Positions 1-64,000 of a stretch of 64,000 nucleotides of DNA are shown here, piece after piece. Source of the stretch: a virus. Where the stretch lies: the IMG/VR virus record IMGVR_UViG_3300028392_000041, positions 47,828 through 111,827 of that record; one strand, given 5' to 3'. The notes under the pieces are model-generated. The model was not told the origin of the DNA. It did no database searches and worked only from the letters and a program-made list of their open reading frames with translations. The translations under genes were made by a program, and so were the position numbers. Positions within the stretch are counted from its first letter, which is position 1; each line of letters starts with the position of its first letter.

Positions 1-760
1 ATGCGACAATAGCATTGACAGTTCCAGTAGCATTTGTTAAATTGCCAGTTGTCATTGCTTTAACTAATTCAGTACCACCTGTTGCTGCCATTTGATACGC
101 AGCAGTATCTTCAGCAGACCAGTCCATTTGATAACGAATACTTAACTGATTTGGAACATGAAGCGCAATTGCTTTCTTTAGTCGTTTCTGTTGTTTAGTT
201 AATTTTCCACCTGATAGTGCGCCAACAGCAGTTGCGCCAATACCACCAGCAATTAATGGACCAGCTGCACCAGCCATCGCTCCACCAACAACACTTTTAG
301 TTGCTACACTGGCAGCTGTAAATATACGAGAACTTCTTGATACATTTTTGATTCCACCAGCCATCTTTGCTTTTTCTGCTAACGATGATGCAATTTTTCC
401 AGGAGCAGCTACTGCTCCAGCAGCAGCACCTGCAGCGCCAAGGGCAATGGCTGATGGACCAGCTGTTCCAGCAATCGTTTGAGCGAGGTTATAATTATTT
501 GACGCAAGATCACCCTGCATTCTGGCAGGAACTAAAGAAGCATCAACAGTTGGTTCTTTATTGACTTTTAAAACTCTTGAATCTTCAGCTACATTAATGT
601 AGAAAATAACATAATTTCCACCATAAACTTGGTTATTAGAATATAAATCGCTTGGATATGAATATTGTTTAATATCATACTGCGATGGAGTAAATTCTGT
701 TGGTACTCCAGCTGCTCTTGGTGGGGCACTCTTAGTTGGTGTTGCTTGGGTATCTGCCAT
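1..760 (-). CDS. gp48: Baseplate tail-tube cap gp48-like (3' end runs off window)
   Basis: Hand-translated from ATG 760: MADTQATPTKSAPP...YSYPSDLYS...NYVIFYINV...RLKEAIALHVPNQLSIRYQMDW; gp48-like motifs; divergent from gp4. Confidence 0.7.
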   Translation of the reverse strand, partial: MADTQATPTKSAPPRAAGVPTEFTPSQYDIKQYSYPSDLYSNNQVYGGNYVIFYINVAEDSRVLKVNKEPTVDASLVPARMQGDLASNNYNLAQTIAGTAGPSAIALGAAGAAAGAVAAPGKIASSLAEKAKMAGGIKNVSRSSRIFTAASVATKSVVGGAMAGAAGPLIAGGIGATAVGALSGGKLTKQQKRLKKAIALHVPNQLSIRYQMDWSAEDTAAYQMAATGGTELVKAMTTGNLTNATGTVNAIVA

Positions 761-801
761 GTTTTTCTCTAAATAGTAGATTAGATCGTTATAGTATATT
801 T

Positions 802-1236
802 ATGTTCCACAAAAGAAAGTTTACACCAACAAACCCACAAAAATACTCTGGGGATCCAACAAACATAATTATGAGATCCAGCTGGGAAACCAAGTTTGCT
901 AACTGGTGTGATGTAAATCCAAGTATAGTTAAGTGGGTTTCAGAGGAAACTATTATCCCTTATCGTTGTGGCACAGATAACAAAATACATCGTTATTTCG
1001 TTGACTTTAAGATCGTTGTAAAAGAGTCAACTGGTAATCTTAAAACATATCTGGTTGAAATTAAACCATACAAACAGACAATTCCTCCTGTGTTTCCTGG
1101 ACGCCAAACTCAGCGTTATCTTCAAGAATCATTCGCTTATATCAAGAACCAGTCTAAATGGTCTGCAGCGACACAGTATGCAAAAGAGCGAGGTTGGGAG
1201 TTTATTAAACTGACGGAACATGAACTGGGACTATAA
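802..1236 (+). CDS. gp4: Head completion protein gp4 (TnsA-like nuclease fold)
   Basis: P.NP.KY.GDPTNIIMRSSWE and HRYFVDF...LVEIKP motifs; start moved to ATG 802, downstream of a TAAATA late promoter. Confidence 0.9.
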   Translation: MFHKRKFTPTNPQKYSGDPTNIIMRSSWETKFANWCDVNPSIVKWVSEETIIPYRCGTDNKIHRYFVDFKIVVKESTGNLKTYLVEIKPYKQTIPPVFPGRQTQRYLQESFAYIKNQSKWSAATQYAKERGWEFIKLTEHELGL

Positions 1237-1244
1237 ATATACTT

Positions 1245-1841
1245 ATGGCTACTAAATCTCAAATGCAGGATATCTTTGATAAGTATCGCTACGATCCTTC
1301 GATAGTGAAAAAGTCTAAGACTTGGTTCGAACAACAAGCACTGTTGTTGAGTAAGAAACGCATCACACCACAAATGGTGATTAATAATGACCCAGCAAAT
1401 GTAAAAAGCCCAAATGCTATTATGCCTGGAAAAATGTATATGTTTTTCTATGATCCAAAGCTGAAGGCAGAATTACCATACTACGATAAGTTTCCACTAG
1501 TGTTCCCATTTAGAAGAATGGAAGATGGGTTTATCGGTTTAAACATGCACTACCTTCCACATAGATTAAGAATTATGCTTATGGACAGGTTGATGATATT
1601 TGCAAACAATGACAAAATGGACGCTACAACAAAATTGCGTTACTCTTGGGCATTGATTGATGGTGTGGCTAAGTTTAATTTGGCCAAGCCATGTGTTAAA
1701 AGATATTTAACAAACCACTTAAAATCTCAGTTGGTAAATGTGCCAGCAGATGATTGGACAACAGCATTGATGCTTCCTGTAGAGAGATTTACTAAAGCAT
1801 CTAAAGAATATGTCTGGTCAGAATCTAGGAAAAAGATATGA
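1245..1841 (+). CDS. gp2: DNA end protector protein gp2
   Basis: PGKMYMFFYDPK.K..LPYYDKFPLV...GLNMHYLP motif; TATAAATA late promoter at 1233-1240. Confidence 0.9.
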   Translation: MATKSQMQDIFDKYRYDPSIVKKSKTWFEQQALLLSKKRITPQMVINNDPANVKSPNAIMPGKMYMFFYDPKLKAELPYYDKFPLVFPFRRMEDGFIGLNMHYLPHRLRIMLMDRLMIFANNDKMDATTKLRYSWALIDGVAKFNLAKPCVKRYLTNHLKSQLVNVPADDWTTALMLPVERFTKASKEYVWSESRKKI

Positions 1842-2584
1842 AGATTAGCGATTTCGTTTCGTCTATGGGTAAAGGAATGGCAAGAACAAACAGATTTTCT
1901 GTTATTTTATCTATGCCAACTGTAGTTACTGGAGACGCAACTCCTGGAAGAACAGAATTAAAAAATTTACTACTGTTCTGCGACCAAGCCCAATTACCTG
2001 GACTTACAGTAAATGCAACACCAATTAGAATATTTGGCGAAGTAAGAGAAACACCTACAGAATATAATTACGAACCAATTACTCTTTCTTTTTATGTTGA
2101 CAGAAAAATGCACCTTAAAGCATGGTTCGATGATTGGATTAAAATGATTCAAAATGGAAGTCAAAGAACATTCAGATACTATGATGAATATATTTGCCCA
2201 CAAATGCAGATTCTAGTTCAAGATACAAAAGACAGATCAACATATCAAGTAAATCTGTATGAAGTTTGGCCAAAAAGTATTGGAGCAATTCAATTAGATT
2301 ATGCTTCTAAAGATATTATGAAGCTGTCTGTAACTCTACAGTATAAGTATTGGAGATATATTACAGTTGATGACACAAGAGAAAATATTAAAGAACAGTC
2401 TGAATTAAGTAAACTTACAGGAATTCCTGAAGAATATTTCTCTAAGTTTAATTCATTCCAAAATGATTTGTCTGGAGCAATTTCTTCTAGACTTAATAGT
2501 ACCGCACTGTTGGGTTGGATGAAAGGAACAGGTGGTGGTGTTAGTGCTGATCAATCATTAAGTGCTGGCGAAGAAATAGTTTAA
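1838..2584 (+). CDS. gp54: Baseplate tail-tube initiator gp54 (gp19-like fold)
   Basis: ARTNRF, C..AQLPG, WPKSIGAIQLDY...LSVTLQYKYW motifs; synteny. Confidence 0.8.
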   Translation: MKISDFVSSMGKGMARTNRFSVILSMPTVVTGDATPGRTELKNLLLFCDQAQLPGLTVNATPIRIFGEVRETPTEYNYEPITLSFYVDRKMHLKAWFDDWIKMIQNGSQRTFRYYDEYICPQMQILVQDTKDRSTYQVNLYEVWPKSIGAIQLDYASKDIMKLSVTLQYKYWRYITVDDTRENIKEQSELSKLTGIPEEYFSKFNSFQNDLSGAISSRLNSTALLGWMKGTGGGVSADQSLSAGEEIV

Positions 2585-2599
2585 TTAAGGAGTATTAAA

Positions 2600-3118
2600 A
2601 TGGCAGAAGAAAAGAAAAAAGACGAAGATTGGATGCAAAAGAAATGGCGTCCAGCCATGGGGTGGATGTACATGGTTGTTTGTTTCTTTGATATGGTTAT
2701 CTTCCCAATTCTTTGGGCATTAGTACAAACAATTCAACACCAACAATTGGTTCAGTGGAATCCTTTAACACTTCAAGGTGCTGGTTTATTCCATGTCGCC
2801 ATGGGTGCTGTTTTAGGTATTGCTGCTTTTGGTCGTACTCAAGAGAAAATTGCAGGGAGCGCAACAAATGCCACACCAAGTACTACCCCAACACCAACGC
2901 CATCCTTTGGAGCAGGCATGCCTTCAGCACCTAGCCCAACGCAATCAGCAGGATTCGGTTCAGGTTTTAATTCCCCAACTCCAACAACAGCAGGTGGTTT
3001 CGGTGGAGCAGGAGTATCAACAACAACAGTAGCAAATGGTGGTGCTGGAACAGGATTTAATTTCGGAGCAGGATTACATCCTGATGATCCACCAACTCGT
3101 AATACTAGAAACGACTAA
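2600..3118 (+). CDS. Putative holin (3TM/GTA-holin-like) with low-complexity P/T/G tail
   Basis: WMQKKWRPAMGWMY..VC..D motif, hydrophobic segments, GAVLGIAAFGRTQEK. Confidence 0.65.
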   Translation: MAEEKKKDEDWMQKKWRPAMGWMYMVVCFFDMVIFPILWALVQTIQHQQLVQWNPLTLQGAGLFHVAMGAVLGIAAFGRTQEKIAGSATNATPSTTPTPTPSFGAGMPSAPSPTQSAGFGSGFNSPTPTTAGGFGGAGVSTTTVANGGAGTGFNFGAGLHPDDPPTRNTRND

Positions 3119-3120
3119 TA

Positions 3121-3537
3121 ATGAAAATTGATGATAATTTGAGCGAAATCTTTAATATGACTCCGATTGAAAAGGTAACAGGTGAATTAATCGTTGCTGA
3201 AACTGGAGAAATTATAGAATCACAAGACCAAAAGATTGAATCTGATTATGATAAAACCAGAGCAAATCTTTTGGACTTATTGACCAAAGGTCAAGACGCA
3301 TTAACAACTGCTCTTGCTGTTGCAAAACAGTCTGAACATCCAAGAGCATTTGAAGTCGTTGGGAATTTAATGAAACAGGTTGCAGATATTAATAGTCAGC
3401 TTATGGAATTACATCAACAGAAACAGAAAATTGATGAACCAAAAGGTGGCGCAAAAACTGTAAATAATAATGCTATCTTTGTAGGTAGCACAAGCGAATT
3501 GAACAAATTGATTGATAAGATGAATAAGGGGAATTGA
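3121..3537 (+). CDS. gp16: Terminase small subunit gp16
   Basis: DY...R.NL..L...G, SEHPRAFEV, NNAIFVGSTSEL motifs. Confidence 0.85.
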   Translation: MKIDDNLSEIFNMTPIEKVTGELIVAETGEIIESQDQKIESDYDKTRANLLDLLTKGQDALTTALAVAKQSEHPRAFEVVGNLMKQVADINSQLMELHQQKQKIDEPKGGAKTVNNNAIFVGSTSELNKLIDKMNKGN

Positions 3538-3540
3538 GTT

Positions 3541-4251
3541 ATGTCATTACCGATGATGAAGACACCATTATATTCTGTGAAGATTCCTTCTACAGAACAA
3601 AAAGTAACATTTAGACCATTTTTGGTCAGAGAAGAAAAAGCATTGTTGCTGGCACAGCAAAGCGAGAGTGTTGAGGTTATGACCAATACACTGAAAGAAA
3701 TTATTACAAACTGCGTTAGAGAAAAAATTAATATTGATTCTTTGGCAGTTTTTGATGTTGAATATTTGTTTACACAAATAAGAGCAAAGTCTGTGGGTGA
3801 AACTGTTGACTTAGTGTTTAATTGTCAGCACTGCGAACAAGAAAAAAATAAAGTTAAATTGTCTATTGATTTAACAACTATTGAAATAGTTAAAGATCCT
3901 AACCATACAAATAGAATACATCTATTTGATGAGTGTGGTGTAATGATGAGATATCCAAATCTAGAAACATTCAGAAAAGCGGATGGTAAAGAAGAAGATA
4001 TTAATGCTGTTATGGAGTTGGTTATTGACTGTATTGAGTCAATCTATAATGGCGATGAAGTATTTTATGCCAAAGAACAAACTAAAAAAGAATTAGAAGA
4101 TTTTGTAATGAATCTTACCAAAGAACAATTCGATAAAATTGAAGAATTTTTTGTTAGTATTCCAAAGTTTAAAAAAGTAATAGAATTTGACTGCCCAGCG
4201 TGTGGCGCACATAACGAAACAGCTCTGGAGGGAACAGCCAGTTTTTTTTAA
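3541..4251 (+). CDS. gp26: Baseplate hub assembly chaperone gp26
   Basis: LP....P.Y...IPST....FRPFLVREEK.LL, FDVEYLF.QIRAKSVGE, two CxxC, ends EG..SFF. Confidence 0.88.
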   Translation: MSLPMMKTPLYSVKIPSTEQKVTFRPFLVREEKALLLAQQSESVEVMTNTLKEIITNCVREKINIDSLAVFDVEYLFTQIRAKSVGETVDLVFNCQHCEQEKNKVKLSIDLTTIEIVKDPNHTNRIHLFDECGVMMRYPNLETFRKADGKEEDINAVMELVIDCIESIYNGDEVFYAKEQTKKELEDFVMNLTKEQFDKIEEFFVSIPKFKKVIEFDCPACGAHNETALEGTASFF

Positions 4252-4430
4252 TAAATCTCAGTCATGAGTCGTTGGCCAATTACTATAAAACCAACTTCGC
4301 TCTGATGCAATATCACAAATATTCTCTGACTGAGATTGAAGATATGATTCCTTTCGAAAGAGAGATCTATGTTGCTATGCTGGTTGAATTCTTACAAGAA
4401 GAAAAACAAAGATTAGAGAGAAACAAGTAA
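4248..4430 (+). CDS. gp51: Baseplate hub assembly catalyst gp51-like segment (absent from ORF track; probably reached by -1 frameshift from gp26)
   Basis: -1 frame reads LINLSHESLANYYKTNFALMQYHKYSLTEIEDMIPFEREIYVAMLVEFLQEEKQRLERNK*. Confidence 0.8.
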   Translation, partial: LINLSHESLANYYKTNFALMQYHKYSLTEIEDMIPFEREIYVAMLVEFLQEEKQRLERNK

Positions 4431-4431
4431 A

Positions 4432-6012
4432 ATGACAATGCAAGAACTTCTTAAGTTGCAAGCTGCGATGACAGAGAAAAACACTCTGTCCATCAATTTA
4501 AACACGCATGCAGCAAACGATCTAAAGGTTGATGTTAAGAAGTTATCTGAAGCGCAGGTCAAAGCAGCAAATGATGAAGAATACAAAAAGAAACGCGAAG
4601 AGCAAGTAACTGATAGTCTAAAGCAATTAAATGCGACAATTAAAGAAGCAATCAAAAATGGTCTTGGCGCAGCAACTGCATCAAGAATTGGTGAAAATGA
4701 TGAATCTAGACAAAATGTCGCTGGAGCAAATAGTAAATTAAGAGAATTAATGCTTGGTGGTAAAAAAGGCGACGAACAAGTACAAAGTATAACTGGTATT
4801 CGTGGTGCAATTGATAAGTGGCTTGGTAAAAGAGAAGAAAAAGCAGCACTTAAACAAGAGAAAAAAGAATTCGTTCAAGGTGCTCTTGGTAATGATAAGC
4901 GAGCAATTGCGTTAAAGAATCTAAAAGGCGAAGATTATGCTAAGGCTGACGCTGAGAAGAGATTCGAAGAAATTAAAGCAAAAGAAAAAGAAATAGCAGA
5001 AGCACAAAGAAGAGTTGATGCTTCTAAAGCAGCTGGATATGCTCCAAAGAAAAAAGATCTAGAAGCAGTGGACAAGGGAACAAAAGAACTTGCCACTATG
5101 GATCCAAGAATGAAGTCAACTCTAACTAGAACTGCTCAAGAAGAAGCGCAAGAGTTTGATAAGAAAGCGAAATTAGATACAGTAAAAGCACAAGGTGACG
5201 AAGTAACAATCGAGCGTGGTATTGGCAAGTCATTAATAGACTCGCTTGATGTTCAGAAACAACAGCTCGCAGCATTACAACAACTTGTTGAACTTGGTGG
5301 TTCTGGTGGAGGAAGTGGTAGTGCTTCTTCTGTTGCTGCAGATTTAGCAGAAGCTGCTGTAGACAGTGCTGGTAATGGTAAAGGTGGCAAAGGTAAAATG
5401 CTTGGTAAGGCAGGTAAATTTTTGGCCAGAAATGCTGGTAAGATAGGTGCTATCGGAGCAGTTGGTATGGGTGCTTATGAAGCATATAGTGGGTATAATG
5501 ATGCTGAGGAAGCAGTTCAGCGTGGTGAAATAACCAAAGAAGAAGGACAGGTTAAAAAAGGTGAGGCAGTTGGAGGTGGTGTTGGTGGCGCAGGTGGTGC
5601 ACTTGCTGGTGCTGCTGCAGGTGCTGCAATTGGTTCTGTCGTTCCTGTGGTTGGAACTGCCATCGGTGGTTTAATCGGTGGTGCTCTAGGATATTATGGT
5701 GGTTCAAAAGTTGGTACTGCTGTTGGTGGCGCAGGTGTTAAAGCAGCACAAGGATTCCAAGCTGGAGATACAGTTGCTTATGATGAGATGGGTAATCCTA
5801 TTGGATCTGCTCCTACATCCTCGGAGAAAATAGAAACTGGTTCTAAAACAAATGAATCATTAAAAGTTAAAACAAGCTCTGCTCCAACTGTTGTTAATGC
5901 TCCAACAACAATTAATAATAACGGTAGTAAGGGTGGTTCAGTTGACATTAGATCACCACTCCGTAATCAAGAATCAAGCGTAAATAGTTACATTTCCAAT
6001 CGCTACGCATAA
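4432..6012 (+). CDS. Putative baseplate hub / tape-measure (gp29-like) protein with coiled coils and glycine-zipper segment
   Basis: Position after gp26/gp51; long helical K/E/A-rich region then GAAAGAAIG repeats. Confidence 0.55.
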   Translation: MTMQELLKLQAAMTEKNTLSINLNTHAANDLKVDVKKLSEAQVKAANDEEYKKKREEQVTDSLKQLNATIKEAIKNGLGAATASRIGENDESRQNVAGANSKLRELMLGGKKGDEQVQSITGIRGAIDKWLGKREEKAALKQEKKEFVQGALGNDKRAIALKNLKGEDYAKADAEKRFEEIKAKEKEIAEAQRRVDASKAAGYAPKKKDLEAVDKGTKELATMDPRMKSTLTRTAQEEAQEFDKKAKLDTVKAQGDEVTIERGIGKSLIDSLDVQKQQLAALQQLVELGGSGGGSGSASSVAADLAEAAVDSAGNGKGGKGKMLGKAGKFLARNAGKIGAIGAVGMGAYEAYSGYNDAEEAVQRGEITKEEGQVKKGEAVGGGVGGAGGALAGAAAGAAIGSVVPVVGTAIGGLIGGALGYYGGSKVGTAVGGAGVKAAQGFQAGDTVAYDEMGNPIGSAPTSSEKIETGSKTNESLKVKTSSAPTVVNAPTTINNNGSKGGSVDIRSPLRNQESSVNSYISNRYA

Positions 6013-6039
6013 AAAAAGGGATCCGAAGATCCCTTTTTC
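6011..6039. terminator. Bidirectional intrinsic terminator between convergent late and middle genes
   Basis: AAAAAAA-GGGATC-CGAA-GATCCC-TTTTT. Confidence 0.85.
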
Positions 6040-6041
6040 AT

Positions 6042-6113
6042 TTACTTGTTCATTACATACATTGTAACTTCGAACCCAAATCTCATTTCTGTAGCAGCTG
6101 GTTTAGTCCACAT
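6042..6113 (-). CDS. pqqA: PQQ precursor peptide PqqA (23 aa; below ORF-track cutoff)
   Basis: MWTKPAATEMRFGFEVTMYVMNK with ExxxY motif; GGAGA SD. Confidence 0.93.
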   Translation of the reverse strand: MWTKPAATEMRFGFEVTMYVMNK

Positions 6114-6212
6114 AACAATCTCCAAAAGATTGACAGCAAATCCTGTCACATTTACTTATAATATAAGAGCAGGATTTGCCTAAGTGAATCTATTAAACTC
6201 TACTAATGAAAA

Positions 6213-7142
6213 TTATGCTTCGTCAGCGATTTTCTGGAAGTAAGACATGACATCTTCGTCATCGTCATTAATCTCAGGTGCTTTAGAAACTGTTACTGGC
6301 TTAGATGCTACAGTAGTGGCAGTTGACTTTGGAGCAACATAATCATCATCTTCAGACAAGGCTGCAGCTGACTTAATAGGTGTTCCTTCACCATCTAACA
6401 CATCTGACAGTTTCTTAGTCAGTTCTTCAAAAGATTTGAAGTTTTTACGATCTAAGAACTCAGACAACTTGTAAGATTTGTTTAGAATCTCAACCATCTT
6501 TTCTTCATCACCAGATGCCAACTCAGTTGGATCCATAAAAGTGGATTGGTCATAATTAGCATAACCATCTACCTTACGCATACGCAACTTAAAGTCTGCG
6601 CCTTCGAATGGATCGAAGACATTAACTGGCTTCTCATCTTCAAAAGTCGGACGAGCTTTATCCATGATTTTATCAAAGATTTTCTTACCAAACTTAAACA
6701 AGCGAACTTGTCCTTCATTCTCTGGATGCTTTGGATCAGAAACGATCAAAACATTACAGATGTAAGATAACTTACGCTTTTGTTTACGAGCAATTTCCTT
6801 GTTGGCATCAGAACCAGAATTCCACAATTTAGAATTCAATTCACCGACAGGATCTTTCTCACCAAGAGTGGTAAGAGAGTTCTCGATATACCACTTACCA
6901 GTTGGACCCTGGAAGGAGTGGTTAAAGATACGAACCCATGGGAGTTCGTCACCTTCTACGCGAGGTAGAAAACGCAGTGTGGCTGTACCATTACCAGCCT
7001 TATCGGCTTCTAGTTTCCACATTCTGTCGTCTTGGTAGGATTTTTTGCCACCGCCAGATTCGGGGTTAGCAATTTTTTCGAATTCGGAAGTGATTTTACC
7101 GAAATCTGTGTTACGCATTTTGCGAAGTGCTTGAATGTCCAT
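6213..7142 (-). CDS. gp32: Single-stranded DNA-binding protein gp32
   Basis: DKAGNG.A.LRFLP, HSFQGPTGKWYIENSLTT, acidic C-terminal tail. Confidence 0.95.
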   Translation of the reverse strand: MDIQALRKMRNTDFGKITSEFEKIANPESGGGKKSYQDDRMWKLEADKAGNGTATLRFLPRVEGDELPWVRIFNHSFQGPTGKWYIENSLTTLGEKDPVGELNSKLWNSGSDANKEIARKQKRKLSYICNVLIVSDPKHPENEGQVRLFKFGKKIFDKIMDKARPTFEDEKPVNVFDPFEGADFKLRMRKVDGYANYDQSTFMDPTELASGDEEKMVEILNKSYKLSEFLDRKNFKSFEELTKKLSDVLDGEGTPIKSAAALSEDDDYVAPKSTATTVASKPVTVSKAPEINDDDEDVMSYFQKIADEA

Positions 7143-7165
7143 CGTATTTCCTTTGTATAAATGTA

Positions 7166-7369
7166 TTAATATGTTTTTGTATTAGTATTATCGTCTTCAT
7201 CGTATGTTTCAAAATCATAATCTAAGTCTTGCTCATCATAATATTCTTCAACATAACTATTTAGTACTTTCATACCTTTACCTTTTTGGTTCTTGGAATG
7301 TTTAGTTTTTTTAAACTTACCAGTAACCTCTACTTCATCTTCGAAGTGAAGATCTATCTTGCGATTCAT
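7166..7369 (-). CDS. Hypothetical protein (basic N-half, acidic C-half)
   Basis: ORF between gp59 and gp32. Confidence 0.6.
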   Translation of the reverse strand: MNRKIDLHFEDEVEVTGKFKKTKHSKNQKGKGMKVLNSYVEEYYDEQDLDYDFETYDEDDNTNTKTY

Positions 7370-7370
7370 A

Positions 7371-7982
7371 TCAGTGCAACTCTAAAATTTCCTGTTTAAA
7401 ATTCTCATAGACACGCAAGAGTCGTTCGGTATTAAACTTCACGAAACCCTTACATTTATCTATTCTACGGCATTCTTCTCCCAAAAGCAAATTTAATTGC
7501 GAAGGTATTCTTGCAATGTAATTCGTATAAGAATCTAAAATTACCATAGTTTCTATTGTGATATAACCACCGAGATATAATTTAAATAACTCAGGGAAAT
7601 CACTACCACTCTTTTCATATAGATGATTCTCAGATAAACCCTCTTTCTCTAGATGCAAGCAGATTGCATGTAAGTCGTTTTCAAAAACTTGTGACATACT
7701 TTCTTTTCGTTTATTCCAAGTACTTAAATTACGCTCACCCTCTCCTGGGTCATAGACAACTTCATTATTTCCGTAAGCAAAATTAGCAACAAAATATTGA
7801 ATCACATCCCTTTCGGTTGGAAACTTTCTTGCCAATTTTTCAAAGATAAACCTATCATTACGATTATAAAAAGTGTCTCGAGCACCTTTTACATGACCAC
7901 GATTGTTAAACACATTATACGCATTCGTAGTAAAGTGTAACTTCACAGCCATATAAAGTTTCCATACCTTATATCCGTCCAC
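7371..7982 (-). CDS. gp59: Helicase loader gp59
   Basis: Y.AVKLHFT...Y, RNDRFIFEKLA, I.IET.VILD; synteny with gp32/gp33. Confidence 0.9.
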   Translation of the reverse strand: MDGYKVWKLYMAVKLHFTTNAYNVFNNRGHVKGARDTFYNRNDRFIFEKLARKFPTERDVIQYFVANFAYGNNEVVYDPGEGERNLSTWNKRKESMSQVFENDLHAICLHLEKEGLSENHLYEKSGSDFPELFKLYLGGYITIETMVILDSYTNYIARIPSQLNLLLGEECRRIDKCKGFVKFNTERLLRVYENFKQEILELH

Positions 7983-8143
7983 GATTTAATTTCCTACAAT
8001 CAGTTCTCACTTCAATTGGGAAATCTGGAGAGATTTCCGCCAATCTACAATCATAAACTACTACGCCATGTTTAGGGATTGCTAAGAACATAGTTCCCCA
8101 AACCAGCGTAAAAGCAAAAATAACAGCAAGCGTCAATTTCAAA

Positions 8144-8383
8144 TTAAACATCAAGTTGTGCCGTTTTCGGTAGGTGTCCACTCTGTTGAAAATCCATCTT
8201 CATTTTTTCTTTGAGGGACTTGTTAATCAAAGATTTAATTTCTTCAGGGTCAATGAAGTTTTCCTTACAATATTCCAAGATAGCATCGACATGGGTACAC
8301 TTCTTGTCTCTTGCCAATTGTTCTATATAAAGAGAAAACGACTTTGAATCTTCAAATACTTTTAAGTTTGTTGATGTAGGCAT
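8144..8383 (-). CDS. gp33: Late transcription coactivator gp33
   Basis: FS..IE.......THVDAILEYC.EN.ID.E....LI..SLKEK motif. Confidence 0.88.
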   Translation of the reverse strand: MPTSTNLKVFEDSKSFSLYIEQLARDKKCTHVDAILEYCKENFIDPEEIKSLINKSLKEKMKMDFQQSGHLPKTAQLDV

Positions 8384-8636
8384 TTGCTGTTGTGATTACC
8401 TCGTTTAGTTCGCTATACTCTCGCGATTTTGATTTATAGAGTTTCCAAACTGGGGTATCAGTTTCTTCAGGATTCATTTTTCGGTCAAACATATCAAGAT
8501 ACTTGTCAAACCAACGATCCATTACTTTTCGTTGCTTAATCAAAGAAAGATGAATTTTCTCTAATGCTACGATATCTCTATCCATTGCGCAAAGGGAAAA
8601 CTTCTCTTGATACTCATATTTACTCAACTCCATCAC
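8352..8636 (-). CDS. Hypothetical protein
   Basis: ORF with AGGAG SD downstream of a sigma70-type promoter. Confidence 0.6.
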   Translation of the reverse strand: MMELSKYEYQEKFSLCAMDRDIVALEKIHLSLIKQRKVMDRWFDKYLDMFDRKMNPEETDTPVWKLYKSKSREYSELNEVITTANAYINKLKSI

Positions 8637-8663
8637 AGGCTCCTTTTCTATAGTCCTAAGACT

Positions 8664-8692
8664 ATTATACCCTATTTACGAATTAATGTCAA
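8664..8692 (-). promoter_or_regulatory. Phage early/middle sigma70-type promoter TTGACA-TTAATTC-N10-TATAAT
   Basis: Consensus hexamers with 17-nt spacer; 39 nt (8664-8702) identical to 42651-42689; same family at about 14980, 17310, 22583, 22832, 23430, 24645, 24884, 40118. Confidence 0.85.
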
Positions 8693-9121
8693 GCATTATT
8701 TTCGACCTGTAGGAGAGTCTCCATGCTTGGTTGCAGCGTATAGCATACACATAGTGCCTTGAGAGTCGTAGGCGCATTTAATTGCAACTGGGTCAACACC
8801 CTTTACAATACCATTTTCAATATTTGCAGACATGAGTCGGTCTTTTTGCAAATTATAGTATGCAATAGAACTAATCGCTGTCATCAAAACCACAGTCGTA
8901 CAAATTACAAATAAGTTTCTTTCAGTCATAATAAAACATCCTTTTATTTTGTTAATAAGATCCATCATCGATAACTATCCTTACTGTTAGTGGACCAACA
9001 GTGGCACAAATTACATGCCTTGCTGGATCCATATCATCTGGACCACGCACATCAAAATCAATTCTCCAGTGATATGGGTTTACCGCAAGCGAAATCCAAA
9101 CACCTGAATATTTTAACCAAT

Positions 9122-9700
9122 TCATTTTAAATCCTTTACTAAGTCGCATAGTCCAAGTTTCTGTGCTTCCTGAGCAGATAACCAAATATCCTGCGGAGGA
9201 AGAAGTGTTTCTCTAATTTTTGGTTCAGTTAAACCTGTCACTTTTTTATAGTGAGCAATCATTCGTTTTGTTGTCAAATCGAATTCTTTAACTGTCGCAA
9301 ATAACTCATGCTCTTTGCCAAACGCACCCCAAGAATATTGGTGCGATAAAATTGAAGTGTTCGGTGTAAGAATTCGTTGTCCTTTAGTTCCTGAAGCAAA
9401 GATCAATAGACCTGCCGAAGAAACCTGCCCCAAACCGATTGTTCGAATTGGAATAGAAGAACCACGCATCGTGTCAATAACTGCGAACGCAGCATTCAAA
9501 TCGCCACCTGGAGAGCAGATAATTAAATTTAACAACTCTGGTGTTTCAGCAGTGAAGTTTGATTCAAGTATCCATTCTACCAATGGTTTTACCGAAGAAA
9601 GGGAAACTTCTTCCATAAGAAGAAAGAATCCGTGAGTAGATTTATCACCCTCTTTGAGAAAATCTAAATTCAATTTTTGCATCATACTATTTGCCATCAA
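9122..9700 (-). CDS. clpP: ClpP-like serine protease
   Basis: ICSPGGD, GQVSSAG (Ser), ILSHQ (His), QDIWLSA.EA..LGL.D (Asp). Confidence 0.9.
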   Translation of the reverse strand: MMANSMMQKLNLDFLKEGDKSTHGFFLLMEEVSLSSVKPLVEWILESNFTAETPELLNLIICSPGGDLNAAFAVIDTMRGSSIPIRTIGLGQVSSAGLLIFASGTKGQRILTPNTSILSHQYSWGAFGKEHELFATVKEFDLTTKRMIAHYKKVTGLTEPKIRETLLPPQDIWLSAQEAQKLGLCDLVKDLK

Positions 9701-9708
9701 TTACTCCA

Positions 9709-10248
9709 TTAGGGTTTATAAAAAATATGTCTACCAATCGTTACTGTTTTCTCTAATTTCCATCTAGGATTAACATAATCCGCATGATAAAATAAAGCAC
9801 CTTGAGTGTTATCTATCATATTACCATAGTTCATGTAAACATAAACTGCCACATCTTGCGCTTCTTTATAGACTTCTTTTTGTCTATCATTAAAATAATT
9901 AGTTTTATATAGCGATGTCATTTGCAATTTAGCATTACACCACCAAGAGAACTGACAAGTGTTTTGAGTTTTTTGTTTCACAACACTGCAAACAGAATCT
10001 TCAAATCCTTTATTAACTCTGTTCATTGTAACCAGCCCTACCGCAATCTTTCCATCTTTTGGTTCATAGGCTGATTCAAAATATATGTTGTCTGCCAAGC
10101 ATTCGACTTCTTTTTTAGCCGATGGGGTCAGATCTGAATAATCAATTCCACTTAACGGAATTACATTTTTACCATTTAAAGCAATCACTGGAGCAATAAT
10201 AATCAAACTTAGTATAGTTAATGTCGTATATAATATTTTCTTATGCAT
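9709..10248 (-). CDS. Cell wall hydrolase (SleB/Hydrolase_2) with N-terminal anchor
   Basis: CLADNIYFES..E...GK.AV..VT.NRV, CQFSW, GALFYHADYV.P.W, IGRHIFY. Confidence 0.88.
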   Translation of the reverse strand: MHKKILYTTLTILSLIIIAPVIALNGKNVIPLSGIDYSDLTPSAKKEVECLADNIYFESAYEPKDGKIAVGLVTMNRVNKGFEDSVCSVVKQKTQNTCQFSWWCNAKLQMTSLYKTNYFNDRQKEVYKEAQDVAVYVYMNYGNMIDNTQGALFYHADYVNPRWKLEKTVTIGRHIFYKP

Positions 10249-10305
10249 TACATCTCCTTAATGTGCAGAAGAAAGGTGTGCGAACACACCTTCCAATCCC
10301 ATTTA

Positions 10306-10578
10306 TCAGGTGGACTTTTTCGTAGTCTTAGTATCTAGGGGAATATTTGAAACAAAACCATTTAGGGTTTGAGCCTTTGCAATGATTTCAGTTTCTGATG
10401 GATAAGCTGGAAATCCTGGATGAACAGGCAACTCCCCACCATTGATTTTAGCAACTTCTAGTTGAGCATGCCAACTATTGCTAATTACTTCACGCTTACC
10501 GTAGTATTCATCGTTAAGCATGTCTTTCGCCATTTTTAAAAGTTCAAGGCGAATCTCGAACGGAGTCATGTTACTCAT
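10306..10578 (-). CDS. Phage hypothetical protein
   Basis: MSNMTPFEIRLELLKMAKDML; AAGGA SD; structured 5' UTR. Confidence 0.7.
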   Translation of the reverse strand: MSNMTPFEIRLELLKMAKDMLNDEYYGKREVISNSWHAQLEVAKINGGELPVHPGFPAYPSETEIIAKAQTLNGFVSNIPLDTKTTKKST

Positions 10579-10666
10579 ATTAATTCCTTTGTGTGTTAAT
10601 GAGTTGTGTGTAATGACAGTTTTTTATATGGTTACTGCCACCATATCCCATCCCTGGGACATAATA

Positions 10667-10840
10667 TTATTTAGGTGCTTCTGCTTTTTTCTTTGGAGTT
10701 GGTTTAGGACTCTTTGGAGCAGCAGGACAATTACCTTTCTTGTCCTTTGTTACACAGTTCGTTTCTTCTTTCTTTGCTGGTTCAGCAGCAAAAGTTGAGA
10801 AAGAAAATGCTAAAGCAGTAAGTAAGATAATTGTCTTCAT
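10667..10840 (-). CDS. Small secreted Lys/Pro-rich protein (57 aa; not in ORF track)
   Basis: MKTIILLTALAFSFSTFA signal peptide then AEPAKKEETNCVTKDKKGNCPAAPKSPK...; AGGA SD. Confidence 0.7.
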   Translation of the reverse strand: MKTIILLTALAFSFSTFAAEPAKKEETNCVTKDKKGNCPAAPKSPKPTPKKKAEAPK

Positions 10841-10849
10841 AGTAATTCC

Positions 10850-11293
10850 TTAGAATGAATATTTCAAGCCAGCAATAACAGTACTACCATCTAAAGAACT
10901 AACTTTAGATTGTCCTGCTTGATAACGATAATCAGCAGTGAGAGCAACTTGTTTGCTTAATGGATAAGAAACACCAGCACCAACTAATGCAGCATAGCCA
11001 TCAGTTGTATTCTTTTGATCCAAGTAAGCAACTCCACCTTTAACTGCGATGGTCGCTGCACCAACTGTTGCAACATCATACGAACCAACTAAAGTGTACT
11101 TGTTCATGTCAGTTCCAGTTTTGTATTGATCAAATCCAGCAGTGATGCCTACTTTATCAAACTTCTGTCCAACAGTAATACCTACACCAGTACGATCTGT
11201 ATTGGCAGTATCGCGACTTGCGTTGATACCTAGTTCAACTGCTTGAACACCCATAGATGCCAATAATGCTGCGATTAAAATAACTTTTTTCAT
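10850..11293 (-). CDS. Small outer-membrane beta-barrel protein (OmpA/Ail-like)
   Basis: Signal peptide, alternating beta strands, C-terminal AGLKYSF beta-signal. Confidence 0.8.
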   Translation of the reverse strand: MKKVILIAALLASMGVQAVELGINASRDTANTDRTGVGITVGQKFDKVGITAGFDQYKTGTDMNKYTLVGSYDVATVGAATIAVKGGVAYLDQKNTTDGYAALVGAGVSYPLSKQVALTADYRYQAGQSKVSSLDGSTVIAGLKYSF

Positions 11294-11314
11294 TTAATTC
11301 CCTTTTTAAAAAAT

Positions 11315-11605
11315 ATGGTAACTTATTCTGTTACGAGGAAAGTTACCGAAACCCTAGTCAGCGATTAAGCTGCCAATGCGAACTGTGAGTCGTTTGCGTT
11401 TACTTTTGTTTAGTTTTAACATCTACTCTGATGGGTTGTCCACTTCTATACTTGTTACCCTGTCGAAACCTAGTCACCCCCATCAGAAGCACACCCATTA
11501 GAGCCCATAAAATGGTTTCTTTCATCTAACACATGCACTTCTGGTGGAGGTGGGGAGAATCGAACTCCCGTCCAGAATACTTTTCTAGTTGCTTCACACA
11601 ACCAT
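11315..11605 (-). ncRNA. ssrA: Circularly permuted two-piece tmRNA; tag ANDSQFALAA
   Basis: Acceptor piece ...GGACGGGAGTTCGATTCTCCCCACCTCCACCA (ends 11542) precedes a 60-nt intervening stem and the coding piece GGGGGTGACTAGGTTTCGAC (starts 11481); G3-U70; tag ORF 11397-11365; outer ends approximate. Confidence 0.92.
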
Positions 11606-11641
11606 TCACCTATTATACATTATATATTTATTATAGTCAAA

Positions 11642-12292
11642 TTAAATACCTTTTAATTGCAAATATTCTTTGCGAAGATCTTTAAAATGTCCAATCCATT
11701 CATTCCTACGCTCTTCAAACACTTGTGGGGTATAATTATCAACCCCAACTATAATTACAAGTCTATTAACAGGAATTCCTGTCAACTCCTCAAACATAAC
11801 TGCATATGCAGAAGTCTGCATAAAGTAACCATGAATCCAATCACGATTTTTAAGTTTAGATGATGTTTTAAAATCAATGATAGATAACCTACCTTTATAC
11901 TCAGCAATACAGTCAACAGTTCCTGCAACTTGTAGATGGTGAGAATAAAGCGGACTCTCTAACGCATGTATATTATCTATATTATTTAATTCTGGGACGA
12001 GACTTTTAAATAGGTGCGAATCAAAGAAATCTGGTTGAGTAGGTTCTCCACGCAAATAGGATTCGCAGAGGGAGTGAATTTTGGTTCCTCTTGATGCTGC
12101 TCTGGTGGAGATTTTGTTTGCTTCTTCTTCTCCGACTCTTTTTCGCCAATCAAGGATTCCCTGTTTTGAGTGCAATCCAGTAACTGTGGTAACGGAGGGA
12201 TAGGATTTACCCGAAGGTGTGCGGTATAACCTGCCTTCGGGACTATCGATACGCTCCAGTTTCGCAAATTCATGATCAATAAATGTTTTCAT
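11642..12292 (-). CDS. PD-(D/E)XK exonuclease (Cas4/Exo5-like)
   Basis: YPSVTT, RGTKIH, AGTVDCIAEY.G.LSIIDFKTS, YFMQ.SAYA. Confidence 0.85.
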   Translation of the reverse strand: MKTFIDHEFAKLERIDSPEGRLYRTPSGKSYPSVTTVTGLHSKQGILDWRKRVGEEEANKISTRAASRGTKIHSLCESYLRGEPTQPDFFDSHLFKSLVPELNNIDNIHALESPLYSHHLQVAGTVDCIAEYKGRLSIIDFKTSSKLKNRDWIHGYFMQTSAYAVMFEELTGIPVNRLVIIVGVDNYTPQVFEERRNEWIGHFKDLRKEYLQLKGI

Positions 12293-12912
12293 TATGTAAG
12301 TAAATTAATGCATTCCTCATAGTGTTTAATACGATCTTCAAGACCAATGTATCCACCATTAATCTTTTTAGTCATTAACTTAATATCACCATTGTCAGCT
12401 TGAACATTTAACTTGTTCGCATTCCAAAACCAAATTGCTGACATAAGAGCAAAGTCGCGATCAGCAGTTACCCAGTCAGGATTATCAACAACATTCTGCC
12501 AGTCATCAAACATCTCTTGAGCAAATTTAGTATAGTTCGCACGACCAGTCAACTGAATTGGTCCACGACCACGATATCTATATCCATCACCAGATTCTGG
12601 ACCACCATTACCCATGCGATTAGCATAGATCTTATTAGCAATCATTTCTGGATGACGAGCATAAGGTGTTGCAGATTCAATAGTAGGGAAATACTTCTTG
12701 AAAATACTGTTTAATCCTTGTGCGGAATAGTTTAGGTTTTCTTCAAACACAGTCCAACCACCAGACTCATGCCCACACTGAGCAAGAAATGCTGCGACAC
12801 GATGTGGTGTATTAATATCGTAAGTTGGAAACACATTATTCATTGCCTCAGCCCAGCCATCTGGATCTTGCGCTCTTGGAAATAAGTGTTTAAATTGATC
12901 TCCTGTAATCAT
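12292..12912 (-). CDS. Endolysin, glycoside hydrolase family 19
   Basis: FLAQCGHES, ENLNYS, YRGRGPIQLTGRANY, INGG..GL.DR. Confidence 0.92.
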   Translation of the reverse strand: MITGDQFKHLFPRAQDPDGWAEAMNNVFPTYDINTPHRVAAFLAQCGHESGGWTVFEENLNYSAQGLNSIFKKYFPTIESATPYARHPEMIANKIYANRMGNGGPESGDGYRYRGRGPIQLTGRANYTKFAQEMFDDWQNVVDNPDWVTADRDFALMSAIWFWNANKLNVQADNGDIKLMTKKINGGYIGLEDRIKHYEECINLLT

Positions 12913-13676
12913 TTTCTGTCCTCGTAATCTTCGTATTTTAATTTAGCCAAGATATAATCTTTGACTAACGATGAGCGAACAATATCATTTACAGTAAATT
13001 CAATTCGAGTAAATGCCGACATATGTTGGGCAATATCAAAGAATTTAAGAATACCAGTAACATCGTTCTTTCTTTTATTTAGATCAGTTTGGCGATAGTC
13101 TCCACACCAAATAATCTTAGACATATGACCAACACGAGTCATAACTGTGTCAATTTCTTCATATGTCAAATTCTGCATCTCGTCAACAATAATAATAGCA
13201 TTGTCGAAAGACATACCACGGATGAAGGATGTAGAAATAAATTGAATATAACCTTGTTCTTCCAAACGATCCCAAGCATCCTTGCGGTCAAATAACTGAT
13301 GACAAATCTGACGATAAGGTTGTTCGTAGATTTCCATTTTCTCACCAACATCTCCTGGAAGATGACCAATCTCTCTAGATTGAACTGCTGAACGAACAAC
13401 AATAATCTTATTGAATGGATTTGATTTATCAAGCACTTCTTCTATTGCTTTATAAAGTGCGATAAAAGTTTTACCTGTTCCTGCTACACCATGAAGTGCT
13501 ACAAAATAATCACCACGCTTATACGCATCATAAAATAACTTTTGATTTTCAGTTAATGGTTGAAAAGTTTTTAAATTATCTAATCTTACTTTTAACTGAT
13601 TGCTTGCTATTGGCTTTGACTCACGAATTTCATTATTATCTTTTTCTACTACTGAAAGTGGCGATTTACGAGCCAT
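12909..13676 (-). CDS. phoH: PhoH-like ATPase
   Basis: GVAGTGKT, IGHLPG, RGMSF, DEMQN, GDYRQTDL, DIVRS. Confidence 0.93.
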   Translation of the reverse strand: MARKSPLSVVEKDNNEIRESKPIASNQLKVRLDNLKTFQPLTENQKLFYDAYKRGDYFVALHGVAGTGKTFIALYKAIEEVLDKSNPFNKIIVVRSAVQSREIGHLPGDVGEKMEIYEQPYRQICHQLFDRKDAWDRLEEQGYIQFISTSFIRGMSFDNAIIIVDEMQNLTYEEIDTVMTRVGHMSKIIWCGDYRQTDLNKRKNDVTGILKFFDIAQHMSAFTRIEFTVNDIVRSSLVKDYILAKLKYEDYEDRK

Positions 13677-13685
13677 TTAAATTCC

Positions 13686-13934
13686 TTAAATTTGTGAAGA
13701 TGTTTTATCGAAATCTGCGTAGGTAGTTTTCTCTTTAATTTTTTGTAGCACCTCCTTGAATCCTGAATCTTTTTTACGGACACCTAGTCGGACAGGATCA
13801 CCCATAGGAATAGGGGTGTCGTGGTATCTTTCGTGGGTTGGATTTGTTTCTTTGTACTGATCGTACTCTGAAATTTTCATAATAACATCAAAAATCTCGT
13901 CAGTTTCCGTATTACGGAATCTATATGTTGGCAT
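13686..13934 (-). CDS. FmdB-like regulatory protein (Cys-less)
   Basis: MPTYRFRN...GFKEVLQKIK; position before phoH. Confidence 0.6.
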   Translation of the reverse strand: MPTYRFRNTETDEIFDVIMKISEYDQYKETNPTHERYHDTPIPMGDPVRLGVRKKDSGFKEVLQKIKEKTTYADFDKTSSQI

Positions 13935-13957
13935 CGTAAAACTCCTTATAATTCTAT

Positions 13958-14500
13958 TTATGAAACCCAAGATGGGGTTTCACGATTTTTCCAAGAGAAC
14001 ATGCGAGTTTTGTCGCCAAGGTAGTAGTTTTTGTAAGACTGGATAGAATCTCCAGCAACTTTGTAGTGGTCAGGCATGGCTGGAGTTGGTTCAGTCCAGT
14101 TTCCTTCAGGTAAATTCTTAGGAAAGTTATTTTTGAGGATCTGCATCAAACCAATCGATTCAACTTTATGAATTTTCCCATAACGATAGGAATACTCTTT
14201 ACAGAGTTCTTCAAGCATTTCTGCTAGCCACATATAATTAGCAGCAGATTGTCTTACCCAAATAGCAGAGGGATGATTAATATGAGTAGCACTGTACAGT
14301 AAATGCTCACGATCGTCTTCGATAATGTATTGCTTCCGTTTGCGACCAGACTGAGATAAACCAGTAACAAGAATGCCGTCAAGATAGCGGTGGGCAGTAG
14401 AAAGTAATTGTGCATATTCTAAAATCATCTTTACGCAATGTTTGTCGACATGCATTTTAGCGCATGCCGACGGATCGTTATGTAAGTAAAAAATATTCAT
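13958..14500 (-). CDS. Pyrimidine-dimer DNA glycosylase / endonuclease V-like
   Basis: MNIFYL..DP..CA..H.DKHCVKMILEYAQLLSTAH, THINHPS..W.R. Confidence 0.8.
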   Translation of the reverse strand: MNIFYLHNDPSACAKMHVDKHCVKMILEYAQLLSTAHRYLDGILVTGLSQSGRKRKQYIIEDDREHLLYSATHINHPSAIWVRQSAANYMWLAEMLEELCKEYSYRYGKIHKVESIGLMQILKNNFPKNLPEGNWTEPTPAMPDHYKVAGDSIQSYKNYYLGDKTRMFSWKNRETPSWVS

Positions 14501-14973
14501 GATAAAAGTTTTATCGTTGAATCCAGTAATCGAATCGTTTCAGAAGAAGTAGTGTGTAAAATACCATGACCACCTGCTTCAACAAACGGACTAATACATC
14601 CAACAGAATCATCAATCAAAATTGAAGTAGGTGTTGCCCACTTCGCTTTTTCATCTTTACTTCTAGAAAAGTTTGCTCGGTAAGGAATGTTTTTCTCATT
14701 CAACCATTTAAGTTTCTGTGATTTCGCAGCCTCACCTTGTTCAGTTCGAAAAGTTCCCATTGATGTAAGAATCTCAATGTTGATTCCTTTCAGTTTTGCA
14801 ACATGGTTCAGCAATTCTTGAGTGTCACACATAAAGTCTAACTTCTCAAAAATACGATGTTCCATAACAGCTGATTGAAATTTCTTTCGATCTTCTTTCA
14901 ATGGGTCATATTTGGTGTATTCCTTGTTGAAATCAGCAAGGACACCATCCATATCTAAGTATAATGTAATCAT
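14497..14973 (-). CDS. HAD-family 5'(3')-deoxyribonucleotidase-like
   Basis: YLDMDGVLADF, ILTS, K..W, ILIDD motifs. Confidence 0.85.
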   Translation of the reverse strand: MITLYLDMDGVLADFNKEYTKYDPLKEDRKKFQSAVMEHRIFEKLDFMCDTQELLNHVAKLKGINIEILTSMGTFRTEQGEAAKSQKLKWLNEKNIPYRANFSRSKDEKAKWATPTSILIDDSVGCISPFVEAGGHGILHTTSSETIRLLDSTIKLLS

Positions 14974-15004
14974 AATATAATTATACCCTAACATTGAATT
15001 AATG

Positions 15005-15364
15005 TCAAGACTTTTTAATAAATTTGCTCAAATCAGGTTGAGTCCAGCCCTCTGGCTTCAAAATCTTACCATCTTCGCGACGAGTAACCTTACGAGTAGT
15101 AGGGTCAACTTTTGCCATATTGCTTCGAAGAACTTCATCCCACGCTTTTTGTACATCATAACCCTTCATGTGACAGAATCCAAGCGTAACCCAAATTAAG
15201 TCCATACAACCATCAAGCATTTCTACTTCATCACGATTCCAATGAGCATCAATAAACTCTTTGAATTCTTCTTCCATCAAAGACTTATATAATGCAGCAT
15301 TTTCAGGCGATGCTTTTTGATCGCATGCTTGTTGAAACATTAATACATCAAGTGGCATTCCCAT
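15005..15364 (-). CDS. MazG-like / PRA-PH NTP pyrophosphatase
   Basis: EEF.EF, D...DL.WV, EV.RSNMAK...REDGKILKP. Confidence 0.85.
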   Translation of the reverse strand: MGMPLDVLMFQQACDQKASPENAALYKSLMEEEFKEFIDAHWNRDEVEMLDGCMDLIWVTLGFCHMKGYDVQKAWDEVLRSNMAKVDPTTRKVTRREDGKILKPEGWTQPDLSKFIKKS

Positions 15365-15642
15365 TATTTGTTCCTTTCGGTGTCAAAGAAAAACTCTGAA
15401 TGACTGATATCATCTTGTGGTGTTTCCCACTCTGGTACTCGCCACTCAGGTGCTTCACCATAATTTTCATCAGGAACATAATCTAGCGTTCCTTCTGGGA
15501 AATAACCTACTCCACGAATAAACAGATCAGTATTCTGAAGTACATCAGATATACCATCAGCTTCAAATTCATAGGTAACTTTAGATTCAACTTTACCAGT
15601 GTACCAATTTGTATGTTCAGCAATTAGTGTAAATTTTGGCAT
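15364..15642 (-). CDS. Hypothetical protein
   Basis: Tightly packed ORF. Confidence 0.6.
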   Translation of the reverse strand: MPKFTLIAEHTNWYTGKVESKVTYEFEADGISDVLQNTDLFIRGVGYFPEGTLDYVPDENYGEAPEWRVPEWETPQDDISHSEFFFDTERNK

Positions 15643-15643
15643 A

Positions 15644-16081
15644 TTAAAAACCTCTTCCTTCGCCTTCTTTTGTGAAAAATGCTCTTACCTTTTGTTCTTC
15701 AGTCCAACCATTAGTATAGTCATTATCTTCGTCGCATAATTTTAATGCGTCATCATGAGAAATTACACGATGAGAAACAATTGTCTCACCAATATCTAAC
15801 TGTGAAAACTCTTTAGCGTCTTGACAAGTTACATCATCAAGCGCATATTCAGGATGGTCAGCTGGTGCTTGAACCATGTAACGCATACGATACTGTTGAA
15901 CACACTCAACAAGAACCCAAACTTTATCTGATTTACTCAAAGTCCAACTCCCATCTCCATTATCTTTCCAATTAAGATCATCACCGATTTTCCAACCAGT
16001 GCCTTCAAGAATTTCGTCATTCAATTCAATAAAGAACTCTCCATCTTCATTTTCTTGAACTTCCAATGTATACTTACTCAT
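15644..16081 (-). CDS. Hypothetical protein with AbrB-like N-terminus
   Basis: GEFFIEL.DEIL...GWKIGD.L.W. Confidence 0.55.
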   Translation of the reverse strand: MSKYTLEVQENEDGEFFIELNDEILEGTGWKIGDDLNWKDNGDGSWTLSKSDKVWVLVECVQQYRMRYMVQAPADHPEYALDDVTCQDAKEFSQLDIGETIVSHRVISHDDALKLCDEDNDYTNGWTEEQKVRAFFTKEGEGRGF

Positions 16082-16409
16082 AATTAATCTCCAACCAATT
16101 TGTTTCTTCAGGTAGAATCTCAATTTTTCCACCTACTTTATAAAGTCTATCACTCATATTTTGAAGAATTCCAGTACCAAATCCACTGGCACCATATAAT
16201 CCTTTATTACATTCATAAACTGAACCACTGGATCCTTCAAAGAAGAAGCAATCTTCTTTTTCGGTTACCTTAGTAATACCTGAATTTAATTTCCAAGAAT
16301 CGCCTTCAAGATAACCACCATACCAACAAGCAAAAACTTTATAGACAGGTGGTGTATCTTTTCCAGTAATTTTGACAACCATCCATTTGTCAGGATTGTA
16401 ATCACTCAT
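16074..16409 (-). CDS. Phage hypothetical protein
   Basis: PDKW.V.KI, YKVFA.W.GGYL.GDSW..NSGI. Confidence 0.65.
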   Translation of the reverse strand: MSDYNPDKWMVVKITGKDTPPVYKVFACWYGGYLEGDSWKLNSGITKVTEKEDCFFFEGSSGSVYECNKGLYGASGFGTGILQNMSDRLYKVGGKIEILPEETNWLEINYE

Positions 16410-17284
16410 ACTTCAACTACCTTTAACTCAAAACGATCAGCACGATCTTCGTAGTTGATGTAACCACGAGGATTACAAACAACACGACATTGTTTAATCA
16501 TGTAGTCAAAATCTTCATGAGTATGACCATGAGTCCACAATTTAATTCCTGGACGATCCATGATAAACTGATCCAACTGAGAATTATACGCACCATTCAT
16601 CAATTGATCATGTTTATAACGAGGATGCTCAGAACCTTTGCTTGGAGCATGATGAGTACAAACTACAACAGTCATCCAAGGTGGAGTCTCAGCGTAGGTG
16701 TCCTCAATAACTTTAAGCATTGCCTTGTGGTCTTCAACAACATGACGAGGTGAAAGAGTTGCTGGACGAATTTTAAACTTTGTAGTTTTATCGCCATTAT
16801 CGTTCTCACCCCAAACTCTGTAGTTGACCATTTCATTACTGTTCTCACAGATTTGAAAGTCATTCATGCGACGAGCAACATGATTCATGGTCATCTCATT
16901 TTCGCCATTCATGTCAGTCCAAAGAGTTCCACCAATAAAACGATAGTCGCCATGATCCCATACTTCTTTGTCCAAAACATGAATGTTCGGAAGGTAAGCA
17001 AGATTTTCTTTTAGAATACCCAGAGATTTTGCATAATCACCATGGTAGTGTTCATGATTGCCAGCGATATAAACAATATCATTAAACCGACTGCTACAAA
17101 GGCTGAAAAACTCGTGATAACGATTAGACTTAGCAGAGCCAACAAGGGTATCCCCAGTATTGGGAAGCAAATCACAAGCAGTGCAAATATCGCCAGATAG
17201 AATAAGGACTTCGGCATTTTGTGTGTTCTCAAGGTTAAGTTGTCCAAACTCTAAGTGGACATCGGAGCAAATAGCAATTTTCAT
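16406..17284 (-). CDS. Calcineurin-like metallophosphoesterase
   Basis: SDVHLE, GD, GNHEHY, THHAP, HGHTH, NPRGY. Confidence 0.9.
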   Translation of the reverse strand: MKIAICSDVHLEFGQLNLENTQNAEVLILSGDICTACDLLPNTGDTLVGSAKSNRYHEFFSLCSSRFNDIVYIAGNHEHYHGDYAKSLGILKENLAYLPNIHVLDKEVWDHGDYRFIGGTLWTDMNGENEMTMNHVARRMNDFQICENSNEMVNYRVWGENDNGDKTTKFKIRPATLSPRHVVEDHKAMLKVIEDTYAETPPWMTVVVCTHHAPSKGSEHPRYKHDQLMNGAYNSQLDQFIMDRPGIKLWTHGHTHEDFDYMIKQCRVVCNPRGYINYEDRADRFELKVVEV

Positions 17285-17339
17285 AGTAATTTCCTAACTT
17301 CATAACTCAATTATACTTGATATTTGAATTAATGTCAAG

Positions 17340-17945
17340 TTATTTAAATGGGACTCCACCAACCCAAGCTACAAGACTGTAGCGAGTTCCTGCAGTTACA
17401 GGTTTGACACGATGCATAACATAACTAGGAAAGAAGAAAACAGAACCACGAGTTTTTTCCATGTTAAGTTCATCTCTGCCACCAGTCCAAATTTGCAACT
17501 CTCCGCCAGTGTATTGAGCTGGATCAGTCAGCTGAACAACCATCGAAAGTTTACGAACAGTTCCATAGAGAATTTTATCAATATGAAAGTCGTATTTACC
17601 ACCAGGAGGTTTATACTCAGTAAACTGCATGTTTTCCGTAAATCCAAACAAATCGAAATTGAAAAATTTAGAATTTACTTCTTGAACAACTCCAGCCAAT
17701 TTATCATATGCCCAACCCATATCATCTTGAGAACCGAGCCATGTAATATTACTATCACGAATAGTTGTGTCAACAACCCCATTACCATTACCACCAATTA
17801 AAGCTGGTTTAATGATTTTATTCAATCCAATCTGAATAATTTTATCACATTCTTCAGGCGTAAAAACATTATTGGCATATGCCCAGTTTTCAACATTATC
17901 AGGTTTAAAAGCCCATAGAGCTGAGCCAGTTGGTGTTTTATCCAT
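17340..17945 (-). CDS. 2OG-Fe(II) oxygenase (PKHD-like)
   Basis: YDFHID...RKLS...GGEL...FPS..MHRV.PV..G.RYSLV.W. Confidence 0.9.
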   Translation of the reverse strand: MDKTPTGSALWAFKPDNVENWAYANNVFTPEECDKIIQIGLNKIIKPALIGGNGNGVVDTTIRDSNITWLGSQDDMGWAYDKLAGVVQEVNSKFFNFDLFGFTENMQFTEYKPPGGKYDFHIDKILYGTVRKLSMVVQLTDPAQYTGGELQIWTGGRDELNMEKTRGSVFFFPSYVMHRVKPVTAGTRYSLVAWVGGVPFK

Positions 17946-18228
17946 GTAACATCCTTAGTAGTCCAATCATATCAATAGTAGTTAGTAACAGGTAGTTAGC
18001 CAGCATCCCAAAAGATTTCCGAGTATAAGCGCACCAAGCATAGATTGCACAACCAGTAATCCACACAGGATAAAGAGCAAGCAACGGAGGATTGGGTACT
18101 GTGATTGCCATTGTAAGAGAGCAAAAAATGCTAATAGCCCAAGCAAGCAACTCGAGAACGAAACGAAAACGATTTGAAGTCCAGTCATCTTTTATCCATT
18201 TTAGTGTAGGTCCAAAAATATCTAACAT
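17938..18228 (-). CDS. Small membrane protein (about 3 TM)
   Basis: Hydrophobic segments; overlaps neighbour by 8 nt. Confidence 0.65.
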   Translation of the reverse strand: MLDIFGPTLKWIKDDWTSNRFRFVLELLAWAISIFCSLTMAITVPNPPLLALYPVWITGCAIYAWCAYTRKSFGMLANYLLLTTIDMIGLLRMLHG

Positions 18229-18231
18229 ATA

Positions 18232-18813
18232 TTATCCAAAATTAAATGCCATTGAAATTCTTTCATCATCTTCATCTTCAGTCAAATTTTGTTCAACATG
18301 ATGAGACAAGTAAGACGGAAATACAACAGTATTAATAACTGTCGGATCTATGTAGTAAGCCGACCAATTTCTATCATTTTGTACTCCTGGAAGCACAAAC
18401 TTAGAATTATCAGGTCGTTCAAACACAATATTTCCACTATTTTTTGGAACTTTAAAGTATACAGCTCCAGAGAAGAATGAAAATTGATGTGTATGACTTA
18501 CATTGTAATTATACCTCTTATTTACATTGAACCAAAAATTCAGCAAGTTCACTGGACGATCAATTCCATACACTTCATACAGTTTAACCATCTCATTACC
18601 AATTACATCAAAAATTGGGTTTACTACAGCCAGTTCACTACTTAGCGACTCAAACTTATAGGTCGGACTCTGCCATCCACCACGATTGCTAAATTCCAGA
18701 GATGGAGTTGAATCCTGTATTTCTTTGATTTTGGAAATTATTGGAGCAGGGTCAAATTCAATGTTCGTTGAAAATATAGATGTTCTAAAGGGAACATGTT
18801 CTTCAAATAACAT
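18232..18813 (-). CDS. Putative 2OG-Fe(II) oxygenase (TIGR02466-like)
   Basis: SNRGGWQS, W.NVN, HTH, SG.VY, FPSYL.H.V..N...RIS.AFN. Confidence 0.85.
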   Translation of the reverse strand: MLFEEHVPFRTSIFSTNIEFDPAPIISKIKEIQDSTPSLEFSNRGGWQSPTYKFESLSSELAVVNPIFDVIGNEMVKLYEVYGIDRPVNLLNFWFNVNKRYNYNVSHTHQFSFFSGAVYFKVPKNSGNIVFERPDNSKFVLPGVQNDRNWSAYYIDPTVINTVVFPSYLSHHVEQNLTEDEDDERISMAFNFG

Positions 18814-19070
18814 TAGCGACCTCGACCAGTTGTCCTACGCACTTTTTTCTGTAGATTCTGAACAGCGGTCTTTACCAACTTCTTAGCCATCTTCACATTA
18901 CCAAATTTAACAGTCATTTCCTTCACTGCTTTCTTCTTTTCAGCTTTCAATGCCCTTGCTTCCTTTAGTCTAGTAAGAGAGTCCTTAAACTCACCCTCGA
19001 CTTCGCTGGATTTTTCTAAATCTGGATTTTTATCAGTTTCATTTGTCATTTCTTTTTCCTTTGTAGACAC
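18813..19070 (-). CDS. Small basic hypothetical protein
   Basis: K/R-rich C-terminus; own promoter at 19081-19110. Confidence 0.55.
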   Translation of the reverse strand: MSTKEKEMTNETDKNPDLEKSSEVEGEFKDSLTRLKEARALKAEKKKAVKEMTVKFGNVKMAKKLVKTAVQNLQKKVRRTTGRGR

Positions 19071-19386
19071 CCGACATCCTATTATACCATAAATCGGTCT
19101 TGCAAGTCAAGTTTATTTTTCCGACTTCTTGTAAGGGTTTTGTGGATCGCGAATTAGTACCACTGGAGTGACTTTTTCTACTAAAATGGTGTTTTCCGAG
19201 TTGATTTTCGTGTTGTAAGTCGTTGTACAGCCAAAAAGTACTACAAGAAGCATAAAAATCATAAAATATCGTATCAAAACCACTTTCCACCTCCGTAAAC
19301 ACCGAATTTTCGCATGAAGCAAGTAAAAATGAGACCAAAAACGATCTCAAAAGTAAATAACCCCACTATGATATATAGAGCAATCA

Positions 19387-19650
19387 TTACTCGCCACCAT
19401 AGTAGTCAATAATGAGGGATAGTGCTCTAATAAGTTTACCATTATTCACTACATCATCGGGATGTAACCAATAACCATCAGGATTCAGTTCATCCTTGGG
19501 ATTTTCAGCCCACGCATCTAATTCTGACTGTAGATAACGCTTGGCATCAATCAAATTTGCCCGAGTAAGTCCGTCTGCCACCTCATGAGGAATGACTAAA
19601 CCTCCAGAGGGATATAAGTGTTCGTTCTCAGTTTTAACTAATTTGTTCAT
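19387..19650 (-). CDS. Hypothetical protein
   Basis: ORF overlapping upstream small ORF by 4 nt. Confidence 0.6.
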   Translation of the reverse strand: MNKLVKTENEHLYPSGGLVIPHEVADGLTRANLIDAKRYLQSELDAWAENPKDELNPDGYWLHPDDVVNNGKLIRALSLIIDYYGGE

Positions 19651-19778
19651 GATAGTAAATCCACAATCGCTTTTATAGTGTTAATGTCAATATGCAGCTT
19701 AGATGCTATCTCAGCCACATCCCAATGCCGTTCCAGTAGTTCTTTCACAGCCATAACCAAATCATGTCGTGTATACAT
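19647..19778 (-). CDS. Small HTH-like protein (43 aa; not in ORF track)
   Basis: MYTRHDLVMAVKELLERHWDVAEIASKLHIDINTIKAIVDLLS; AAGGA SD; own promoter. Confidence 0.55.
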   Translation of the reverse strand: MYTRHDLVMAVKELLERHWDVAEIASKLHIDINTIKAIVDLLS

Positions 19779-20046
19779 AGTGTAGTCCTTTTAGTAATTA
19801 TACACTAATAACGCTTTAAAGTCAAGTAAGCTGACAGGGTTTGCAGGTAAATTTTTGCAGGGCGATTTTTGAGACGGATTCGTTTGAAATCGGCTGAGGT
19901 ATGCAGTTGTATCTTGGAGATGTTAATTAAAGTTTCCTTTTGACTTGCATCGCCATAAGGTACTTAAAGGGGACCCGATCTCTAAAGCGAAAAGTCCACC
20001 CCAGCACAACAATCAATCTTGACTTTAATCTCCGATCCTAGTATAA

Positions 20047-21606
20047 TTACCCCTTGACTTTCACAAATGTTCGGTGTCGCTTGTCGAACTGAATTCTGTT
20101 CTTAAACAACTTAACATCACGACCACTCTTGCCATAGGGAATAAACCCATAGAGCCACTGCTTATCAGGACTCAGGATATATGTGCCGTTCTTTATATAA
20201 GAATCGTCCCAAACAGTGGTCTCACGAAATACTACCATATCTTTAGTCATAGGTATCCTAGTGTATATAGAGCGAGCCATCAGCGTCGACTCGGTAGTTC
20301 AATGGTGTATCCTCAGGCCAATCCTTAGTCTGAAGCAGGACATCTCCCTTGACGACTTGGATATAGGTAGTGTCCTCGGTACATATAACGACCCCTGCAT
20401 AGACGACCTTTGCCTTGGCGACCTCACGACGAAACTGCTTCACTGACATATAACGACCTTTCTCAACTGGGTATAATACAATTATACCCCGAAATACCTA
20501 TTAAAGTAAAGGGAAATAATTTGGCAAAAGAGCGAGAAATTACTTGACTTTAATTCGTTTTTAGTGTCTGTCTGGACTGCGAATTTTTGCGGCGAGTTTC
20601 TGAATCGCAATAGGATTCTGATTTAGGTCAACGCAAGAGACCGAAATTTGCCGAGTGCGATCACTACTCACAATAGTAGACTTTCAGTTCATTCCCCTGA
20701 TAATCGGTTATCCTGATTAATCCCTTACCCATGTAGCGGAGAAATTTCTCTATAAACCAACTAGGAATAGCGTGTTTAAATTCTATTCTTGGCGTAGTGC
20801 TTATAGCGATTGTTCCCTTATTGCTGTAGGTAATCATTCTGACACCAGCTTTCTCTGAACAATATCATAGGTAACGAAGTCGCTGAATTCATCATCTATG
20901 TCTGCATCAGCGACCTCTTCCTCTGAGACATCATAGAAGTCACGGATTATGGCTATTTTCTCAGCCAAAGCCAGTGCGTGTGTTTCATATACACCGACTA
21001 CCGTAGTTCCGTCATCGGTTTCTTCAGTTAGAACATAGACATATTTCATTTTCCGTCATCCCTTTGCTTTTCTTCTAAGCGATTAATCCTATATTTCAGT
21101 TCTTCCACCTGCATTGTGAGGTCTTTGATTGACTTCAGGAGAATTGTTTGTAGGTCAATTTCCACTGTGTCTGTGAACCTGTCATGGCTCATTGCCTTTT
21201 TTGATTGGAAACCTGTCATTTTAACCCCAGTCTTTCTTGTCGCCGAATCGTTCGTTGAACTCATAACCCATTGCATAGGCACGAAGCTGAATCCCATGCA
21301 TATCTGTGGCTTCTACGCGATCACCATTATAGCTACCCTCAGGATACCAGTGTGGATCCATTGGGCGATGATAGTAGGAGTCAGCTGAACCCCTGTCGAA
21401 TGGTGAGCCATGTGAGCGATCAAAGATTTCGCCTTTGTACTCAATTGTGTTTCCGTCTTCAATAATTGCGTTCATAAAAATCCTTCTCAAAAATCCAGTA
21501 AAAAAGGTCACAGCCCCATCAAGCGCAAGCGCAAGAGCTGTCCCAGAGTTGGTTTCAAACCCAACTTTTTGCGGAGCAATTGCCCCAGTGTTTTCTTTTG
21601 TTTCAT
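20047..21606 (-). other. Run of small early hypothetical ORFs (20047-20280, 20258-20449, 20834-21049, 21046-about 21219, 21221-21475, 21508-21606) around a about 380-bp non-coding gap
   Basis: ORF track plus hand translation; SD motifs. Confidence 0.55.
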
Positions 21607-21625
21607 ACTACCTCCCTTGTTCTTA

Positions 21626-22552
21626 TTAAGCAGTCAACATGTAAGTAGCAAGATCTTTGTAGTCTTTGTTAGACGCACGGATTTTGCAGACAGCGATAAG
21701 GGTACGGAGGGAAATTTCCTTACACTCATCTTTGATTTCCTTAATCAAAGCAAGGGCATCTGCCTTAACAGAAGCATCGTACTCAGGCATGAATTCAGGG
21801 CTGGTAGCGATAAAGGACATGCGGTCTAACTTTTGGTCAGCAGTCATAGTCAGGTCAATCATCATTGAACGACTACGAATCGCTTGGTCGATGCCGTCCT
21901 GAGTCATGTTAGAAATAAAAATCACACGACCTGTGAATTCAAACGAACGAGGTAAGTCCTCATCACGCATGTCAGCATTCCAAGAGATAATACGCTTGCC
22001 GTAGGAATCTAGCGCACCCTTAAGAATATTCAAAGCAACAGGATCTTTGAGCACAGAGTCACAGTCGTCAAACACGATAATGCTGTTGTTGTTTTCAAAC
22101 AGCGAACGATACAAACCCTTAGCAGTTGAATAACCCTTGATTTGGGTGAAGCACTTGCGAGTGTTAATCACTGAACCGACTTGAAAGTCAGCGAGATTAG
22201 AGATGTCGGTGTAGCCAGCATCGTTAAGAGTTTTGGTTACGGTAAAAGTTTTACCGAGACCACCTTCACCTGTGATAACAGCGGATGGCTGTACGCCAGA
22301 CGCAACCATTTTCACAAGTTTCTCAACGAACTCAAAGCGAGTATTGATGCCAAACTTTTCGTCACGAGCAGTTTGTACTTCAACATCGGCAGCAACGATC
22401 TGGTCGTAGGTCAAATCCATACCTGTTTCCTGTTTATATCTCCACTCAATGTGGGATTTCTTAGTAGTTTTGAAGGGTTTAGCAGAACCGATTTGGCACA
22501 CATACTTACCAGAGGTTTTGTCGAATTTCACAGAGGTACGGATAGTAGTCAT
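21626..22552 (-). CDS. AAA+ ATPase, early
   Basis: Walker A GEGGLGKT, Walker B IIVFDDCD, ISN sensor, AIRSR Arg finger. Confidence 0.85.
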   Translation of the reverse strand: MTTIRTSVKFDKTSGKYVCQIGSAKPFKTTKKSHIEWRYKQETGMDLTYDQIVAADVEVQTARDEKFGINTRFEFVEKLVKMVASGVQPSAVITGEGGLGKTFTVTKTLNDAGYTDISNLADFQVGSVINTRKCFTQIKGYSTAKGLYRSLFENNNSIIVFDDCDSVLKDPVALNILKGALDSYGKRIISWNADMRDEDLPRSFEFTGRVIFISNMTQDGIDQAIRSRSMMIDLTMTADQKLDRMSFIATSPEFMPEYDASVKADALALIKEIKDECKEISLRTLIAVCKIRASNKDYKDLATYMLTA

Positions 22553-22627
22553 TTGGTTTCCTTTTTTATTCATCATAGATCAATTATACACGAGGTACGA
22601 ATTAAAGTAAAGCACTTTATTCCATAC

Positions 22628-22644
22628 CCCTACGACCTGTAGGG
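22628..22644. promoter_or_regulatory. Palindromic motif CCCTAC-N5-GTAGGG upstream of early promoters (7 copies)
   Basis: Copies at 22628, 22875, 23474, 24681, 37849, 40163, 48019. Confidence 0.75.
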
Positions 22645-22891
22645 TTATTCATGGCTGTCACACCAGAGTATGCAAGGGCGATAGCCAGACCAGCGATCAC
22701 TACCAAGGGTAGCAACTGTGCGTCTGTGGCATTGTCCAAACCACCTGCAACACCCATTAACACAAACAAACCAACGAAAGTACGGATAGATCCACGCATT
22801 TTAAAACCCTTTTTTATCATCAATACAGTAAGTATACCTGTTTTCTGAATTAATGTAAAGCATTATTTTCATACCCCTACGACTGGTAGGG

Positions 22892-23182
22892 TTATTCCAT
22901 ACCCAGATTTGAGAACGAATCTTCGTTGCCTTCACGAGCATCGTACCTGCCGTTGCCAAGGTCAAGGGCATAGGACAACTCACGAATGTCCTCACATGTG
23001 TCAACGACCTCAAGGGACTCAACATCAACGACCTCACAATAGCAACCATCGATCACTACCGTATACTTGTCCTGATATTCAGCGATCAAGGGTACTGGGC
23101 TGGATACGCCAGCGAAGCCCATGCGGTCAAATTTTGTCATAACAGAAAATTCCAAGCCAGCCAAAAAGTCACGAGTAATCAT
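22892..23182 (-). CDS. Early hypothetical protein
   Basis: ORF with AGGA SD. Confidence 0.6.
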   Translation of the reverse strand: MITRDFLAGLEFSVMTKFDRMGFAGVSSPVPLIAEYQDKYTVVIDGCYCEVVDVESLEVVDTCEDIRELSYALDLGNGRYDAREGNEDSFSNLGME

Positions 23183-23193
23183 ATATTTTCCTA

Positions 23194-23400
23194 TTAAGCG
23201 ATTGTTGTTTTGCGTGGGAAGCCAGTAGCGAAACCACTGGTACCTGTTGATGCTGTGCGAGTAACTTTGCCACGCATAACCTGTTTGCGAGGGCGAATCT
23301 GGCGATCGCTGACTTCAACGACACCACCACGACGCAGGAATTCAGCCATCTGTACTTCAGACTCGGCACGGAGTTGGGATTTGGTTTTTGCTATAATCAT
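23194..23400 (-). CDS. Early basic hypothetical protein
   Basis: KSQLRAES....AEFLRRGG; downstream of promoter. Confidence 0.6.
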   Translation of the reverse strand: MIIAKTKSQLRAESEVQMAEFLRRGGVVEVSDRQIRPRKQVMRGKVTRTASTGTSGFATGFPRKTTIA

Positions 23401-23490
23401 TTTTCTTCCTTTTTTCAAGTTTACAAGTAATTATACATCCAAAGCGAATTAAAGTAAAGGACTATTTTAGTACCCCTACCACTGGTAGGG

Positions 23491-24231
23491 TTATGCTGCC
23501 ATCATCATTACAGTGGGATATTTCACAAACCCACTGGTGTCCTTCTTGGCTTTGCCTTTGGCATACAACCCAACGATCACTCCCTTTGGGTCAAGGAAAC
23601 GCAGGTCAGACTCATCGCCATTAAATACTGTGCGACCATTATAGGTTTCAGGCATGGGCTGTGTTTTCTTCATACCAAAAACAGTAGCGACATTATAACC
23701 CTGCGCGATCGCTCCCAAAACATCAGCATCGTTGCCATCGGCAGCAGAGAAAGTCAGGTGGTAGTTATCGATGTGAGCAACTTTACGACCGAGGATTTTT
23801 GTGTAGTCATAAAATTGAACCTGCGGAAACAGTTGAAAAATATTTTTGCCTGTACCCATGATGCTATACTTTTCAAAAGACAGGTCACTGGTGCCGTTGA
23901 GACGAAACACTGGTGTCAAACCGAGTCGGGCTGACTGTTTGATTGCCAACTCAATGTCGTTGATGAGTTGGTGGAAAAATTCATCACGATTGCTGAAAAA
24001 CAACTGAGTCTTACGGATCCGTGCTTTCTGAATCGTGTTTGTCGTTTCGCCTTTCTTGAACATACCACCACGACCAGCTGTGTTCAAACAAGCAGAGGTG
24101 CAACCAGCAGTGCGCTTGGGGCAGGTTTCGTGACCTGACAGATTCGCAGGGGCGAGGTGAAGGATGTAGGTATTATAACCCTGCTTCATGCCTTTGAGGA
24201 TTTTTGGGTTTCCAGTGCTCAATAATTTCAT
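23491..24231 (-). CDS. Phage Gp88-like protein (Cys-cluster, radical-SAM-related)
   Basis: CP....GC...CL..AGRG, RLNGTSD, QFYDYTK, GD.SDLRF.D, GL.AKG. Confidence 0.7.
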   Translation of the reverse strand: MKLLSTGNPKILKGMKQGYNTYILHLAPANLSGHETCPKRTAGCTSACLNTAGRGGMFKKGETTNTIQKARIRKTQLFFSNRDEFFHQLINDIELAIKQSARLGLTPVFRLNGTSDLSFEKYSIMGTGKNIFQLFPQVQFYDYTKILGRKVAHIDNYHLTFSAADGNDADVLGAIAQGYNVATVFGMKKTQPMPETYNGRTVFNGDESDLRFLDPKGVIVGLYAKGKAKKDTSGFVKYPTVMMMAA

Positions 24232-24248
24232 AATATATCCCTCTTCAA

Positions 24249-24620
24249 TTAAACAGTTGCGGTATCAAGATAACCATAAGGCAAACCAAACAAGAAGCAA
24301 GCGTAGTCACGATCGCCATTTGCATCAGCAGAGTCCATGAGCCAAGCGATTACTCGCTCACGATTGGTGCCTGTATGCATCAGGTTTAATACTTTGTCCT
24401 CAAACTTCGCGATCGCTACTTTCTCGTCTGCGATTCGCTGAGTTTCTTCACGCATGATGACTTCAGCCAAGAACTCAAATTCCTTCTCAAAGTCAGCCAG
24501 CGTCCACATGCTGGTGTCAATGCCACGAGGACGACTGCCGTAGGCATCTTTGTACATATCCCAGTACTGACATTGGGCTTGCTCAAGAGGGGACATTTCG
24601 TTCCAAGATTGCATTTTCAT
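24249..24620 (-). CDS. Early hypothetical protein
   Basis: YWDMYKDAYG.RPRG motif; own promoter. Confidence 0.65.
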   Translation of the reverse strand: MKMQSWNEMSPLEQAQCQYWDMYKDAYGSRPRGIDTSMWTLADFEKEFEFLAEVIMREETQRIADEKVAIAKFEDKVLNLMHTGTNRERVIAWLMDSADANGDRDYACFLFGLPYGYLDTATV

Positions 24621-24697
24621 TTCCTTTTCTGATTCAATAGAGTAATTATACAAGTATTTTGAATTAAAGTAAAGGGAAAACCCTTCACTCAGTAGGG

Positions 24698-24859
24698 TTA
24701 TTCAGTAGGAACGCCAGCCAAGCCAAAAATCTCAAGAACCCCACCAGTAGGGTAGTCAGAGGGCACAGTCACGGTAGCCAGATTATCATAAGCCAAACCC
24801 CAATTAGCAAAGGGACCAGCCACAACCATTTTATTAGCAGTATCAATAATATAAAACAT
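24698..24859 (-). CDS. Small early protein (53 aa; not in ORF track)
   Basis: MFYIIDTANKMVVAGPF...; AGGAG SD; promoter 24884-24912. Confidence 0.55.
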   Translation of the reverse strand: MFYIIDTANKMVVAGPFANWGLAYDNLATVTVPSDYPTGGVLEIFGLAGVPTE

Positions 24860-24929
24860 TCATTTCTCCTATTCAATAATACAATTATACCTCGACTGTG
24901 AATTAATGTAAAGGTCTTTTTATCGCTTG

Positions 24930-24942
24930 TAAGTCGTTGATT
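24930..24942 (-). promoter_or_regulatory. IHF consensus site
   Basis: AATCAACGACTTA matches WATCAANNNNTTR, upstream of first early promoter. Confidence 0.55.
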
Positions 24943-25025
24943 TCAAATGAGAAAAACCCACTGAAAAGTGGGTTTGAGGAAAAAACGGACTCTGTAGCGA
25001 GTTAAGCTACTTCATGGGGGTTTGC

Positions 25026-26279
25026 CTAGAAAGGCATGTTACCATCGATTTTGGTGATGCGTAGCGATAACTCTCGGCTGTCTGATACTTGTCTGCTCTC
25101 TAGTCGGTCTAGCCTGTGTTGTAGTGAGATTGTGCGAACAGCCAACAGAACCAAAGCGATCACTACCAGCGTAAAGGTCAAACCCCAGCCAGCGATAATG
25201 CCGTAGGTCAACATCCACAAATTATCTACTGTGTCTGTTAATAATCTAATTGTGTTCATCGTGTGAACTTTCTAATGATTGTGTGCCAATAGTAGCGGAA
25301 ACTACGAATAACTATCCAATCAAAAATGTCATTGGACCATCCGACTTCTTTTGGCATGTTACCGTATGCCTTTTCGATTGTGTCCTTTTGTGTCATTGTC
25401 CGTCTTTCGTTTCCCAGATTGCGTTGTCCGCAACGAATTGGTTGTTTGGTAGTGATCGTTCAGGAATAACATTATAGTCATCCCAATTCTTTTCTTTCAT
25501 TGCTGGTTCAGCTCTTGCCTTTGACGCAAACTTACCCATCTCTGATATAATCCATCTGCTCTGTTCAGCTACAGGGCTGTCGGACTTCAAAAATTCTGTT
25601 TGTTTCTTTGACTTTTCCATGCGTTCTTTTTGTGAGAACACACGATGGTTGCCGCAACTACGACAACAATATGGACCACGCTTCTTATGTAGTGTTCCGC
25701 AGTGAGGACACTGCTTTTCGCGATAGCCAGCCATTACACAATGTCCTTTGTTGCTTTCCAATCATCCCATGGACATTTCTCTGGATTCCAAAATTCACAC
25801 TCACAAACATATCTACCTGCGTTATGACTTTCGTTACGCATAAACCCATGTGGCGCATCAGGATGTGGGTTACACTTTGATGCTTCTTCTCTGTCCTCAG
25901 TTGTGAAAGTAGTCATAGTGGATAATTTCTTTTTTTGGCAAATTCTTCTGCTTCTTCATGCGAGCAAAGTTTATCTTCTTTAGCCCATGTTAGCGCTTGT
26001 TCTTCGCTATCGAAATATGGGCTGATAACACCACTGCCTTCTTCGCGAACCCAGAAGTAGGTATATGTGCTCATGCCAGCATCTCTATACTTTATCAGCT
26101 TCACCTTGTGTTCCTGTTACACGCATTCGGTCTTCAACTATTTTAAATGCTTCATCTTCAAGTTCAGCATCCTGAATTTCTTTAGGACTTTTCTTAAAGA
26201 TGTTGTCCCAACGATTATCAAATTCTTCTTTGCTTATACTATATGGTCTTGGCGTAGACCCTTTACCACCATCAGACAT
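25026..26279 (-). other. Run of small hypothetical ORFs (25026-25259 membrane; 25393-about 25734 CxxC Zn-binding; 25734-25916; 25913-26104; 26085-26279)
   Basis: Overlapping start/stop packing. Confidence 0.55.
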
Positions 26280-26546
26280 TTAATCCTCCAATACAGCTAC
26301 AATATTGTCTTCGTCAACGATAACCCTTTGGGCATCACCAATCTTTACTACCTGTGCTTTGCTCCACTCAAGCATAATAACATCACCTACTTTTACCAGT
26401 GTTACTTTTGGTCCGATTGCGAGTACTGTTCCCTGCTTTGAGTCTCGGTTGCTTGTCGTTCCGTCCAGAATGATTCCGCTTTCCGTTGTCTGTTCCGCTT
26501 TGTTTTCTGCTACTAGGACTTTCTTTTTCAGTGGTGTCACTATCAT
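26280..26546 (-). CDS. groES: Co-chaperonin GroES/Cpn10
   Basis: PL..KVLV......TESGIIL....GTVLAIGP.V..VKVGD...EDNIVAVL. Confidence 0.9.
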   Translation of the reverse strand: MIVTPLKKKVLVAENKAEQTTESGIILDGTTSNRDSKQGTVLAIGPKVTLVKVGDVIMLEWSKAQVVKIGDAQRVIVDEDNIVAVLED

Positions 26547-26717
26547 ATGCTTGCGCCTTATTATATTGTTGTTGAGTAATTTCTTTATACTTATATGATT
26601 CAATCCAGAATATGCTGGCTTGAAAGTCTAGCATTGATTTTAAATTGTAACCACGACAATTAATCTTGTGTTTGAATCCATCTTTCCAAACAACATCAAT
26701 CTGATAGTAGTTATCTC

Positions 26718-26936
26718 TTACCAACTATCTACTCCTGTTATCTCAGTAGTAAATGTTCCATTCAAATCATCTTGACTGAATGGAACAGCAGCAGTCAGTC
26801 TATAACCGATACCATTTCCTGTGTCTCGTGTTAGTGTGACCATCGTTGCTTCAGGAAATTTCTCAAGGATCTCTTTGAGTTTATCAATTTCATCAGTGAA
26901 TAGGGGGATAGTTACTGTTGTCATGCCATAATCCAT
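26718..26936 (-). CDS. Hypothetical protein
   Basis: Ends EITGVDSW; packed ORF. Confidence 0.55.
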   Translation of the reverse strand: MDYGMTTVTIPLFTDEIDKLKEILEKFPEATMVTLTRDTGNGIGYRLTAAVPFSQDDLNGTFTTEITGVDSW

Positions 26937-27463
26937 GCGTATATGATTTCAAATAATACATCAACAGGAAGATTTTCTTGTGGGATTGGATGTACCATAT
27001 TAATCTTCGTCAGTTGCAGGTGTGTTCTTACAGTGTCGCACAAAGGCAGTAGCTGCAACAACTGCTCCAAGTATAACACCGATAAGTAATGCGATTAGAA
27101 TTTCTTGAGTCATATCATTTCCTTATATTATATCATTATATCTTAAGACTGCGGGATTGTCAACTCCCGTGATTTGTAATATTTGTACATTCTTACAAAA
27201 GATGCGAATCGAAGTGGCTCATGCTCGAAATTTGGCAACTCACCAAAATGTTCGAGCATCGCATTATAAAATTGGATTGCTTCTTCGTCTGTCACTAATA
27301 CTTATACCCATTCTGGTCAGCCCAATCATATGCTTCTTGTTTTGAATTGAAGTATGGTGGACCAACTCGTTGTGTCGGATCATTAATTTGAACCCAATAA
27401 AAAATTAAAATTTTTGGACCTGGATCTTTGTATGTTACGAGTTTAATCGTTGCAACAGCCATG

Positions 27464-27715
27464 TTATTCTCCTAACCATTCTAACAATTCTTTTTCTTGT
27501 AGCATACCAGAGATTCGTTTAATTTCTTTTTCTTCTTTATCAACCATAATCAGTGTTGGTACTGATCTAACATTAAAGTTTGCTGACATGAACACATTAT
27601 TATCAATATCAACTTCTTCAATTGGCATTGTGATTTTATCACCAGCACCTTTGATTACCATTGATAAACCTTGACATGGACCACACCATGCTGCTTGAAA
27701 TTTTAATACTTTCAT
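27464..27715 (-). CDS. Thioredoxin
   Basis: WCGPC, VRSVPT. Confidence 0.92.
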   Translation of the reverse strand: MKVLKFQAAWCGPCQGLSMVIKGAGDKITMPIEEVDIDNNVFMSANFNVRSVPTLIMVDKEEKEIKRISGMLQEKELLEWLGE

Positions 27716-28314
27716 AGTTTTCCTTTAAATGTAAAATTCATTGATATACTTATTCTATTTTCAGTACTCATGTTTGTGTCAACCATGTGTTGCAAATTAG
27801 ATCTAAAAATTACTAAATTGCATTCTTCTGGTACAATATGATATGTGCTATAAGAAGCATCAGTAGCTGTAACAACAGGTAGTGGAAACATATTACTAAA
27901 TGCTTCATGACTTTTGAATCTAATACTACCACAATTTTTTGGTGCTTTCACATAATAAGCACAACTAAAGTGGCTCGAGTCGTGGTTATGATACTCTTGA
28001 AAATTTCCTTTCTCCGAGACATTTACCCATCCATTTACTCTCTCAAAGATTTCGGTTTCAACTCCAAATAATTTTGAAAATTTAATTACTTCAGATTTAC
28101 ACGCAGAAACAAAAGAAGATGCCATTGGGTCTTTAGTGATATCATACTTATTTACAGTTGAATATGTGTTACAGTTCCATACATCATCAGCTTTGATTGT
28201 GTTTTTTAATTCAATTGATTTTGTTTCAACTTTTCTGTTAAATTCAGAAAATTGAGATAATCTCGCAACATGAATCAATGTTGGAAACAATGGTATAATT
28301 GATGACTGTGTCAT
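27712..28314 (-). CDS. Putative 2OG-Fe(II) oxygenase (TIGR02466-like)
   Basis: WVN, HNH, S..YY, F.S.L.H.V..N...RISIS.N. Confidence 0.85.
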   Translation of the reverse strand: MTQSSIIPLFPTLIHVARLSQFSEFNRKVETKSIELKNTIKADDVWNCNTYSTVNKYDITKDPMASSFVSACKSEVIKFSKLFGVETEIFERVNGWVNVSEKGNFQEYHNHDSSHFSCAYYVKAPKNCGSIRFKSHEAFSNMFPLPVVTATDASYSTYHIVPEECNLVIFRSNLQHMVDTNMSTENRISISMNFTFKGKL

Positions 28315-29069
28315 TTTTTAAAACCAAATGGACATTTCTTCGGAAAGAACTTATCTTTGAAGAATTTAACTGTGGCTTGCGCCATTGTGTAGTTTTGTTC
28401 CATATTATTATTGCTCACAAAATGTTTTAATGCAACGCAAGATTCAACAGTTTTACGCATATCATCAGTAAACTCTGTTCTTATCATGTTTACTTTTTTA
28501 TTGTTGTGTGGAGTAAACCTTAGATACATGAGCGGATCTCCTCTCTTGAACACAATAGGTTTAGATGGATCTTTGATTTCGCCACCAAAGTGTACTGGTC
28601 TGATCCACTTTGAAATATCAAACTGCCCTGTCAGTATTCTCATGTTATCAATATTGTCTTCAGTACCAACTTCCATGTTTGGTACTAACATTTCCATAAG
28701 ACAAGACTCTTTTGTAACAAACAAATAGTTATACCCAAGAGTAAACATATAAAATGTTTTATTGTCTTCTTCTTTAAAATGTACGAAATTGTCATAGAAT
28801 TTCTGCCCCATTCTATTCGTCTGAATGAATTTCTTTCCATGAACATCAACACCAGTTGTAATTGTTACATCAACAGGAGATTTTATGACAAATGTATTTT
28901 TATAATAATCTTGAACAACTGGACACTTTAAAAATGTGCTATCCCTTTGAGAAGCAATTCTTTTAAATGCTGGCTCTGGTTCAAACCAAGCAAGGTTTTC
29001 CCATGTTGGGTCATTTCCATCCTTGTTCATGACTGGTGTCCAGTAAATATCAACAGGTTTGTTAAACAT
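28311..29069 (-). CDS. Hypothetical protein of oxygenase cluster
   Basis: KCP, GQFDISKWIRP, FKRGDPL, ends KKCPFGFKK. Confidence 0.65.
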   Translation of the reverse strand: MFNKPVDIYWTPVMNKDGNDPTWENLAWFEPEPAFKRIASQRDSTFLKCPVVQDYYKNTFVIKSPVDVTITTGVDVHGKKFIQTNRMGQKFYDNFVHFKEEDNKTFYMFTLGYNYLFVTKESCLMEMLVPNMEVGTEDNIDNMRILTGQFDISKWIRPVHFGGEIKDPSKPIVFKRGDPLMYLRFTPHNNKKVNMIRTEFTDDMRKTVESCVALKHFVSNNNMEQNYTMAQATVKFFKDKFFPKKCPFGFKK

Positions 29070-29655
29070 TCGATAATCCAAGTATAGGTCTTTTATCAAA
29101 TTTAAAATCAGCGTAAATTCCATTGGCATCAACATAGTGCAGAAACACCTGTATTTGTTTCTTACCATTATATTGGTTTCTCCAATGTTTTAGTTTATCT
29201 CCACTATAAACAACCATTGTTCCAACTGGTAATACTAAAGCACTTGTCGCACCAGCAAGATTTTCCATCCAAATTTCCCATGGTCCAGTTTCATCAACTT
29301 CTATGGTAATGGTAGCTGAGTATTGGCAAGATGGTCTGTCAGTGTGTGCTGCCATCGTTGCTTCATTATAGTAAATTCTACTATAAGAATAGGCTGGGTA
29401 TAATGTTTTACCTGTTACTTGTTCAATGATTGGCTGTAGTTGAATTAACAGTGCTTCAGTTGCAATGGCGCCATACCAAGCAAAAGATTTATCCACTTGT
29501 CTGTCTCCGAATGCATATTTATTATTTTGATCTGCGTTTTTTGTGAAATATACTAAATCTTTTACCAACTCCAATTCAATTGCCAAATGTTCAGCTGTTT
29601 GTTTACTGAGTGCTTCATGAACAACTTCGTAACCAAGTTCATCAAATGTTTTCAT
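29062..29655 (-). CDS. 2OG-Fe(II) oxygenase-like
   Basis: YSYSRIY, HTDRPSC.YS, HWR, QVFLHY. Confidence 0.8.
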   Translation of the reverse strand: MKTFDELGYEVVHEALSKQTAEHLAIELELVKDLVYFTKNADQNNKYAFGDRQVDKSFAWYGAIATEALLIQLQPIIEQVTGKTLYPAYSYSRIYYNEATMAAHTDRPSCQYSATITIEVDETGPWEIWMENLAGATSALVLPVGTMVVYSGDKLKHWRNQYNGKKQIQVFLHYVDANGIYADFKFDKRPILGLSNV

Positions 29656-30266
29656 TTTGTTTTTTCAATAAAATTAAAATTAATGACAACTCTTCTATCA
29701 GTATCCACTGGATTGGTGCTAGAGTGATATTGCCAACCATCAAAAATAACCATCTTATTTGCTTTTGGTGTTACTGTTTCTTTTACAGTTACATTTTTGT
29801 TTAACACAGTATTATAATATATTTGAGATTGATTTTCAGTCAAATCGCCACCAATATCTTTAAACATCTCATTATAAAACAATGTGTCGCCATCGCTGTC
29901 ATTTACATAAATCAATCCAGTTTTATGTGGAAATGGCCAATCAACATGTGGTGTATCGATATGATATTTTTCTTTTGATGTTATCATCCCAAGTCTAATT
30001 CTAATTAATGTTTCAACTTCAATATTTTGTGCGTCAAGAGCAGTTAAAATTGCTGTAAATAGTGGAGAGCATAAGTCCGATGTTGGCTTACCATCATGAA
30101 CAGCATGCATAAAACTGTAATTATATTTGTCGTATTTTTCTCCATTTTCGTAGGCAGTTTTTCCATAGTACCAAGGAAGATATCGATCCATAATTTTATC
30201 TTCAAGATATTTAAATGTTGAAGGACTAAAAGCATTCTCAACAATAATCATTTTATACTCTTTCAA
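29652..30266 (-). CDS. 2OG-Fe(II) oxygenase-like
   Basis: PHVD, YVNDSDGDT, FDG..YHSS..P...R.VINFN. Confidence 0.82.
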   Translation of the reverse strand: MKEYKMIIVENAFSPSTFKYLEDKIMDRYLPWYYGKTAYENGEKYDKYNYSFMHAVHDGKPTSDLCSPLFTAILTALDAQNIEVETLIRIRLGMITSKEKYHIDTPHVDWPFPHKTGLIYVNDSDGDTLFYNEMFKDIGGDLTENQSQIYYNTVLNKNVTVKETVTPKANKMVIFDGWQYHSSTNPVDTDRRVVINFNFIEKTK

Positions 30267-30798
30267 ATTTAATGTTAAACTCTAGAGCAACTTTATCTGT
30301 TTCTGATTTATTTTCTTCTTCCCCACGAGGTAACCAAGCAGGAAACAAAATAAGTTTACCAACTTCTGGAGTGAATCCAACATCATACTGATAAGAAGTT
30401 GGGTACCAGTTTCTTGAATTCACGAATGGATTTTCAACAAAAAACATTCCGTCGTTTCCTGTTGTTTTAAAATAATAAACACCAGAAATATCTGCTTCTT
30501 GTTCAGAAGAATATGACTCAACCTTTTCTCCTGGTTTAACTACACGGAATGAACTCATGTATCCAAAACTTAATGGCTTTTCTGGTTTAAATCCAATGTC
30601 AGATTTTATTTCTTTTAAATAGGAAAAAACATGCGTCATAGCATGTAATCTAAAATTATTAAGAGAATGTTGATCAATAATATTACCAGAAAAATCGTTT
30701 GAGTCGTACGCATCAGAAAGTTCTTTCTGAACAACACCAAGGAACTCATTATCAATTCTTGATGTATATATTTGTGTACCAAACCAATTGTCAATCAT
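30253..30798 (-). CDS. Degenerate TIGR02466-like oxygenase (metal ligands lost)
   Basis: ISGVYY and GKLILFPAWL retained; HxH and distal H absent. Confidence 0.65.
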   Translation of the reverse strand: MIDNWFGTQIYTSRIDNEFLGVVQKELSDAYDSNDFSGNIIDQHSLNNFRLHAMTHVFSYLKEIKSDIGFKPEKPLSFGYMSSFRVVKPGEKVESYSSEQEADISGVYYFKTTGNDGMFFVENPFVNSRNWYPTSYQYDVGFTPEVGKLILFPAWLPRGEEENKSETDKVALEFNIKFERV

Positions 30799-30806
30799 AG
30801 CATTTC

Positions 30807-32000
30807 CTATTTAAAATAATTATATCCGAAGTTTGTATCTAATGTTACCAGATGTCTAGGCGACCAACCCCATGTTGGTTCAAGTGCCCAAAGTTTGTTT
30901 CTTGTATATCTCTGCATAACAGGGCGAATCTCTAAAAATTCTTTACACTTAAACAATTTCTCTGACTCTGATTTAATAACTCTCTGCCAAAATGGTGTAT
31001 CATAAACAGAACCACCATGGTAATGATATGATATCATGTTAGCAATTCCCTCTGCTGTTCTAACAAAATCTGCGTTGGCTTTCTCTTTATTGGTGTTACC
31101 CAATATGTAGTCGAATGCCAATCGATTGATTCTGTCGTATAGGAATCCAGAGTTTGCAAACAATGGTTCCATAAACGCAGCAGAGTTGCCATTCTTAATT
31201 ATTCTTTTGCCAATAAACTCTTTTTTCCAGTAGAAGTTAAAAGTATACTCTATTTTCTGTAGTTCGTCAAGTGGAACATCAATTTCTTTTGCAAAATTTT
31301 CTCTGGCTTGTTCAACTGTTGTATCATTGTCATTAAACAAGTAACCATAACTGGTTCTGCTCAGAAGAGGAATAGTAAACATCCAGCCATCCTTGGTTGC
31401 TGTATGTCCAGTCCATGTTGGTTCATATTTTGTTGCGATAACAGTTTTCTTGTTGTGCACCAAAGCATGGTTCACTGGCGCATCAGTTATAACAGTATAT
31501 CCTTCATAAGATTTCGGAAATCCAGTACAATCAATAACATACTCAAATTGATGTTCAACTCCATTGATTTTCATAGTAACATAATCATCACTATCAACCA
31601 TGTCTGTTACAGTTCCAGTAATTTCTTTAAATTTTTGACCCCAAAGTTTAGGGAATCGCTCAAACGCAAATTCTTTTAATTTAAATGTATTAAGGTGTAT
31701 TGCTGCTGTTCCATTTAATAGTGGATTCTTAAACTCATTACCACGCCAGTTCTTATAGTGTGTTCCATATTTTAATGTTCCATCTAACAATTCTGAATCG
31801 CGAATTAAATCAAAATCTAAACCCCATTCTATCGCATTCGTAAATGTTGGGTTGGTGCTTTCACCAATCCCGACGATGGGAATATTATTATCGTAGATTG
31901 AAGTAATTTCCCAGTCTTCGTTTAACCAAGAAAGAAAATGACATAGTGCCTGAATACCTGCGGTGCCAATCCCAATTACTGCCAGTTTTCTGTTATACAT
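30807..32000 (-). CDS. Flavin-dependent tryptophan halogenase-like protein
   Basis: GIGTAG, GIGEST, IDCTGF, GWMFTIPL..R...GY, GNSAAFMEPL. Confidence 0.82.
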   Translation of the reverse strand: MYNRKLAVIGIGTAGIQALCHFLSWLNEDWEITSIYDNNIPIVGIGESTNPTFTNAIEWGLDFDLIRDSELLDGTLKYGTHYKNWRGNEFKNPLLNGTAAIHLNTFKLKEFAFERFPKLWGQKFKEITGTVTDMVDSDDYVTMKINGVEHQFEYVIDCTGFPKSYEGYTVITDAPVNHALVHNKKTVIATKYEPTWTGHTATKDGWMFTIPLLSRTSYGYLFNDNDTTVEQARENFAKEIDVPLDELQKIEYTFNFYWKKEFIGKRIIKNGNSAAFMEPLFANSGFLYDRINRLAFDYILGNTNKEKANADFVRTAEGIANMISYHYHGGSVYDTPFWQRVIKSESEKLFKCKEFLEIRPVMQRYTRNKLWALEPTWGWSPRHLVTLDTNFGYNYFK

Positions 32001-32586
32001 GTAATCCCTTAATTGTCATTACATCGATGTTTATAATACATCGAACATTATTTTTAGGTTGTTCCGCTGTATGATACATACTACCATCAAACAAAACAAC
32101 CCTACCTTGTTTCGGTGTTATTCTTTGAACTAAATCGTGATCTTCTATACTACATCCAGTTTCTAAAACACCATTCTCTTTATACTTAGATGAAATTAAA
32201 GTATCACCATCAGAATCAAACACATAGTATAAAATAACTAGATGATCGATATGCGTGTCTATGTGTAAATCGTCCAGCTTCTTTGGAAGAAAATCTTGAT
32301 TTAATGGGAGTTGAAGAAACGATCTTGCCCTTAGAACGGAAGATGTTTGAATTCCTGCTTGCTCGCAACCATAATGCACCAGAGGAGCAAAGAAATTCCA
32401 ATGTGGACTACAGACAGTACCATTTTCGGCAACAAAAACATGCCTAAATCCAGGAGAATTATTGATAACTTTCGTTGGGTCAGTTATGTCGTGAGTATAG
32501 TACCAACCAAACTCATTACTTCTTACGAGCTGTTTTATGTGCTCTTGATACGATACTGGGATAAAATTGTCAATTATTTTAATCAT
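31993..32586 (-). CDS. 2OG-Fe(II) oxygenase-like
   Basis: HID, YYV.DSDGDT, PK.GR.VLFDG..YH. Confidence 0.82.
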   Translation of the reverse strand: MIKIIDNFIPVSYQEHIKQLVRSNEFGWYYTHDITDPTKVINNSPGFRHVFVAENGTVCSPHWNFFAPLVHYGCEQAGIQTSSVLRARSFLQLPLNQDFLPKKLDDLHIDTHIDHLVILYYVFDSDGDTLISSKYKENGVLETGCSIEDHDLVQRITPKQGRVVLFDGSMYHTAEQPKNNVRCIINIDVMTIKGLHV

Positions 32587-32589
32587 TAG

Positions 32590-33156
32590 TCATTCAACAT
32601 AATTAAGCCAACCAGTAATTATATATTTTTCCTGAGTTGGTGAAGTAATTCCTCTGTGAGTAAATGTCCAATCTGCTGGCCAAATCAATGTTAAACCTTT
32701 TTCTGGTTTAATTTTTATTTTTTGATGGAAAAATTCTGTTTCTCCTCCATCAGTAACAGTATTTAGATATGTCATAAAGACCAAATGTCTTGAACAATGT
32801 GGTTCTTTAGTTTTTGCTCGTTCAGTATGCCAAGCAACGAACCCTTCATTTGGTTTATAGTGTTGTACATTTGCTGCTTGTATAACTTTGAACGGAGAAT
32901 AGTGATTACAAAATGGATATTCTTTTATATACTCATCAATAGATTTTTGTAAATAATTACTATATTCTTTTATTATATCACCACTGAGCATTACATCAGT
33001 GCTTTGTTTAATCGACTTGTCAACACCAGCAGTAACTTTTCCAGGTAACTTATCTGGACTGTCTTTATGAAATTTAATAAGTTGGTCTATAAGAGTAGTA
33101 TCGTTGTACCAGCCACCAATAAAATTATAAAGTTGATTTACTGAATGTGAAAGCAT
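32590..33156 (-). CDS. 2OG-Fe(II) oxygenase (prolyl-4-hydroxylase-like)
   Basis: WHTE, MTYLN.V.DGGETEF, WPA.WTFTHRG, KYIITGW. Confidence 0.88.
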   Translation of the reverse strand: MLSHSVNQLYNFIGGWYNDTTLIDQLIKFHKDSPDKLPGKVTAGVDKSIKQSTDVMLSGDIIKEYSNYLQKSIDEYIKEYPFCNHYSPFKVIQAANVQHYKPNEGFVAWHTERAKTKEPHCSRHLVFMTYLNTVTDGGETEFFHQKIKIKPEKGLTLIWPADWTFTHRGITSPTQEKYIITGWLNYVE

Positions 33157-33164
33157 AATATATT

Positions 33165-33238
33165 TGGTTGCGGAGGGCGGAATCGAACCACCAACTGAAG
33201 CATATGAAACTTCTGAGATACCGTTTCTCTACTCCGCG
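33165..33238 (-). tRNA. tRNA-Met(CAT), initiator-like (C1xA72) but lacking the 3 G-C anticodon pairs
   Basis: Cloverleaf folded by hand; CCA encoded. Confidence 0.8.
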
Positions 33239-33243
33239 ATTGT

Positions 33244-33516
33244 TTAATATAATTTTTCAGGTAATTGTTGAGAACGAATCTGCTTGCGCCATCTTGCCTT
33301 TGCTCTACCCTTTGCCAACTTTCTTTGAATAGATGGTTTAAGATATTCCTGACGATCGCGAAGTTCTTGCAATAGACCATTCGCTTCAATCTTACGCTTG
33401 AACAGACGCAGTGCTTGTTCAAATCTACCATCTTGAACTTCTACCTTACTGCCATCGTAGCGTTTCTCTCGATGTTTACCTCTGCCGTATTCTTTTTGCC
33501 TTTGCGGTATTGTCAA
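33244..33516 (-). CDS. rpsU: Ribosomal protein bS21 with N-terminal extension
   Basis: V.V....FEQALRLFKRK....GLL.ELR.RQ.Y.KPS..RK; AGGAG SD before TTG. Confidence 0.9.
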   Translation of the reverse strand: MTIPQRQKEYGRGKHREKRYDGSKVEVQDGRFEQALRLFKRKIEANGLLQELRDRQEYLKPSIQRKLAKGRAKARWRKQIRSQQLPEKLY

Positions 33517-33534
33517 ACTATTCTCCTAAAATTT

Positions 33535-33610
33535 TGGTGCCCCTCGACAGATTCGAACTGCCGACCTTCGCATTACTAATGCGCTGCTCTACCAACTGAG
33601 CCAGAGGGGC
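33535..33610 (-). tRNA. tRNA-Thr(AGT)
   Basis: GCGCA-TT AGT AA-TGCGA; Thr-type body; CCA. Confidence 0.88.
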
Positions 33611-33621
33611 GAGTAAAGTAT

Positions 33622-34248
33622 TTATACGATTCTCATTGTGTTTATTGAACACTTAGTAAGCGCATAATTAAAACTTAATGAAATCCTACACTCATCTGTA
33701 TCTGTTGTAAATCTATCAGTACAATGTTCTAACCAACTGGGAAACAGAAGCATCAAAGCGAACTCTGGTTTGTATTTCCATGCCCTGTATGAGATTGGGG
33801 ATTCTTTTATAAAATTTCCATGCTGCATCATTTTTGCTGGTCTTGGATCTATAAAAGATATATCGCCTATATCTTTGTCAGCTGGAACATTTAAGTAAAC
33901 AACACCTGATAAAAATGAATTTGGGTGTTGATGTGTTCTGTGTCCATTTCCAGTATTTCCAATTTGAGAATTACTCCACATACAAGAAAGACTCAAAGAA
34001 TTTTGTTCTAGTCCCAATGCTTCTGTTGAGAATGATTGAACTTCATTATCAATGTGTTTAACTAATTCTTTAAATTGTGATAGTGTGTTTAGATTATCTT
34101 TGGTGCTTCCTGATAAACTTTTAGAAAGAGATTCTTTATCAAGAAGTTTTTGAACTTCTTGTTTTGCAGTTGAACATACACTATGATCTAGATTCGAGAT
34201 CCCAATAGGTGTAGCAAATAAATTATCAACTCTTCTATGCATAATATT
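33622..34248 (-). CDS. Putative 2OG-Fe(II) oxygenase (TIGR02466-like)
   Basis: HQHPNSFLSGVVY, F.DPRP, FPSWLEH, RISLSFN. Confidence 0.87.
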   Translation of the reverse strand, partial: NIMHRRVDNLFATPIGISNLDHSVCSTAKQEVQKLLDKESLSKSLSGSTKDNLNTLSQFKELVKHIDNEVQSFSTEALGLEQNSLSLSCMWSNSQIGNTGNGHRTHQHPNSFLSGVVYLNVPADKDIGDISFIDPRPAKMMQHGNFIKESPISYRAWKYKPEFALMLLFPSWLEHCTDRFTTDTDECRISLSFNYALTKCSINTMRIV

Positions 34249-34250
34249 CA

Positions 34251-34398
34251 ATTAGTTTAGTGCTATCGTGCCGATTTGCCAAAAATGTAGCTAACACTGG
34301 CGAGCGAGTGGCAGTTATATCAGACAGTGTCAGTCGCACCCTAACTGTCGAGTAGTCATAGCGTCCTATGACGATTACCTTGATAACACTAAACTAAT
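34251..34398 (-). ncRNA. Unidentified structured RNA (about 148 nt) 3' of tRNA-Gly
   Basis: 17-bp closing helix with one U-G pair on the - strand; internal hairpins; no credible ORF. Confidence 0.7.
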
Positions 34399-34471
34399 GG
34401 AGCGGGATATCAGAATCGAACTGATGACGAAAGATTGGAAATCTCTAGTTTTGCCATTAAACTAATCCCGC
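34398..34471 (-). tRNA. tRNA-Gly(TCC)
   Basis: Cloverleaf; U73; CCA. Confidence 0.9.
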
Positions 34472-34472
34472 A

Positions 34473-34708
34473 AATGCTTCCTGTCCGTCGTGGTAATTAT
34501 AGTACATCAGGATTTAGTTGGTTGTCTCTCATATCCATCACGCATACCCTCCACCCACTCGCCACGGACAGAACTCTCGTGTTGCCAACGCTGGTTAGGT
34601 CGACCCATGATTTTACTCATGCCCTATTCAAAGGGAGAACCATCCTACTGATAGCCAATCAGTTTCTCTCATGCGGATCACATTAGCAGTGGTTAGCTGC
34701 GAGCCCAT
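34473..34708 (-). ncRNA. Unidentified structured RNA (about 235 nt) with own sigma70 promoter
   Basis: TTGACA-N17-TATAAT at 34743-34715; several hairpins and a long CTGTCCGT/ACGGACAG helix. Confidence 0.6.
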
Positions 34709-34759
34709 ATAGTAATTATACCCGACTTATACTAAAATGTCAAATCGAATGCAATTATT

Positions 34760-34835
34760 TGGAGTAGGTGACAGGAATCGAACCTGCATTATTCAGATTT
34801 GCAATCTGCTGCCTAGCCATTCAGCGCACACCTAC
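34760..34835 (-). tRNA. tRNA-Cys(GCA)
   Basis: Cloverleaf; U73; CCA. Confidence 0.88.
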
Positions 34836-35386
34836 ATTAACCTTACTCTGCTGTGTTTAGGAACACCCGATAACAAGTAATCCATTTGATCAGCAAGAAT
34901 TTGTCTGTTTTCTAAAATCATTCTTTCGTAGTGGTTTGGTTCGTACGGAACATATAAAAGTTCCATATTTGCTTTCTCTAGTGACTTGCTACCTTTTTTG
35001 GCATTGCACTTCAAACAAGCAGTAACCACATTCATCCAGATATTCAGACCACCCTTTGAAACAGGATGAATATGATCTCTAGACAAATGACCAGAACCAT
35101 GTACATCACCGCAGTAAGCGCACATGTGTCTGTCTCTACCGAACAATGTTTTGTTTGTTAGAACAACTTTACCAATTCTTTCGATAGAGGTATTACCTTT
35201 TACGGCAATGATTGATTTAGTTTCTAGTACTGACTGTGTCCCATCGTTACGGTAGCCACCACGGTATGTCGCGATAGTTTCACCAAGCGACCAAACAACT
35301 TGGTCTTTGGCGTGGTAACAAATTGCATCATCAAAATTTACCCATGCTCTTGGTAAACCTGATGAGTCCAGTGCTAGAACATTCAT
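34832..35386 (-). CDS. HNH endonuclease (McrA-like) inside tRNA array
   Basis: RD.H.CAYCG...DHIHP.SKGG...W.NVVTAC..CN..K. Confidence 0.9.
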   Translation of the reverse strand: MNVLALDSSGLPRAWVNFDDAICYHAKDQVVWSLGETIATYRGGYRNDGTQSVLETKSIIAVKGNTSIERIGKVVLTNKTLFGRDRHMCAYCGDVHGSGHLSRDHIHPVSKGGLNIWMNVVTACLKCNAKKGSKSLEKANMELLYVPYEPNHYERMILENRQILADQMDYLLSGVPKHSRVRLM

Positions 35387-35417
35387 ATCATTCCCTTTCT
35401 TGTTCTACTATTTAGAT

Positions 35418-35494
35418 TGGTGTCCCCCAAGGGATTCGAACCCTCATCTTATCAATTATGAGTTGACAGCATTGACCAGTTATGCTAAAGGAAC
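35418..35494 (-). tRNA. tRNA(CAT), probably Ile2 (lysidine)
   Basis: Loop CT CAT AA; Ile2 versus Met is inference. Confidence 0.78.
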
Positions 35495-35496
35495 AT

Positions 35497-35573
35497 TGGT
35501 GCGGATACCGAGACTCGAACTCGGAGAACTCAGATTTTAAGTCTGATATGTATACCAATTCCATCATATCCGC
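35497..35573 (-). tRNA. tRNA-Leu(TAA), short variable arm
   Basis: Cloverleaf 77 nt; CCA. Confidence 0.88.
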
Positions 35574-35578
35574 AAACT

Positions 35579-35653
35579 TGGTGCCCCGAGAGGGAATTGA
35601 ACCCCCATAATGACTTTAGAAGAATCATGTCCTATCCATTGAACGATCGGGGC
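35579..35653 (-). tRNA. tRNA-Arg(TCT)
   Basis: Cloverleaf; CCA. Confidence 0.9.
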
Positions 35654-35660
35654 AATACAC

Positions 35661-35750
35661 TGGTGGAAGATCAGGGAGTCGAACCCTGTGAGCGTATTAC
35701 TACACTCTACGGATTAGCAATCCGCTGCATTACCATCCTGCCCATCTTCC
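35661..35750 (-). tRNA. tRNA-Ser(GCT)
   Basis: Long variable arm; CCA. Confidence 0.9.
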
Positions 35751-35755
35751 TAACT

Positions 35756-35829
35756 TGGCATCCCAGCAGGGACTTGAACCCCGACTAATAGTTTTGGAGA
35801 CTATCGTGCTGCCATTACACTACTGAGAT
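35756..35829 (-). tRNA. tRNA-Trp(CCA)
   Basis: Cloverleaf; G73; CCA. Confidence 0.9.
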
Positions 35830-35834
35830 ATATT

Positions 35835-35908
35835 TGGTGCCCCATGACAGAATCGAACTGCCGTAACCTGATTACAAAACAGGTGTAATACCATTATACT
35901 AATAGGGC
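35835..35908 (-). tRNA. tRNA-Thr(TGT)
   Basis: Cloverleaf; CCA. Confidence 0.9.
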
Positions 35909-35916
35909 AAAAATTT

Positions 35917-35991
35917 TGGTGGAGGATGGGAGGATCGAACTCCCACTTCATGCTTGCAAAGCACATGTGCTCCCATTATCACTAATCCCCC
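35917..35991 (-). tRNA. tRNA-Ala(TGC)
   Basis: G3-U70; CCA. Confidence 0.92.
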
Positions 35992-35997
35992 AAAACA

Positions 35998-36074
<77 letters not shown>

Positions 36075-36082
36075 AATAAAAC

Positions 36083-36157
36083 TGGCTCCGAAGGCAGGGA
36101 TCGAACCTGCGACCAATTGATTAACAGTCAACTGCACTACCGCTGTGCTACTTCGGA
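36083..36157 (-). tRNA. tRNA-Asn(GTT)
   Basis: U1-A72, G73; CCA. Confidence 0.92.
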
Positions 36158-36163
36158 ATATAC

Positions 36164-36238
36164 TGGAGCAGGATATCGGATTTGAACCGATGACATTTTC
36201 GTTGGCAACGAAACATTCTACCACTGAATTAATCCTGC
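36164..36238 (-). tRNA. tRNA-Gly(GCC)
   Basis: Cloverleaf; U73; CCA. Confidence 0.92.
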
Positions 36239-36247
36239 ATAAAAACT

Positions 36248-36322
36248 TGGTACCTTGTGACAGATTCGAACTGCCGACCTTCTCCGTGTAAAAGAGACAT
36301 TCTACCACTGAAATAACAAGGC
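36248..36322 (-). tRNA. tRNA-Val(TAC)
   Basis: Cloverleaf; CCA. Confidence 0.9.
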
Positions 36323-36325
36323 ATT

Positions 36326-36402
36326 TGGTACCGAGGGTGGGACTCGAACCCACAAGATTTAGTTTCTAAGACTAACATGTATACCAATTCCATCACCTCG
36401 GC
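36326..36402 (-). tRNA. tRNA-Leu(TAG), short variable arm
   Basis: Cloverleaf 77 nt; CCA. Confidence 0.88.
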
Positions 36403-36410
36403 ATTAACTA

Positions 36411-36488
36411 TGGTACCCCACCCCTGATTCGAACAGGGATACCTCTTCCTTTTGAGAGAAGCGACTTTACCAATTTGTCCAGTGGGGC
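36411..36488 (-). tRNA. tRNA-Leu(CAA), short variable arm
   Basis: Cloverleaf 78 nt; CCA. Confidence 0.87.
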
Positions 36489-36490
36489 AC

Positions 36491-36565
36491 TGGTACTCGG
36501 TGATGGTTACGATCCATCTACAGCTGCCTTATCAAGACAGTACCTCACCATTCGGTCTACCGAGT
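36491..36565 (-). tRNA. tRNA-Ile(GAT), non-canonical T-loop
   Basis: CTGTC-TT GAT AA-GGCAG; T-loop ATCGTAA; CCA. Confidence 0.8.
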
Positions 36566-36571
36566 ATAATA

Positions 36572-36660
36572 TGGAGGAAGGATGGTAGAATCGAACTCCA
36601 TGCGCTTTCGCACACCTTCTGCTTTCAAAACAGAGTCCAGCCCAGCTGAATTAACCTTCC
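36572..36660 (-). tRNA. tRNA-Ser(TGA), atypical (bulged T-stem, U73)
   Basis: TCTGT-TT TGA AA-GCAGA; long variable arm; CCA. Confidence 0.75.
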
Positions 36661-36665
36661 GTATC

Positions 36666-36740
36666 TGGTAGTGATAGTAGGATTCGAACCTACGATAACT
36701 TGCGTATGAAGCAAGCGCATTACCACTTTGCTATATCACT
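36666..36740 (-). tRNA. tRNA-Met(CAT), elongator-like
   Basis: Loop TT CAT AC; CCA. Confidence 0.85.
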
Positions 36741-36750
36741 AAAAACTTTT

Positions 36751-36824
36751 TGGGGTGACTAGTGGGAGTTGAACCCACACGAAGAGAATCACAATCTCTG
36801 ATGCTACCATTACATCATAGTCAC
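36751..36824 (-). tRNA. tRNA-His(GTG)
   Basis: C73; CCA; base at -1 is T rather than G. Confidence 0.87.
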
Positions 36825-36837
36825 ACCAAAAAGTTCT

Positions 36838-36911
36838 TGGTAGGGGCACAGAGAATCGAACTCTGATTTGTTGGTTAAAAGCCGACTACTTTTCCGTTAA
36901 GTTATACCCCC
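36838..36911 (-). tRNA. tRNA-Lys(TTT)
   Basis: Cloverleaf; CCA. Confidence 0.88.
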
Positions 36912-37026
36912 GAATCTTATCTAACCTGCGCAATGCTTTGTTTGTTTTGCGATGCGCACCAGCTTTTCTAAACAATGCCAGAACAACGAACTGGTTGCGT
37001 TGCTTGGCGATCATCTTTCGCTTCAT
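36886..37026 (-). CDS. Small basic protein (46 aa) whose stop lies inside tRNA-Lys (not in ORF track)
   Basis: AGGAG SD; MKRKMIAKQRNQFVVLALFRKAGAHRKTNKALRRLDKIRGYNLTEK*. Confidence 0.75.
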   Translation of the reverse strand: MKRKMIAKQRNQFVVLALFRKAGAHRKTNKALRRLDKIRGYNLTEK

Positions 37027-37044
37027 CGTTCTTCTCCTAAAAAT

Positions 37045-37120
37045 TGGTACCCCATAAAGGAATCGAACCTCTACCTCTGCGTTCGTAGCACAGTATGATT
37101 ATCCATTTCACCAATGGGGC
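37045..37120 (-). tRNA. tRNA-Arg(ACG)
   Basis: Loop CT ACG AA; CCA. Confidence 0.9.
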
Positions 37121-37126
37121 ATAATA

Positions 37127-37202
37127 TGGTACCGAGAGTAGGACTTGAACCTACCACACCTTGTGCTTCAAACAAGTGCTCTACCAGATGAGCTACCTCG
37201 GC
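37127..37202 (-). tRNA. tRNA-Phe(GAA)
   Basis: Loop TT GAA GC; CCA. Confidence 0.9.
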
Positions 37203-37210
37203 AAAAATTT

Positions 37211-37285
37211 TGGCGACTCGTAGGGGAATCGAACCCCTGTATCCTGTTAGACAGACAGGTATAATGACCATTATATGAACGAGCC
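37211..37285 (-). tRNA. tRNA-Asp(GTC)
   Basis: Loop CT GTC TA; G73; CCA. Confidence 0.9.
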
Positions 37286-37292
37286 AAAAAAC

Positions 37293-37381
37293 TGGTGGAA
37301 GTGGTAGGATTCGAACCTACAGCGTTTCTTATGTGGCGGATTTACAGTCCGTTGCCTTCAACCAATTCAGCACACACTTCC
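37293..37381 (-). tRNA. tRNA-Tyr(GTA)
   Basis: Long variable region; CCA. Confidence 0.9.
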
Positions 37382-37388
37382 AAAACTT

Positions 37389-37464
37389 TGGTACACCATG
37401 GGGGAATCGAACCCCTCCTTTTGTCTGTGAAAGAGACATGTCCTAACCGATAGACGAATGGTGC
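37389..37464 (-). tRNA. tRNA-Glu(TTC)
   Basis: Loop CT TTC AC; CCA. Confidence 0.9.
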
Positions 37465-37469
37465 ATATA

Positions 37470-37706
37470 CCAAACTAAAATACACTGGGATGATCAGCAA
37501 CAACCATCACCCGATGGCTAACCACGCTGTCGTCCAGCGATTGGTCGCTTCTCACATTACATTCCAACTTTCTCCAGCGTGACCACCGTATCCGTCTTAC
37601 GACTTCGTTTCCATCTTTCGTGTAATCTAGCGAGCGATACTCCGTCGAGTATCCTGAACTCCTAGATCACCTACTGGTTTTGGTAACCCAATGTATTTTA
37701 GTTTGG
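37470..37706 (-). ncRNA. Unidentified structured RNA (about 237 nt) between tRNA-Gln and tRNA-Glu
   Basis: 20-bp closing helix with one U-G pair on the - strand; several internal hairpins. Confidence 0.75.
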
Positions 37707-37777
37707 CAGGGGTACTTGGAATCGAACCAAGAACGACGGAATCAAAATCCGTTGTGATACCACTTCACTATACCCCA
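37704..37777 (-). tRNA. tRNA-Gln(TTG), first tRNA of array
   Basis: Cloverleaf; G73; CCA. Confidence 0.9.
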
Positions 37778-37792
37778 ACAACTATCGCGAAA

Positions 37793-37805
37793 TTTTTAAA
37801 GAGCA
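37793..37805 (-). promoter_or_regulatory. rrn-type boxA antitermination element
   Basis: TGCTCTTTAAAAA just before first tRNA; one mismatch to TGCTCTTTAACA. Confidence 0.75.
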
Positions 37806-37812
37806 GGATTGA

Positions 37813-37841
37813 ATTATACATCGAAACGAAATATAAGTCAA
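37813..37841 (-). promoter_or_regulatory. Proximal sigma70 promoter (P2) of tRNA array
   Basis: TTGACT-N17-TATAAT. Confidence 0.8.
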
Positions 37842-37869
37842 TCAATAACCCTACAAATTAGTAGGGTAT

Positions 37870-37909
37870 AAAACAAAAAACCCTCGGGACTTTCATCTCC
37901 GAGGGTTTT
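37870..37909 (-). terminator. Intrinsic terminator of putative attenuator
   Basis: AAAACCCTCGG...GAAA...CCGAGGGTTTT followed by TTGTTTT. Confidence 0.88.
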
Positions 37910-37934
37910 GGTAAATAAATTTGTAGTCTAAGAC

Positions 37935-38060
37935 TTACTTACCAAAACCCCCTGAATCATTCTCAATCGCATATCCTAATGATGATACTGTGCGTGAGCA
38001 TGTCCAGCCACTAAACAGTGGGAGCGGATGCTTCTGCATGGATATCGATCTTAGTAACAT
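37935..38060 (-). CDS. Putative attenuator leader peptide (41 aa, all 20 amino acids; not in ORF track)
   Basis: MLLRSISMQKHPLPLFSGWTCSRTVSSLGYAIENDSGGFGK*; AAGGA SD; 3' end is antiterminator strand. Confidence 0.8.
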   Translation of the reverse strand: MLLRSISMQKHPLPLFSGWTCSRTVSSLGYAIENDSGGFGK

Positions 38061-38110
38061 TTGAAAATTTATTCCTTGAAAATTTGATAAGAACCTAAGT
38101 CCTTATCGTT

Positions 38111-38150
38111 TATTTATAGTAATTATACACTCAATTTGATTAAATGTCAA
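38111..38150 (-). promoter_or_regulatory. Tandem sigma70 (TTGACA-N17-TATAAT) and T4 late (TATAAATA) promoters (P1) upstream of leader
   Basis: -35 at 38150-38145, -10 at 38127-38122, late box 38118-38111. Confidence 0.85.
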
Positions 38151-38574
38151 TCTTTTTTACATTTATTTTGCAACTATTCAGAAAATTAATTCCGTCTTCA
38201 TCACGATACGCATCACGATAATAGACTGTGTTTATTCCTGCGCCATGAACCAACTTAGCGCAATGAATACAGGGAGCATGGGTGCAGAATAGAGTACTAC
38301 CATTGCCACTTTCTCCATCACGAGCCAACTTGAGTATAGCATTTGCTTCAGCATGAATAACCTCATCTTTCGTTTTCAAAACAACAGTATCATCAGACAA
38401 CTGAACCACATTCTCGCATTCATTTGTCCAACCAGCTGGCATACCATTGTAACCAATCGAGATAATACGATTATCCTTGACTACGACAGCCCCAACTTTC
38501 AATCGCTTCGCTGAAGACAACTGAGCAAATCGTTCAGCTGTATCCATGAAGGCATCAACCCACTTCTGTTTCAA
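38140..38574 (-). CDS. cd: dCMP deaminase
   Basis: GYNG, HAEANA, PC..C. Confidence 0.92.
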   Translation of the reverse strand: MKQKWVDAFMDTAERFAQLSSAKRLKVGAVVVKDNRIISIGYNGMPAGWTNECENVVQLSDDTVVLKTKDEVIHAEANAILKLARDGESGNGSTLFCTHAPCIHCAKLVHGAGINTVYYRDAYRDEDGINFLNSCKINVKKIDI

Positions 38575-39189
38575 TGTACTACCTCTTCAGTTTTCTTCAT
38601 TGGTTGGTTAGAAATCTCAGAACACAATGTTCTAAAATCTTCACCAGCACCAAGTGAGTCACAAAGCAACATCATTCGAGCCAACATCACTGCGCTCATG
38701 CTCAAGGCACTCATCTTATGTTGTTCTGCCCATGTAATCATTGTTCCGTCAATTTTCATTGACAATGCAATCAAATCTTCATCAGTCATTTGTGTTTTCC
38801 CATCCACTGCATTAGTATATCTCGTGCTTGGTGTTTAGTCAAACCAAACTCTTGCTGAAGATAAGGTGCTGCGCCAAACATGTTGGTGACACCACTCTTA
38901 CGCAATTGTTCCAAATAATCAAAATACTGTTTCATTTCGCCATTACCTTTCCAAGTAAAGATTTTGCTTCATCAAAATTATCCAACTTTGCTTCAATCTC
39001 AAGCATCTCTGCTTTCAGTTTCAATTCACGAGAGTATGCGTCAAGCAATTGCTGAGCATAAACTCTGTCGTCTTCATCAGACTGTTCCCAGAATGCAGTA
39101 AAGTCATCGCCTTTGGTATTCAACAGAAACTCTAAATTATCGCGATCCCAATCGCTGGTAATAAACCCTTTGAATCCTGACTGTATCAT
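38571..39189 (-). other. Three small hypothetical ORFs (38571-38789, 38786-38935, 38932-39189)
   Basis: ATGA overlaps; middle ORF MKQYFDYLEQLRKSGVTNMFGAAPYL hand-translated. Confidence 0.6.
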
Positions 39190-39470
39190 ACTGTTTCCTT
39201 AAAAATGTTAGACCATGTCAACAACTTATTCAGCTTCTCATTTTTCGCTGTCATTACAGCTGACTCACGGACAATCCCATTGTCAATAAGCAAGTCAATC
39301 ATGCACATTAAATCGCCAACTTCTTCTTCAAGATGTTCCCGATTTGTCAAACCCTTGTATTTGTCTGCGGTACCAAACCGAAACACTTTACTAATCGCCT
39401 GAGTTACCTCGGCACATTCTTCTTGCGTAATCAGAAGGATTTCCTTCTGCACTTCATTCATTTCATTCAT
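39186..39470 (-). CDS. MazG-like NTP pyrophosphatase
   Basis: QEECAEV.QAISK..RFG, LEEEVGDL. Confidence 0.8.
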   Translation of the reverse strand: MNEMNEVQKEILLITQEECAEVTQAISKVFRFGTADKYKGLTNREHLEEEVGDLMCMIDLLIDNGIVRESAVMTAKNEKLNKLLTWSNIFKETV

Positions 39471-40088
39471 CAATACCATATTCACTTTCTTCATCATAAA
39501 CTACAAAAACATCATCTTCAAATTCGTCATTCTGTTCGACTGCATCATAAACCATTTCCAATGGAACATCAAGGATCGCCGAGACGGAGATAGGTTTCAA
39601 CCCTTCGTCAAGTAAATCCATAATTTTCGCATGTAAATCTGCAACTTGCTCTTGTGTCATACTGGTTCCTCAATTTTTACAAGATTACCAACTCGCTCAT
39701 CCCAGCGTTGTTGAACAATTTCGTTCACCCATTCAACTGGACAACCCAAGTCATCGGCAATTTCTTGACAAGATTTGTAGTTGTGTGGACCACGAAATGT
39801 GTCAAGCGAGTAGTGGATATTTTCCCAAAGATCTTTCATCGCAGCCATGATTAAACCCTTTCTTCCATTTTTGCTTCCATAATTTCACCAAGGATAAACT
39901 TCGCAACATTCATCTGTTTACGAATATCTTCCTTGCTGAACCCATACTCAAGCATATGCTGGCAGTCAGACATTATACCCATCACAACCATTTCAAGACC
40001 AGACAACTTAGCAGTGATGCTATTCATGTACTGTTCGCGAATGTCAGACTCAGGCATGCCGTAGCAGTTCTTTTCAAATTCAGTCATT
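39463..40088 (-). other. Three small hypothetical ORFs (39463-39660, 39657-39848, 39851-about 40088); first two HTH-like
   Basis: Packed ORFs behind promoter 40118-40146. Confidence 0.55.
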
Positions 40089-40213
40089 TTCAGTTCCTTT
40101 TTAATCATCATAAGATAATTATACTTGATTTCTGAATTAATGTAAAGCACTATCGTGAAAAACCCTACACTCGGTAGGGTTAATAAAAATGGTTTAAAAA
40201 CAAAGACTTAGGA

Positions 40214-40636
40214 CTACTTTTTGGCTGGTTTTTCCGTTTTTGGGATGAAACCATTGTCCTCAGCCCACTTTTTAGTGAGTTTTGGGTAAAGTTTGTTGAG
40301 TTTTTGGTCTTTGATTGCAATAAGCATTCTGGCTTCGTCTTCATGGATACCTTCCATAAGTCCAACGAACATCTGCTCACGCTGAAGTTGTTTCAAGTCA
40401 GCACGACAAAACACATAGAATCTACGCAATTCTGTGTATAGGTTTGTTGGTGTCATACCCAATGGCTCAGCTGATGTTTTGTATGGTGGTTCACCATCAG
40501 GCAACAACCATTTTTTATCGGGCATATACGCATACTCAAAAATAATTTTAAGTGCTGGGATACGATCCTTGAACTTGTCAAGATTCTTTGGGTCTGCATT
40601 CATAGCAGACAAAATTTCTGTTAGTGGCTGTGCCAT
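40214..40636 (-). CDS. T4-like phage hypothetical protein adjacent to rnh
   Basis: WLLPDGEPPY, REQMF..L.EG.H..EA..L...KD. Confidence 0.7.
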   Translation of the reverse strand: MAQPLTEILSAMNADPKNLDKFKDRIPALKIIFEYAYMPDKKWLLPDGEPPYKTSAEPLGMTPTNLYTELRRFYVFCRADLKQLQREQMFVGLMEGIHEDEARMLIAIKDQKLNKLYPKLTKKWAEDNGFIPKTEKPAKK

Positions 40637-40637
40637 T

Positions 40638-41510
40638 TTAAAACTCCTCTATTTCGTCAAGTAACAACCGACATCTGTTGGCAATGAGATAATTCATAAT
40701 TGCCATCTTGTCGCCTTTTGGTTTAATACTTAGGTATGTATCAAGGATCACTTTCTTAATGTCATCAGGAATGTGATCAAAGTTTACCAAAATCTGATTG
40801 CGTTGCCAGTTGCGTCTTTCTTCATCATTGCGACAAGCAATAAATCCATCAGCCATAAACTCAGCCAATCGTTTAGAGGACACAGGTGTCTGCCGACTAC
40901 CAACAACAAAACAATCATCTTTACTCAGAATATTTGGAATACCATCACCAGTATCACCCTTAACAATGTGAGTAATATAGTTTTCATGAATCTCAGACTT
41001 CTTGGCAGTAATCATCTTACGCAAGAGAGGGCTGTACTGTTTAACATTGTCAAACTTATGCAACTGTTTAAAGTCTTTGTCGCTTGAAACAATCATCACA
41101 TTTTCATTGAACCCAAACTCTTGAGTCTGTTGTGTCAGAACCGCAATGATGTCATCAGCTTCGCACTGGTCAAGATGCATAACTTTGTATGGAAAGAACT
41201 CAATCAGTTCCTCACGAATTTTACTTAGCGTGTCAAAAATCATGCCCCAATCTAGATCGGATGCGTCACGATTTTTCTTGCGACTTGCTTTGTAGTGTTC
41301 AAAGTACTGACGACGCCAGTAGTTACGCCCATCACAAGCAATGACAATATCACCATAGTCTTTACCATACTTTTTCTTGTATGATTTGATGGTTGATAGA
41401 GTCGCATGGCGAATCAAGTCAGTTGTTTGTTTAGCATCGCCTGACATCAGTTCCTTCTTGAAGGATAGGATGTTAGCAAGGGAAACCTGCGAATAGTCAA
41501 TTAGAATCAT
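40638..41510 (-). CDS. rnh: T4-type RNase H / 5'-3' flap exonuclease
   Basis: MILIDYSQ, YWRR..F..YKASR, EADDII, SSDKDF.QL, GD.GDGIPN. Confidence 0.93.
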   Translation of the reverse strand: MILIDYSQVSLANILSFKKELMSGDAKQTTDLIRHATLSTIKSYKKKYGKDYGDIVIACDGRNYWRRQYFEHYKASRKKNRDASDLDWGMIFDTLSKIREELIEFFPYKVMHLDQCEADDIIAVLTQQTQEFGFNENVMIVSSDKDFKQLHKFDNVKQYSPLLRKMITAKKSEIHENYITHIVKGDTGDGIPNILSKDDCFVVGSRQTPVSSKRLAEFMADGFIACRNDEERRNWQRNQILVNFDHIPDDIKKVILDTYLSIKPKGDKMAIMNYLIANRCRLLLDEIEEF

Positions 41511-41511
41511 T

Positions 41512-42624
41512 TTAAAATACTTTCAACAGGATACATTCTTCATTCACACGACCATTAACAGCAGCCTGTTTAGTGGTCAACGCTTTAAAAGCAGCAGACA
41601 GTGGACGCTTGCCCATCGCAGCATAATCTTTTACCAACTCTGGCTTACGCAATGTTTTGCTACCAGAAGTCGTTACTTCATAACCAATAATCGTAGTGCC
41701 CTTAACACTCAAACCCTTCGCATCGTTGGCACGATAGACCTGAAGTTTCTTGTACTTAGTATTATACACCCACAGTTCTTGACTGTTGATGATAGTCGTC
41801 GCAAGCACAGACTTGATGCCAAACTCAGGGAATTCCTTCATGAACTTCATCTTCTCAACCAACTTACCAGCTGGTTTCTCTTTACGAAGTCTTGGTGCTC
41901 GAGTTGCTTTGGCAACCTGAACTTGAAGACCACACGCTTCGCCGATAGACTTATACAAAGCAAGCATGTTTTTGATCTTTGTTTTCTTGAGGTGACTATA
42001 ACCTTCGTTGAGTTGTTCGTCATTACCTTCAAGGACTTCTTCCAACTCAGCAATCGTTTTGTCAAACAGAGGTGCGATAAGTTTAGCAACTGGTCCACTG
42101 ATTTGATAGTGTTTCAATTCTTTGACAGCATCGAACTTTTTATCCTCAAGGACAAAGTCGTCAATCATACCTTCGAATTCACCTGCCATCTCGCGAGCCT
42201 TTTCCATCATGCGCTCTTGAATAGAGATGACATTGCTTGCTGCTTTCTCAGCCTTTTCTTCATCAGACACAACAACCACTGCTGGCGCAACTGTGTCTGT
42301 CAGTTTCTTGATGGCATTGGTAAGATATAATTCCTCTTTCTCTTCCAACTCTGAACCACCATCTTTAAGACGAGCAAGGATACCAGCGTGACGGAAAAGT
42401 TTCTCGTCAAGTTTGTTCAACTGCACAGCCAGTTTCTTGTCGGTCTTAGCAATGTGACTTAGTAGCCATTTCTTTTTATCTTTGTCATCATGACTCGAGT
42501 TGTAAAAATTCAAGGCAATAATGAGATCACGCTTGTATGATTCAGGTCGGAGTTGTTGCTCCGACCCTTTCGCCATGCGTTCTGCTTTAGCAATAATCTC
42601 GTTTCGTTTAGCTGTTGTAGCCAT
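41512..42624 (-). CDS. Hypothetical protein (370 aa)
   Basis: Long ORF with GAGGAG SD and own promoter; LWVYNTK, VKGTT, KTLRKP, NGR.N. Confidence 0.7.
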   Translation of the reverse strand: MATTAKRNEIIAKAERMAKGSEQQLRPESYKRDLIIALNFYNSSHDDKDKKKWLLSHIAKTDKKLAVQLNKLDEKLFRHAGILARLKDGGSELEEKEELYLTNAIKKLTDTVAPAVVVVSDEEKAEKAASNVISIQERMMEKAREMAGEFEGMIDDFVLEDKKFDAVKELKHYQISGPVAKLIAPLFDKTIAELEEVLEGNDEQLNEGYSHLKKTKIKNMLALYKSIGEACGLQVQVAKATRAPRLRKEKPAGKLVEKMKFMKEFPEFGIKSVLATTIINSQELWVYNTKYKKLQVYRANDAKGLSVKGTTIIGYEVTTSGSKTLRKPELVKDYAAMGKRPLSAAFKALTTKQAAVNGRVNEECILLKVF

Positions 42625-42682
42625 AGGGTATTCTCCTCAGTTAAGTATTAATTATACCCTATTTACGAATTAATGTCAAGCA

Positions 42683-42871
42683 TTATTTTTTGAACGACAA
42701 CCCAGTGGATCCACCGACTACACCACCGAGGATCAGCGCAGCCATCCAAGTGTCTAGTGTCAGTGGAATATTCAACACAGGGAATAATGTGTTCAATGAC
42801 CAAATTGTTGCAACTGGGGCAAGAATTATTAGAGCAACAATAACTACAAGTGCGATTCCGATTTTACCCAT
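42683..42871 (-). CDS. Small membrane protein
   Basis: Two hydrophobic segments; IWSLNTLFP. Confidence 0.6.
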   Translation of the reverse strand: MGKIGIALVVIVALIILAPVATIWSLNTLFPVLNIPLTLDTWMAALILGGVVGGSTGLSFKK

Positions 42872-43133
42872 TGTTTTTCTCCTGAACGATTGTTTCATAC
42901 AAGTCTTCAAACTCTTCATGCTCCGCTACTTCTTGAGTGTAGTTTTGCTTATGATATACCCTTGCCATACGAGCAAGGGTTTTCTTTGGAAGTAAAAATT
43001 TCTCTGACATATCCTTGATTGTTTCGCGAATCAAATCACGCTCTGCTTCAATGCGAGTCATTGATCCACTAATTTCAGCAAGTAATTTCTTAATCTTTAA
43101 ACGATCTTCTGGACTAGATACTGATTGTGTCAT
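42864..43133 (-). CDS. dsbA: Double-stranded DNA-binding protein DsbA-like
   Basis: EIS.SMTRIEAERDLI..., MARVYHKQNY..E..E.EEFE.LYE. Confidence 0.75.
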   Translation of the reverse strand: MTQSVSSPEDRLKIKKLLAEISGSMTRIEAERDLIRETIKDMSEKFLLPKKTLARMARVYHKQNYTQEVAEHEEFEDLYETIVQEKNNG

Positions 43134-43462
43134 ACTGTTCCCCATTCAATGCGAGTAATATTACCAGTGTTAAAAGAACGCCACTCTTGTTTCTCTAAAT
43201 CAAATGCAGCAACTGCATCACCTGTCGGTGTTGAACCAGTACCCTTCGGTTGCTTGTCAGCAGGAATCAAGTCATATTGTTTAGTACACTTCATAACACG
43301 ACTCGTACCATCTTTCTTGGTGAAGGTTACAGTAATTGTGCTTTCGCTGAGATAACCACGCAGATATTCAGCGAACTCTGGTTCTTTCATAATTGCTTCT
43401 GGATCTACACCAGATGCTTTTGCTAGTTGAATAAAATCAATCCCACTGTTACTTGATACCAT
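43130..43462 (-). CDS. SH3/WYL_2-like (DUF2693) protein
   Basis: VTFTKKDG..RVM.CT, FDLEKQEWRSF. Confidence 0.75.
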   Translation of the reverse strand: MVSSNSGIDFIQLAKASGVDPEAIMKEPEFAEYLRGYLSESTITVTFTKKDGTSRVMKCTKQYDLIPADKQPKGTGSTPTGDAVAAFDLEKQEWRSFNTGNITRIEWGTV

Positions 43463-45171
43463 AACGAACCTCACCTATGTTTTGAAAAAATTTACAAAAT
43501 TGTAGAAACATTGCTGTATCTAAATTAAATCGAATATCAGATAGCATTTCTGTATCTTGTTTTGTTTCTGAATCTAGAATTTTACGCTTGATAAGAATTT
43601 CATGAAGATCATATTTCTTATCATGCATATGTTCTATTCTAATTTGATAGTCTTCGCTGATATCTAACTCAGCATAAGACTTTACGCTTTGACTAATCGG
43701 CATCACAGGGTATCACTTTCACTTTAATAAAATCACCATCACCATTCTCTACTGGTTCAGCAGATACTAGGATTGGGTGGTTGGTTCCATAGGCTGGCCA
43801 GTTCTTTTTAAGAACATAACCTTCGATAAATTCTCTCTTCACTGTCAGTGTCAGTGTATCTGTTACTGGTTGTTTAGATTGTAGCAAAGCTGGCACCTTT
43901 CTATCATAAGCCATTATTCAATTTTCCTGTTCAAATTCGGTAAGAGATTTTTCTAATGACTTTCGGGCAACTCTAAGACCATATTCCATTTCATAAAGTC
44001 TTCGATTTTGCCGATCCATTTTCTTTCGTTGATCAGACATATCGTCCATCATCTGCTCAAGATCTTTCTTGAACACATCCCAAACTGCTTGTACAGGTTT
44101 TACTGTATACCACTCACCATCGATAAGGGTATATCCATTTTTCTCACGCAACTCATCGGTCCAATTTTTACCCATGATATATGATGGAGCAGATTCTTTG
44201 TATGATTTGAATCCTGAGCCAACGATAAGGTCGTCAATCTTTTGGAAGATATCTGGTAATTGGTCTTTACTATACAACATCTTCATCCCCTTCATCAGAT
44301 TCGTACTGTTCTTCTTTACCCATCATTGCTGCGTGAATATCACACAGAGTTGTATGCCAACCATCAGTATATGTTTTTCCTGGAGAACCACACTGTTCAC
44401 AAGTACGATAACTCATTGACTCTGCAAAACTAATGTAGCTGTAGTGTTTATCAGTTGCAGCTTGAACATAGAATCGAAGTCCACCGAATTTCTCTTTTAC
44501 TTGAACAGCAACTGGAACTTTCAATGTTTCTTCATCGAGTTTAGTTTTGGCTGTATCAATAGATTCTTGTGTTACTGTTTTTGTTCCATAAAGAACATTA
44601 CCAACACCAACTTCTACAAGATGGTCGTAACGACTTTTTGCTCCACGATATTCAGAAGTCAATAAACCACAAAGAGTATCAATAATATTATACCAGCCAT
44701 CACCATGTGAGAATCCCCAACACATAGCTGTGTTCTGCATGTTCTCATTACGATCTTTAAAGATCAGCGGATACTTTGCACAGAGTGCTTCATCTAATTC
44801 TTTTCTCATGACCAAGTCCTATGATCTTCAGCTACATGTTCAAGTCCATCGTACTCATGGATGTGCCATTTGACATCATCTGGAATATCCAAGATTGCTA
44901 GTTCTGATGCCCAACCCCATGAGTCTTTGCCCAACTCTTCAATCACAGCAATCAAATCTGGATCATTGCGCTGTTCATAGAACTCATACTCACTTAGGTA
45001 TGTCGCATCAGATTGTGGACTACCTGCTTTGTAGTAGTCTGAATCATTTCCACGAATTGGATACTTGGCTGGCACTTTATCAAATGCAATACCCTTGCGT
45101 TCAAGCAATTTCTCGAATGCGATATTTGAGATACCGAATCCACCAAAACATCTATTAATTACTACTTTCAT
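43449..45171 (-). other. Five hypothetical ORFs (43449-43706, 43693-43914, 43918-about 44280, 44270-44809, 44806-45171)
   Basis: Packed ORFs; phage-typical motifs QVKEKFGGLRFY and KVVIN.CFGGFG.S. Confidence 0.6.
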
Positions 45172-45647
45172 ACTTCATCCTTGTTTTCTTCAACCCACTC
45201 TTCATGCCATGTCATTAGATCTGCATAGTCAACAACATCTTCAGGCAACGATTCGATGCTTTCGCGATCGCTGATGTCATAGTCATAATAGTCATCGTAG
45301 CCATCTTCGAATTTACCAACGAATCCCATACCACTTTCCCAGTAGTATGCTCTAACATCATAGCCACCTTCTTCAACCATGAATTCATACAAAATTGTAG
45401 GAGGTGCCCAAGCAGAGTCAAAGGAAATCCAAATAGTGTTATCGTCTTCACGATTCCAGTCATGAACCGATGCATCCCATTTGGTGCCCCAATTATTAAC
45501 CGACCATTCATATTGCCACTCACCACTAGGATTTGGGCGAATAGCATTAAACAATTGTTTCGAGTCAGAGTTTAGAGCAGCTTCGATAACATCGATCTTC
45601 TCTTTATCGGCAGTAATCGTCACAGAATTATCACACCAGTTTGGCAT
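45168..45647 (-). CDS. DUF1281/YubB ferredoxin-like protein
   Basis: MPNWCDN, W...NWGTKWD, FDSAWAPP. Confidence 0.75.
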   Translation of the reverse strand: MPNWCDNSVTITADKEKIDVIEAALNSDSKQLFNAIRPNPSGEWQYEWSVNNWGTKWDASVHDWNREDDNTIWISFDSAWAPPTILYEFMVEEGGYDVRAYYWESGMGFVGKFEDGYDDYYDYDISDRESIESLPEDVVDYADLMTWHEEWVEENKDEV

Positions 45648-45707
45648 AGCATTTCCTTTTAATTAATCTATAGAACTATTATACTTGAAGTTTGAATTTT
45701 CGTCAAA

Positions 45708-46247
45708 TCAGTTTGCAAATAATAGGTCAAGTCCTTTTGGTTTTGCATTTTCTTTCATCAGTTTTATCTCTTCAACAAAATGCTCATTCTCCAACAAAAC
45801 TCTTGCGTTCATTAGAAACTCATTTCTTGTCCACTCACCCTTACTAATATTAACATCTGTACGACAAAGAACAATGTTATCATATACATAACCCTTTGAA
45901 GAATCTATACGATCAACTGATACATTTGTTTTACAAGGAACATTGTTTTCGTCGTTTTGAAATAATGTCATGGGTTGTTTTGTATAAGCACATAATCCTT
46001 TTTGAATTATCCAAAGATTTCTAATCATTTTTGCTTCAAGATCAAACTCAATACCCTCACCCTTTCTACGCTGTTTCGCAGAACTTTTCATAGAAGGCAA
46101 TCTTTCTTGTGAGAAAAACCTTTCAATCTCATCAGCACTGGGGAATGCTCCAACATAGTAAGAAGATCTTCGTTGTGCATTATGATCACGCTTATACAGC
46201 TGTCTATCTGTTAATTCTACAACTTCATCATCAAACAATGTGTTCAT
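45708..46247 (-). CDS. Putative His-Me finger (HNH-like) free-standing endonuclease
   Basis: Q.G.CAYT..PM, SVDRIDSSKGY..DNIVLC...VN..K. Confidence 0.7.
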   Translation of the reverse strand: MNTLFDDEVVELTDRQLYKRDHNAQRRSSYYVGAFPSADEIERFFSQERLPSMKSSAKQRRKGEGIEFDLEAKMIRNLWIIQKGLCAYTKQPMTLFQNDENNVPCKTNVSVDRIDSSKGYVYDNIVLCRTDVNISKGEWTRNEFLMNARVLLENEHFVEEIKLMKENAKPKGLDLLFAN

Positions 46248-47554
46248 TTTATTTCCTTAGAATTATCCGCACGATCTTTGTCTTCCCGTAGTTCGACAAA
46301 TACTGGGAGGAACAAACTTTCTTCGCCAGTTTTATTTTTAATCCTAGCATTGTATTTGATAGCGACAATCTTCCCAAGAAGATTTTTCTCTTTATACGAT
46401 TTGCGATGCGTGTCATTGAATCCACTTCCTACATTAACTTTAACGATACCATCGGCAGACTCACATATTATTGCACCCAGCCAATCAGGTTTCTTTTTGT
46501 GTGGCTCAGTTCCAACAATTTTCAAATCACATTCGAGTTCGCCTTTGAACTTAATTTGGTGTTTTGCTCGTTTATCTTCCCAAACACCTGAGCCATCTTT
46601 CAAGATAATACCTTCTAAACCCTGCGCAAGATATCCCTCAAAAATTTCTGTTGCTTCTTCAAGCGTATTTACAACATCACTGGTAACTATCCAGATTTTC
46701 TTTTCGGTTTTAAATGGAACAACATCTAGAATTGCTTTCAATTTAGAAAACCTACGAGAGTAGGGTGTATCGCAGTATGAATCTTCAAACAAAACATAGG
46801 GAACAGCATCCCATACTGAAGCATGAACCATGTCTGCTTCTTTCGCTGAGATAGTTCCCTTAACAGCCTTGTTTAAAATTCCATTACCTGTTTGACGATC
46901 CATAAATTGACAACCATCAGGATCCATTACCATTAACTCACCATCAAATACCATGTCTGATCCAGCAGCAATGGCAATAAACTGATCTTTCAAGTCTGTA
47001 TCTAACAAGATTTCTTTACCATTACGACTGCGGAATTCACAAGTTTCGTTTTTGACGATAGCATTAAATCTCATACCATCCATCTTCAACTGCGCATAGG
47101 CAGGGAATTTGATTTTATCAACCAACTTCTGCTCGTATCCTGAACACAACATAACAGGATATTCTTTGATGAGTCCTGGCCAAACAGCATTCGCTGTCGA
47201 GATAGAAACACCACACATCAAATCTTTCTTAATGATACGCTCAAGCACCTTTGCGTCATCAGCTGAAACCAACTCAAGCACTTCGGTCAGCTTATCAATG
47301 GCAGCATTGCCAGTGACCAAACGATTACACAACTGATAGAGATACGGAAACGCATCTTTCAAATTAAGATTTACGCTTGTATGATTTGGTTTATATGCAG
47401 GAATCTTACGCTGATAAAAATTCGTGAAGGGATCTAACGCCAAAGAAATAACTTGACGCAGAACAACATCGTTGACATTTGTTTTCAGTGTGTCAAGTTT
47501 AAAGTTGCGAGAATTATCCGCAGCCAACTCATTAAAAAATTTGTTTAGATTCAC
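46244..47554 (-). CDS. gp30: ATP-dependent DNA ligase gp30
   Basis: QLKMDGMR, FDGEL, EGIILK, VGSGF, SLFLPVF..LR.DK. Confidence 0.95.
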   Translation of the reverse strand: MNLNKFFNELAADNSRNFKLDTLKTNVNDVVLRQVISLALDPFTNFYQRKIPAYKPNHTSVNLNLKDAFPYLYQLCNRLVTGNAAIDKLTEVLELVSADDAKVLERIIKKDLMCGVSISTANAVWPGLIKEYPVMLCSGYEQKLVDKIKFPAYAQLKMDGMRFNAIVKNETCEFRSRNGKEILLDTDLKDQFIAIAAGSDMVFDGELMVMDPDGCQFMDRQTGNGILNKAVKGTISAKEADMVHASVWDAVPYVLFEDSYCDTPYSRRFSKLKAILDVVPFKTEKKIWIVTSDVVNTLEEATEIFEGYLAQGLEGIILKDGSGVWEDKRAKHQIKFKGELECDLKIVGTEPHKKKPDWLGAIICESADGIVKVNVGSGFNDTHRKSYKEKNLLGKIVAIKYNARIKNKTGEESLFLPVFVELREDKDRADNSKEIK

Positions 47555-47555
47555 A

Positions 47556-47909
47556 TTAACCCCTTCTCATTGTCGCAATCGCAACTGCTTCTTCATCACT
47601 AAAAATTGGAACGGCATTGCTTTTATGCATGGTACCGATACCTTTTACCTTTGTACCTGTATAAACAGGGTTTGGCTTTTTGAAACATGGTGCGCCAGTA
47701 AAAGGAAGACTCGGAATCTTAGGTGTCTCACGACAAGCAGGTTTCCCGAGGAAGTCTGACTCACTGAGTTTCTGGTGCTTTTGTGGAGCAGTCGAAGTCT
47801 TTGTGGCATACTTCTTTAACATGTTTTCCCAGTCCTCACGCAACTTGCGTGCTTTGGCATCTGGCTTACGCTTTTTTGATTTTCCTAAATTTGTATGAAG
47901 CATTTGCAT
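47556..47909 (-). CDS. Hypothetical protein
   Basis: YTG....GI.TMHKSNAVP.F motif; own promoter. Confidence 0.7.
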   Translation of the reverse strand: MQMLHTNLGKSKKRKPDAKARKLREDWENMLKKYATKTSTAPQKHQKLSESDFLGKPACRETPKIPSLPFTGAPCFKKPNPVYTGTKVKGIGTMHKSNAVPIFSDEEAVAIATMRRG

Positions 47910-47972
47910 AAAAATTCCTTACTTTTTCAAGTCGATAGAATAATTATACCGCATTTATGAATTAATAGCAAG

Positions 47973-48000
47973 CAAAAAAATGCCCCACGCTGGGTGGGGC
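47973..48000 (-). terminator. Intrinsic terminator
   Basis: GCCCCAC-CCAGC-GTGGGGC-A-TTTTTTT. Confidence 0.85.
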
Positions 48001-48022
48001 TTGCAGGATGATAGATAACCCT

Positions 48023-48202
48023 TTACTCTGTAGGGGTATCCCTTTTTGATCCTTTTTCGTGTCTTGGTGGTGCCTTTTTAGACTCCATCTCAGCATCTAC
48101 CATAAGACGCAAGAATGCTCCACGGACATGTGGGTCAACAAAACTTGCAGCCATACGCTTTGCAGTTTTGCTTAATTTAAAATTCTTGTCAGGTTTATTC
48201 AT
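48023..48202 (-). CDS. Small basic protein (59 aa; not in ORF track)
   Basis: MNKPDKNFKLSKTAKRMAA...; GGAG SD. Confidence 0.6.
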   Translation of the reverse strand: MNKPDKNFKLSKTAKRMAASFVDPHVRGAFLRLMVDAEMESKKAPPRHEKGSKRDTPTE

Positions 48203-48853
48203 TTAATTCTCCGTAAGTTCATTTACAAAATTCAACAGTAAGTCATGGTGTCGACCACCATTATAGTATTTATGTATGTATTGCCATGGTTTCTGAAACC
48301 AGTACTCAGGTGCTTCAGGATGACAGCCAATTAATCCTATCCTACCTTGTATGATTGCCATAGGATCATTGTTTGCGTAGCGAGCAATTACTTTAAATTT
48401 TTCTTCATCACCGATTAGTGCACAACCATCATAGAAGTACATATCTTCTTGTTGATTGTTCCATGTTACTGAAGCTACTGTTCCGTAGCTTCTTTTTATG
48501 TCAGCATTTGATTGCTTTATATATTGAACAGGATTGACATCATCAAGTATATCGAAGTAACGCTTTCCAGCCCAATAAGCACCCATGCAAATGCCAAGGT
48601 AATGGCCACCACTCTCCAAAAATCTGGCGACTCGATTCGATCTGGTTCTAGTGAAGAAATTAGGATATGAGTCGCTATCCCCAATCCCGCCAGGAAAAGC
48701 AATAACATCAAGATTGTGAAAGAAATTATCATCATCTAACTCCTTCTCTTCGAATATTCTTATCTGATACTCAGAAGATAACGCATGCACCATTGCATAT
48801 GCACAATCCTCGGAACACTCTGGATGGCGCATAAACAAAGATATGCGTTTCAT
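48203..48853 (-). CDS. BPL_N / class I glutamine-amidotransferase-like protein
   Basis: FPGG, GG.YLGICMGAY, HPE. Confidence 0.8.
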   Translation of the reverse strand: MKRISLFMRHPECSEDCAYAMVHALSSEYQIRIFEEKELDDDNFFHNLDVIAFPGGIGDSDSYPNFFTRTRSNRVARFLESGGHYLGICMGAYWAGKRYFDILDDVNPVQYIKQSNADIKRSYGTVASVTWNNQQEDMYFYDGCALIGDEEKFKVIARYANNDPMAIIQGRIGLIGCHPEAPEYWFQKPWQYIHKYYNGGRHHDLLLNFVNELTEN

Positions 48854-49845
48854 GTTAGATTTTCTTTAAAGATTTTCCAAGCATTGTCCCATGTCCAACG
48901 CTGACTACCTTCTAACACTTTCTCTCTGTCTAATTGCATACACATAAAAACTGCATCTGCTAAATTTTCATCCATATATCCAGTAACACCATCATCAATA
49001 ACATCCTTTGGTCCATCGCATGGGAATGCTGCAACTGGAGTACCACAAGCCATCGCTTCGATCATTACAATGCCAAATGTTTCCCATTGACTAGGAAATA
49101 CAAACACATCAGCATTCGCATAGTACTGAGCCAACGCTTTGCCTGTTTTAAACCCAGTGAAGATTACCTCTGGATATTGTTTCTTGTATGTTTCGAGCAT
49201 TGGACCATCACCAACCATAATCTTAGTGGCTCCTGGATATTCCATTTCAAAGAATTTCTCAAGATTCTTTTCTTTACTAACACGGGCAACGCAAACAAGT
49301 ATAGGTTTACCAGCTACTGTTTCGCCACGATATGATGGATTAAATATTTCTCTATCAACACCACGAGTCCAAGGAACAACATCTCCATCAAACCCATGGT
49401 CTTTTAAATCTTTTACCATAGTATCAGTAGTGGTTAAAACTTTACCACTGTGTTTATGAAACCATTTAACAAATCGCCATGTTATAAATTCAGGAATCCC
49501 AAAAAGGGTTTTAAGTCCTTCAGGAAACTTAGTATGATAAGCAGTATTGTGCCTAATATTACATTTTGAAAGATATGCTCTAGCCCACAAACCCAGAGGA
49601 CCTTCTGTGGCGATGTGGATATAATCTGGATTGATCGCCTTAATCTTCTTGCCCACTGCCCACGGAAAGGTAATCTTGACTTCGTTGTAGCGAGGGCAAT
49701 CAACATAACGGAACCTGCTGGGATCAAGATAATCAACAGTATAACCATCCCGAACCGCACATGCTTCAATATTTTTGTAGGTCGTAACGACACCATTTAT
49801 TTGATCGGGTAGATTATCTGTTACAATTAAAATCTTTTTTGTCAT
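48850..49845 (-). CDS. agt: GT4 glycosyltransferase, Agt-like glycolipid synthase
   Basis: ILIVTD....QINGVV, P.Y.E, IHIATEGPLG, YHT.FPE, W.RGVD, ETFGIV..EAMACGTPV. Confidence 0.8.
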   Translation of the reverse strand: MTKKILIVTDNLPDQINGVVTTYKNIEACAVRDGYTVDYLDPSRFRYVDCPRYNEVKITFPWAVGKKIKAINPDYIHIATEGPLGLWARAYLSKCNIRHNTAYHTKFPEGLKTLFGIPEFITWRFVKWFHKHSGKVLTTTDTMVKDLKDHGFDGDVVPWTRGVDREIFNPSYRGETVAGKPILVCVARVSKEKNLEKFFEMEYPGATKIMVGDGPMLETYKKQYPEVIFTGFKTGKALAQYYANADVFVFPSQWETFGIVMIEAMACGTPVAAFPCDGPKDVIDDGVTGYMDENLADAVFMCMQLDREKVLEGSQRWTWDNAWKIFKENLT

Positions 49846-49920
49846 TTAATTACTTGAGTATGCTTATGCTTTAGTGACTTCTTTAATGCTTTCAACCATA
49901 ATTTCTTTTCTTTTACTACA

Positions 49921-50721
49921 TCATGATTGATACACGCTTGATACATTTTCTTTATTATTTTCTGAACTTTCATTATCGTTCTCCTTTGTCCATGTTACTA
50001 TCTCCCATTTTCCATCATGATGTTCAACGAGAGCAGTACAAGATTCAACCCAATCACCATCATTCATATAAATGATGCCATCTATTTCTTTAATCTCAGC
50101 ATGGTGGATATGTCCACAAATGACTCCATCAAACCCACGCTTCTTACAATATTTTGCTATGTTAGTTTCAAACTGAAACATAAAGTCAGATGCTTTCTTT
50201 ACTTTATGTTTTAGATATTTAGATAACGACCAGTAACCGAATCCAAATTTATGACGCATCCAATTAAATCTGCTGTTCCAGTCAAGGACTAAGTCATATA
50301 ATTTATCACCAAGAAATGCCAGCCATGGAGCAAGTCTTGTAATTCCATCAAACAAATCGCCATGCGTTATTAGATAGTGTTTACCATCTGCTCCGATATG
50401 TTCTGTTTGATTTTGTATTTCAATCAGACCAAAAGAAAATCCGTAAGGGATCATTGGTCTTAAGAATTCATCATGATTTCCTGCAACATAAACAACTCTT
50501 GTTCCTCGCTTGGCATGACCAAGAATGCGACGAACCACATTAGTATGTGATTGTTTCCATCTCCACTTATTCTGCTGGATTTTCCAAGCATCAATTATAT
50601 CACCAACGAGATATAGAGTCTCACAGGTGTTATGTTTTAGAAAATTATTTAACTTATCAGCTTGGCAATCACGAGTTCCTAAGTGTACATCACTTATGAA
50701 AATCGTGCGGTATTTCATCAT
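49921..50721 (-). CDS. plcP: PlcP-like phospholipase C (LpxH-like metallophosphoesterase)
   Basis: YRTIFISDVHLGT..CQA, LYLVGDIID.W, GNHDEF, HGDLFD, CGHIH, Y.NDGDWVESCTAL.E. Confidence 0.82.
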   Translation of the reverse strand: MMKYRTIFISDVHLGTRDCQADKLNNFLKHNTCETLYLVGDIIDAWKIQQNKWRWKQSHTNVVRRILGHAKRGTRVVYVAGNHDEFLRPMIPYGFSFGLIEIQNQTEHIGADGKHYLITHGDLFDGITRLAPWLAFLGDKLYDLVLDWNSRFNWMRHKFGFGYWSLSKYLKHKVKKASDFMFQFETNIAKYCKKRGFDGVICGHIHHAEIKEIDGIIYMNDGDWVESCTALVEHHDGKWEIVTWTKENDNESSENNKENVSSVYQS

Positions 50722-51307
50722 ACCACCATTGATATCGCAGTTGCTGCAGAGACGATATAACGAAATGCTTGTTCGTCAGTTGATAACTCTTGAGCAGCTT
50801 TTACTTCTGCTACTTGCTGAACCAAGAATTGATAATCTTCTAAAGTTAAGTCACCAGCTTCATACTGTTCGCGAAGAACTAACAGTTCATTTGCTAGTGC
50901 TGCTGCTGGTCCGCCCATTCCTGCTACTTCTCTTAATTCTTCTAACATTATCTTCCCTTCCATGCATCAACTACAACATCGATGCGTGTCTTGTTAATTT
51001 TAAGGATGCTTTCGCAGAATAATTTATTATCAGATTTTTTTGCTTTACCGATTGCTTCTTCTAACTGAGCAATTGATTGCGCTTGTGGATCTTTTCTTAA
51101 TTCAGTATACACTTTAAGATGTTGAATTTTAGTTTCAGCATCTGTCCAGTTTTTATCATCACAGCTCAACTTGTCAACAGATAATTTTACAGAGACCACT
51201 TGATCAAACATAACTGGATCGTGTGGCTTTGGCCACAGTGCAGAAATAGCCATAACTGAACAACCATTTAAACACAGAACCACTAAGAGTAGTATAAATT
51301 TTTTCAT
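50718..51307 (-). other. Putative lipoprotein (50948-51307) and small hypothetical protein (50718-50948)
   Basis: LNGC lipobox-like signal; packed ORFs. Confidence 0.6.
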
Positions 51308-51624
51308 ACACTAAATGAACTACCACAACCGCAAGTAGATTTTGCATTAGGGTTTGATATAACAAACTGTGAACCTTTTAGTTTATCACTGGTAAAATCA
51401 ATAGTAGCATTGTCAAAGTAAGTCATACTTAAAGCATCAATTAAAAGGTTGTCAATGACAAAATCATCTTCTTCTTTGTTTTCTTCGATAGTAAATCCAT
51501 AATTAAAACCAGAGCATCCTCCACCAGAGATAAATGCTCTTACATATTTTCCATTCGGTTCATCCATAAGGATTTCATCGAGTTGTTTCTTTGCGGATTC
51601 TGTTACATTAATCATGGCAGGCAC
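51304..51624 (-). CDS. A-type Fe-S carrier (IscA/ErpA/HesB)
   Basis: GGGCSGF.YGF, NPNA..TCGCGSSF. Confidence 0.92.
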   Translation of the reverse strand: MPAMINVTESAKKQLDEILMDEPNGKYVRAFISGGGCSGFNYGFTIEENKEEDDFVIDNLLIDALSMTYFDNATIDFTSDKLKGSQFVISNPNAKSTCGCGSSFSV

Positions 51625-51997
51625 ACTTTAATTGATAGTCGTGAATGGCTGCTTTAATTGCATCTTCTGCGAGTATAGAGCAGTGAATCTTAACTGGGGG
51701 TAATGCTAGTTCTTCGGCAATCTGAGAGTTGCGTAAATTAACAGCATCGTTAATATGCATCCCCTTAACCCACTCTGTAACCAGCGACGAACTGGCGATT
51801 GCTGAACCACAGCCATATGTCTTGAACTTAGCATCTCTAATAATACCATCTTCATCTACCTTTATTTGTAGTTTCATTACATCACCACATGCTGGTGCGC
51901 CAACCATACCAGTGCCAACTGTTGGATCGTTTTTATCTAAAGAACCCACATTTCGTGGATTTTCATAGTGGTCGATTACTTTGTTTGAGTATGCCAT
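51608..51997 (-). CDS. iscU: Fe-S cluster scaffold IscU
   Basis: DHYENPRNVG, GAPACGDVM, KTYGCGSAIASSS, LPPVKIHCS. Confidence 0.96.
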   Translation of the reverse strand: MAYSNKVIDHYENPRNVGSLDKNDPTVGTGMVGAPACGDVMKLQIKVDEDGIIRDAKFKTYGCGSAIASSSLVTEWVKGMHINDAVNLRNSQIAEELALPPVKIHCSILAEDAIKAAIHDYQLKCACHD

Positions 51998-52827
51998 TAT
52001 TCTTCAGCCTGTGCGCCACACTTGGCACGCTTGGCTTTAGTTAGTGCTCCGTAATCAACTGTCCATTCTTTTCCTGGAGTCAATTCTACAGCACCTTTTG
52101 GATATGAGTATTGGACTCCTGCTGCTTGCTGAATGGCAGCAACTGGCATACGAAACTTAGTTAAATCGTTACCTAAATTTGGATATGGTGCAACATGAGG
52201 AAATGACCAACCAGCGATTTCTTTAGTTTGATTATTGATAACAATCTTATAAAAACCATGCGGAACAACTACACCATTACCGATACGATTGTCAGTTGTG
52301 TTATATAATCCACCGACATATACTGTGTATGATTGGTTGCGTTGAACAGCCCAACCACGAACTGAAGTTTCTAATAGTTTCCAAATACCACGATTAAGAG
52401 AACCTGCTTGTGGGCTCATGTTAGTCATTAAGAATGATTCAAATTCTACTTGAGTATCCCATGACAAATCCCCATCAGGTGCCATATGTCCTTTATCGTA
52501 ACCAGTTCCAGCATAGTCAGCAGGAACAGCACCATTAGGAACAAACTGATTAGTGGCAAAAGCATTAGTGCGAGCCACACAACCCAACGCATTATTAGGA
52601 AGTAATTCATAAGTTACAAACCTTGGTAGTTTGGCAGGGGCATCATAACCAACTAGATATGCTTGTTGGCATAGTGGCTGAACACCTTGTGATTGAGGAA
52701 ATCCGTATGGCGCATGAACTTGACACTGTTGAATTGGGAATGGTGCTCGTTGAGTCCAAGCATATGCTGTTACGCAGTTGCTTAGACCAGCCATTGTCAA
52801 TACAAATAATACCAATAATTTTTTCAT
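51997..52827 (-). CDS. Secreted DNA/RNA non-specific endonuclease (NucA-like)
   Basis: Signal peptide; YDKGHMAP, NMSPQ...LNRG.W..LE. Confidence 0.9.
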   Translation of the reverse strand: MKKLLVLFVLTMAGLSNCVTAYAWTQRAPFPIQQCQVHAPYGFPQSQGVQPLCQQAYLVGYDAPAKLPRFVTYELLPNNALGCVARTNAFATNQFVPNGAVPADYAGTGYDKGHMAPDGDLSWDTQVEFESFLMTNMSPQAGSLNRGIWKLLETSVRGWAVQRNQSYTVYVGGLYNTTDNRIGNGVVVPHGFYKIVINNQTKEIAGWSFPHVAPYPNLGNDLTKFRMPVAAIQQAAGVQYSYPKGAVELTPGKEWTVDYGALTKAKRAKCGAQAEE

Positions 52828-52921
52828 TGTGTTCCTTAATGTACAATCTTAACTTGGTGTTCTAGCCATATCAAGAATGTGGTAACTACAAGAGTTACAA
52901 TTAAAACGAATTGCGCTAGTC

Positions 52922-54553
52922 TCATATTTTATACAATTTTAAAAAGTATGTTATTAATGCTGCTACAGTCATACACCAACAAAGAACATCAAGTTGTTTA
53001 TGTCGATCAATATCCATAGCAGTTAATTCTGCTTGACGCTCTTTTTCTATAAGAGCCTTTTCTGCTTCAACTTTAGCCCAAGCATCTTTCCCGTACTTAC
53101 GAATCGTGTCAGCTTTTAGTTTAGCAAGTTCTTGCTCATGTCTATATTTAGATTCAAATTTCTCAACTGCTTTAACTTCTAGTGATGCTTTGCGAGCAGC
53201 CTCAGATAACTTTGCTGTAACACGAGCCTTGTGCTCTTTCTGTATTGTTGCTTCCATATCAGCTTGTTGGTCGGAAACAACAGAACCAAGTTCTTTACCT
53301 ATTTTCTGCGCTTCTTTTAGCGTAGTTGCAGCAGCCTTAACTCCATCGAGCATTTACTTACTTCTTACCAGCAGTATTACTTTGTTTTTCTTTGTACTTT
53401 TCTAACTCTTGAACACGCCATACTAATGTGTCCAGTACTGCTTTGTTGGCACCGCTTCTTGATAGTGCTTCTGTGTTAGCCTGCATAAAGTCTTGGCGTA
53501 GTTTTTCACGAGCCAGTTCAGCACCCATGTTTGGTGCTTGTTTGTTGTCTGATGTCACTACCAACTGCATCTTGCTTTCGAGAATGGTCAACTGATGATT
53601 GACACTAGACAAAGCGTTCATCAAGTATACCACACAGGCAAACATGATGGGTAGCACAGCGAATGTTACCTTTTCGATCAGTGCGCCCTTGGCTTCGCCA
53701 GCACTAATTTTATCTTTGATTTGTTCCATTTCCATTTTAGTCTTCCTTTTTATTTTTATTATTAGACTTACGGCTCTTCTATTTATCTTCCTACATAGTG
53801 CTTGGGCTCTGCTTCCATTCTTCGTTGCTTTTCAGTTTTAGGAACAAAATCAGTTCCCAACTGTGGATACTTTTGTATTCTGTCTTGTACCACAAACCAC
53901 ATTATAATCATAGTAAAAACAAGTATTGCGATTAGCATTCCAAACCATCTGGCAAATGCTTTTAAATTCTTAACTAGTTTGGCATGTTCTCTATCATGCT
54001 GCATTTGTATCTGAATATGACGCTTTAGTGCTTCAGACTGTCTCGCATTTATTATCTTAGATTGCTGTAATACTTCTGTCCAGAGCGCACCCAACTCAGG
54101 TGGACTTTGATATATCATTACCTCACGCAACTCAACTTCCATCTGCTCAAGTTTCTTTTTCATCAAGACTCTTTGTAAAGCACGCTTACCCACAGAATCA
54201 TCACCTGTGTATAAATCATATGATCGTTTTTCTTCAGCTTCAAATACTGCTATACACTTTGCTTGATTGTCAAAGAAAGCACCAAGATGTTGACCCAACT
54301 CGAAATAAACATCACCTGAATCTTTCTTGTTTAGTTCTTTTACTCTGGCTTTTTCTTCATTAAACTGTTTGACTGCTGCAGGTGGTGGTGTCTTTCCTTT
54401 TTCTGCATACATACCATGGAACTGTGCGTCCAGATCTTTGAGCACTTCCCGTATATCTCCAGCAGCACCTTTGATATCTTTGTATAATTTACATCCAGCT
54501 TTGATTGCAGAAACTGCTCCATTGGCCAGCGCAAAAAGGGTGAGGGGATCCAC
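52922..54553 (-). other. Three coiled-coil/membrane hypothetical ORFs (52922-53353, 53358-53735, 53783-54553)
   Basis: Each has one TM plus helical region; TAAATA late promoter near 54592. Confidence 0.6.
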
Positions 54554-54610
54554 TGCATTCTCCTAGACCCATTATAGTTGTTATTATCAACTATTTAGTT
54601 GCATATCGGT

Positions 54611-55786
54611 TTATGAATCCCTTAGAACTGCTTTTGGAGATGAATCTTTATTGCTCCAGTCCACGATAAAGTCTGGGTGAACTGGAGTCATGACACGACC
54701 AGCGGAATCTAATTCAATTTCCTGATGATCGTTTGGTGGAGGATTTATAGACCAATCAGTTTTTTGAACTTCTGCGCTATCCACTGGTGCGGTAGAATCG
54801 TCGACTTTGACGGTGACTCCTGCGCTGGTACTGTTTTCTGAAGGTCGTTGTTCCACACTTGGGGTACTGGTTGGCTCTGGACTACCAAATCTTCTGAAGA
54901 ATCGTTCTTTAATTCTGTTGATGGTGTTGGTGTCTTCTTCGTAGTGGTTTTCTTCGCTGGCGATTTTGTTTTCGATGCTGGCTTCGCTGCAGTCGTTTTC
55001 TTCGCTGCTGGTTTCTTTGGTTGAACTACCATTTTGTTCTCCTTCTTTTTTAAGTGGGATACTGGCTGCCATTAAAAGCAAGACTGCCAGTGGATCAAAA
55101 ACTATAACGATCATAATAATTACAATACGAACAGCCTTTTCCAAGATTCCTTGGTCTGGGTTGTCTCCGTATAATAATGCTGCGATATATTTAATTGGAC
55201 CAACTTCTGCTTCAACTTTTCTTAGTTCTGAAGCAATCGGTGCTCGTTCTTCATTTAATTTAGCAATCTTACCTTGAGCAGAGCCAATATCATTCAGTAA
55301 ATTAGTGCGTTCTTTCTGTTGACTCTTTCTAATTTGTAAAGATCTTTCAGCACCCTTACTATCATCGGATCTTGCCATTGTCTGATCAACAACAGCATCC
55401 ATTTGTTTAAGTTGTGCCCTTGCTGCATCAATGTTTTCTTTTTCTGTTTTGATTTTCTCATCATAGATCGCCAACTTAGAAGCAACATCTCCTGTTGGAA
55501 CTGCTTGATCTAAGTGTGCCTTTGATAGATAACCAAAGATACCCATGGATGTTAAAGTCATGAGAATGACTAATGCTACAACAAAGTAGCTACGCATTAG
55601 TATTGGAATTTGATTCCAACTGCGATAGATCCATGAAGCAACAACTAACTTAGCAAACTCCAGCACGCTACCCATTACAACAATAGGTATAACTGCAGCT
55701 GCAAAGATTGATGCCAATCCAGCAATTGAATAGTATGCTGCCACTGCTGATAAACAGACGGCAGTAAAGTATAGTAAATATGTCAT
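54611..55786 (-). CDS. Membrane coiled-coil protein with disordered tail
   Basis: AAYYSI.GL..IF, TSMGIFGYLSKAH, EAEVGPIKYIA, VFDPLAV. Confidence 0.7.
   Translation of the reverse strand: MTYLLYFTAVCLSAVAAYYSIAGLASIFAAAVIPIVVMGSVLEFAKLVVASWIYRSWNQIPILMRSYFVVALVILMTLTSMGIFGYLSKAHLDQAVPTGDVASKLAIYDEKIKTEKENIDAARAQLKQMDAVVDQTMARSDDSKGAERSLQIRKSQQKERTNLLNDIGSAQGKIAKLNEERAPIASELRKVEAEVGPIKYIAALLYGDNPDQGILEKAVRIVIIMIVIVFDPLAVLLLMAASIPLKKEGEQNGSSTKETSSEENDCSEASIENKIASEENHYEEDTNTINRIKERFFRRFGSPEPTSTPSVEQRPSENSTSAGVTVKVDDSTAPVDSAEVQKTDWSINPPPNDHQEIELDSAGRVMTPVHPDFIVDWSNKDSSPKAVLRDS
54745..55032 (-). CDS. Nested histone-H1-like basic protein
   Basis: AAGGAG SD; KKPAAKKTTAAKPASKTKSPAKK. Confidence 0.6.
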   Translation of the reverse strand: MVVQPKKPAAKKTTAAKPASKTKSPAKKTTTKKTPTPSTELKNDSSEDLVVQSQPVPQVWNNDLQKTVPAQESPSKSTILPHQWIAQKFKKLIGL

Positions 55787-56208
55787 AACTTTCCTCTGAT
55801 ATGAGAACCATGAACCCTTACACTGATTTGACCATTGTAATAATCCATTGATTCTAACACTCTTCTAGTAAATTGTTCTCTGGCTTCAATGTATGAACAT
55901 TCAGCTTTTGATTTACAAAAGAAAAGAATCTCTCTCTTGAAGTTCTCTTTTCCGAGTTCTTCAACATCCTTATTCAATTCAATACTAGAACCATAATAAT
56001 CCATCCAGTCTGAGTCAATCTTCGACTTGATTTTCTTTTTCTTTTTTGTGCCGTTTTTCAACTTAACCATTCGATAGGTTGTTTTGGAAAACTTGGCTAA
56101 TTTCTTACCAATATACTTACGGCTGTTGGTCAGATTTGTTATTTCATAAACAAATCCAACGCAATCTTCAGGCAACTCTTCGACAACATTATTTTTATAA
56201 ATCCACAT
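55783..56208 (-). CDS. GIY-YIG endonuclease (Seg/endonuclease II-like)
   Basis: GFVYEITN..N.RKYIGKK, YYGSS, F.REIL, YYNG. Confidence 0.85.
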   Translation of the reverse strand: MWIYKNNVVEELPEDCVGFVYEITNLTNSRKYIGKKLAKFSKTTYRMVKLKNGTKKKKKIKSKIDSDWMDYYGSSIELNKDVEELGKENFKREILFFCKSKAECSYIEAREQFTRRVLESMDYYNGQISVRVHGSHIRGKL

Positions 56209-56219
56209 AGTAGATTTAT

Positions 56220-56369
56220 TTAGTCGTCTTCTTCTAAGTCCTCTTCTTCGAAAATGTCACCAGAACATACAGGACAGTACACAATATCTTCCAAGTGTGT
56301 ATCAGATCCTTTTATAATAATCTTTCCTTCAGCACCGCATTCTTCGCATTCGAAATGTTTCGTTGTCAT
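56220..56369 (-). CDS. Small Zn-ribbon protein (49 aa; not in ORF track)
   Basis: CEEC...YCPVC then acidic tail. Confidence 0.7.
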   Translation of the reverse strand: MTTKHFECEECGAEGKIIIKGSDTHLEDIVYCPVCSGDIFEEEDLEEDD

Positions 56370-56373
56370 CTTT

Positions 56374-56919
56374 TTACCTAAAATTTGGACCTTCTATCCA
56401 AAGGGATAATGTTTTTCTTACTCCCTTTGTTACGGGAGTTACTCTATGCTGTATATAAGATGGAAATATTAACACAGTTCCAGCAGTTCTCAATTCATTA
56501 ATTGGTCTTGGTTTGTTTATAAAAAACTCTAAATCTCCACCTTCATAATTTGATGATAAAGAAACAACAACTGTTAATTTACTATCTTTAGTTGGATGAG
56601 TATCCATCGCATCACCATGCCAGTCGTACTGTCCAGCATATTTAGAATCATAAACATTATAATTTATTGTATTTGTAGATCCAAAGTCATCAACATCAAA
56701 CTTAAATTCTGTTTCGTTTGTTTTTAAAACTAATATTTTTAGATTACTTAAATAATGCTGCGCTTTTGGCCAAGGTATAAGTTTTGTGTTTGCGCTTTTT
56801 GTAACATTGGCAGGAACATCAATAAGTTGTGGATGGGCATCTCTGTCTAGGTATTGACATATCTTCAAACATTCTTCTTCAGTAAAAAAAGATGTAAAAC
56901 ATATTGCTTCTTTTCTCAT
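56374..56919 (-). CDS. 2OG-Fe(II) oxygenase (PKHD-like)
   Basis: YDWHGD, KLT, YEGGDL, FPS...HRVTPVTKG.R. Confidence 0.88.
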   Translation of the reverse strand: MRKEAICFTSFFTEEECLKICQYLDRDAHPQLIDVPANVTKSANTKLIPWPKAQHYLSNLKILVLKTNETEFKFDVDDFGSTNTINYNVYDSKYAGQYDWHGDAMDTHPTKDSKLTVVVSLSSNYEGGDLEFFINKPRPINELRTAGTVLIFPSYIQHRVTPVTKGVRKTLSLWIEGPNFR

Positions 56920-57528
56920 TTAAATTCCCGAATCAAATAGTATATTACCAGCAATTGAAATTCTAACATCATCTGATGTATAAAATGGATAAACACAATG
57001 AATTAAAGAAGCAGGAAACATAATCATTGTTCCTTCCATTTCTTTAGTAAATTTAATTGAGTCGATTAAAGGTGTTCCGATTATTGATTGATATACAAAC
57101 TGAAATGTTCCTGCAGTGCCACCATTTGGATTTTCAATTTTATGTTCATATGGTATATTTACCCAAACAACATAAGCTGCGATTCCACTGTGGAAATGAT
57201 TTGGAATAAATTCATGTTTATTTTGTAAATTTACCCATGTACTGCCATTAACAACTTCAAGTTTTTTACTATTAAGTTGTGATGCGTTTGTTACATTAAA
57301 ATAAGAATCGTATTGATTAAACATATTAACAGCATAACCATCTAATTCTTTTTTATTTTGTTCAAGCGGATAATGTTTAGCAACTCCATTGCCAGTTAAT
57401 CCAGAAATAAATTCCTGTTTATTTGAACTTTTTATTTCTTCACATTCTGTTTTTAATTTAGAGAACAACTCTTGTGGAAGTTTTTCTTTAACAAAACCAA
57501 AATTATTTAATGTATTAAATTCTATCAC
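56920..57528 (-). CDS. Putative 2OG-Fe(II) oxygenase
   Basis: WVN.Q...EF.PNHFH.G, FPA.L.H.VYPF...RISIAGN. Confidence 0.82.
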   Translation of the reverse strand: MIEFNTLNNFGFVKEKLPQELFSKLKTECEEIKSSNKQEFISGLTGNGVAKHYPLEQNKKELDGYAVNMFNQYDSYFNVTNASQLNSKKLEVVNGSTWVNLQNKHEFIPNHFHSGIAAYVVWVNIPYEHKIENPNGGTAGTFQFVYQSIIGTPLIDSIKFTKEMEGTMIMFPASLIHCVYPFYTSDDVRISIAGNILFDSGI

Positions 57529-58517
57529 GCAGCCTTACCCCAAACATCTCCCCAGTCTCCAGACAATGCGCCTTTGGCATAGTCAGTCACACGATTCTCA
57601 AAGAAGTTGCCGTGTACTGGTGCGTTAATCATTTCCTCAACCCATGGTAGTGGGTTCTTCTTTACCTTAAAGATTCCCTTCATGCCAAGAGAGATAAGAC
57701 GACGATCGGCAATATAACGAATGTATTGTTTAACATCAGCTGCAGATAATTCTCTCATATCAGCACCTTGATAGCAAAGATCAATAAACTTATCTTCTAA
57801 TTCTACCATGCGTTCAGCGATTGTGTAGATTTTACCTTTTAGTTCATCGTTCCAAATTTCATTGTTTTCTTTTACATATTCTTTAAATAAACGAATCATC
57901 GACTCAGCATGCATTGTTTCATCAACAATTGACCAAGTAACAATTTGACCCATACCTTTCATTAATCCGTGACGAGGAAAATTAAGCAACATGATAAAAG
58001 AACTAAAAAGCTGCATCCCTTCAGTAAAGGCACTGAAAACAGCAATATGCTCAGCAGTGCTAGCGATAGTACCATTCCTGCTAGAAAGATCAAGTACATA
58101 GTCATGTTTATCCTTCATCTCTTGGTATTCCAAGAATTGATTGTAAGTAGATTCTGGTAAACCCAGCGTTTCAATCAGATGAGAATATGCAGCAATGTGT
58201 AATGCTTCACGAGCTGCGAATCCCATCAACATCATACGAACTTCAGGCTGAGGGAAATAAGGTAGATAATTGTTAACATAGCCACCAGCAACATCAATAT
58301 CACCTTGGGTAAAGAATCTAAAGATGTTTGTGAGGAATAATTTTTCTTCATTTGTTAATTTCTTTTTCCAATCTTTTACATCTTCTGCCATTGGTACTTC
58401 TGAGTGTAACCAGTGCGCTTGTTCATGTTTCAACCAAGCATCATATGCCCATGGGTAGTTAAATGGTTTAAAGTGATTGCGTGTATCAGTTAGTCTTGTT
58501 TTTGTTTTAGTTATCAT
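57525..58517 (-). CDS. nrdB: Ribonucleotide reductase class Ia beta
   Basis: EALHIAAY, FTEG.QLFSSF, DETMH, NFFE.RVTDY. Confidence 0.95.
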   Translation of the reverse strand: MITKTKTRLTDTRNHFKPFNYPWAYDAWLKHEQAHWLHSEVPMAEDVKDWKKKLTNEEKLFLTNIFRFFTQGDIDVAGGYVNNYLPYFPQPEVRMMLMGFAAREALHIAAYSHLIETLGLPESTYNQFLEYQEMKDKHDYVLDLSSRNGTIASTAEHIAVFSAFTEGMQLFSSFIMLLNFPRHGLMKGMGQIVTWSIVDETMHAESMIRLFKEYVKENNEIWNDELKGKIYTIAERMVELEDKFIDLCYQGADMRELSAADVKQYIRYIADRRLISLGMKGIFKVKKNPLPWVEEMINAPVHGNFFENRVTDYAKGALSGDWGDVWGKAA

Positions 58518-58521
58518 TTTT

Positions 58522-60312
58522 TTATCCCTCGCATGCCAAACATTCATTGCCTTCCGTCAGGTCATGCAAATTGATTTCTTTAATAATTTCACGCTCAATA
58601 CGCTTAGAAACTTTATCAGCTTTAGCAATCTTATCGCTACGACAATAGTAAAGAGTCTTCAGCTTTTGTTTCCATGCCATGAAGTGAACAGCGTGTATGT
58701 ATTTAATGTGGCTGTCGGGTCGAAAGAAAAGATTGACTGATTGGGCTTGGTCAATGAATTCTTGTCTGTCAGAAGCATGTTGGATGAGCCATCGTTGGTC
58801 AATTTCCATACTTGTTTTGAATACATCTCTTGTCCATTCGTCCAAGGATTCCATATGTTGTACGGATCCGTCATTGGCAATGATACTGGACCAAATTTCA
58901 TTATATTCACTTTCATCTTTCGCTTTATCCTTAATAATTTTATCGAGATAACGATTCTTGTTTAGGTGAGAACCCGATAGAGTATCCTGGCGATAAGCAT
59001 TGGCACGATAAGGTTCAATAGAAGGACTAGTATTGCCCATAAGAATGGAAGAAGAAGCATTGGGAGCAATAGCCATAAGATGACTAAACCTATTCCCAGT
59101 ACCCACTGCATCAGGTGCTTCACCCCTCTCCAATCCAAGTTGTTTATTAGCGACATCTAATTTCTCTCTTATAGTTTTAAAGATGTTTTTATTTCTACCA
59201 ACTGCTAATGATGATTCCCACGGCAAGTTGTTTCGTTGTAGATAAGCATGCCAACCCAAAGCACCGATGCCAATGCTGCGCTCACGACTGGCAGAATACC
59301 TTGCACGCTCAATGGAGGTAGGCGCATTAGAAATAAAATACTCCAAAACATTGTCGAGCATTTCAGCAATATCACGAAGGAAGTCAGGATGGTCTTTCCA
59401 CTCATCATAGTACTCCAAGTTTAGTGAGGATAAACAACAAACAGCAGTGCGTTTTTCATTTGTTGGTAAAATAATTTCTGAACAAAGATTTGATTGATTA
59501 ATTTTTAGACCAAGATCTTTAAGATGCTGTGGCATCTTGCGATTAGATTCATCAATAAAGTGTAGGTATGGCTCACCAGTCATCATACGCATCTCAAGCA
59601 GTTTCTGCCAGAGTTCTTTTGCTGATACTGTCTCACGAACTTCTTTAGATGCTGGGTCAACAAGTGGCCAAGAGTCGTCAAAGTTTGGATCAATCATTGA
59701 CTGTTCAATAATTTCCATAAAACGATCAGGAATATTAATTCCATGATGCATATTCAGAGTGCGCATATTTTGATCGCCTGTCGGCTTGCGCATCTCTAGA
59801 AAATTTATAATATCTGGGTGATCAATAGATAAGTAAGCAGCATAACTACCACGACGGGTGCGACCTTGACGATATGCCAAACTAGATGCGTCATATATTT
59901 TGAGGTGAGGCATAACGCCAGTACTTTTATCATCAGCCGAACGAATACCAAAGCCAATCCCAACACCACCGCCCAACATACTAAGCCAATTTGTTTCAGA
60001 TAGATTATCAACTAGACCCTCCGCTGTATCTTCAATATAATTAAGGAAACATGATATAGGCAAGCCACGCTTACTACGACCAAAACTGAGAATGGGAGTA
60101 GAATAACTGAGCCAATGTTTACTACTGTATTCATATAATCGTTGCGCATGTTCAGGGTTGCTCCCAAATGTTTTAGACACAAAGGCAAATCGCTCTTGCG
60201 GACTTACCTCATCATCCTTCATGTAACTTTCTTTTAATCTTATTTTTCCTAACTCGTCGAATAAACTATCTCGTGTGTAATCAACCTGAATGCCATGCAC
60301 TTCGTCTGCCAT
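58522..60312 (-). CDS. nrdA: Ribonucleotide reductase class Ia alpha (no ATP cone)
   Basis: PISCF, SNLCSEI, APNASSS, TLYYCR, C-terminal CLACEG. Confidence 0.95.
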   Translation of the reverse strand: MADEVHGIQVDYTRDSLFDELGKIRLKESYMKDDEVSPQERFAFVSKTFGSNPEHAQRLYEYSSKHWLSYSTPILSFGRSKRGLPISCFLNYIEDTAEGLVDNLSETNWLSMLGGGVGIGFGIRSADDKSTGVMPHLKIYDASSLAYRQGRTRRGSYAAYLSIDHPDIINFLEMRKPTGDQNMRTLNMHHGINIPDRFMEIIEQSMIDPNFDDSWPLVDPASKEVRETVSAKELWQKLLEMRMMTGEPYLHFIDESNRKMPQHLKDLGLKINQSNLCSEIILPTNEKRTAVCCLSSLNLEYYDEWKDHPDFLRDIAEMLDNVLEYFISNAPTSIERARYSASRERSIGIGALGWHAYLQRNNLPWESSLAVGRNKNIFKTIREKLDVANKQLGLERGEAPDAVGTGNRFSHLMAIAPNASSSILMGNTSPSIEPYRANAYRQDTLSGSHLNKNRYLDKIIKDKAKDESEYNEIWSSIIANDGSVQHMESLDEWTRDVFKTSMEIDQRWLIQHASDRQEFIDQAQSVNLFFRPDSHIKYIHAVHFMAWKQKLKTLYYCRSDKIAKADKVSKRIEREIIKEINLHDLTEGNECLACEG

Positions 60313-60335
60313 TTAATACTCCAATTATATTCTTG

Positions 60336-60998
60336 TTATTCTACAAACTCAGTAGTCATTGGAAACACTTCGGCAATAACCTTGGCACATTCCTTTGCTA
60401 CTAACTGATGTTCCTTTTGAGTGCCATTAGCACTGCGTAATTCTATAAAGTGAATCCAACTTCTTAAAGTTCCATTCATATATAAGCGAGAAACAGTTAG
60501 TCCTTCTGGTAGAACTGCTCTTGCTTGTTCCTTCGCGATCCCATTTTGAATTGCCCACTCATAGGCACTCTTGGCAGACTCTAATACTTTTTCCTGCTGT
60601 GTTTCCCAAAACGCTTGAAGTGCGAGATTCTCTGTCTCGATGCTGTTTTGTCTATTTTTAGGATCTTGAAGTCTTGCTTCTCGTAGTACAAAATCTAATT
60701 CCTTTGTTGGATCAGCGTAACGCTGACTAAACTCTTGAAAAGAAAACGAACGATGGCGCAAGATCTGCCTTGCTATATCGCGAGTAGTTTCAATCTCTAA
60801 ACACATAGAAACCATCTCCAATGGTGACCAGTGTTTATTCTTAATTAAATAACGAATTAACTTCTCTGATGTATCTGTGTTGTTTTGATTACTAGGATTA
60901 GAAACTCTTGCGCAAAAGGCAATTAAATCCGTAGTGTTTTGTTCTGGCTCGCATGATTTAGAATAACCAATTAACTTTACTTTCAACATTTTCTCCAT
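60336..60998 (-). CDS. thyX: Flavin-dependent thymidylate synthase
   Basis: HWSPLE, RHRSFSFQEFSQRY, EQARAVLP. Confidence 0.95.
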   Translation of the reverse strand: MEKMLKVKLIGYSKSCEPEQNTTDLIAFCARVSNPSNQNNTDTSEKLIRYLIKNKHWSPLEMVSMCLEIETTRDIARQILRHRSFSFQEFSQRYADPTKELDFVLREARLQDPKNRQNSIETENLALQAFWETQQEKVLESAKSAYEWAIQNGIAKEQARAVLPEGLTVSRLYMNGTLRSWIHFIELRSANGTQKEHQLVAKECAKVIAEVFPMTTEFVE

Positions 60999-62002
60999 TC
61001 TGTGAATCTTAACTTCGCTTCCATGCCAGTGAAGGTATTTCTATTTATGAGATCTAGAATTTGAGCAGGAGTTCTTCCTGATAAAATCATTTCATTAATA
61101 TCTTTCTCTACCACAGTATCTGGATACATAACTACATTATACCCCTTGTCAATGTACTTAGCAAGTTGCTTTGTAATCTCTTTGCTTCGGGGTTCATTAT
61201 CCATTACGATCGTTGCATTAGTAAGCAACTGCCTAATAGTAGGGGTATCAAAACTGCTTCCTGATACAGCGATTGCGTTCGGAAGAAAAAGAGAGTCAAT
61301 CGGTCCCTCAACAACAAATATTCGTTTAGAATAATCAATTCTTTCAAGTCCATATATTTTCTCCTCATTCTCATCAATCTTGATGGTATAATACTTAGGT
61401 TCTTCCTTACCGAATGCCCTACCTTGAAACGCAATTACTTTACCATGCGAATTAAAGTAAGGGATGACTAACCTTGGATGCTCATCATTAATAGGTTCAG
61501 GAAACTTTGGTGTTATGCTATTAACATATGCCTTAAACTTCGGTGAGAAGTAAAGCAGGTTCCACTTATCCTTGGGTATATTTCGATTAGCAACATACTG
61601 TACTGCAGGGTGGTCGTCTCTCATTCTATCGATGCGAGATAGTTCATCAAGAACTGAGTCATCAAGATCTAACTCAACTGTCGGTGGAAGTACTTCAGCA
61701 ATGTCTTTGTGGTCATTATATCTTGTTGCGCCATTTTTATATCGCTCAACAACATACTCATCATATAGGTTTGAATCAATATACTTTATTAGATTGCCAA
61801 TGTTTGTGCTGTATCCGCACTTATGACACTTCACAAGTAAGTCTTGTTTAAATTTGTAGATGTATCCTCTTGCTTTACGAGGATTCTTTTTAGAATCACC
61901 ACAGATGGGGCAACTGTAGTTCCAAAGATAGTCGTTCTTCTTTGCAAAGTTGCGCAATCTCGTGCCTAACAAAGATGCGTATTTCATGTCAATATGTAGC
62001 AT
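60983..62002 (-). CDS. gp61: DNA primase gp61
   Basis: CPICGDS...CHKCG, FQGR, VEGPIDS, DNEPR, KDIN. Confidence 0.95.
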   Translation of the reverse strand: MLHIDMKYASLLGTRLRNFAKKNDYLWNYSCPICGDSKKNPRKARGYIYKFKQDLLVKCHKCGYSTNIGNLIKYIDSNLYDEYVVERYKNGATRYNDHKDIAEVLPPTVELDLDDSVLDELSRIDRMRDDHPAVQYVANRNIPKDKWNLLYFSPKFKAYVNSITPKFPEPINDEHPRLVIPYFNSHGKVIAFQGRAFGKEEPKYYTIKIDENEEKIYGLERIDYSKRIFVVEGPIDSLFLPNAIAVSGSSFDTPTIRQLLTNATIVMDNEPRSKEITKQLAKYIDKGYNVVMYPDTVVEKDINEMILSGRTPAQILDLINRNTFTGMEAKLRFTEWRKC

Positions 62003-62030
62003 AATATAATTATACCTTAAAACAAATAAA

Positions 62031-62056
62031 AAAGCAAGCCCAAGAGCTTGCTTTTG
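62031..62056 (-). terminator. Intrinsic terminator overlapping primase promoter
   Basis: AAAAGCAAGC-N6-GCTTGCTTTT. Confidence 0.7.
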
Positions 62057-62071
62057 CGAAGCGATTACAGC

Positions 62072-62398
62072 TTACTTCAAAAATTTAGCAAAGAAATCTA
62101 GGTGACCCATTAGGTAACCAACAACGATTGCACCACCGACAATCATCCACTTCCAGCGTTCAAGAAGATCAATCCTGCTACCAAGACCATCGATTTTCTT
62201 GCTCATTACTGCATGTTGTTCTTCATCACTTTTTGCCAAGTCGTCAATCTTGCGATCGATGTGATCGGTGATCTCACGATTACCCGTGGTAATACGAGAA
62301 TGGAGTTCTTTGATGTCTTGTTTCACGGCAGCAACATCTTCCTTAATGCCTTCTACTTGTGCTTCCAATTTAGCAATCCTCTCAATATCTATTGCCAT
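62072..62398 (-). CDS. Coiled-coil protein with C-terminal TM
   Basis: Heptad pattern then LERWKWMIVGGAIV. Confidence 0.65.
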   Translation of the reverse strand: MAIDIERIAKLEAQVEGIKEDVAAVKQDIKELHSRITTGNREITDHIDRKIDDLAKSDEEQHAVMSKKIDGLGSRIDLLERWKWMIVGGAIVVGYLMGHLDFFAKFLK

Positions 62399-62399
62399 T

Positions 62400-62663
62400 T
62401 TATTTTACACTCTCAAATATTTGTTTTTGTGAATTATACCATTCAATCCAAGTATCAACTTTGGCTTTACATTCATGGTATTCCGAATAGTTTTCCGTCA
62501 CAATTTTCAATACTTCGCTCAACTTTGTTGTTGGTTCAGTTTGTTTTAAATCAGCACATACCGTAATGAGTTCTTTTGGAACCTCAGGGAAATTTCTTTT
62601 AACTGGCGCAGTCCCAGCGCATCCAGTCAATACTAACATACTTATGAGTAGGAGTTTTTTCAT
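62400..62663 (-). CDS. o-spanin (Rz1-like lipoprotein)
   Basis: LTGC lipobox, FP.VP..L...C, NY..YHEC. Confidence 0.75.
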   Translation of the reverse strand: MKKLLLISMLVLTGCAGTAPVKRNFPEVPKELITVCADLKQTEPTTKLSEVLKIVTENYSEYHECKAKVDTWIEWYNSQKQIFESVK

Positions 62664-63103
62664 TTCTTAACTCCCTTTGCTGCATCATTAAGAATGTCCA
62701 ATGCTTCTGGAATTACTTCACATTTTGCATCCATTTTTGCAGCTACTTCGACAATTTGTTTTTCAATTACTATTTGTTTTTCTTTAACAACTTTAACTCT
62801 ATCAACATAGACAGTTTTAATTTGTGTATTTGTATTCTTAGAATCGACTTCAGCTTTGGCAACTTTAGTTTCTAACTGAGAAACTTTATCACGCCAAGCC
62901 ATTTCAGTGGAGTATCCGCCATAAAAATAAACACCAGCAACTGCTATCAGTGTTCCAAGTATTCTTACTGGTTCACGATAAGGTATTGCTGGTGGCAATA
63001 AATTCAAAAAGAATGATGCAATGTATAATCCAACCCCTGCGAGCATAATAGCATAAACAGCAAGATGCAAAATTGCATCAGGAACAAAGGATAACATCCA
63101 CAT
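62660..63103 (-). CDS. i-spanin (Rz-like)
   Basis: N-terminal TMs then coiled coil; directly upstream of lipoprotein. Confidence 0.7.
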   Translation of the reverse strand: MWMLSFVPDAILHLAVYAIMLAGVGLYIASFFLNLLPPAIPYREPVRILGTLIAVAGVYFYGGYSTEMAWRDKVSQLETKVAKAEVDSKNTNTQIKTVYVDRVKVVKEKQIVIEKQIVEVAAKMDAKCEVIPEALDILNDAAKGVKK

Positions 63104-63654
63104 TATTTAATCTCTAAAGGTACGCTACGACGAGTCATGCCTGCGATTACGCCAGCTTGACCTTTTTGATATTTCTTAATATCTTTCTTACCAATTTTTG
63201 GTTCATTAGTTGAAACAGCAGCACCAGTTGCATTGGCAACTCCACCTTCGCCATCTTCTGCGATTTGTTTCAATACTTTTTCGAGTAGTATTTCTTCTTC
63301 AACTAAAGTAACTTTATCAAGTCTATGAACCAAATTTCTAAATTGCTGTTCAGAAACAAAAGCTGTTTTAGTTTCTACTTTTTCTTTAACGAAGTAGTAA
63401 GCAGCAACCAAATTTTTCAAATTTGATTCGCCACCTGGAAGTTTATTGATCAATCTTTTCAAATTGAAAATCAAGCGAGTAAGATAGTTGAATGCATCTT
63501 TCTCTGCTTGAGTCTTTAAATCTTTTGCGTGCTTTAACAGTTTACCCTTGGCATCTACTATACCAAGTCTGTAGGCATCTGTCTTATCAAAAGGTGTGAC
63601 TAACATATACAGCAACTTTGCTGCAATTATGTTGTCCATTAAAGCTGATGCCAT
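63103..63654 (-). CDS. T4-like phage hypothetical protein
   Basis: LVTPF.KTDAY.LGI.D..G..L, RL.FNLKR. Confidence 0.7.
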   Translation of the reverse strand: MASALMDNIIAAKLLYMLVTPFDKTDAYRLGIVDAKGKLLKHAKDLKTQAEKDAFNYLTRLIFNLKRLINKLPGGESNLKNLVAAYYFVKEKVETKTAFVSEQQFRNLVHRLDKVTLVEEEILLEKVLKQIAEDGEGGVANATGAAVSTNEPKIGKKDIKKYQKGQAGVIAGMTRRSVPLEIK

Positions 63655-64000
63655 TTATATCTTCCTTAGTGCATTAATAATATTTTCGTCAAGAGATATA
63701 TCAGAAGTCCTAATACCATACTGTGGTACTGACTCAGGCATTCTCTCAAGATAAACAAGGAATGTTACAAGAACATCCCAATACTTTTCATCAATCTTAT
63801 AAAACAACATATTAGTGGCTGCATCGCCGAATACATTGTAGAGTACTATAATGTGATTAAGGATCAACCTCTCTCGAAGTTCATCCGACTGCTTATATCT
63901 TGTAATAAGTTTCTTCAGATAAAGAAATATCCTTAGATCCTTGTCGAATTCTTCTATGTTATGACACTGCGGATTATCGTAGTGGTGCATAGCATAAACT
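63655..64000 (-). CDS. T4-like phage hypothetical protein (5' end off window)
   Basis: YDNPQC..IEEF..DL, LRERLILNHIIVLYNVFG. Confidence 0.7.
   Translation of the reverse strand, partial: VYAMHHYDNPQCHNIEEFDKDLRIFLYLKKLITRYKQSDELRERLILNHIIVLYNVFGDAATNMLFYKIDEKYWDVLVTFLVYLERMPESVPQYGIRTSDISLDENIINALRKI

Follow-up and report, generated by a model that had tools for sequence, protein, structure and literature searches.

Introduction

Back-up ribosome rescue has, to our knowledge, proved essential wherever it has been tested. Among the factors described, ArfA (YhdL, PF03889) is RF2-dependent and occurs in Escherichia coli and some other Beta- and Gammaproteobacteria; its messages lose their stop codon through an RNase III hairpin or through a terminator within the ORF, with the result that the product is held low by tmRNA. 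In E. coli, RNase III cuts a hairpin lying inside the arfA ORF (PMC8012679, PMC10107115). The message of Bacillus subtilis BrfA (YqkK) likewise lacks a stop codon (PMC6881298). ArfT of Francisella tularensis, at 40 aa the same size as the peptide described here, has an ordinary stop, is not gated by tmRNA and is constitutive (10.1101/465609). Both BrfA and ArfT are small, basic and RF-dependent, and such factors have several origins and share no sequence similarity. Most Betaproteobacteria are without ArfA, which was found in 37 of 1,000 genomes (PMC11633108).

The formation of an mRNA 3′ end by excision of an adjoining tRNA is familiar from mitochondria, as tRNA punctuation. Incomplete stop codons in mitochondrial messages are completed by A-tailing. 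RNase P, for its part, cleaves at position +1 of a tRNA. We know of no gene class besides ArfA and BrfA in which a stop-less message is the rule. Here we describe a phage gene for a small basic peptide that runs without a stop codon into a tRNA-Lys; by analogy, it suggests that a protein family unrelated to ArfA and BrfA follows their logic but obtains its stop-less message by a new route. The rescue function itself is inferred. The DNA analyzed (hereafter the window) is a stretch of 64,000 nt, positions 47,828 to 111,827 of IMG/VR record IMGVR_UViG_3300028392_000041, a 112-kb, ∼69% complete fragment of an uncultured T4-like phage in which a gp59 loader, PhoH and dCMP deaminase are present.

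Results

The peptide gene lies on the minus strand of the window, within an array of 27 tRNAs called by ARAGORN. Its ORF (37026 to 36886) encodes 46 aa, MKRKMIAKQRNQFVVLALFRKAGAHRKTNKALRRLDKI followed by RGYNLTEK, and is preceded by an AGGAG Shine-Dalgarno (SD) motif (37034–37038, minus strand), whose 7-nt spacing from the ATG at 37026 was read directly. A tRNA-Arg(ACG) (37045–37120, minus strand; ARAGORN and Rfam) is found 18 nt upstream, and a tRNA-Lys(UUU) with an encoded CCA (36838–36911, minus strand; ARAGORN, and 59.7 bits with the Rfam tRNA model) follows. ARAGORN places the 5′ end of this tRNA-Lys at 36911, and so, independently, does the Rfam model, the positions 1–71 of which correspond to 36911–36841. 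With the tRNA beginning there, the final complete codon ahead of it is that of Ile38 (36915–36913), which leaves a single extra base, the C at 36912, with which the mRNA is predicted to end once RNase P has cut, the RNA end being inferred. The predicted stop-less product is therefore encoded by the 38 codons ahead of the tRNA (MKRK...LDKI; 36913–37026, minus strand). As judged from the ORF translation, the in-frame continuation RGYNLTEK and its TAG (36886–36911, minus strand) fall entirely inside tRNA-Lys, with this first in-frame stop (36888–36886) 23 nt into the tRNA, and the tail probably does not belong to the functional peptide. The earlier note on this DNA had reported an AGGAG-led ORF of 46 aa with no stop ahead of a tRNA-Lys at 36911, and its coordinates were exact.

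The same arrangement recurs in other phages. In 71 of 85 distinct phage junctions, no stop separates the conserved core of the peptide from the first base of tRNA-Lys(UUU), and two more, not counted among the 71, end at contig edges inside a tRNA-like start; three loci missed by the pattern search (L001, L048 and L053) were found upon inspection to run into tRNA-Lys as well. The ORF in the cultured Synechococcus phage BUCT-ZZ01 (ON615601, 123446–123592) also enters tRNA-Lys, and Burkholderia aenigmatica LMG 13014 and Achromobacter anxifer LMG 26857 have copies located in tRNA arrays. Because it recurs in so many distinct homologous junctions, the stop-less layout is far beyond chance. The distance from an invariant His codon to tRNA +1 is 39–53 nt, corresponding to products of 37–42 aa, and the gap between gene and tRNA is 0 nt. 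All three frames are represented at the junction (27, 19, and 25 of the 71), the first in-frame stop lies anywhere from 5 to 125 nt past tRNA +1, and about 11 junctions remain open through the whole tRNA with no stop inside. Since the stops are scattered and every phase is used, the portion inside the tRNA is not conserved as coding sequence; what has been conserved is the lack of any stop ahead of the processing site.

The junctions comprise 35 different versions of the tRNA-Lys 5′ end, and the tRNAs flanking the peptide/tRNA-Lys module are shuffled between homologues, the upstream tRNA (Gln, Ala, Tyr, Arg, Gly, or others) being 16–26 nt away in most. Two loci with near-identical peptides (L020 and L024) even have different tRNA-Lys types and different phases. 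The base at −1 is mostly U (43 of 71 junctions), which fits the preference of RNase P for U at that position. The proteins called at such loci are often longer, with tails (AFNR or RLLTDR..FDS..PHQ) that are tRNA-Lys(UUU) translated in two frames, and of 150 representatives, at least 52 have a 5-mer in common with tRNA-Lys in translation (shuffled tails, 0). Gene finders thus seem systematically to mis-call these genes as longer proteins reading through tRNAs. Regarding the RNA end, a lake RNA library contains a 199-nt contig (93% identical) that spans 36912–37105 and ends 2 nt beyond the tRNA-Lys boundary. With only this contig, from one study, and with assembly graphs breaking at conserved tRNAs too, it is no more than a weak hint in support of a cleavage-defined 3′ end.

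Several junctions are of unusual structure. At L045 (1612–1900; also at L041, L046, and L047), the peptide gene enters the apparent 5′ half of a tRNA-Lys, which is followed by ∼250 nt containing a long inverted repeat and then by the next tRNA. The tRNA-Lys in this group may be split, intron-bearing or dead, and the element matched no Rfam family at the gathering threshold. At L151 (1300–1400), the ORF stops inside a sequence that resembles a tRNA-Lys(UUU) anticodon stem-loop and ends in CCA; because ARAGORN gives no call, this element is an aberrant or degenerate tRNA-Lys.

A word-based search returned 24 relatives, with similarity ending abruptly at about residue 36. A profile of the portion ahead of the tRNA retrieved 519 clusters at E≤1e-3 from 1.84 billion representatives, and two scans of viral contigs gave 173 and 147 loci of the family. 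The core, RNxFVxLAxFRKAGxHRK(S/T)NKALR(R/K), is invariant or nearly so across 44 phage variants. Among 46 distinct nucleotide versions of it, pS was 0.66 (near saturation), pN was 0.13, and the median dN/dS was 0.11, and up to four or five synonymous codons are used at the invariant Leu, Arg, and Ser positions. The low dN/dS, taken with the variety of synonymous codons, indicates selection on the peptide and not on codon content or RNA structure. Of 75 homologous junctions with an in-frame ATG, 71 had an SD-like motif. By all of these measures, this is a real gene, translated and under protein-level selection, rather than a chance ORF. It represents a large family, so far uncatalogued, whose very basic proteins measure ∼38–60 aa and which is distributed among phages with tRNA arrays and Burkholderiales chromosomes.

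No known family could be assigned. Pfam gave no match at E≤10 for the window protein and none for 25 members of the family or for 10 chromosomal members, NCBIfam contained no match for the family, and a profile of 25 members found 0 matches at E≤10 among 177,635 distinct PDB sequences, rescue factors and ribosomal proteins included. The hit to PHROG 27773 (E = 0.095), a group of unknown function, was uninformative. The ESM Atlas returned unnamed viral clusters only, apart from a 10% DUF7230 label (rank 17), and that label was set aside, as it was unconfirmed by Pfam scans of the members. In the full-text literature, most subscription journals being outside our coverage, we found neither the family nor a stop-less gene terminated by a tRNA described. 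An AF2 model of the peptide is a single helix at residues 12–37, predicted with moderate confidence (pLDDT 74.5); such a helix would be consistent with an RNA-binding tail or one that lodges in a ribosomal channel, and it is non-diagnostic. A homologue of divergent organization is present, unannotated, in Acidovorax phage ACP17 (L002, 1492–1644): it has no ATG, GTG, or TTG start, its frame opens at a CTG overlapping the TGA of the upstream gene (CTGA), its last 24 nt are shared with the next gene, and there is no tRNA nearby.

At phage loci lacking tRNA-Lys, other structures occupy the same position. Inverted repeats start 45–47 nt after the His codon at three such loci, with arms of 23 nt at L153 (96% complementarity), 15 nt at L178 (100%), and 33 nt at L077 (82%), and the stop comes where the 3′ arm begins, or none occurs before the next tRNA. 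This is the layout of E. coli arfA. Chromosomal homologues were found in 50 of 301 genomes of the GTDB order that contains Thiomonas (Burkholderiales), at one copy per genome; they stand alone, away from tRNAs in general and tRNA-Lys in particular, and no gene neighbours were conserved among them (RtcB, SIS, TonB receptor, HD-GYP, and others being encountered). In 8 of 23 chromosomal members examined, a GC-rich hairpin with a T-run (i.e., an intrinsic terminator) lies inside the ORF before the stop, 86–129 nt after the His codon. The stem sequences differ by locus, and the translated tails of these members are of the type FPPF or GGFF. As a positive control, three genuine ArfA genes from the same order sample also have a terminator inside the ORF, with the tail ...DGFDTVPPFLCL. 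Three unrelated devices, the 5′ site of a tRNA, a long hairpin, and an intrinsic terminator, are accordingly represented in one family, and each is predicted to strip the stop from its message. The earlier note had asked if homologous genes, too, enter tRNAs or terminators with no stop and had named ordinary stops before the tRNA as an outcome that would refute its proposal; the former is borne out by the 71 of 85 tRNA-Lys junctions, the hairpin loci, and the 8 of 23 chromosomal terminators, and the latter was not seen in members adjoining tRNA-Lys. At one locus only (L198, 1671–2876, minus strand), a terminator-type chromosomal member adjoins a gene for RtcB RNA ligase.

Ordinary stops are found in other branches of the family. 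Nine chromosomal genes of the Thiomonas type end at a TGA that follows the His codon by 57–63 nt. Among phages, the L154/P0013-21 group and Variovorax phage V45v66 have ordinary stops as well, as do several representatives ending in ...KRELxx. A hairpin around the Thiomonas-type stop was considered and rejected because RNAalifold found no shared structure, and these stops seem ordinary. By analogy to ArfT, the ordinary stop of which resembles only these subfamilies, they may be constitutive versions of the protein, which is conjecture.

The likeness to ArfA had been attributed in the earlier note to size, charge, and regulatory logic and not to a recognized alignment, and Pfam, the PDB profile search, and hhalign were all in agreement with this in giving no homology. 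Both proteins are small and very basic, both have a hydrophobic stretch (FVxLAxF in the peptide) followed by a basic tail, and the family meets the layout from which a stop-less message is predicted (i.e., a processing site or terminator before the stop). In contrast, ArfA has a KGKGS motif where all members of the peptide family have AGxHRK(S/T)NKALRR, its mature product is 52–55 aa as compared to 37–42, and the phage members differ from it in using the tRNA 5′ processing site (RNase P) as their end-forming device. A six-frame search of the phage record with PF03889 gave no match. With hhalign, the comparison to ArfA aligned only “LFR” (P = 0.33), and the probability was 0.9% once Neisseria-type ArfA was added; the first ArfA set consisted only of near-identical enterobacterial sequences, which limits sensitivity, and the three Neisseria-type sequences were a later addition. 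Locally, hhalign matched the two families best in their terminator-encoded tails. When forced, the alignment with ArfA is collinear (RN/DN ... L-F-R ... basic tail), which is a resemblance and not evidence. As for mitochondrial tRNA punctuation, the likeness lies in the manner in which the mRNA 3′ end would be made; completion of the stop by A-tailing was rejected since only 6 of 71 junctions would yield TAA, and the peptide message, unlike the mitochondrial one, would remain stop-less.

The window also encodes a permuted (two-piece) tmRNA of the betaproteobacterial type (11307–11660, minus strand; RF01850, 139 bits; RF04321, 124 bits; ARAGORN), with the tag ANDSQFALAA, and a ClpP-family protease (9122–9700, minus strand; PF00574, E = 1.3e-29, 99 bits), both of which had been said to accompany the peptide gene. 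The link between this ClpP ORF and the peptide is inferred and is a matter of context only. The beta_tmRNA model scored above the Rfam cut-off in 4 of 5 other large peptide-bearing phage genomes (G306, G308, G309, and G310), a count made without a control set of phages lacking the peptide. The phage record, itself a fragment, yielded neither SmpB nor a protein with an RF-1 domain. In the bacterial sample, ArfB was present in 23 of 50 family-bearing genomes versus 155 of 251 others (Fisher p = 0.04, uncorrected for phylogeny), so the family is only weakly associated with depletion of ArfB. Phylogenetic exclusion with ArfA was dropped as a line of inquiry because ArfA, found in 3 of the 301 genomes, is too rare.

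Discussion

That the stop-less design is selected and functional seems to us very probable. The whole chain that we propose to explain it, from stop-less message through tmRNA gating to back-up ribosome rescue, we consider an even call, because the cleavage-defined 3′ end, the tagging, the ribosome binding, and the rescue are all inferred. In its favor are the protein-level selection on the peptide, the stop-less layout kept through three different end-forming devices, the ArfA control with its terminator inside the ORF, the beta-type tmRNA genes of peptide-bearing phages, and the ArfA-like order of hydrophobic stretch and basic tail. The tRNA array would be transcribed as a precursor, with the peptide gene presumably between two tRNAs in a polycistronic transcript. 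By established tRNA processing, an RNase P cut at 36911/36912 together with 3′ processing of tRNA-Arg would leave a mini-mRNA of ∼133 nt ending in ...AUU C. Ribosomes would be expected to run to the 3′ end of this message and stall there, whereupon tmRNA of host or phage origin would tag the peptide for degradation. Were trans-translation saturated, the 38-aa peptide would be released by residual rescue and accumulate untagged, and it could then free stalled ribosomes, probably by lodging in the vacant mRNA channel and bringing in a release factor, if the analogy to ArfA, BrfA, and ArfT holds. Counting against this proposal are the lack of homology to ArfA or any solved rescue factor, the subfamilies with ordinary stops, and the merely weak depletion of ArfB. 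Nor does a generic rescue role account for why tRNA-Lys(UUU) is the only tRNA used.

All of the evidence on the stop-less layout would fit equally well if the design were real and gated by tmRNA capacity, with the peptide acting as a stress sensor or effector and not as a rescue factor. It could, for example, be a ribosome- or RNA-binding modulator, a decoy for tmRNA/SmpB, or a protease adaptor, or it might be tied to tRNA-Lys itself, such as by countering anticodon nucleases that cut tRNA-Lys(UUU). We regard this as unlikely, if by no means to be dismissed: the persistence of tRNA-Lys(UUU) at 71 of 85 junctions despite shuffled neighbours, the lack of homology to known rescue factors, and the presence of ArfB in about half of the family-bearing genomes are all in its favor, but the gene classes known to have stop-less messages are rescue factors only (ArfA, BrfA; PMC8012679, PMC6881298). 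Furthermore, a strictly tRNA-Lys-specific job is argued against by the chromosomal homologues, which lie away from tRNA-Lys and have no conserved neighbours.

The gene might instead encode an ordinary small basic protein that happens to overlap a tRNA, being translated from unprocessed precursor as far as the stop inside the tRNA, in which case the missing stop would be a by-product of packing. Such a stop is indeed present in frame in the window and in most homologues, and ordinary stops in some subfamilies are consistent with this account; however, neither the position nor the phase of the in-tRNA stop is conserved, ∼11 junctions have no such stop at all, and unrelated devices (hairpin or terminator) stand in for the tRNA at the same distance. 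Because RNase P processing of tRNA precursors is known to be fast, and because ribosomes entering the tRNA would unfold it, we consider this explanation quite improbable. Likewise, the position of the gene directly 5′ of tRNA-Lys and its 8 Lys codons in 38 would suit a cis-acting leader peptide that senses the supply of Lys-tRNA and regulates how the downstream tRNA-Lys is processed or expressed. We nonetheless give such a leader hardly any credence, as it is the amino acid sequence and not the codon content that is conserved (dN/dS 0.11), the 0-nt gap to the tRNA leaves no space for a terminator/antiterminator, and the homologues on bacterial chromosomes are solitary genes without tRNAs nearby.

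Returning to tmRNA-gated rescue, its most far-reaching form would be a new RF-dependent rescue family in tRNA-array phages and about one-sixth of the sampled Burkholderiales genomes, gated by RNase P in the phages and paired there with tRNA-Lys(UUU) as a two-part answer to host attack on tRNA-Lys. We offer this only tentatively and would not expect it to hold in full. If it is true, the two parts would be a replacement tRNA-Lys and the rescue of ribosomes stalled by the attack, and the family would be the fourth RF-dependent one after ArfA, ArfT, and BrfA, as well as the first candidate rescue factor encoded by viruses. Widespread and easily recognized, it would fill part of the betaproteobacterial ArfA gap, and tRNA excision by RNase P would constitute a third way to a regulatory stop-less message. 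The placement of the peptide beside a viral tmRNA and near-complete tRNA sets would then suggest that phages manage ribosome stalling during infection.

Some minor features of the tRNA arrays were also noted. Between tRNA-Ile and tRNA-Met, the window contains a further tRNA-like gene (36576–36660, minus strand) that is not called by ARAGORN and falls under the Rfam gathering threshold, with 40.6 bits for the tRNA-Sec model (E = 2.7e-7); because it has a UGA anticodon loop and a long variable arm, it is probably a tRNA-Ser(UGA) rather than a tRNA-Sec. On a 145-kb viral contig (L064, 771–1226), a GOLLD RNA (RF02032, 223 bits) with an embedded tRNA is located just upstream of the peptide module.

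Follow-up and report, generated by a model that had tools for sequence, protein, structure and literature searches.

An rrn-type boxA element heads the tRNA array of a phage and its relatives, ahead of a putative leader-trailer helix

Antitermination by boxA and the Nus factors is textbook knowledge for the ribosomal RNA (rrn) operons and for phage lambda. In Proteobacteria, the rrn antitermination complex comprises NusB, NusE (ribosomal protein S10), NusA, NusG, SuhB and S4. Elongation complexes on rrn operons transcribe at twice the speed, with pausing and Rho termination suppressed (PMC8632103). boxA alone is enough to recruit the factors and to form the rrn complex, and in a looping model for 16S rRNA, NusB-bound boxA keeps boxC anchored at the RNA exit; once the trailer has emerged, the leader-trailer helix can form (PMC10250234). 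NusB-S10 reads only nucleotides 1-8 of boxA, according to a crystal structure (PMC3177189), and a functional consensus, GYTCTTTAANA, is available from rrn and suhB (PMC5725501). Outside rrn operons, the boxA in the 5' UTR of suhB represses translation and promotes Rho termination of the mRNA (Baniulyte et al. 2017, PMC5725501), and boxA is also found upstream of CRISPR arrays (Stringer et al. 2020, eLife e58182, cited in PMC7862264), where it is proposed to prevent premature Rho termination. We found no paper that places boxA before phage tRNA genes, arrays or operons, a 2025 review of Rho termination included.

Here we describe a boxA-type element in a stretch of 64,000 nt (the window) from the 111.8-kb virus record of a lake phage. 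We think it likely that this element is a transcribed loading site for host NusB-S10 (NusE) that mimics the rRNA operon, with binding and antitermination inferred. The features of the locus are collected in Table 1. The element, TGCTCTTTAAAAA, begins after a 7-nt gap (TCAATCC) 3' of the TATAAT of promoter P2, and 15 nt, reading TTTCGCGATAGTTGT, separate it from the start of tRNA-Gln, the first of 27 tRNAs called with ARAGORN and Rfam between 33165 and 37777. The first-pass annotation had recognised a boxA just 3' of P2, about 15 nt before tRNA-Gln and at the head of the array; its position and description are right, with the correction that everything lies on the minus strand. The element is the only site in the whole window within one mismatch of TGCTCTTTAACAA, the E. 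coli rrn boxA, and exact TGCTCTTTAAMAA occurs once in the entire virus record. The consensus GYTCTTTAANA has two matches in the window against 0.5 expected; taken from this single window alone, the occurrence of boxA is only mildly unusual, and its weight comes from conservation. It is on the strand predicted to be transcribed, 3' of predicted promoters P1 and P2, whose starts are not mapped, and would lie at +1 or +2 of the P2 transcript, an extreme 5' position that Nus sites do not usually occupy. The minimum-energy fold predicted for the window's P2 leader leaves boxA unpaired, as do, largely or wholly, those for the leaders of three of four relatives; part of it is paired in the predicted folds of one relative's leader (L049) and of a truncated window leader.

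Table 1. Features of the tRNA array and its leader (positions in the window)
Feature	Position	Strand	Remarks
dCMP deaminase gene	38140-38574		just upstream of array leader
Promoter P1, TTGACA-17-TATAAT (12/12)	38150-38122	minus	overlaps dCMP deaminase gene end; drives leader-peptide attenuator
Attenuator terminator, hairpin and T-run AAACCCTCGGAG..CCCGAGGGTTTTTTGTTTT	about 37910-37871	minus	conserved in relatives
Second small hairpin, ACCCTAC..GTAGGGT	37848..37867	minus	between terminator and P2
Promoter P2, TTGACT, 17-nt spacer, TATAAT	37841-37836 (TTGACT), 37818-37813 (TATAAT)	minus	sigma70-like, 11/12 matches
boxA-type element TGCTCTTTAAAAA	37805..37793	minus	sequence, conservation, predicted single-stranded
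Leader strand TCGCGATAGTT	37790-37780	minus	starts 2 nt after boxA
tRNA-Gln	37777-37704	minus	first tRNA of the array
Main block, 23 tRNA genes (Gln ... Met)	35418..37777	minus	~2.4 kb, one small ORF; within proposed helix
Spacer, tRNA-Gln to tRNA-Glu	37465-37703	minus	239 nt, G-rich (G 29%, C 17%), without ORF or tRNA call
HNH-endonuclease-like ORF, 184 codons	34832-35386	minus	inserted between 23-tRNA block and tRNA-Cys
Trailer strand AACTATCGCGA	35279-35269	minus	perfect 11-bp complement of leader TCGCGATAGTT
Distal array: tRNA-Cys, Gly, Thr, Met and ORFs	33165..34835	minus	outside proposed helix
Consensus promoter of distal array	34743-34715		

The distal array thus has a consensus promoter of its own, and no boxA occurs in that segment (33165..34835). 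The HNH-like ORF contains the window's trailer strand, and the boxA-less consensus promoter comes after it. As a separate observation, most of the 239-nt spacer between tRNA-Gln and tRNA-Glu (37496-37663) is matched by a near-identical contig of 168 nt, with three differences, from a lake metatranscriptome run; the spacer may be another structured RNA.

Bases 1-8 of the element (UGCUCUUU) equal the E. coli rrn boxA at all eight positions and TGCTCTTTAAAAA meets GYTCTTTAANA exactly, which bears out its description as an rrn-operon-style boxA. The 3' part reads AAAAA, against AACAA in rrn boxA; this C-to-A difference falls outside bases 1-8 and so is not among the bases read by NusB-S10. The likely host family is the Methylophilaceae, an inference from a betaproteobacterial-type tmRNA at about 11.3-11.7 kb (ARAGORN and Rfam) and from the phage PqqA motif FGFEVTMY: a degenerate DNA pattern for this motif retrieves mostly Methylophilaceae and other methylotrophs, including a complete Ca. 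Methylopumilus genome. The rrn leader boxA of this family is G[C/T]TCTTTAACAA, and it shares G[C/T]TCTTTAA with the phages; agreement with a host rrn boxA, which had been proposed as a check, is thereby obtained, the host itself being inferred. The Ca. Methylopumilus rrn leader reads ...CCGTTCTTTAACAAATAGACAAC..., and the sole non-coding copies of the motif in that genome (GTTCTTTAACAA) are in the rrn leader and the 16S-23S spacer; two Methylopumilus-type genomes have their sole non-coding copy in the rrn leader, to which the complete genome adds the spacer copy. The Methylobacillus rrn motif is GCTCTTTAACAA, and CGCTCTTTAACAA occurs in Methylobacillus and three further members of the family. 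As rrn operons are missing from most assemblies, a family-wide search for rrn leaders gave matches in only 6 of 201 genomes. The C at position 3 of the window's element is the Methylobacillus and E. coli rrn variant, and the T of most phage relatives is the Methylopumilus one. NusB and Rho are both encoded by the candidate host Ca. Methylopumilus and neither is encoded by the phage.

No boxA-then-tRNA layout was present in five Methylophilaceae genomes or in 101 genomes of the class (~0.26 Gb). Its absence from the five Methylophilaceae genomes indicates that the phage leader is not simply a copy of one from a host tRNA operon; the bacterial sample is too small to show that the layout is phage-specific. 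In the single rrn operon of Ca. Methylopumilus a tRNA-Met (CAT) lies between the promoter, TTGACA-17-TATAGT, and boxA (L205:3300-3400, minus strand, Ca. Methylopumilus universalis; also L226 and L229), and the host's rrn leader itself therefore opens with a tRNA.

Conservation was assessed in 80 related viral loci found via the dCMP deaminase gene. tRNA-Gln comes first in 33 of these, and every one of the 33 carries G[C/T]TCTTTAAAAA, GTTCTTTTACAA or GATCTTTAAAAA; with the window included, the motif stands 14-104 nt 5' of tRNA-Gln on the same strand in 34 of 34 sequences, and the pattern matches only 18 places elsewhere in ~893 kb of strand sequence. Pairwise identity of the 15-nt boxA block is 86% over 25 distinct leaders, compared with 30-36% in the two 15-nt blocks upstream, 48% in the 15 nt that follow and 67% at the 5' end of tRNA-Gln. 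The positional conservation ahead of relatives' arrays that the annotation had called for is therefore met, and by a motif whose flanks have diverged. Each relative's genome or contig has a single copy, except for one or two in G008 and three in G313. The array head always has one, even in a genome whose array is not beside the deaminase gene. In some relatives position 3 is A or T, or the motif reads GTTCATT; G-Y-T-C-T-T-T is otherwise almost invariant. boxA is not indispensable, since at least two members of the family (L007 and L079) pass from the attenuator terminator to the tRNA without it. Searches of cultured-phage nucleotide sequences with the leader region returned only tRNA similarity, and there is no cultured model.

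The surroundings of the motif are far more variable. P2 is kept in a subset of relatives, its predicted -10 box lying 8-39 nt from boxA (starts are not mapped), and many relatives have no promoter nearby. In many of them the attenuator terminator is directly 5' of boxA; in relatives without a promoter the motif follows the terminator either directly or past a hairpin of 3 bp with a CATCGT loop, and where extra hairpins move tRNA-Gln 50-104 nt away, the motif stays on the promoter or terminator side. Because the distance to the -10 box varies, often only a terminator precedes the motif and the motif is predicted to be unpaired, we take it to be an RNA element and not part of a promoter.

Two of these hairpins may be recorded separately. 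The CATCGT-loop hairpin has a covarying 3-bp stem (AGC/GCT, GGG/CCC, GGC/GCC) between the attenuator terminator and boxA, a boxB-like position; it occurs in L003:5008-5030, L038, L044, L208:2590-2610 and other relatives, and is absent from the window. A strong extra hairpin without a T-run (e.g. AAGACTGACTGCTTCGGTGGTCAGTCTT) lies between boxA and tRNA-Gln in L049:3805-3840, L054, L059, L055, L057 and L077, and may be a processing site or a protein-binding hairpin.

The layout is not confined to this family. A collection of viral contigs was scanned for a tRNA T-arm 55-85 nt downstream of CTCTTTAACAA, with the reversed motif as control; 59 viral loci were found, against 5 for the control. A tRNA starts within 40 nt in 48 of the 59, representing 29 leader types. 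The free base before CTCTTTAACAA is G, as boxA requires, in 27 of the 29, the spacing between boxA and tRNA is 11-16 nt in 22, and 18 are heads of arrays of up to 18 tRNAs. The first tRNA of these arrays may be Gln, Glu, Arg, Met, Tyr, His or Ser, promoters or terminator hairpins are found just 5' of boxA, and some of the flanking genes match phage families. At least 25 other viral leader types have a canonical boxA ahead of their first tRNA. The tRNA genes of T4 and T5 are not preceded by a sense-strand boxA. In T4 an opposite-strand copy with one mismatch, GCTCTCTAACAA, is found 14-25 nt upstream of tRNA-Gln (L297:3035-3060).

The boxA is also part of a larger rRNA-like frame with a probable leader-trailer helix, which the earlier annotation missed. 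The window's trailer strand lies 139 nt after the 23rd tRNA, within the HNH-like ORF. We compared 9-kb array regions from the window and 16 relatives by ungapped-helix count, with leader shuffles and foreign leaders as controls; this count took the place of an energy-based duplex scan, in which the real leader could not be told from shuffles. The helix beats 40 of 40 leader shuffles in 11 of the 17 genomes, and own leaders beat foreign-type leaders where the types are unrelated. The window's own helix has 11 perfect bp, a length attained somewhere in the 9 kb by 3 of 40 shuffles; foreign leaders reach at most 9 bp in the spacer sequences. At least four unrelated leader/trailer pairs (the GCGTACCAA, CAGGATTCTGT, GGGACTTTGT and TTTATAGTTAAAC types) form 12-17 bp at 11-144 nt past the tRNA block. 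The helix types are as follows: AAT(T/C)TGCGTACCAA(TTT) with TTGGTACGCAGATT (13-17 bp, 123-144 nt after the last tRNA in five genomes, the trailer of this type in G308 being 933 nt after tRNA 26); ATTCAGGATTCTGT with ACAGAGTCCTGAAT (14 bp, 64-68 nt after tRNA-Gly in four genomes); TTCGGGACTTTGT with GCAAAGTCCCGAA; AATTTATAGTTAAAC with GTTTAACTATAAATT (15 bp); and GTACTAAAATTG with its perfect complement. Pairing is maintained by compensating changes across relatives. Among the 17 genomes, no helix was found in G306 or G315. Unrelated boxA-led lineages show the same arrangement: L254 and L284 have helices of 16-17 bp that beat 20 of 20 shuffles, and L246/L258 have one of 12 bp that is matched by one or two of 20. 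We regard the leader-trailer helix as well supported across the family; the window's own is probably real: it is short and, taken alone, of marginal significance, and its position matches the family pattern.

One further trailer candidate was rejected. TGGAGAGTAATG, which is complementary to boxA itself, is the acceptor stem of a tRNA-like gene left uncalled by ARAGORN, and was discarded as an artefact. That uncalled gene (GGAGAGTAATGCAGG...GGTTCGACTCCTCTGCTCTCC) lies directly after tRNA-Arg (L031:5922-6010 and L046:4929-5020).

A conserved ORF of ~160 codons (MRKAIDIDEV..GKDWYADY..) stands right after the last tRNA in G008 (L300), G009 (L301) and G006 (L299). It contains the trailer, which falls on the DWYADY codons in one group and on those for AQSPET in another, so helix formation or cleavage would interfere with the mRNA of the ORF. 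That the two commonest trailer types lie at different places in the same ORF suggests that the leader adapts to whatever sequence comes after the block.

Set against an rrn operon, the phage boxA is alike in standing just past a promoter predicted to be strong, in heading a transcript that would be long, untranslated and highly structured, and in having after it a leader strand complementary to a trailer, comparable to the boxA-boxC/16S helix or to the spacer boxA before 23S. It differs in that it heads phage tRNA genes and not rRNA, that it is preceded by a leader-peptide attenuator, and that no conserved boxB or boxC sequence is present. The phage helix has 11-17 bp, against 25-40 bp, its trailer is inside a protein-coding ORF, and its leader strand begins 2 nt after boxA, whereas in Enterobacteriaceae boxC lies 18-19 nt away (PMC10250234).

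The conserved block could instead be no more than an element for processing or stability of the tRNA precursor, such as an A/U-rich RNase E site or the start of a stem, with no Nus loading. This is the alternative that survives best, and we consider it unlikely. It accommodates the A/U-richness of the motif, its predicted single-strandedness, its position directly beside the leader strand of the long-range helix, with overlap in some lineages, and the lack of an evident Rho threat. What it does not account for is the pattern of constraint: the bases of the helix vary and covary, whereas G-Y-T-C-T-T-T, mostly outside the helix, is nearly invariant, and nuclease sites have no need of GYUCUUU. 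Nor would a processing element be expected to equal the rrn boxA of the host family and of E. coli, to have G as the free base before the pattern in nearly all leader types of the wide scan, or to remain near the promoter or terminator when hairpins displace tRNA-Gln.

The A-rich 3' half of the window's boxA is nutL-like, and GCTCTTTAAAAATT is close to the lambda nutL boxA, CGCTCTTAAAAATT. A nut-like site for a phage-encoded antiterminator of the N type, with boxA and an adjacent hairpin in place of the host-factor-only rrn arrangement, would have this resemblance on its side, together with the small covarying CATCGT-loop hairpin before boxA or the strong hairpin after it in several relatives. 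We think this improbable: tRNA aside, no hairpin separates P2 from tRNA-Gln in the window, the hairpins seen in relatives are not shared throughout the family, and no N-like protein was identified, although no systematic search was made. The lambda nut sites combine boxA with boxB and N, and the window's family lacks a conserved boxB hairpin; their targets are mRNA operons with terminators, whereas that of the phage is a tRNA array. What the two share is the use of host NusB/S10 through boxA in a phage transcript, which for the window is inferred. An rrn boxA alone suffices for complex formation (PMC10250234).

We give very little credence to a site acting at the DNA level, either the initially transcribed region of a promoter or a transcription-factor site such as the MotA box of T4 (TGCTTTA). 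The MotA box, TGCTTtA, lies at -30 of many T4 middle promoters, with the -10 box 11-13 bp downstream. The phage is T4-like, TGCTCTTTA loosely resembles a MotA box, and the window's motif starts 8 nt after a -10 box. In the relatives this spacing ranges over the 8-39 nt given above and many have no promoter there; there is one copy per genome, against dozens for middle promoters, it is strictly on the transcribed strand, and no -10 element follows it at the MotA spacing. A search of G000, G006 and G007 gave no MotA C-terminal domain (MotCF) in two complete relatives, without a positive control.

A chance resemblance inherited through shared ancestry, which the homology of the relatives and the two consensus matches against 0.5 expected in the single window would allow, can hardly be entertained when the motif is so much better conserved than its flanks, when it leads the arrays of unrelated phages with different first tRNAs and when the reversed control gave so few matches.

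A loading site for host NusB-S10 remains our preferred reading, and from it a course of events can be proposed. Host RNA polymerase would start at P2, or at P1 with readthrough of the leader-peptide attenuator, and then copy boxA. By analogy with rrn operons, NusB/S10 bound to boxA would, with NusA, NusG and SuhB, convert the enzyme to a fast, pause-resistant and Rho-resistant form, which would finish the ~2.4 kb of almost wholly untranslated tRNA genes. boxA, tethered to the polymerase, would hold the leader strand until the trailer emerges, and the block would close as a long-range helix, like pre-16S and pre-23S rRNA, and probably be excised there; such processing is likewise inferred. The layout in the phage, with boxA, a leader strand 2 nt on, kilobases of structured RNA and a trailer, fits the published looping model closely.

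In relatives without P2 only polymerases that escape the attenuator copy boxA, so the attenuator would set the rate of entry and boxA commit those that pass. The suggestion that boxA adds a second control layer after the attenuator fits this arrangement, boxA directly adjoining the attenuator terminator in many relatives. The accompanying proposal of shielding specifically from Rho finds no support in composition. With 23% G and 19% C, the array RNA leans slightly towards G and has no obvious C-rich loading sites, none of its four longer spacers is C-rich and three are G-rich, and a scan for Rho loading sites gave only modest windows of C over G, mostly within tRNAs or ORFs, and is uninformative either way. 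Speed, resistance to pausing at tRNA hairpins and RNA looping are benefits at least as plausible as protection from Rho. Public RNA runs, seen as sparse Logan contigs, gave a few exact pieces that fall on the leader-peptide region or on some tRNAs, with 37778-37870 uncovered, and are uninformative on boxA expression or transcript ends.

Signal and machinery are both known; what is new here is the context in which they are used and the architecture around them, neither of which has been described. The nearest precedent is the boxA before CRISPR arrays, which likewise precedes a long, untranslated and repetitive RNA array outside rrn; those arrays are host-encoded, and no leader-trailer helix is known to have been described for them. 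The phage motif also meets GYTCTTTAANA outside rrn as that of suhB does, and unlike the latter has no start codon downstream. The absence of boxA from the model phages T4 and T5 may explain why the layout went unnoticed.

Because related and unrelated phages share a boxA-led layout with trailer pairing, they probably borrow the host's rRNA transcription machinery for their tRNAs, with binding and antitermination inferred. The broader proposition, that in many large-phage lineages tRNA arrays mimic an rRNA precursor, with boxA recruiting the rrn antitermination/chaperone complex, the array being looped, closed and excised, and the attenuator gating entry in the window's family, we regard as evenly balanced. 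If the borrowing is real, it would explain the rapid and complete expression of kilobases of untranslated phage tRNA genes, it would make the supply of phage tRNAs depend on host Nus factors, a link that could bear on host range or defence, and it would offer many natural compact variants on which to test the boxA-tether, leader-trailer looping model of rRNA maturation. boxA tracks the host rrn sequence and could therefore be a host-prediction marker for uncultured phages. Mimicry of the rRNA precursor, if true, would be a general and undescribed viral use of the host's ribosome-biogenesis transcription machinery.

Follow-up and report, generated by a model that had tools for sequence, protein, structure and literature searches.

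Introduction

To our knowledge, it is largely unknown how the expression of phage tRNA arrays is controlled. Attenuation by leader peptides is familiar from amino-acid operons (trpL, hisL, leuL and pheL), and the multivalent leaders thrL and ilvGMEDA sense two or three amino acids. T-boxes, which control aaRS or amino-acid genes, bind one uncharged tRNA directly and without translation. Here, the question of control is raised by a locus on the minus strand of a 64,000-nucleotide stretch of virus DNA (IMG/VR record IMGVR_UViG_3300028392_000041, positions 47,828 to 111,827; referred to as the window), in which a short ORF and an intrinsic terminator precede a tRNA array for all 20 amino acids. 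Does translation of this ORF decide whether the array is transcribed? A current view holds that tRNA arrays help phages to withstand tRNA-cleaving defences and the decay of host tRNAs (PMC11555353, PMC11464382). An initial annotation of the window had read the ORF as the leader peptide of an attenuator that senses every tRNA species; this proposal was followed up computationally.

Results

Organisation of the locus

The tRNA array occupies positions 33165..37777 (minus strand) and begins with tRNA-Gln. The claimed set of 28 tRNAs for all 20 amino acids was recovered: 27 were called by ARAGORN, and tRNA-Ser(UGA) (36576-36660, minus strand), which ARAGORN missed, was identified with Rfam and by reading of the anticodon loop. 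The leader ORF (37935..38060, minus strand) comprises 41 sense codons and a TAA stop, and translates to the peptide quoted in the initial annotation. The stretch occurs in DNA runs labelled as freshwater, lake-water or aquatic metagenomes. The closest matches of the RNR large subunit were distant (Alcaligenes and Pelagibacter phages, 53-62%). When GenBank phages were searched with the region by blastn, only fragments of tRNA-Gln and of the deaminase were matched, and close cultured relatives were absent.

Tandem sigma-70 and late promoters had been proposed ahead of the ORF. The sigma-70 promoter, P1 (TTGACA-17-TATAAT, 38150-38122, minus strand), matches at 12/12 positions. The late-promoter call is weak: TATAAATA (38111..38118, minus strand), a putative T4-late-promoter-like element assigned by motif match, is found three times in the window against 4.6 expected, i.e. 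without enrichment. Its sole support is positional conservation, as a (T/C)TAAATA(G/A) motif holds the same place in relatives with a 5'UTR. Within the 5'UTR, a hairpin (GAUAAGGAC-UUAG-GUUCUUAUC, 38086..38107, minus strand) was predicted by folding and has counterparts in relatives L007, L048, L055 and L058. The SD-like AAGGA (38073..38077, minus strand) lies 12 nt 5' of the ATG, which is the long spacing remarked on before, and a CAAGGAAA-N9-12-ATG layout is retained among relatives of the 5'UTR type. The P1 equivalent of most relatives is a 10-12/12 promoter ending 6-7 nt before the ATG (-10 box to ATG of 6-7 nt in 29/47 distinct homologues). Transcription from P1 would there start at the ATG itself or only a few nt away, and yield a leaderless mRNA.

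A second promoter beyond the terminator had been raised as a caveat and is indeed present (P2, TTGACT-17-TATAAT, 37841-37813, minus strand; 11/12 match). Given this strong promoter 3' of the terminator, attenuator-independent expression is to be expected in the window. P2-type promoters are restricted to relatives with long spacers (about half of relatives). A boxA-like element (TGCTCTTTAAAAA, 37793..37805, minus strand) follows about 28 nt before tRNA-Gln. Its pattern, T[GT][CT]TC[CT]TT[TA]A[AC]AA, recurs in most relatives at 26-30 nt from tRNA-Gln; a few long-spacer relatives have it 62-116 nt upstream of this tRNA.

Homologue sample

Homologues were found via a deaminase anchor (one half of the sample) and via a DNA pattern of the terminator (the other half). 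The sample consisted of 47 distinct sequences from lake viromes with 45 distinct peptides, and 77 instances were used for the synteny count. The terminator-pattern half is biased to this terminator; the same features are seen in the deaminase-anchored half, to which the bias does not apply. Because of shared ancestry and of the terminator sequence required in the second search, homologue counts overstate independence. The conserved short ORF predicted upstream of tRNA arrays in relatives was found: an ATG-to-stop frame of 32-55 codons is present in 47/47 distinct sequences, and its stop codon lies inside the RNA segment termed strand A below.

Amino-acid and anticodon coverage of the leader

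All 20 amino acids are reached by codon 35 of the leader. Its 32 distinct sense codons include every Leu, Ser, Arg, Ile, Gly and Pro codon listed earlier, and ATG alone is repeated within the first 23. Tandem runs of regulatory codons are absent, and each rare amino acid occurs once. Among 27,291 stop-free 41-codon segments of the window, 0.43% contained 20 amino acids, 1.4% contained at least 32 distinct codons, and 0.026% met both, so the supposed excess of codon diversity over random segments is real. Cognate codons are present in the leader for 23/25 ARAGORN anticodons. Segments from the phage's own genes held cognate codons for 16.1 ± 2.3 anticodons, with a maximum of 22 (n = 5532). Leaders of relatives with full arrays cover about 88-93% of anticodons.

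The same property is kept across homologues. Between 19 and 20 amino-acid types are found in 45/45 distinct peptides, and some peptides of 36-38 residues hold all 20. Segments taken from ORFs of the phage itself hold all 20 types in 0.4% of cases at 41 residues and in 0.1% at 36 residues. Coverage exceeded that of column-shuffled alignments (19.6 types observed vs 18.2; 0/2000), also for 13 representatives with less than 60% identity (19.85 vs 18.2; 0/5000). Cys, His and Tyr are single-copy in 42/45, 44/45 and 44/45 peptides, respectively, yet are spread over 8, 6 and 5 alignment columns; these residues change position but almost never disappear. Both boxes of split families are commonly represented (Ser 96%, Arg 91%, Leu 100%), and ATA is present in 96%. 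Judged by these alignment statistics, the amino-acid coverage of the leader is under selection.

Val is absent from 12/45 distinct peptides. A correspondence between amino acids missing from the leader and tRNAs missing from the array was ruled out: L105 and L114 are the only Val-less leaders with a fully readable array, and both arrays encode tRNA-Val. As a separate observation, the Gln-less leader of L006/L164 heads an array that starts with Glu, not Gln; these contigs are too short to establish the absence of tRNA-Gln.

Evolution of the leader ORF

Rather than part of a switch, the unit could be an independent small gene for a micropeptide or a TnaC-like arrest peptide, with its own promoter and terminator; the array would then be driven by other promoters or by leaky termination, and the composition of the peptide would be inherited. 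Invariant residues (LP and W) and nearly invariant ones (R, E, D and G) speak for such a gene. So do the consensus promoter and strong terminator owned by the unit, and the second promoter after the terminator in the window and about half of relatives. The mode of sequence change, however, points the other way. Across one set of 24 genomes, codon-position entropies were 0.68/0.67/0.83 for the leader vs 0.49/0.27/1.07 for the deaminase next to it, i.e. periodicity is almost nil in the leader, unlike in its neighbour. In a nucleotide-conserved block (GGCUGGACAUGCUCACGC, 37992..38009, minus strand; NCA CGC NCA columns), third codon positions are fixed and first positions are variable. The expectation of a poorly conserved peptide was met only in part: at 49% mean column identity, conservation is moderate, but it looks nucleotide-level and not protein-level. 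By these measures the leader ORF does not evolve like a protein.

The peptide itself also offers the small-gene explanation little. No family was found in a Pfam search, and PHROGs gave one marginal match of unknown function (phrog_16402, E = 0.032). AlphaFold2 prediction with 21 sequences reached a pLDDT of 59, without secondary structure or a confident fold; this model does not speak for a fold and speaks only weakly against one. No homologues of the leader were found among 5.8 billion predicted proteins, from which it appears that gene callers miss the ORF. The relocation of single-copy Cys, His and Tyr while coverage stays at 19-20 types likewise counts against a small gene.

Linkage to the tRNA array

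A tRNA lies no more than 400 nt downstream of the element in 76/77 instances (Gln in 74, Glu in 2), and the element was not found away from a tRNA array among the instances examined, which is a further point against an independent gene. The terminator is followed by tRNA-Gln at 34-316 nt, or in L006/L164 by tRNA-Glu at 10 nt. Relatives differ by more than 1 kb in how far the element lies from the upstream deaminase. Downstream DNA was sufficient in 44 distinct sequences, of which 23 have a spacer of 10-55 nt ahead of the first tRNA. The best promoter-like match in these short spacers was no better than 8/12 in 22 and was 9/12 in one. Since about half of relatives thus have no good promoter between terminator and array, nor room for one, expression of their arrays should need read-through of the terminator. 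This, too, is at odds with a small gene merely placed before the array, and that explanation is regarded as unlikely.

Metatranscriptome data were uninformative. One 151-nt contig maps to the leader (37951-38101, depth 2, run X16), and no metatranscriptome contig bridging the terminator was found. As 3' ends cannot be read from contigs and some DNA may have been carried over, these data bear neither way.

The terminator scan also caught small ORFs, unrelated to this leader, that stand ahead of other tRNA clusters in phages and mirror them in composition. One example, rich in Ser and Arg, precedes Arg-Ser-Ser tRNAs (P about 1e-5 to 1e-6); another, with N/L/T/P/W, precedes Leu-Trp-Pro-Thr-Asn tRNAs (P = 4e-4).

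RNA structures at the end of the leader

The end of the ORF had been claimed to pair over 18 bp with a segment overlapping the 5' arm of the terminator. In a constrained fold, 20 bp form between strand A (37952-37933, minus strand; last five sense codons, stop codon and 2 nt) and strand B (37920-37901, minus strand), which confirms the pairing. Strand B ends in CCCUC (37905-37901); these 5 nt double as the base of the 5' arm of the intrinsic terminator (37870..37905, minus strand; 7+3 bp stem with GAAA loop, 37905-37881; U-tract, 37880-37870). The terminator motif is single-copy in the 111.8-kb genome. The original statement that the two structures are mutually exclusive needs qualification. 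The shared CCCUC does form the base of the terminator stem, but the overlap is limited to these 5 nt, and the full-length MFE structure contains both the terminator and a shortened hairpin.

Compensatory changes, which had been predicted for both helices, were observed in both. The 10-bp GC-rich terminator stem is 97.9% paired across homologues, with covariation. When run on the entire element, RNAalifold recovered only the terminator and a single internal hairpin and missed the A:B helix, which was therefore tested explicitly. This helix is 87.6% paired across homologues with changes on both sides, and the slide control was clean. The U-run in strand A equals the A-run in strand B in 47/47 sequences (4:4, n = 32; 3:3, n = 14; 2:2, n = 1). 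Run deletions frameshift the tail of the peptide from GFGK to GLASR, GLDKK or RVRQVN; that the C-terminus is swapped while the RNA helix is retained again argues against an independent small gene. The codon opposite CCCUC is GGG, GAG or AAG, so that the amino acid differs and the pairing is the same. An upstream CUCCC segment was considered as anti-antiterminator partner of strand A and was rejected for lack of conservation (many relatives have CTA CCA instead).

The internal hairpin (CCACU-GUUU-AGUGG, 38008..38021, minus strand) spans the LP..SGW codons and is supported by covariation, three of its four pairs having changes on both sides. It is a possible pause hairpin, which is an inference. 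The nucleotide-conserved block GGCUGGACAUG follows it; polymerase pausing at the hairpin together with this block is no more than an inferred idea.

With predicted structure so prominent (z = -5.7), conservation at the nucleotide level and a promoter-to-terminator unit of about 190-250 nt, the element might be non-coding, i.e. a stable small RNA or a 5' processing or stability module of the tRNA precursor, built from a double hairpin and a terminator, with an incidental reading frame. An incidental frame would hardly be open in 47/47 sequences, nor would the ATG keep a set distance of 6-7 nt to the -10 box in the majority of them. Indels 5' of strand A come in multiples of three, the stop codon always falls within strand A, and the coverage statistics make sense in the reading frame only. 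A non-coding element is thus considered very improbable.

Energetics of the proposed switch

The antiterminator state, in which the A:B helix is formed, was calculated to be more stable than the terminator state by 1.85 kcal/mol on average (U-tract excluded). For whole transcripts, the median probability was 0.60 for the antiterminator vs 0.085 for the terminator; the antiterminator is predicted to be favoured in 36/47 homologues and the terminator in 11/47. Energy differences of about 1-2 kcal/mol fall within the error of the folding model. When a 28-nt ribosome footprint was imposed, the probability of the terminator was at most 0.16 while the A site lay at codons 2-33; it rose to 0.30 with Asn34 in the A site and to 0.98 for codon 35 and all later positions up to the stop. 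It is thus predicted that naked RNA favours the antiterminator and that a ribosome at codon 35 or later favours the terminator. The earlier claim that stalling at any codon before the leader is finished is sensed is supported by the footprint model for codons 2-33; from Asp35 onward the model predicts no sensing, and the sole Asp codon of the leader is inside this zone. Actual termination efficiency, and the response of read-through to the supply of charged tRNA, can only be inferred from such computation.

Without translation, the models predict read-through and not termination. Together with a geometry that would fit equally well, this default would also suit a translation-coupled attenuator that responds to the general availability of ribosomes or to translation initiation, as in the course of host shut-off, and not to the supply of individual tRNAs, and for which coverage of 20 amino acids is irrelevant. 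With leaderless starts, control at the level of initiation is plausible, and single codons are weak sensors. Such an attenuator would leave unexplained why amino-acid, split-box and anticodon coverage is kept while residues relocate, and why unrelated leaders mirror partial tRNA clusters; we judge it improbable.

Discussion

On balance, the evidence leans towards the element being a ribosome-mediated leader-peptide transcription attenuator before a complete phage tRNA operon. This assignment is based on anatomy, conservation, covariation, coverage statistics and synteny. Translation of the leader, its timing, the behaviour of the switch and its trigger (shortage of host tRNAs, codon-usage mismatch or tRNA-cleaving defences) are inferred.

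The proposed mechanism is as follows. Transcription would start at P1, and the 41-codon leader would present about one codon for nearly every tRNA species of the array. Strand A would be free of ribosomes when translation has stalled or fallen behind at any of codons 2-33, or when the leader goes untranslated; in either case, the A:B helix would form first. It would hold CCCUC, the terminator would remain incomplete, and RNA polymerase would pass the boxA-like element into the tRNA genes. An undelayed ribosome at codon 35 to the stop would cover strand A and leave CCCUC free, whereupon the terminator could form and transcription would stop. The net effect would be negative feedback, in which slow decoding of any codon class leads to more transcription of tRNA genes. 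The phage and its relatives probably make their tRNAs only when translation is slow.

The element shares with trp/his-type attenuators a promoter, a short ORF, an antiterminator and a terminator with a common strand, and a decision by ribosome position, although translation and this decision are inferred here. It differs in its target, which is tRNA genes and not biosynthetic enzymes, and in having about one codon for nearly every tRNA species in place of runs of regulatory codons. With one or a few codons per amino acid, sensitivity to mild shortage is expected to be low compared with his/leu-type runs. Other differences are the predicted read-through without translation (an equivalent of the trp-type 1:2 anti-antiterminator has not been shown), the leaderless mRNAs predicted for most relatives, and the mere 5 nt shared by antiterminator and terminator. 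Rfam searches at E <= 1 returned only tRNAs and chance matches; the His_leader match (RF00514, 25.3 bits vs a threshold of 49, E = 0.61) is at chance level and indicates no homology. With T-boxes the element has in common transcription attenuation that would answer to tRNA charging; it differs by its conserved ORF, and the T-box covariance model had no match at E <= 1 in 32500-38700.

A cellular parallel is the trn operon of Anabaena sp. PCC 7120, a long, near-complete accessory tRNA array induced by translational stress (PMC8421152) and repressed by TrcR (PMC10272220). In both cases transcription of a tRNA array would rise when translation is impaired; the Anabaena array is located on a cellular megaplasmid and the present one on a phage. 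The terms 'leader', 'attenuat' and 'terminator' are absent from the text of the Anabaena trn-operon paper (PMC8421152). No published case of leader-peptide attenuation controlling tRNA genes was found in the literature.

Whether the attenuator is a pan-tRNA sensor, in which failed decoding of any single codon class turns on the complete replacement tRNA set, is a separate matter. This is a tentative proposal, about which we remain slightly doubtful. Triggers could include a host anticodon nuclease, other defences that target tRNAs, and the decay of host tRNAs during infection; the connection with anticodon nucleases is inferred only. If the proposal holds, the array would be an inducible counter-defence and not a constitutive aid to codon usage.

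If the attenuator is real and samples every tRNA species, a classic mechanism has been put to a new use, with the translation machinery itself as output and with a one-of-each codon panel, not a run of one codon, as sensor. Taken with the codon-matched leaders before partial arrays of other phages, it would represent a widespread, undescribed class of attenuators for tRNA genes, and would explain the small unannotated ORFs ahead of tRNA clusters in many phages. The leader switch would provide a small natural device for reporting decoding defects of any kind, and it offers a testable model of feedback control over viral tRNA supply.

Leader locus and tRNA array

The leader locus reads along the minus strand, with the dCMP deaminase gene at 38574-38140, then P1, a sigma-70 promoter matching the consensus perfectly (38150-38122), followed at 38118-38111 by a TATAAATA motif and at 38107-38086 by a 5' hairpin, and then by an AAGGA 12 nt ahead of the leader ATG and the leader ORF of 41 codons (38060-37935). 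The final five sense codons and stop of this ORF form the 5' strand of a long hairpin. Downstream are a GC-rich terminator (37905-37870) that has a GAAA loop and a U-tract, then P2, a second promoter (11/12, 37841-37813) within a 98-nt spacer, a boxA-like TGCTCTTTAAAAA (37805-37793), tRNA-Gln (37777-37704) and the remainder of the array. The terminator motif occurs once in the 111.8-kb genome. The arrangement is genuine and far from random.

The ORF was recovered exactly as first described: it uses 32 distinct codons and has all 20 amino-acid types by codon 35. The prediction that its codon diversity exceeds that of random windows also held: among 27,291 stop-free 41-codon windows of the window DNA, 20 types were found in 0.43%, and 20 types plus at least 32 distinct codons in 0.026%. 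The proposed late promoter fared less well. TATAAATA is present but not enriched (3 seen versus 4.6 expected), so the call rests only on a position-kept (T/C)TAAATA(G/A) in 5'UTR-bearing relatives. Two of the three TATAAATA copies lie within the tRNA region on the tRNA strand; besides the copy at the leader, a second is located at 33619-33626 (-), 9 nt ahead of tRNA-Thr(AGU).

ARAGORN detected 27 tRNAs and one tmRNA in the window. The count of 28 tRNAs for all 20 amino acids is reached with one tRNA at 36576-36660 (-), which ARAGORN did not call and Rfam scored as tRNA-Sec below threshold (40.6 versus 47 bits). It has an anticodon loop UUUGAAA, a long variable arm and an encoded CCA, and was assigned as tRNA-Ser(UGA) because the loop reads UGA and the variable arm is long. 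This tRNA decodes the four TCA codons of the leader ORF. Besides the full tRNA set there is a tmRNA gene at 11274-11634 (-) with the tag ANDSQFALAA. The 237-nt gap between tRNA-Gln and tRNA-Glu (37470-37706, minus strand) contains no ORF and had no match in Rfam. Contigs of metatranscriptome run X19, at 54x and 277x, partially match 37565-37625 (~92%, 52-61 nt), which suggests an abundant conserved small RNA in this gap.

Relatives and genomic context

No close cultured phage relative was found. A deaminase-anchored search yielded 80 IMG/VR loci (64-87% identity), ~40 of them bearing the leader element, and a terminator-pattern scan added 120 further loci. Dereplication left 47 nucleotide versions of the element, encoding 45 different peptides. 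Public DNA runs with the stretch were labelled freshwater, lake-water or aquatic metagenomes.

As had been proposed, the element heads a tRNA array. Where at least 400 nt of downstream sequence were available (77 instances), a tRNA followed within 400 nt in 76 (Gln 74, Glu 2); the sole exception has 29 tRNAs a little further downstream. Spacing between element and deaminase differs by over 1 kb among relatives; the element therefore moves together with the tRNA array. Complete arrays in relatives cover all 20 amino acids.

A 10-12/12 promoter ends 6-7 nt ahead of the ATG in 29 distinct versions, implying that their mRNA is leaderless; in 7 further versions this distance is 10-12 nt. Of the 44 distinct versions whose downstream DNA is long enough, 23 have a short spacer (10-55 nt) from terminator to first tRNA. 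In these the best promoter-like match is at most 8/12 in 22 and 9/12 in one, so these arrays are hardly transcribable except via read-through. The window is of the long-spacer type with P2, and an attenuator would modulate the P1-derived share only.

Downstream of the leader terminator, most relatives have a boxA-like motif (TGTTCTTTAAAAA or TGTTCTTTTACAA) 26-30 nt before tRNA-Gln. Most short-spacer versions keep it (26-29 nt), and a few long-spacer relatives have it further upstream. Through this motif, an rrn-type antitermination complex could load onto polymerases that have passed the attenuator.

In one divergent branch (L094, L106, L121, L125, L161) the leader, of 34-35 residues and 19 amino-acid types, precedes tRNA-Trp; these loci have a leaderless start, a second promoter and 24-27-tRNA arrays beginning with Trp. 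In another (L006/L164) a 32-residue leader of 19 types, without Gln, lies 10 nt from an array whose first tRNA is Glu, not Gln. Both are divergent versions of one leader design.

Conservation of the leader ORF

The expectation that related phages keep the short ORF and its amino-acid coverage was met. An ATG-to-stop frame of 32-55 codons is present in 47/47 distinct versions, with the consensus M..(I/L)S...KHLPL.SGW(T/N)C(S/T)R(P/T)..GYAIE.D.GGFGK, and all 45 peptides contain 19-20 types (20 in 29, 19 in 16). Some peptides of just 36-38 residues hold all 20; in the phage's own ORFs this applies to 0.1% of 36-residue and 0.4% of 41-residue windows. Shuffling residues within columns lowered mean coverage from 19.64 to 18.23 +/- 0.12 (0/2000 shuffles matched the observed value), and from 19.85 to 18.24 +/- 0.23 (0/5000) for 13 representatives below 60% identity. 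Shared ancestry alone therefore does not explain the coverage. The alignment gives the reason for the excess: where WTG, WNS or WTI replaces WTC, and the canonical Cys is gone with it, a new Cys arises elsewhere (MKNC, MINC, SQSC, SIQC, ISMC, VVCK, KCDW, PSCN). Cys is single-copy in 42/45 peptides and uses 8 alignment columns; His (44/45) uses 6 and Tyr (44/45) 5. Single codons are a weak sensor, which counts against an attenuator.

Coverage extends to isoacceptors. Both codon boxes are represented for Leu in 100% of leaders, for Ser in 96% and for Arg in 91%; an ATA codon is present in 96%. The window leader has a cognate codon for 23/25 ARAGORN anticodons (24/26 with Ser(UGA)); own-gene windows match 16.1 +/- 2.3 (maximum 22, n = 5532). 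In complete-array relatives the leader covers ~88-93% of anticodons.

By its substitution pattern, the ORF evolves unlike a protein gene. Across the same 24 genomes, entropy at codon positions 1/2/3 is 0.68/0.67/0.83, versus 0.49/0.27/1.07 in the adjacent deaminase. The most conserved block, NCA CGC NCA, has a fixed third base and a variable first base (Ser/Thr/Ala, then Pro/Thr/Ser). AlphaFold2 gave no confident fold for the peptide, Pfam no family, and a search of 5.8 billion predicted proteins nothing similar; PHROGs returned one marginal match only (phrog_16402, E = 0.032). Some residues (M1, LP, W) are nevertheless invariant, so the peptide could still have a function of its own or act in arrest, a further reservation about the attenuator reading.

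RNA structure and switch models

The leader transcript is predicted to be strongly structured (z = -5.7). Covariation was found in both helices for which it had been anticipated. The antiterminator helix, between the ORF end with stop (strand A, 37933-37952) and its partner (strand B, 37901-37920), is 87.6% paired over 45 distinct rows with pairs altered on both sides, and collapses after a one-column slide of the partner; the terminator is 97.9% paired with a covarying upper stem. A four-pair hairpin within the ORF, over the LP..SGW codons, covaries too. The U-run in strand A equals the A-run in strand B in length in 47/47 versions (4:4 in 32, 3:3 in 14, 2:2 in 1). One-base deletions in strand A frameshift the peptide tail (GFGK to GLASR, GLDKK or RVRQVN), yet the helix is kept; selection therefore keeps the helix, not the tail. 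The codon opposite the terminator CCCUC is GGG, GAG or AAG (Gly, Glu or Lys), with near-equal pairing.

Both structures had been described as mutually exclusive, which is too strong: they share CCCUC (37905-37901), the base of the terminator stem, but no other nucleotide, and so small an overlap weakens the case for attenuation. With the U-tract free to pair, the MFE structure contains a shortened hairpin beside the terminator. At the moment of the termination decision, however, the U-tract sits in the RNA:DNA hybrid. When it was left out, the antiterminator state was more stable by a mean of 1.85 kcal/mol (range -2.3 to +5.2). In whole-transcript partition functions without the U-tract, upstream pairing of CCCU had a median probability of 0.60, versus 0.085 for the terminator, and the antiterminator was the likelier state in 36/47 versions. 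With a 28-nt ribosome footprint blocked, P(terminator) stayed at or below 0.16 with any of codons 2-33 in the A-site, rose to 0.30 at Asn34 and was 0.98 from Asp35 through the stop; the step recurred in three relatives. These models use equilibrium folding and assumed footprints without measurements, and energy gaps are within model error. The absence of expression or termination data likewise stands against the attenuator reading.

Similar leaders and overall reading

The terminator scan also detected unrelated small ORFs immediately ahead of terminators and tRNA clusters in other IMG/VR phages (L144 ~12097(-), L163, L118:1102(+), L078:1435(+), L086:4446(+), L119:6962(+), L017:4812(+)), whose composition mirrors the cluster. 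Ser/Arg-rich MKTTIKNTSSRSRSSKSSEVRLYS precedes Arg-Ser-Ser(-Arg) (P ~1e-5) and a variant of it Arg-Ser-Ser (P ~1e-6); MKFNLTNLPTLNLPVWQRGFLL (N/L/T/P/W) precedes Leu-Trp-Pro-Thr-Asn-Met (P = 4e-4), and an S/N/Y/F-rich leader Ser-Ser-Asn-Phe (P = 6e-3). These values are a partial check, with the amino-acid frequencies of the window's phage as background.

Full-text literature searches turned up no account of tRNA genes controlled by a leader peptide or attenuator. Closest among published systems is the trn operon of Anabaena, a tRNA array that translational stress induces and that is under the control of promoter repeats and the TrcR repressor (PMC8421152, PMC10272220). The mode of working proposed here is like that of trp/his-type attenuators, but the leader lacks tandem regulatory codons, and the gene class controlled and the default state differ. 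Judging from comparative sequence evidence and folding alone, we think it rather probable that the element is a ribosome-dependent attenuator, whose leader would sample nearly all tRNA species and gate (in the window, co-gate) a complete tRNA operon.
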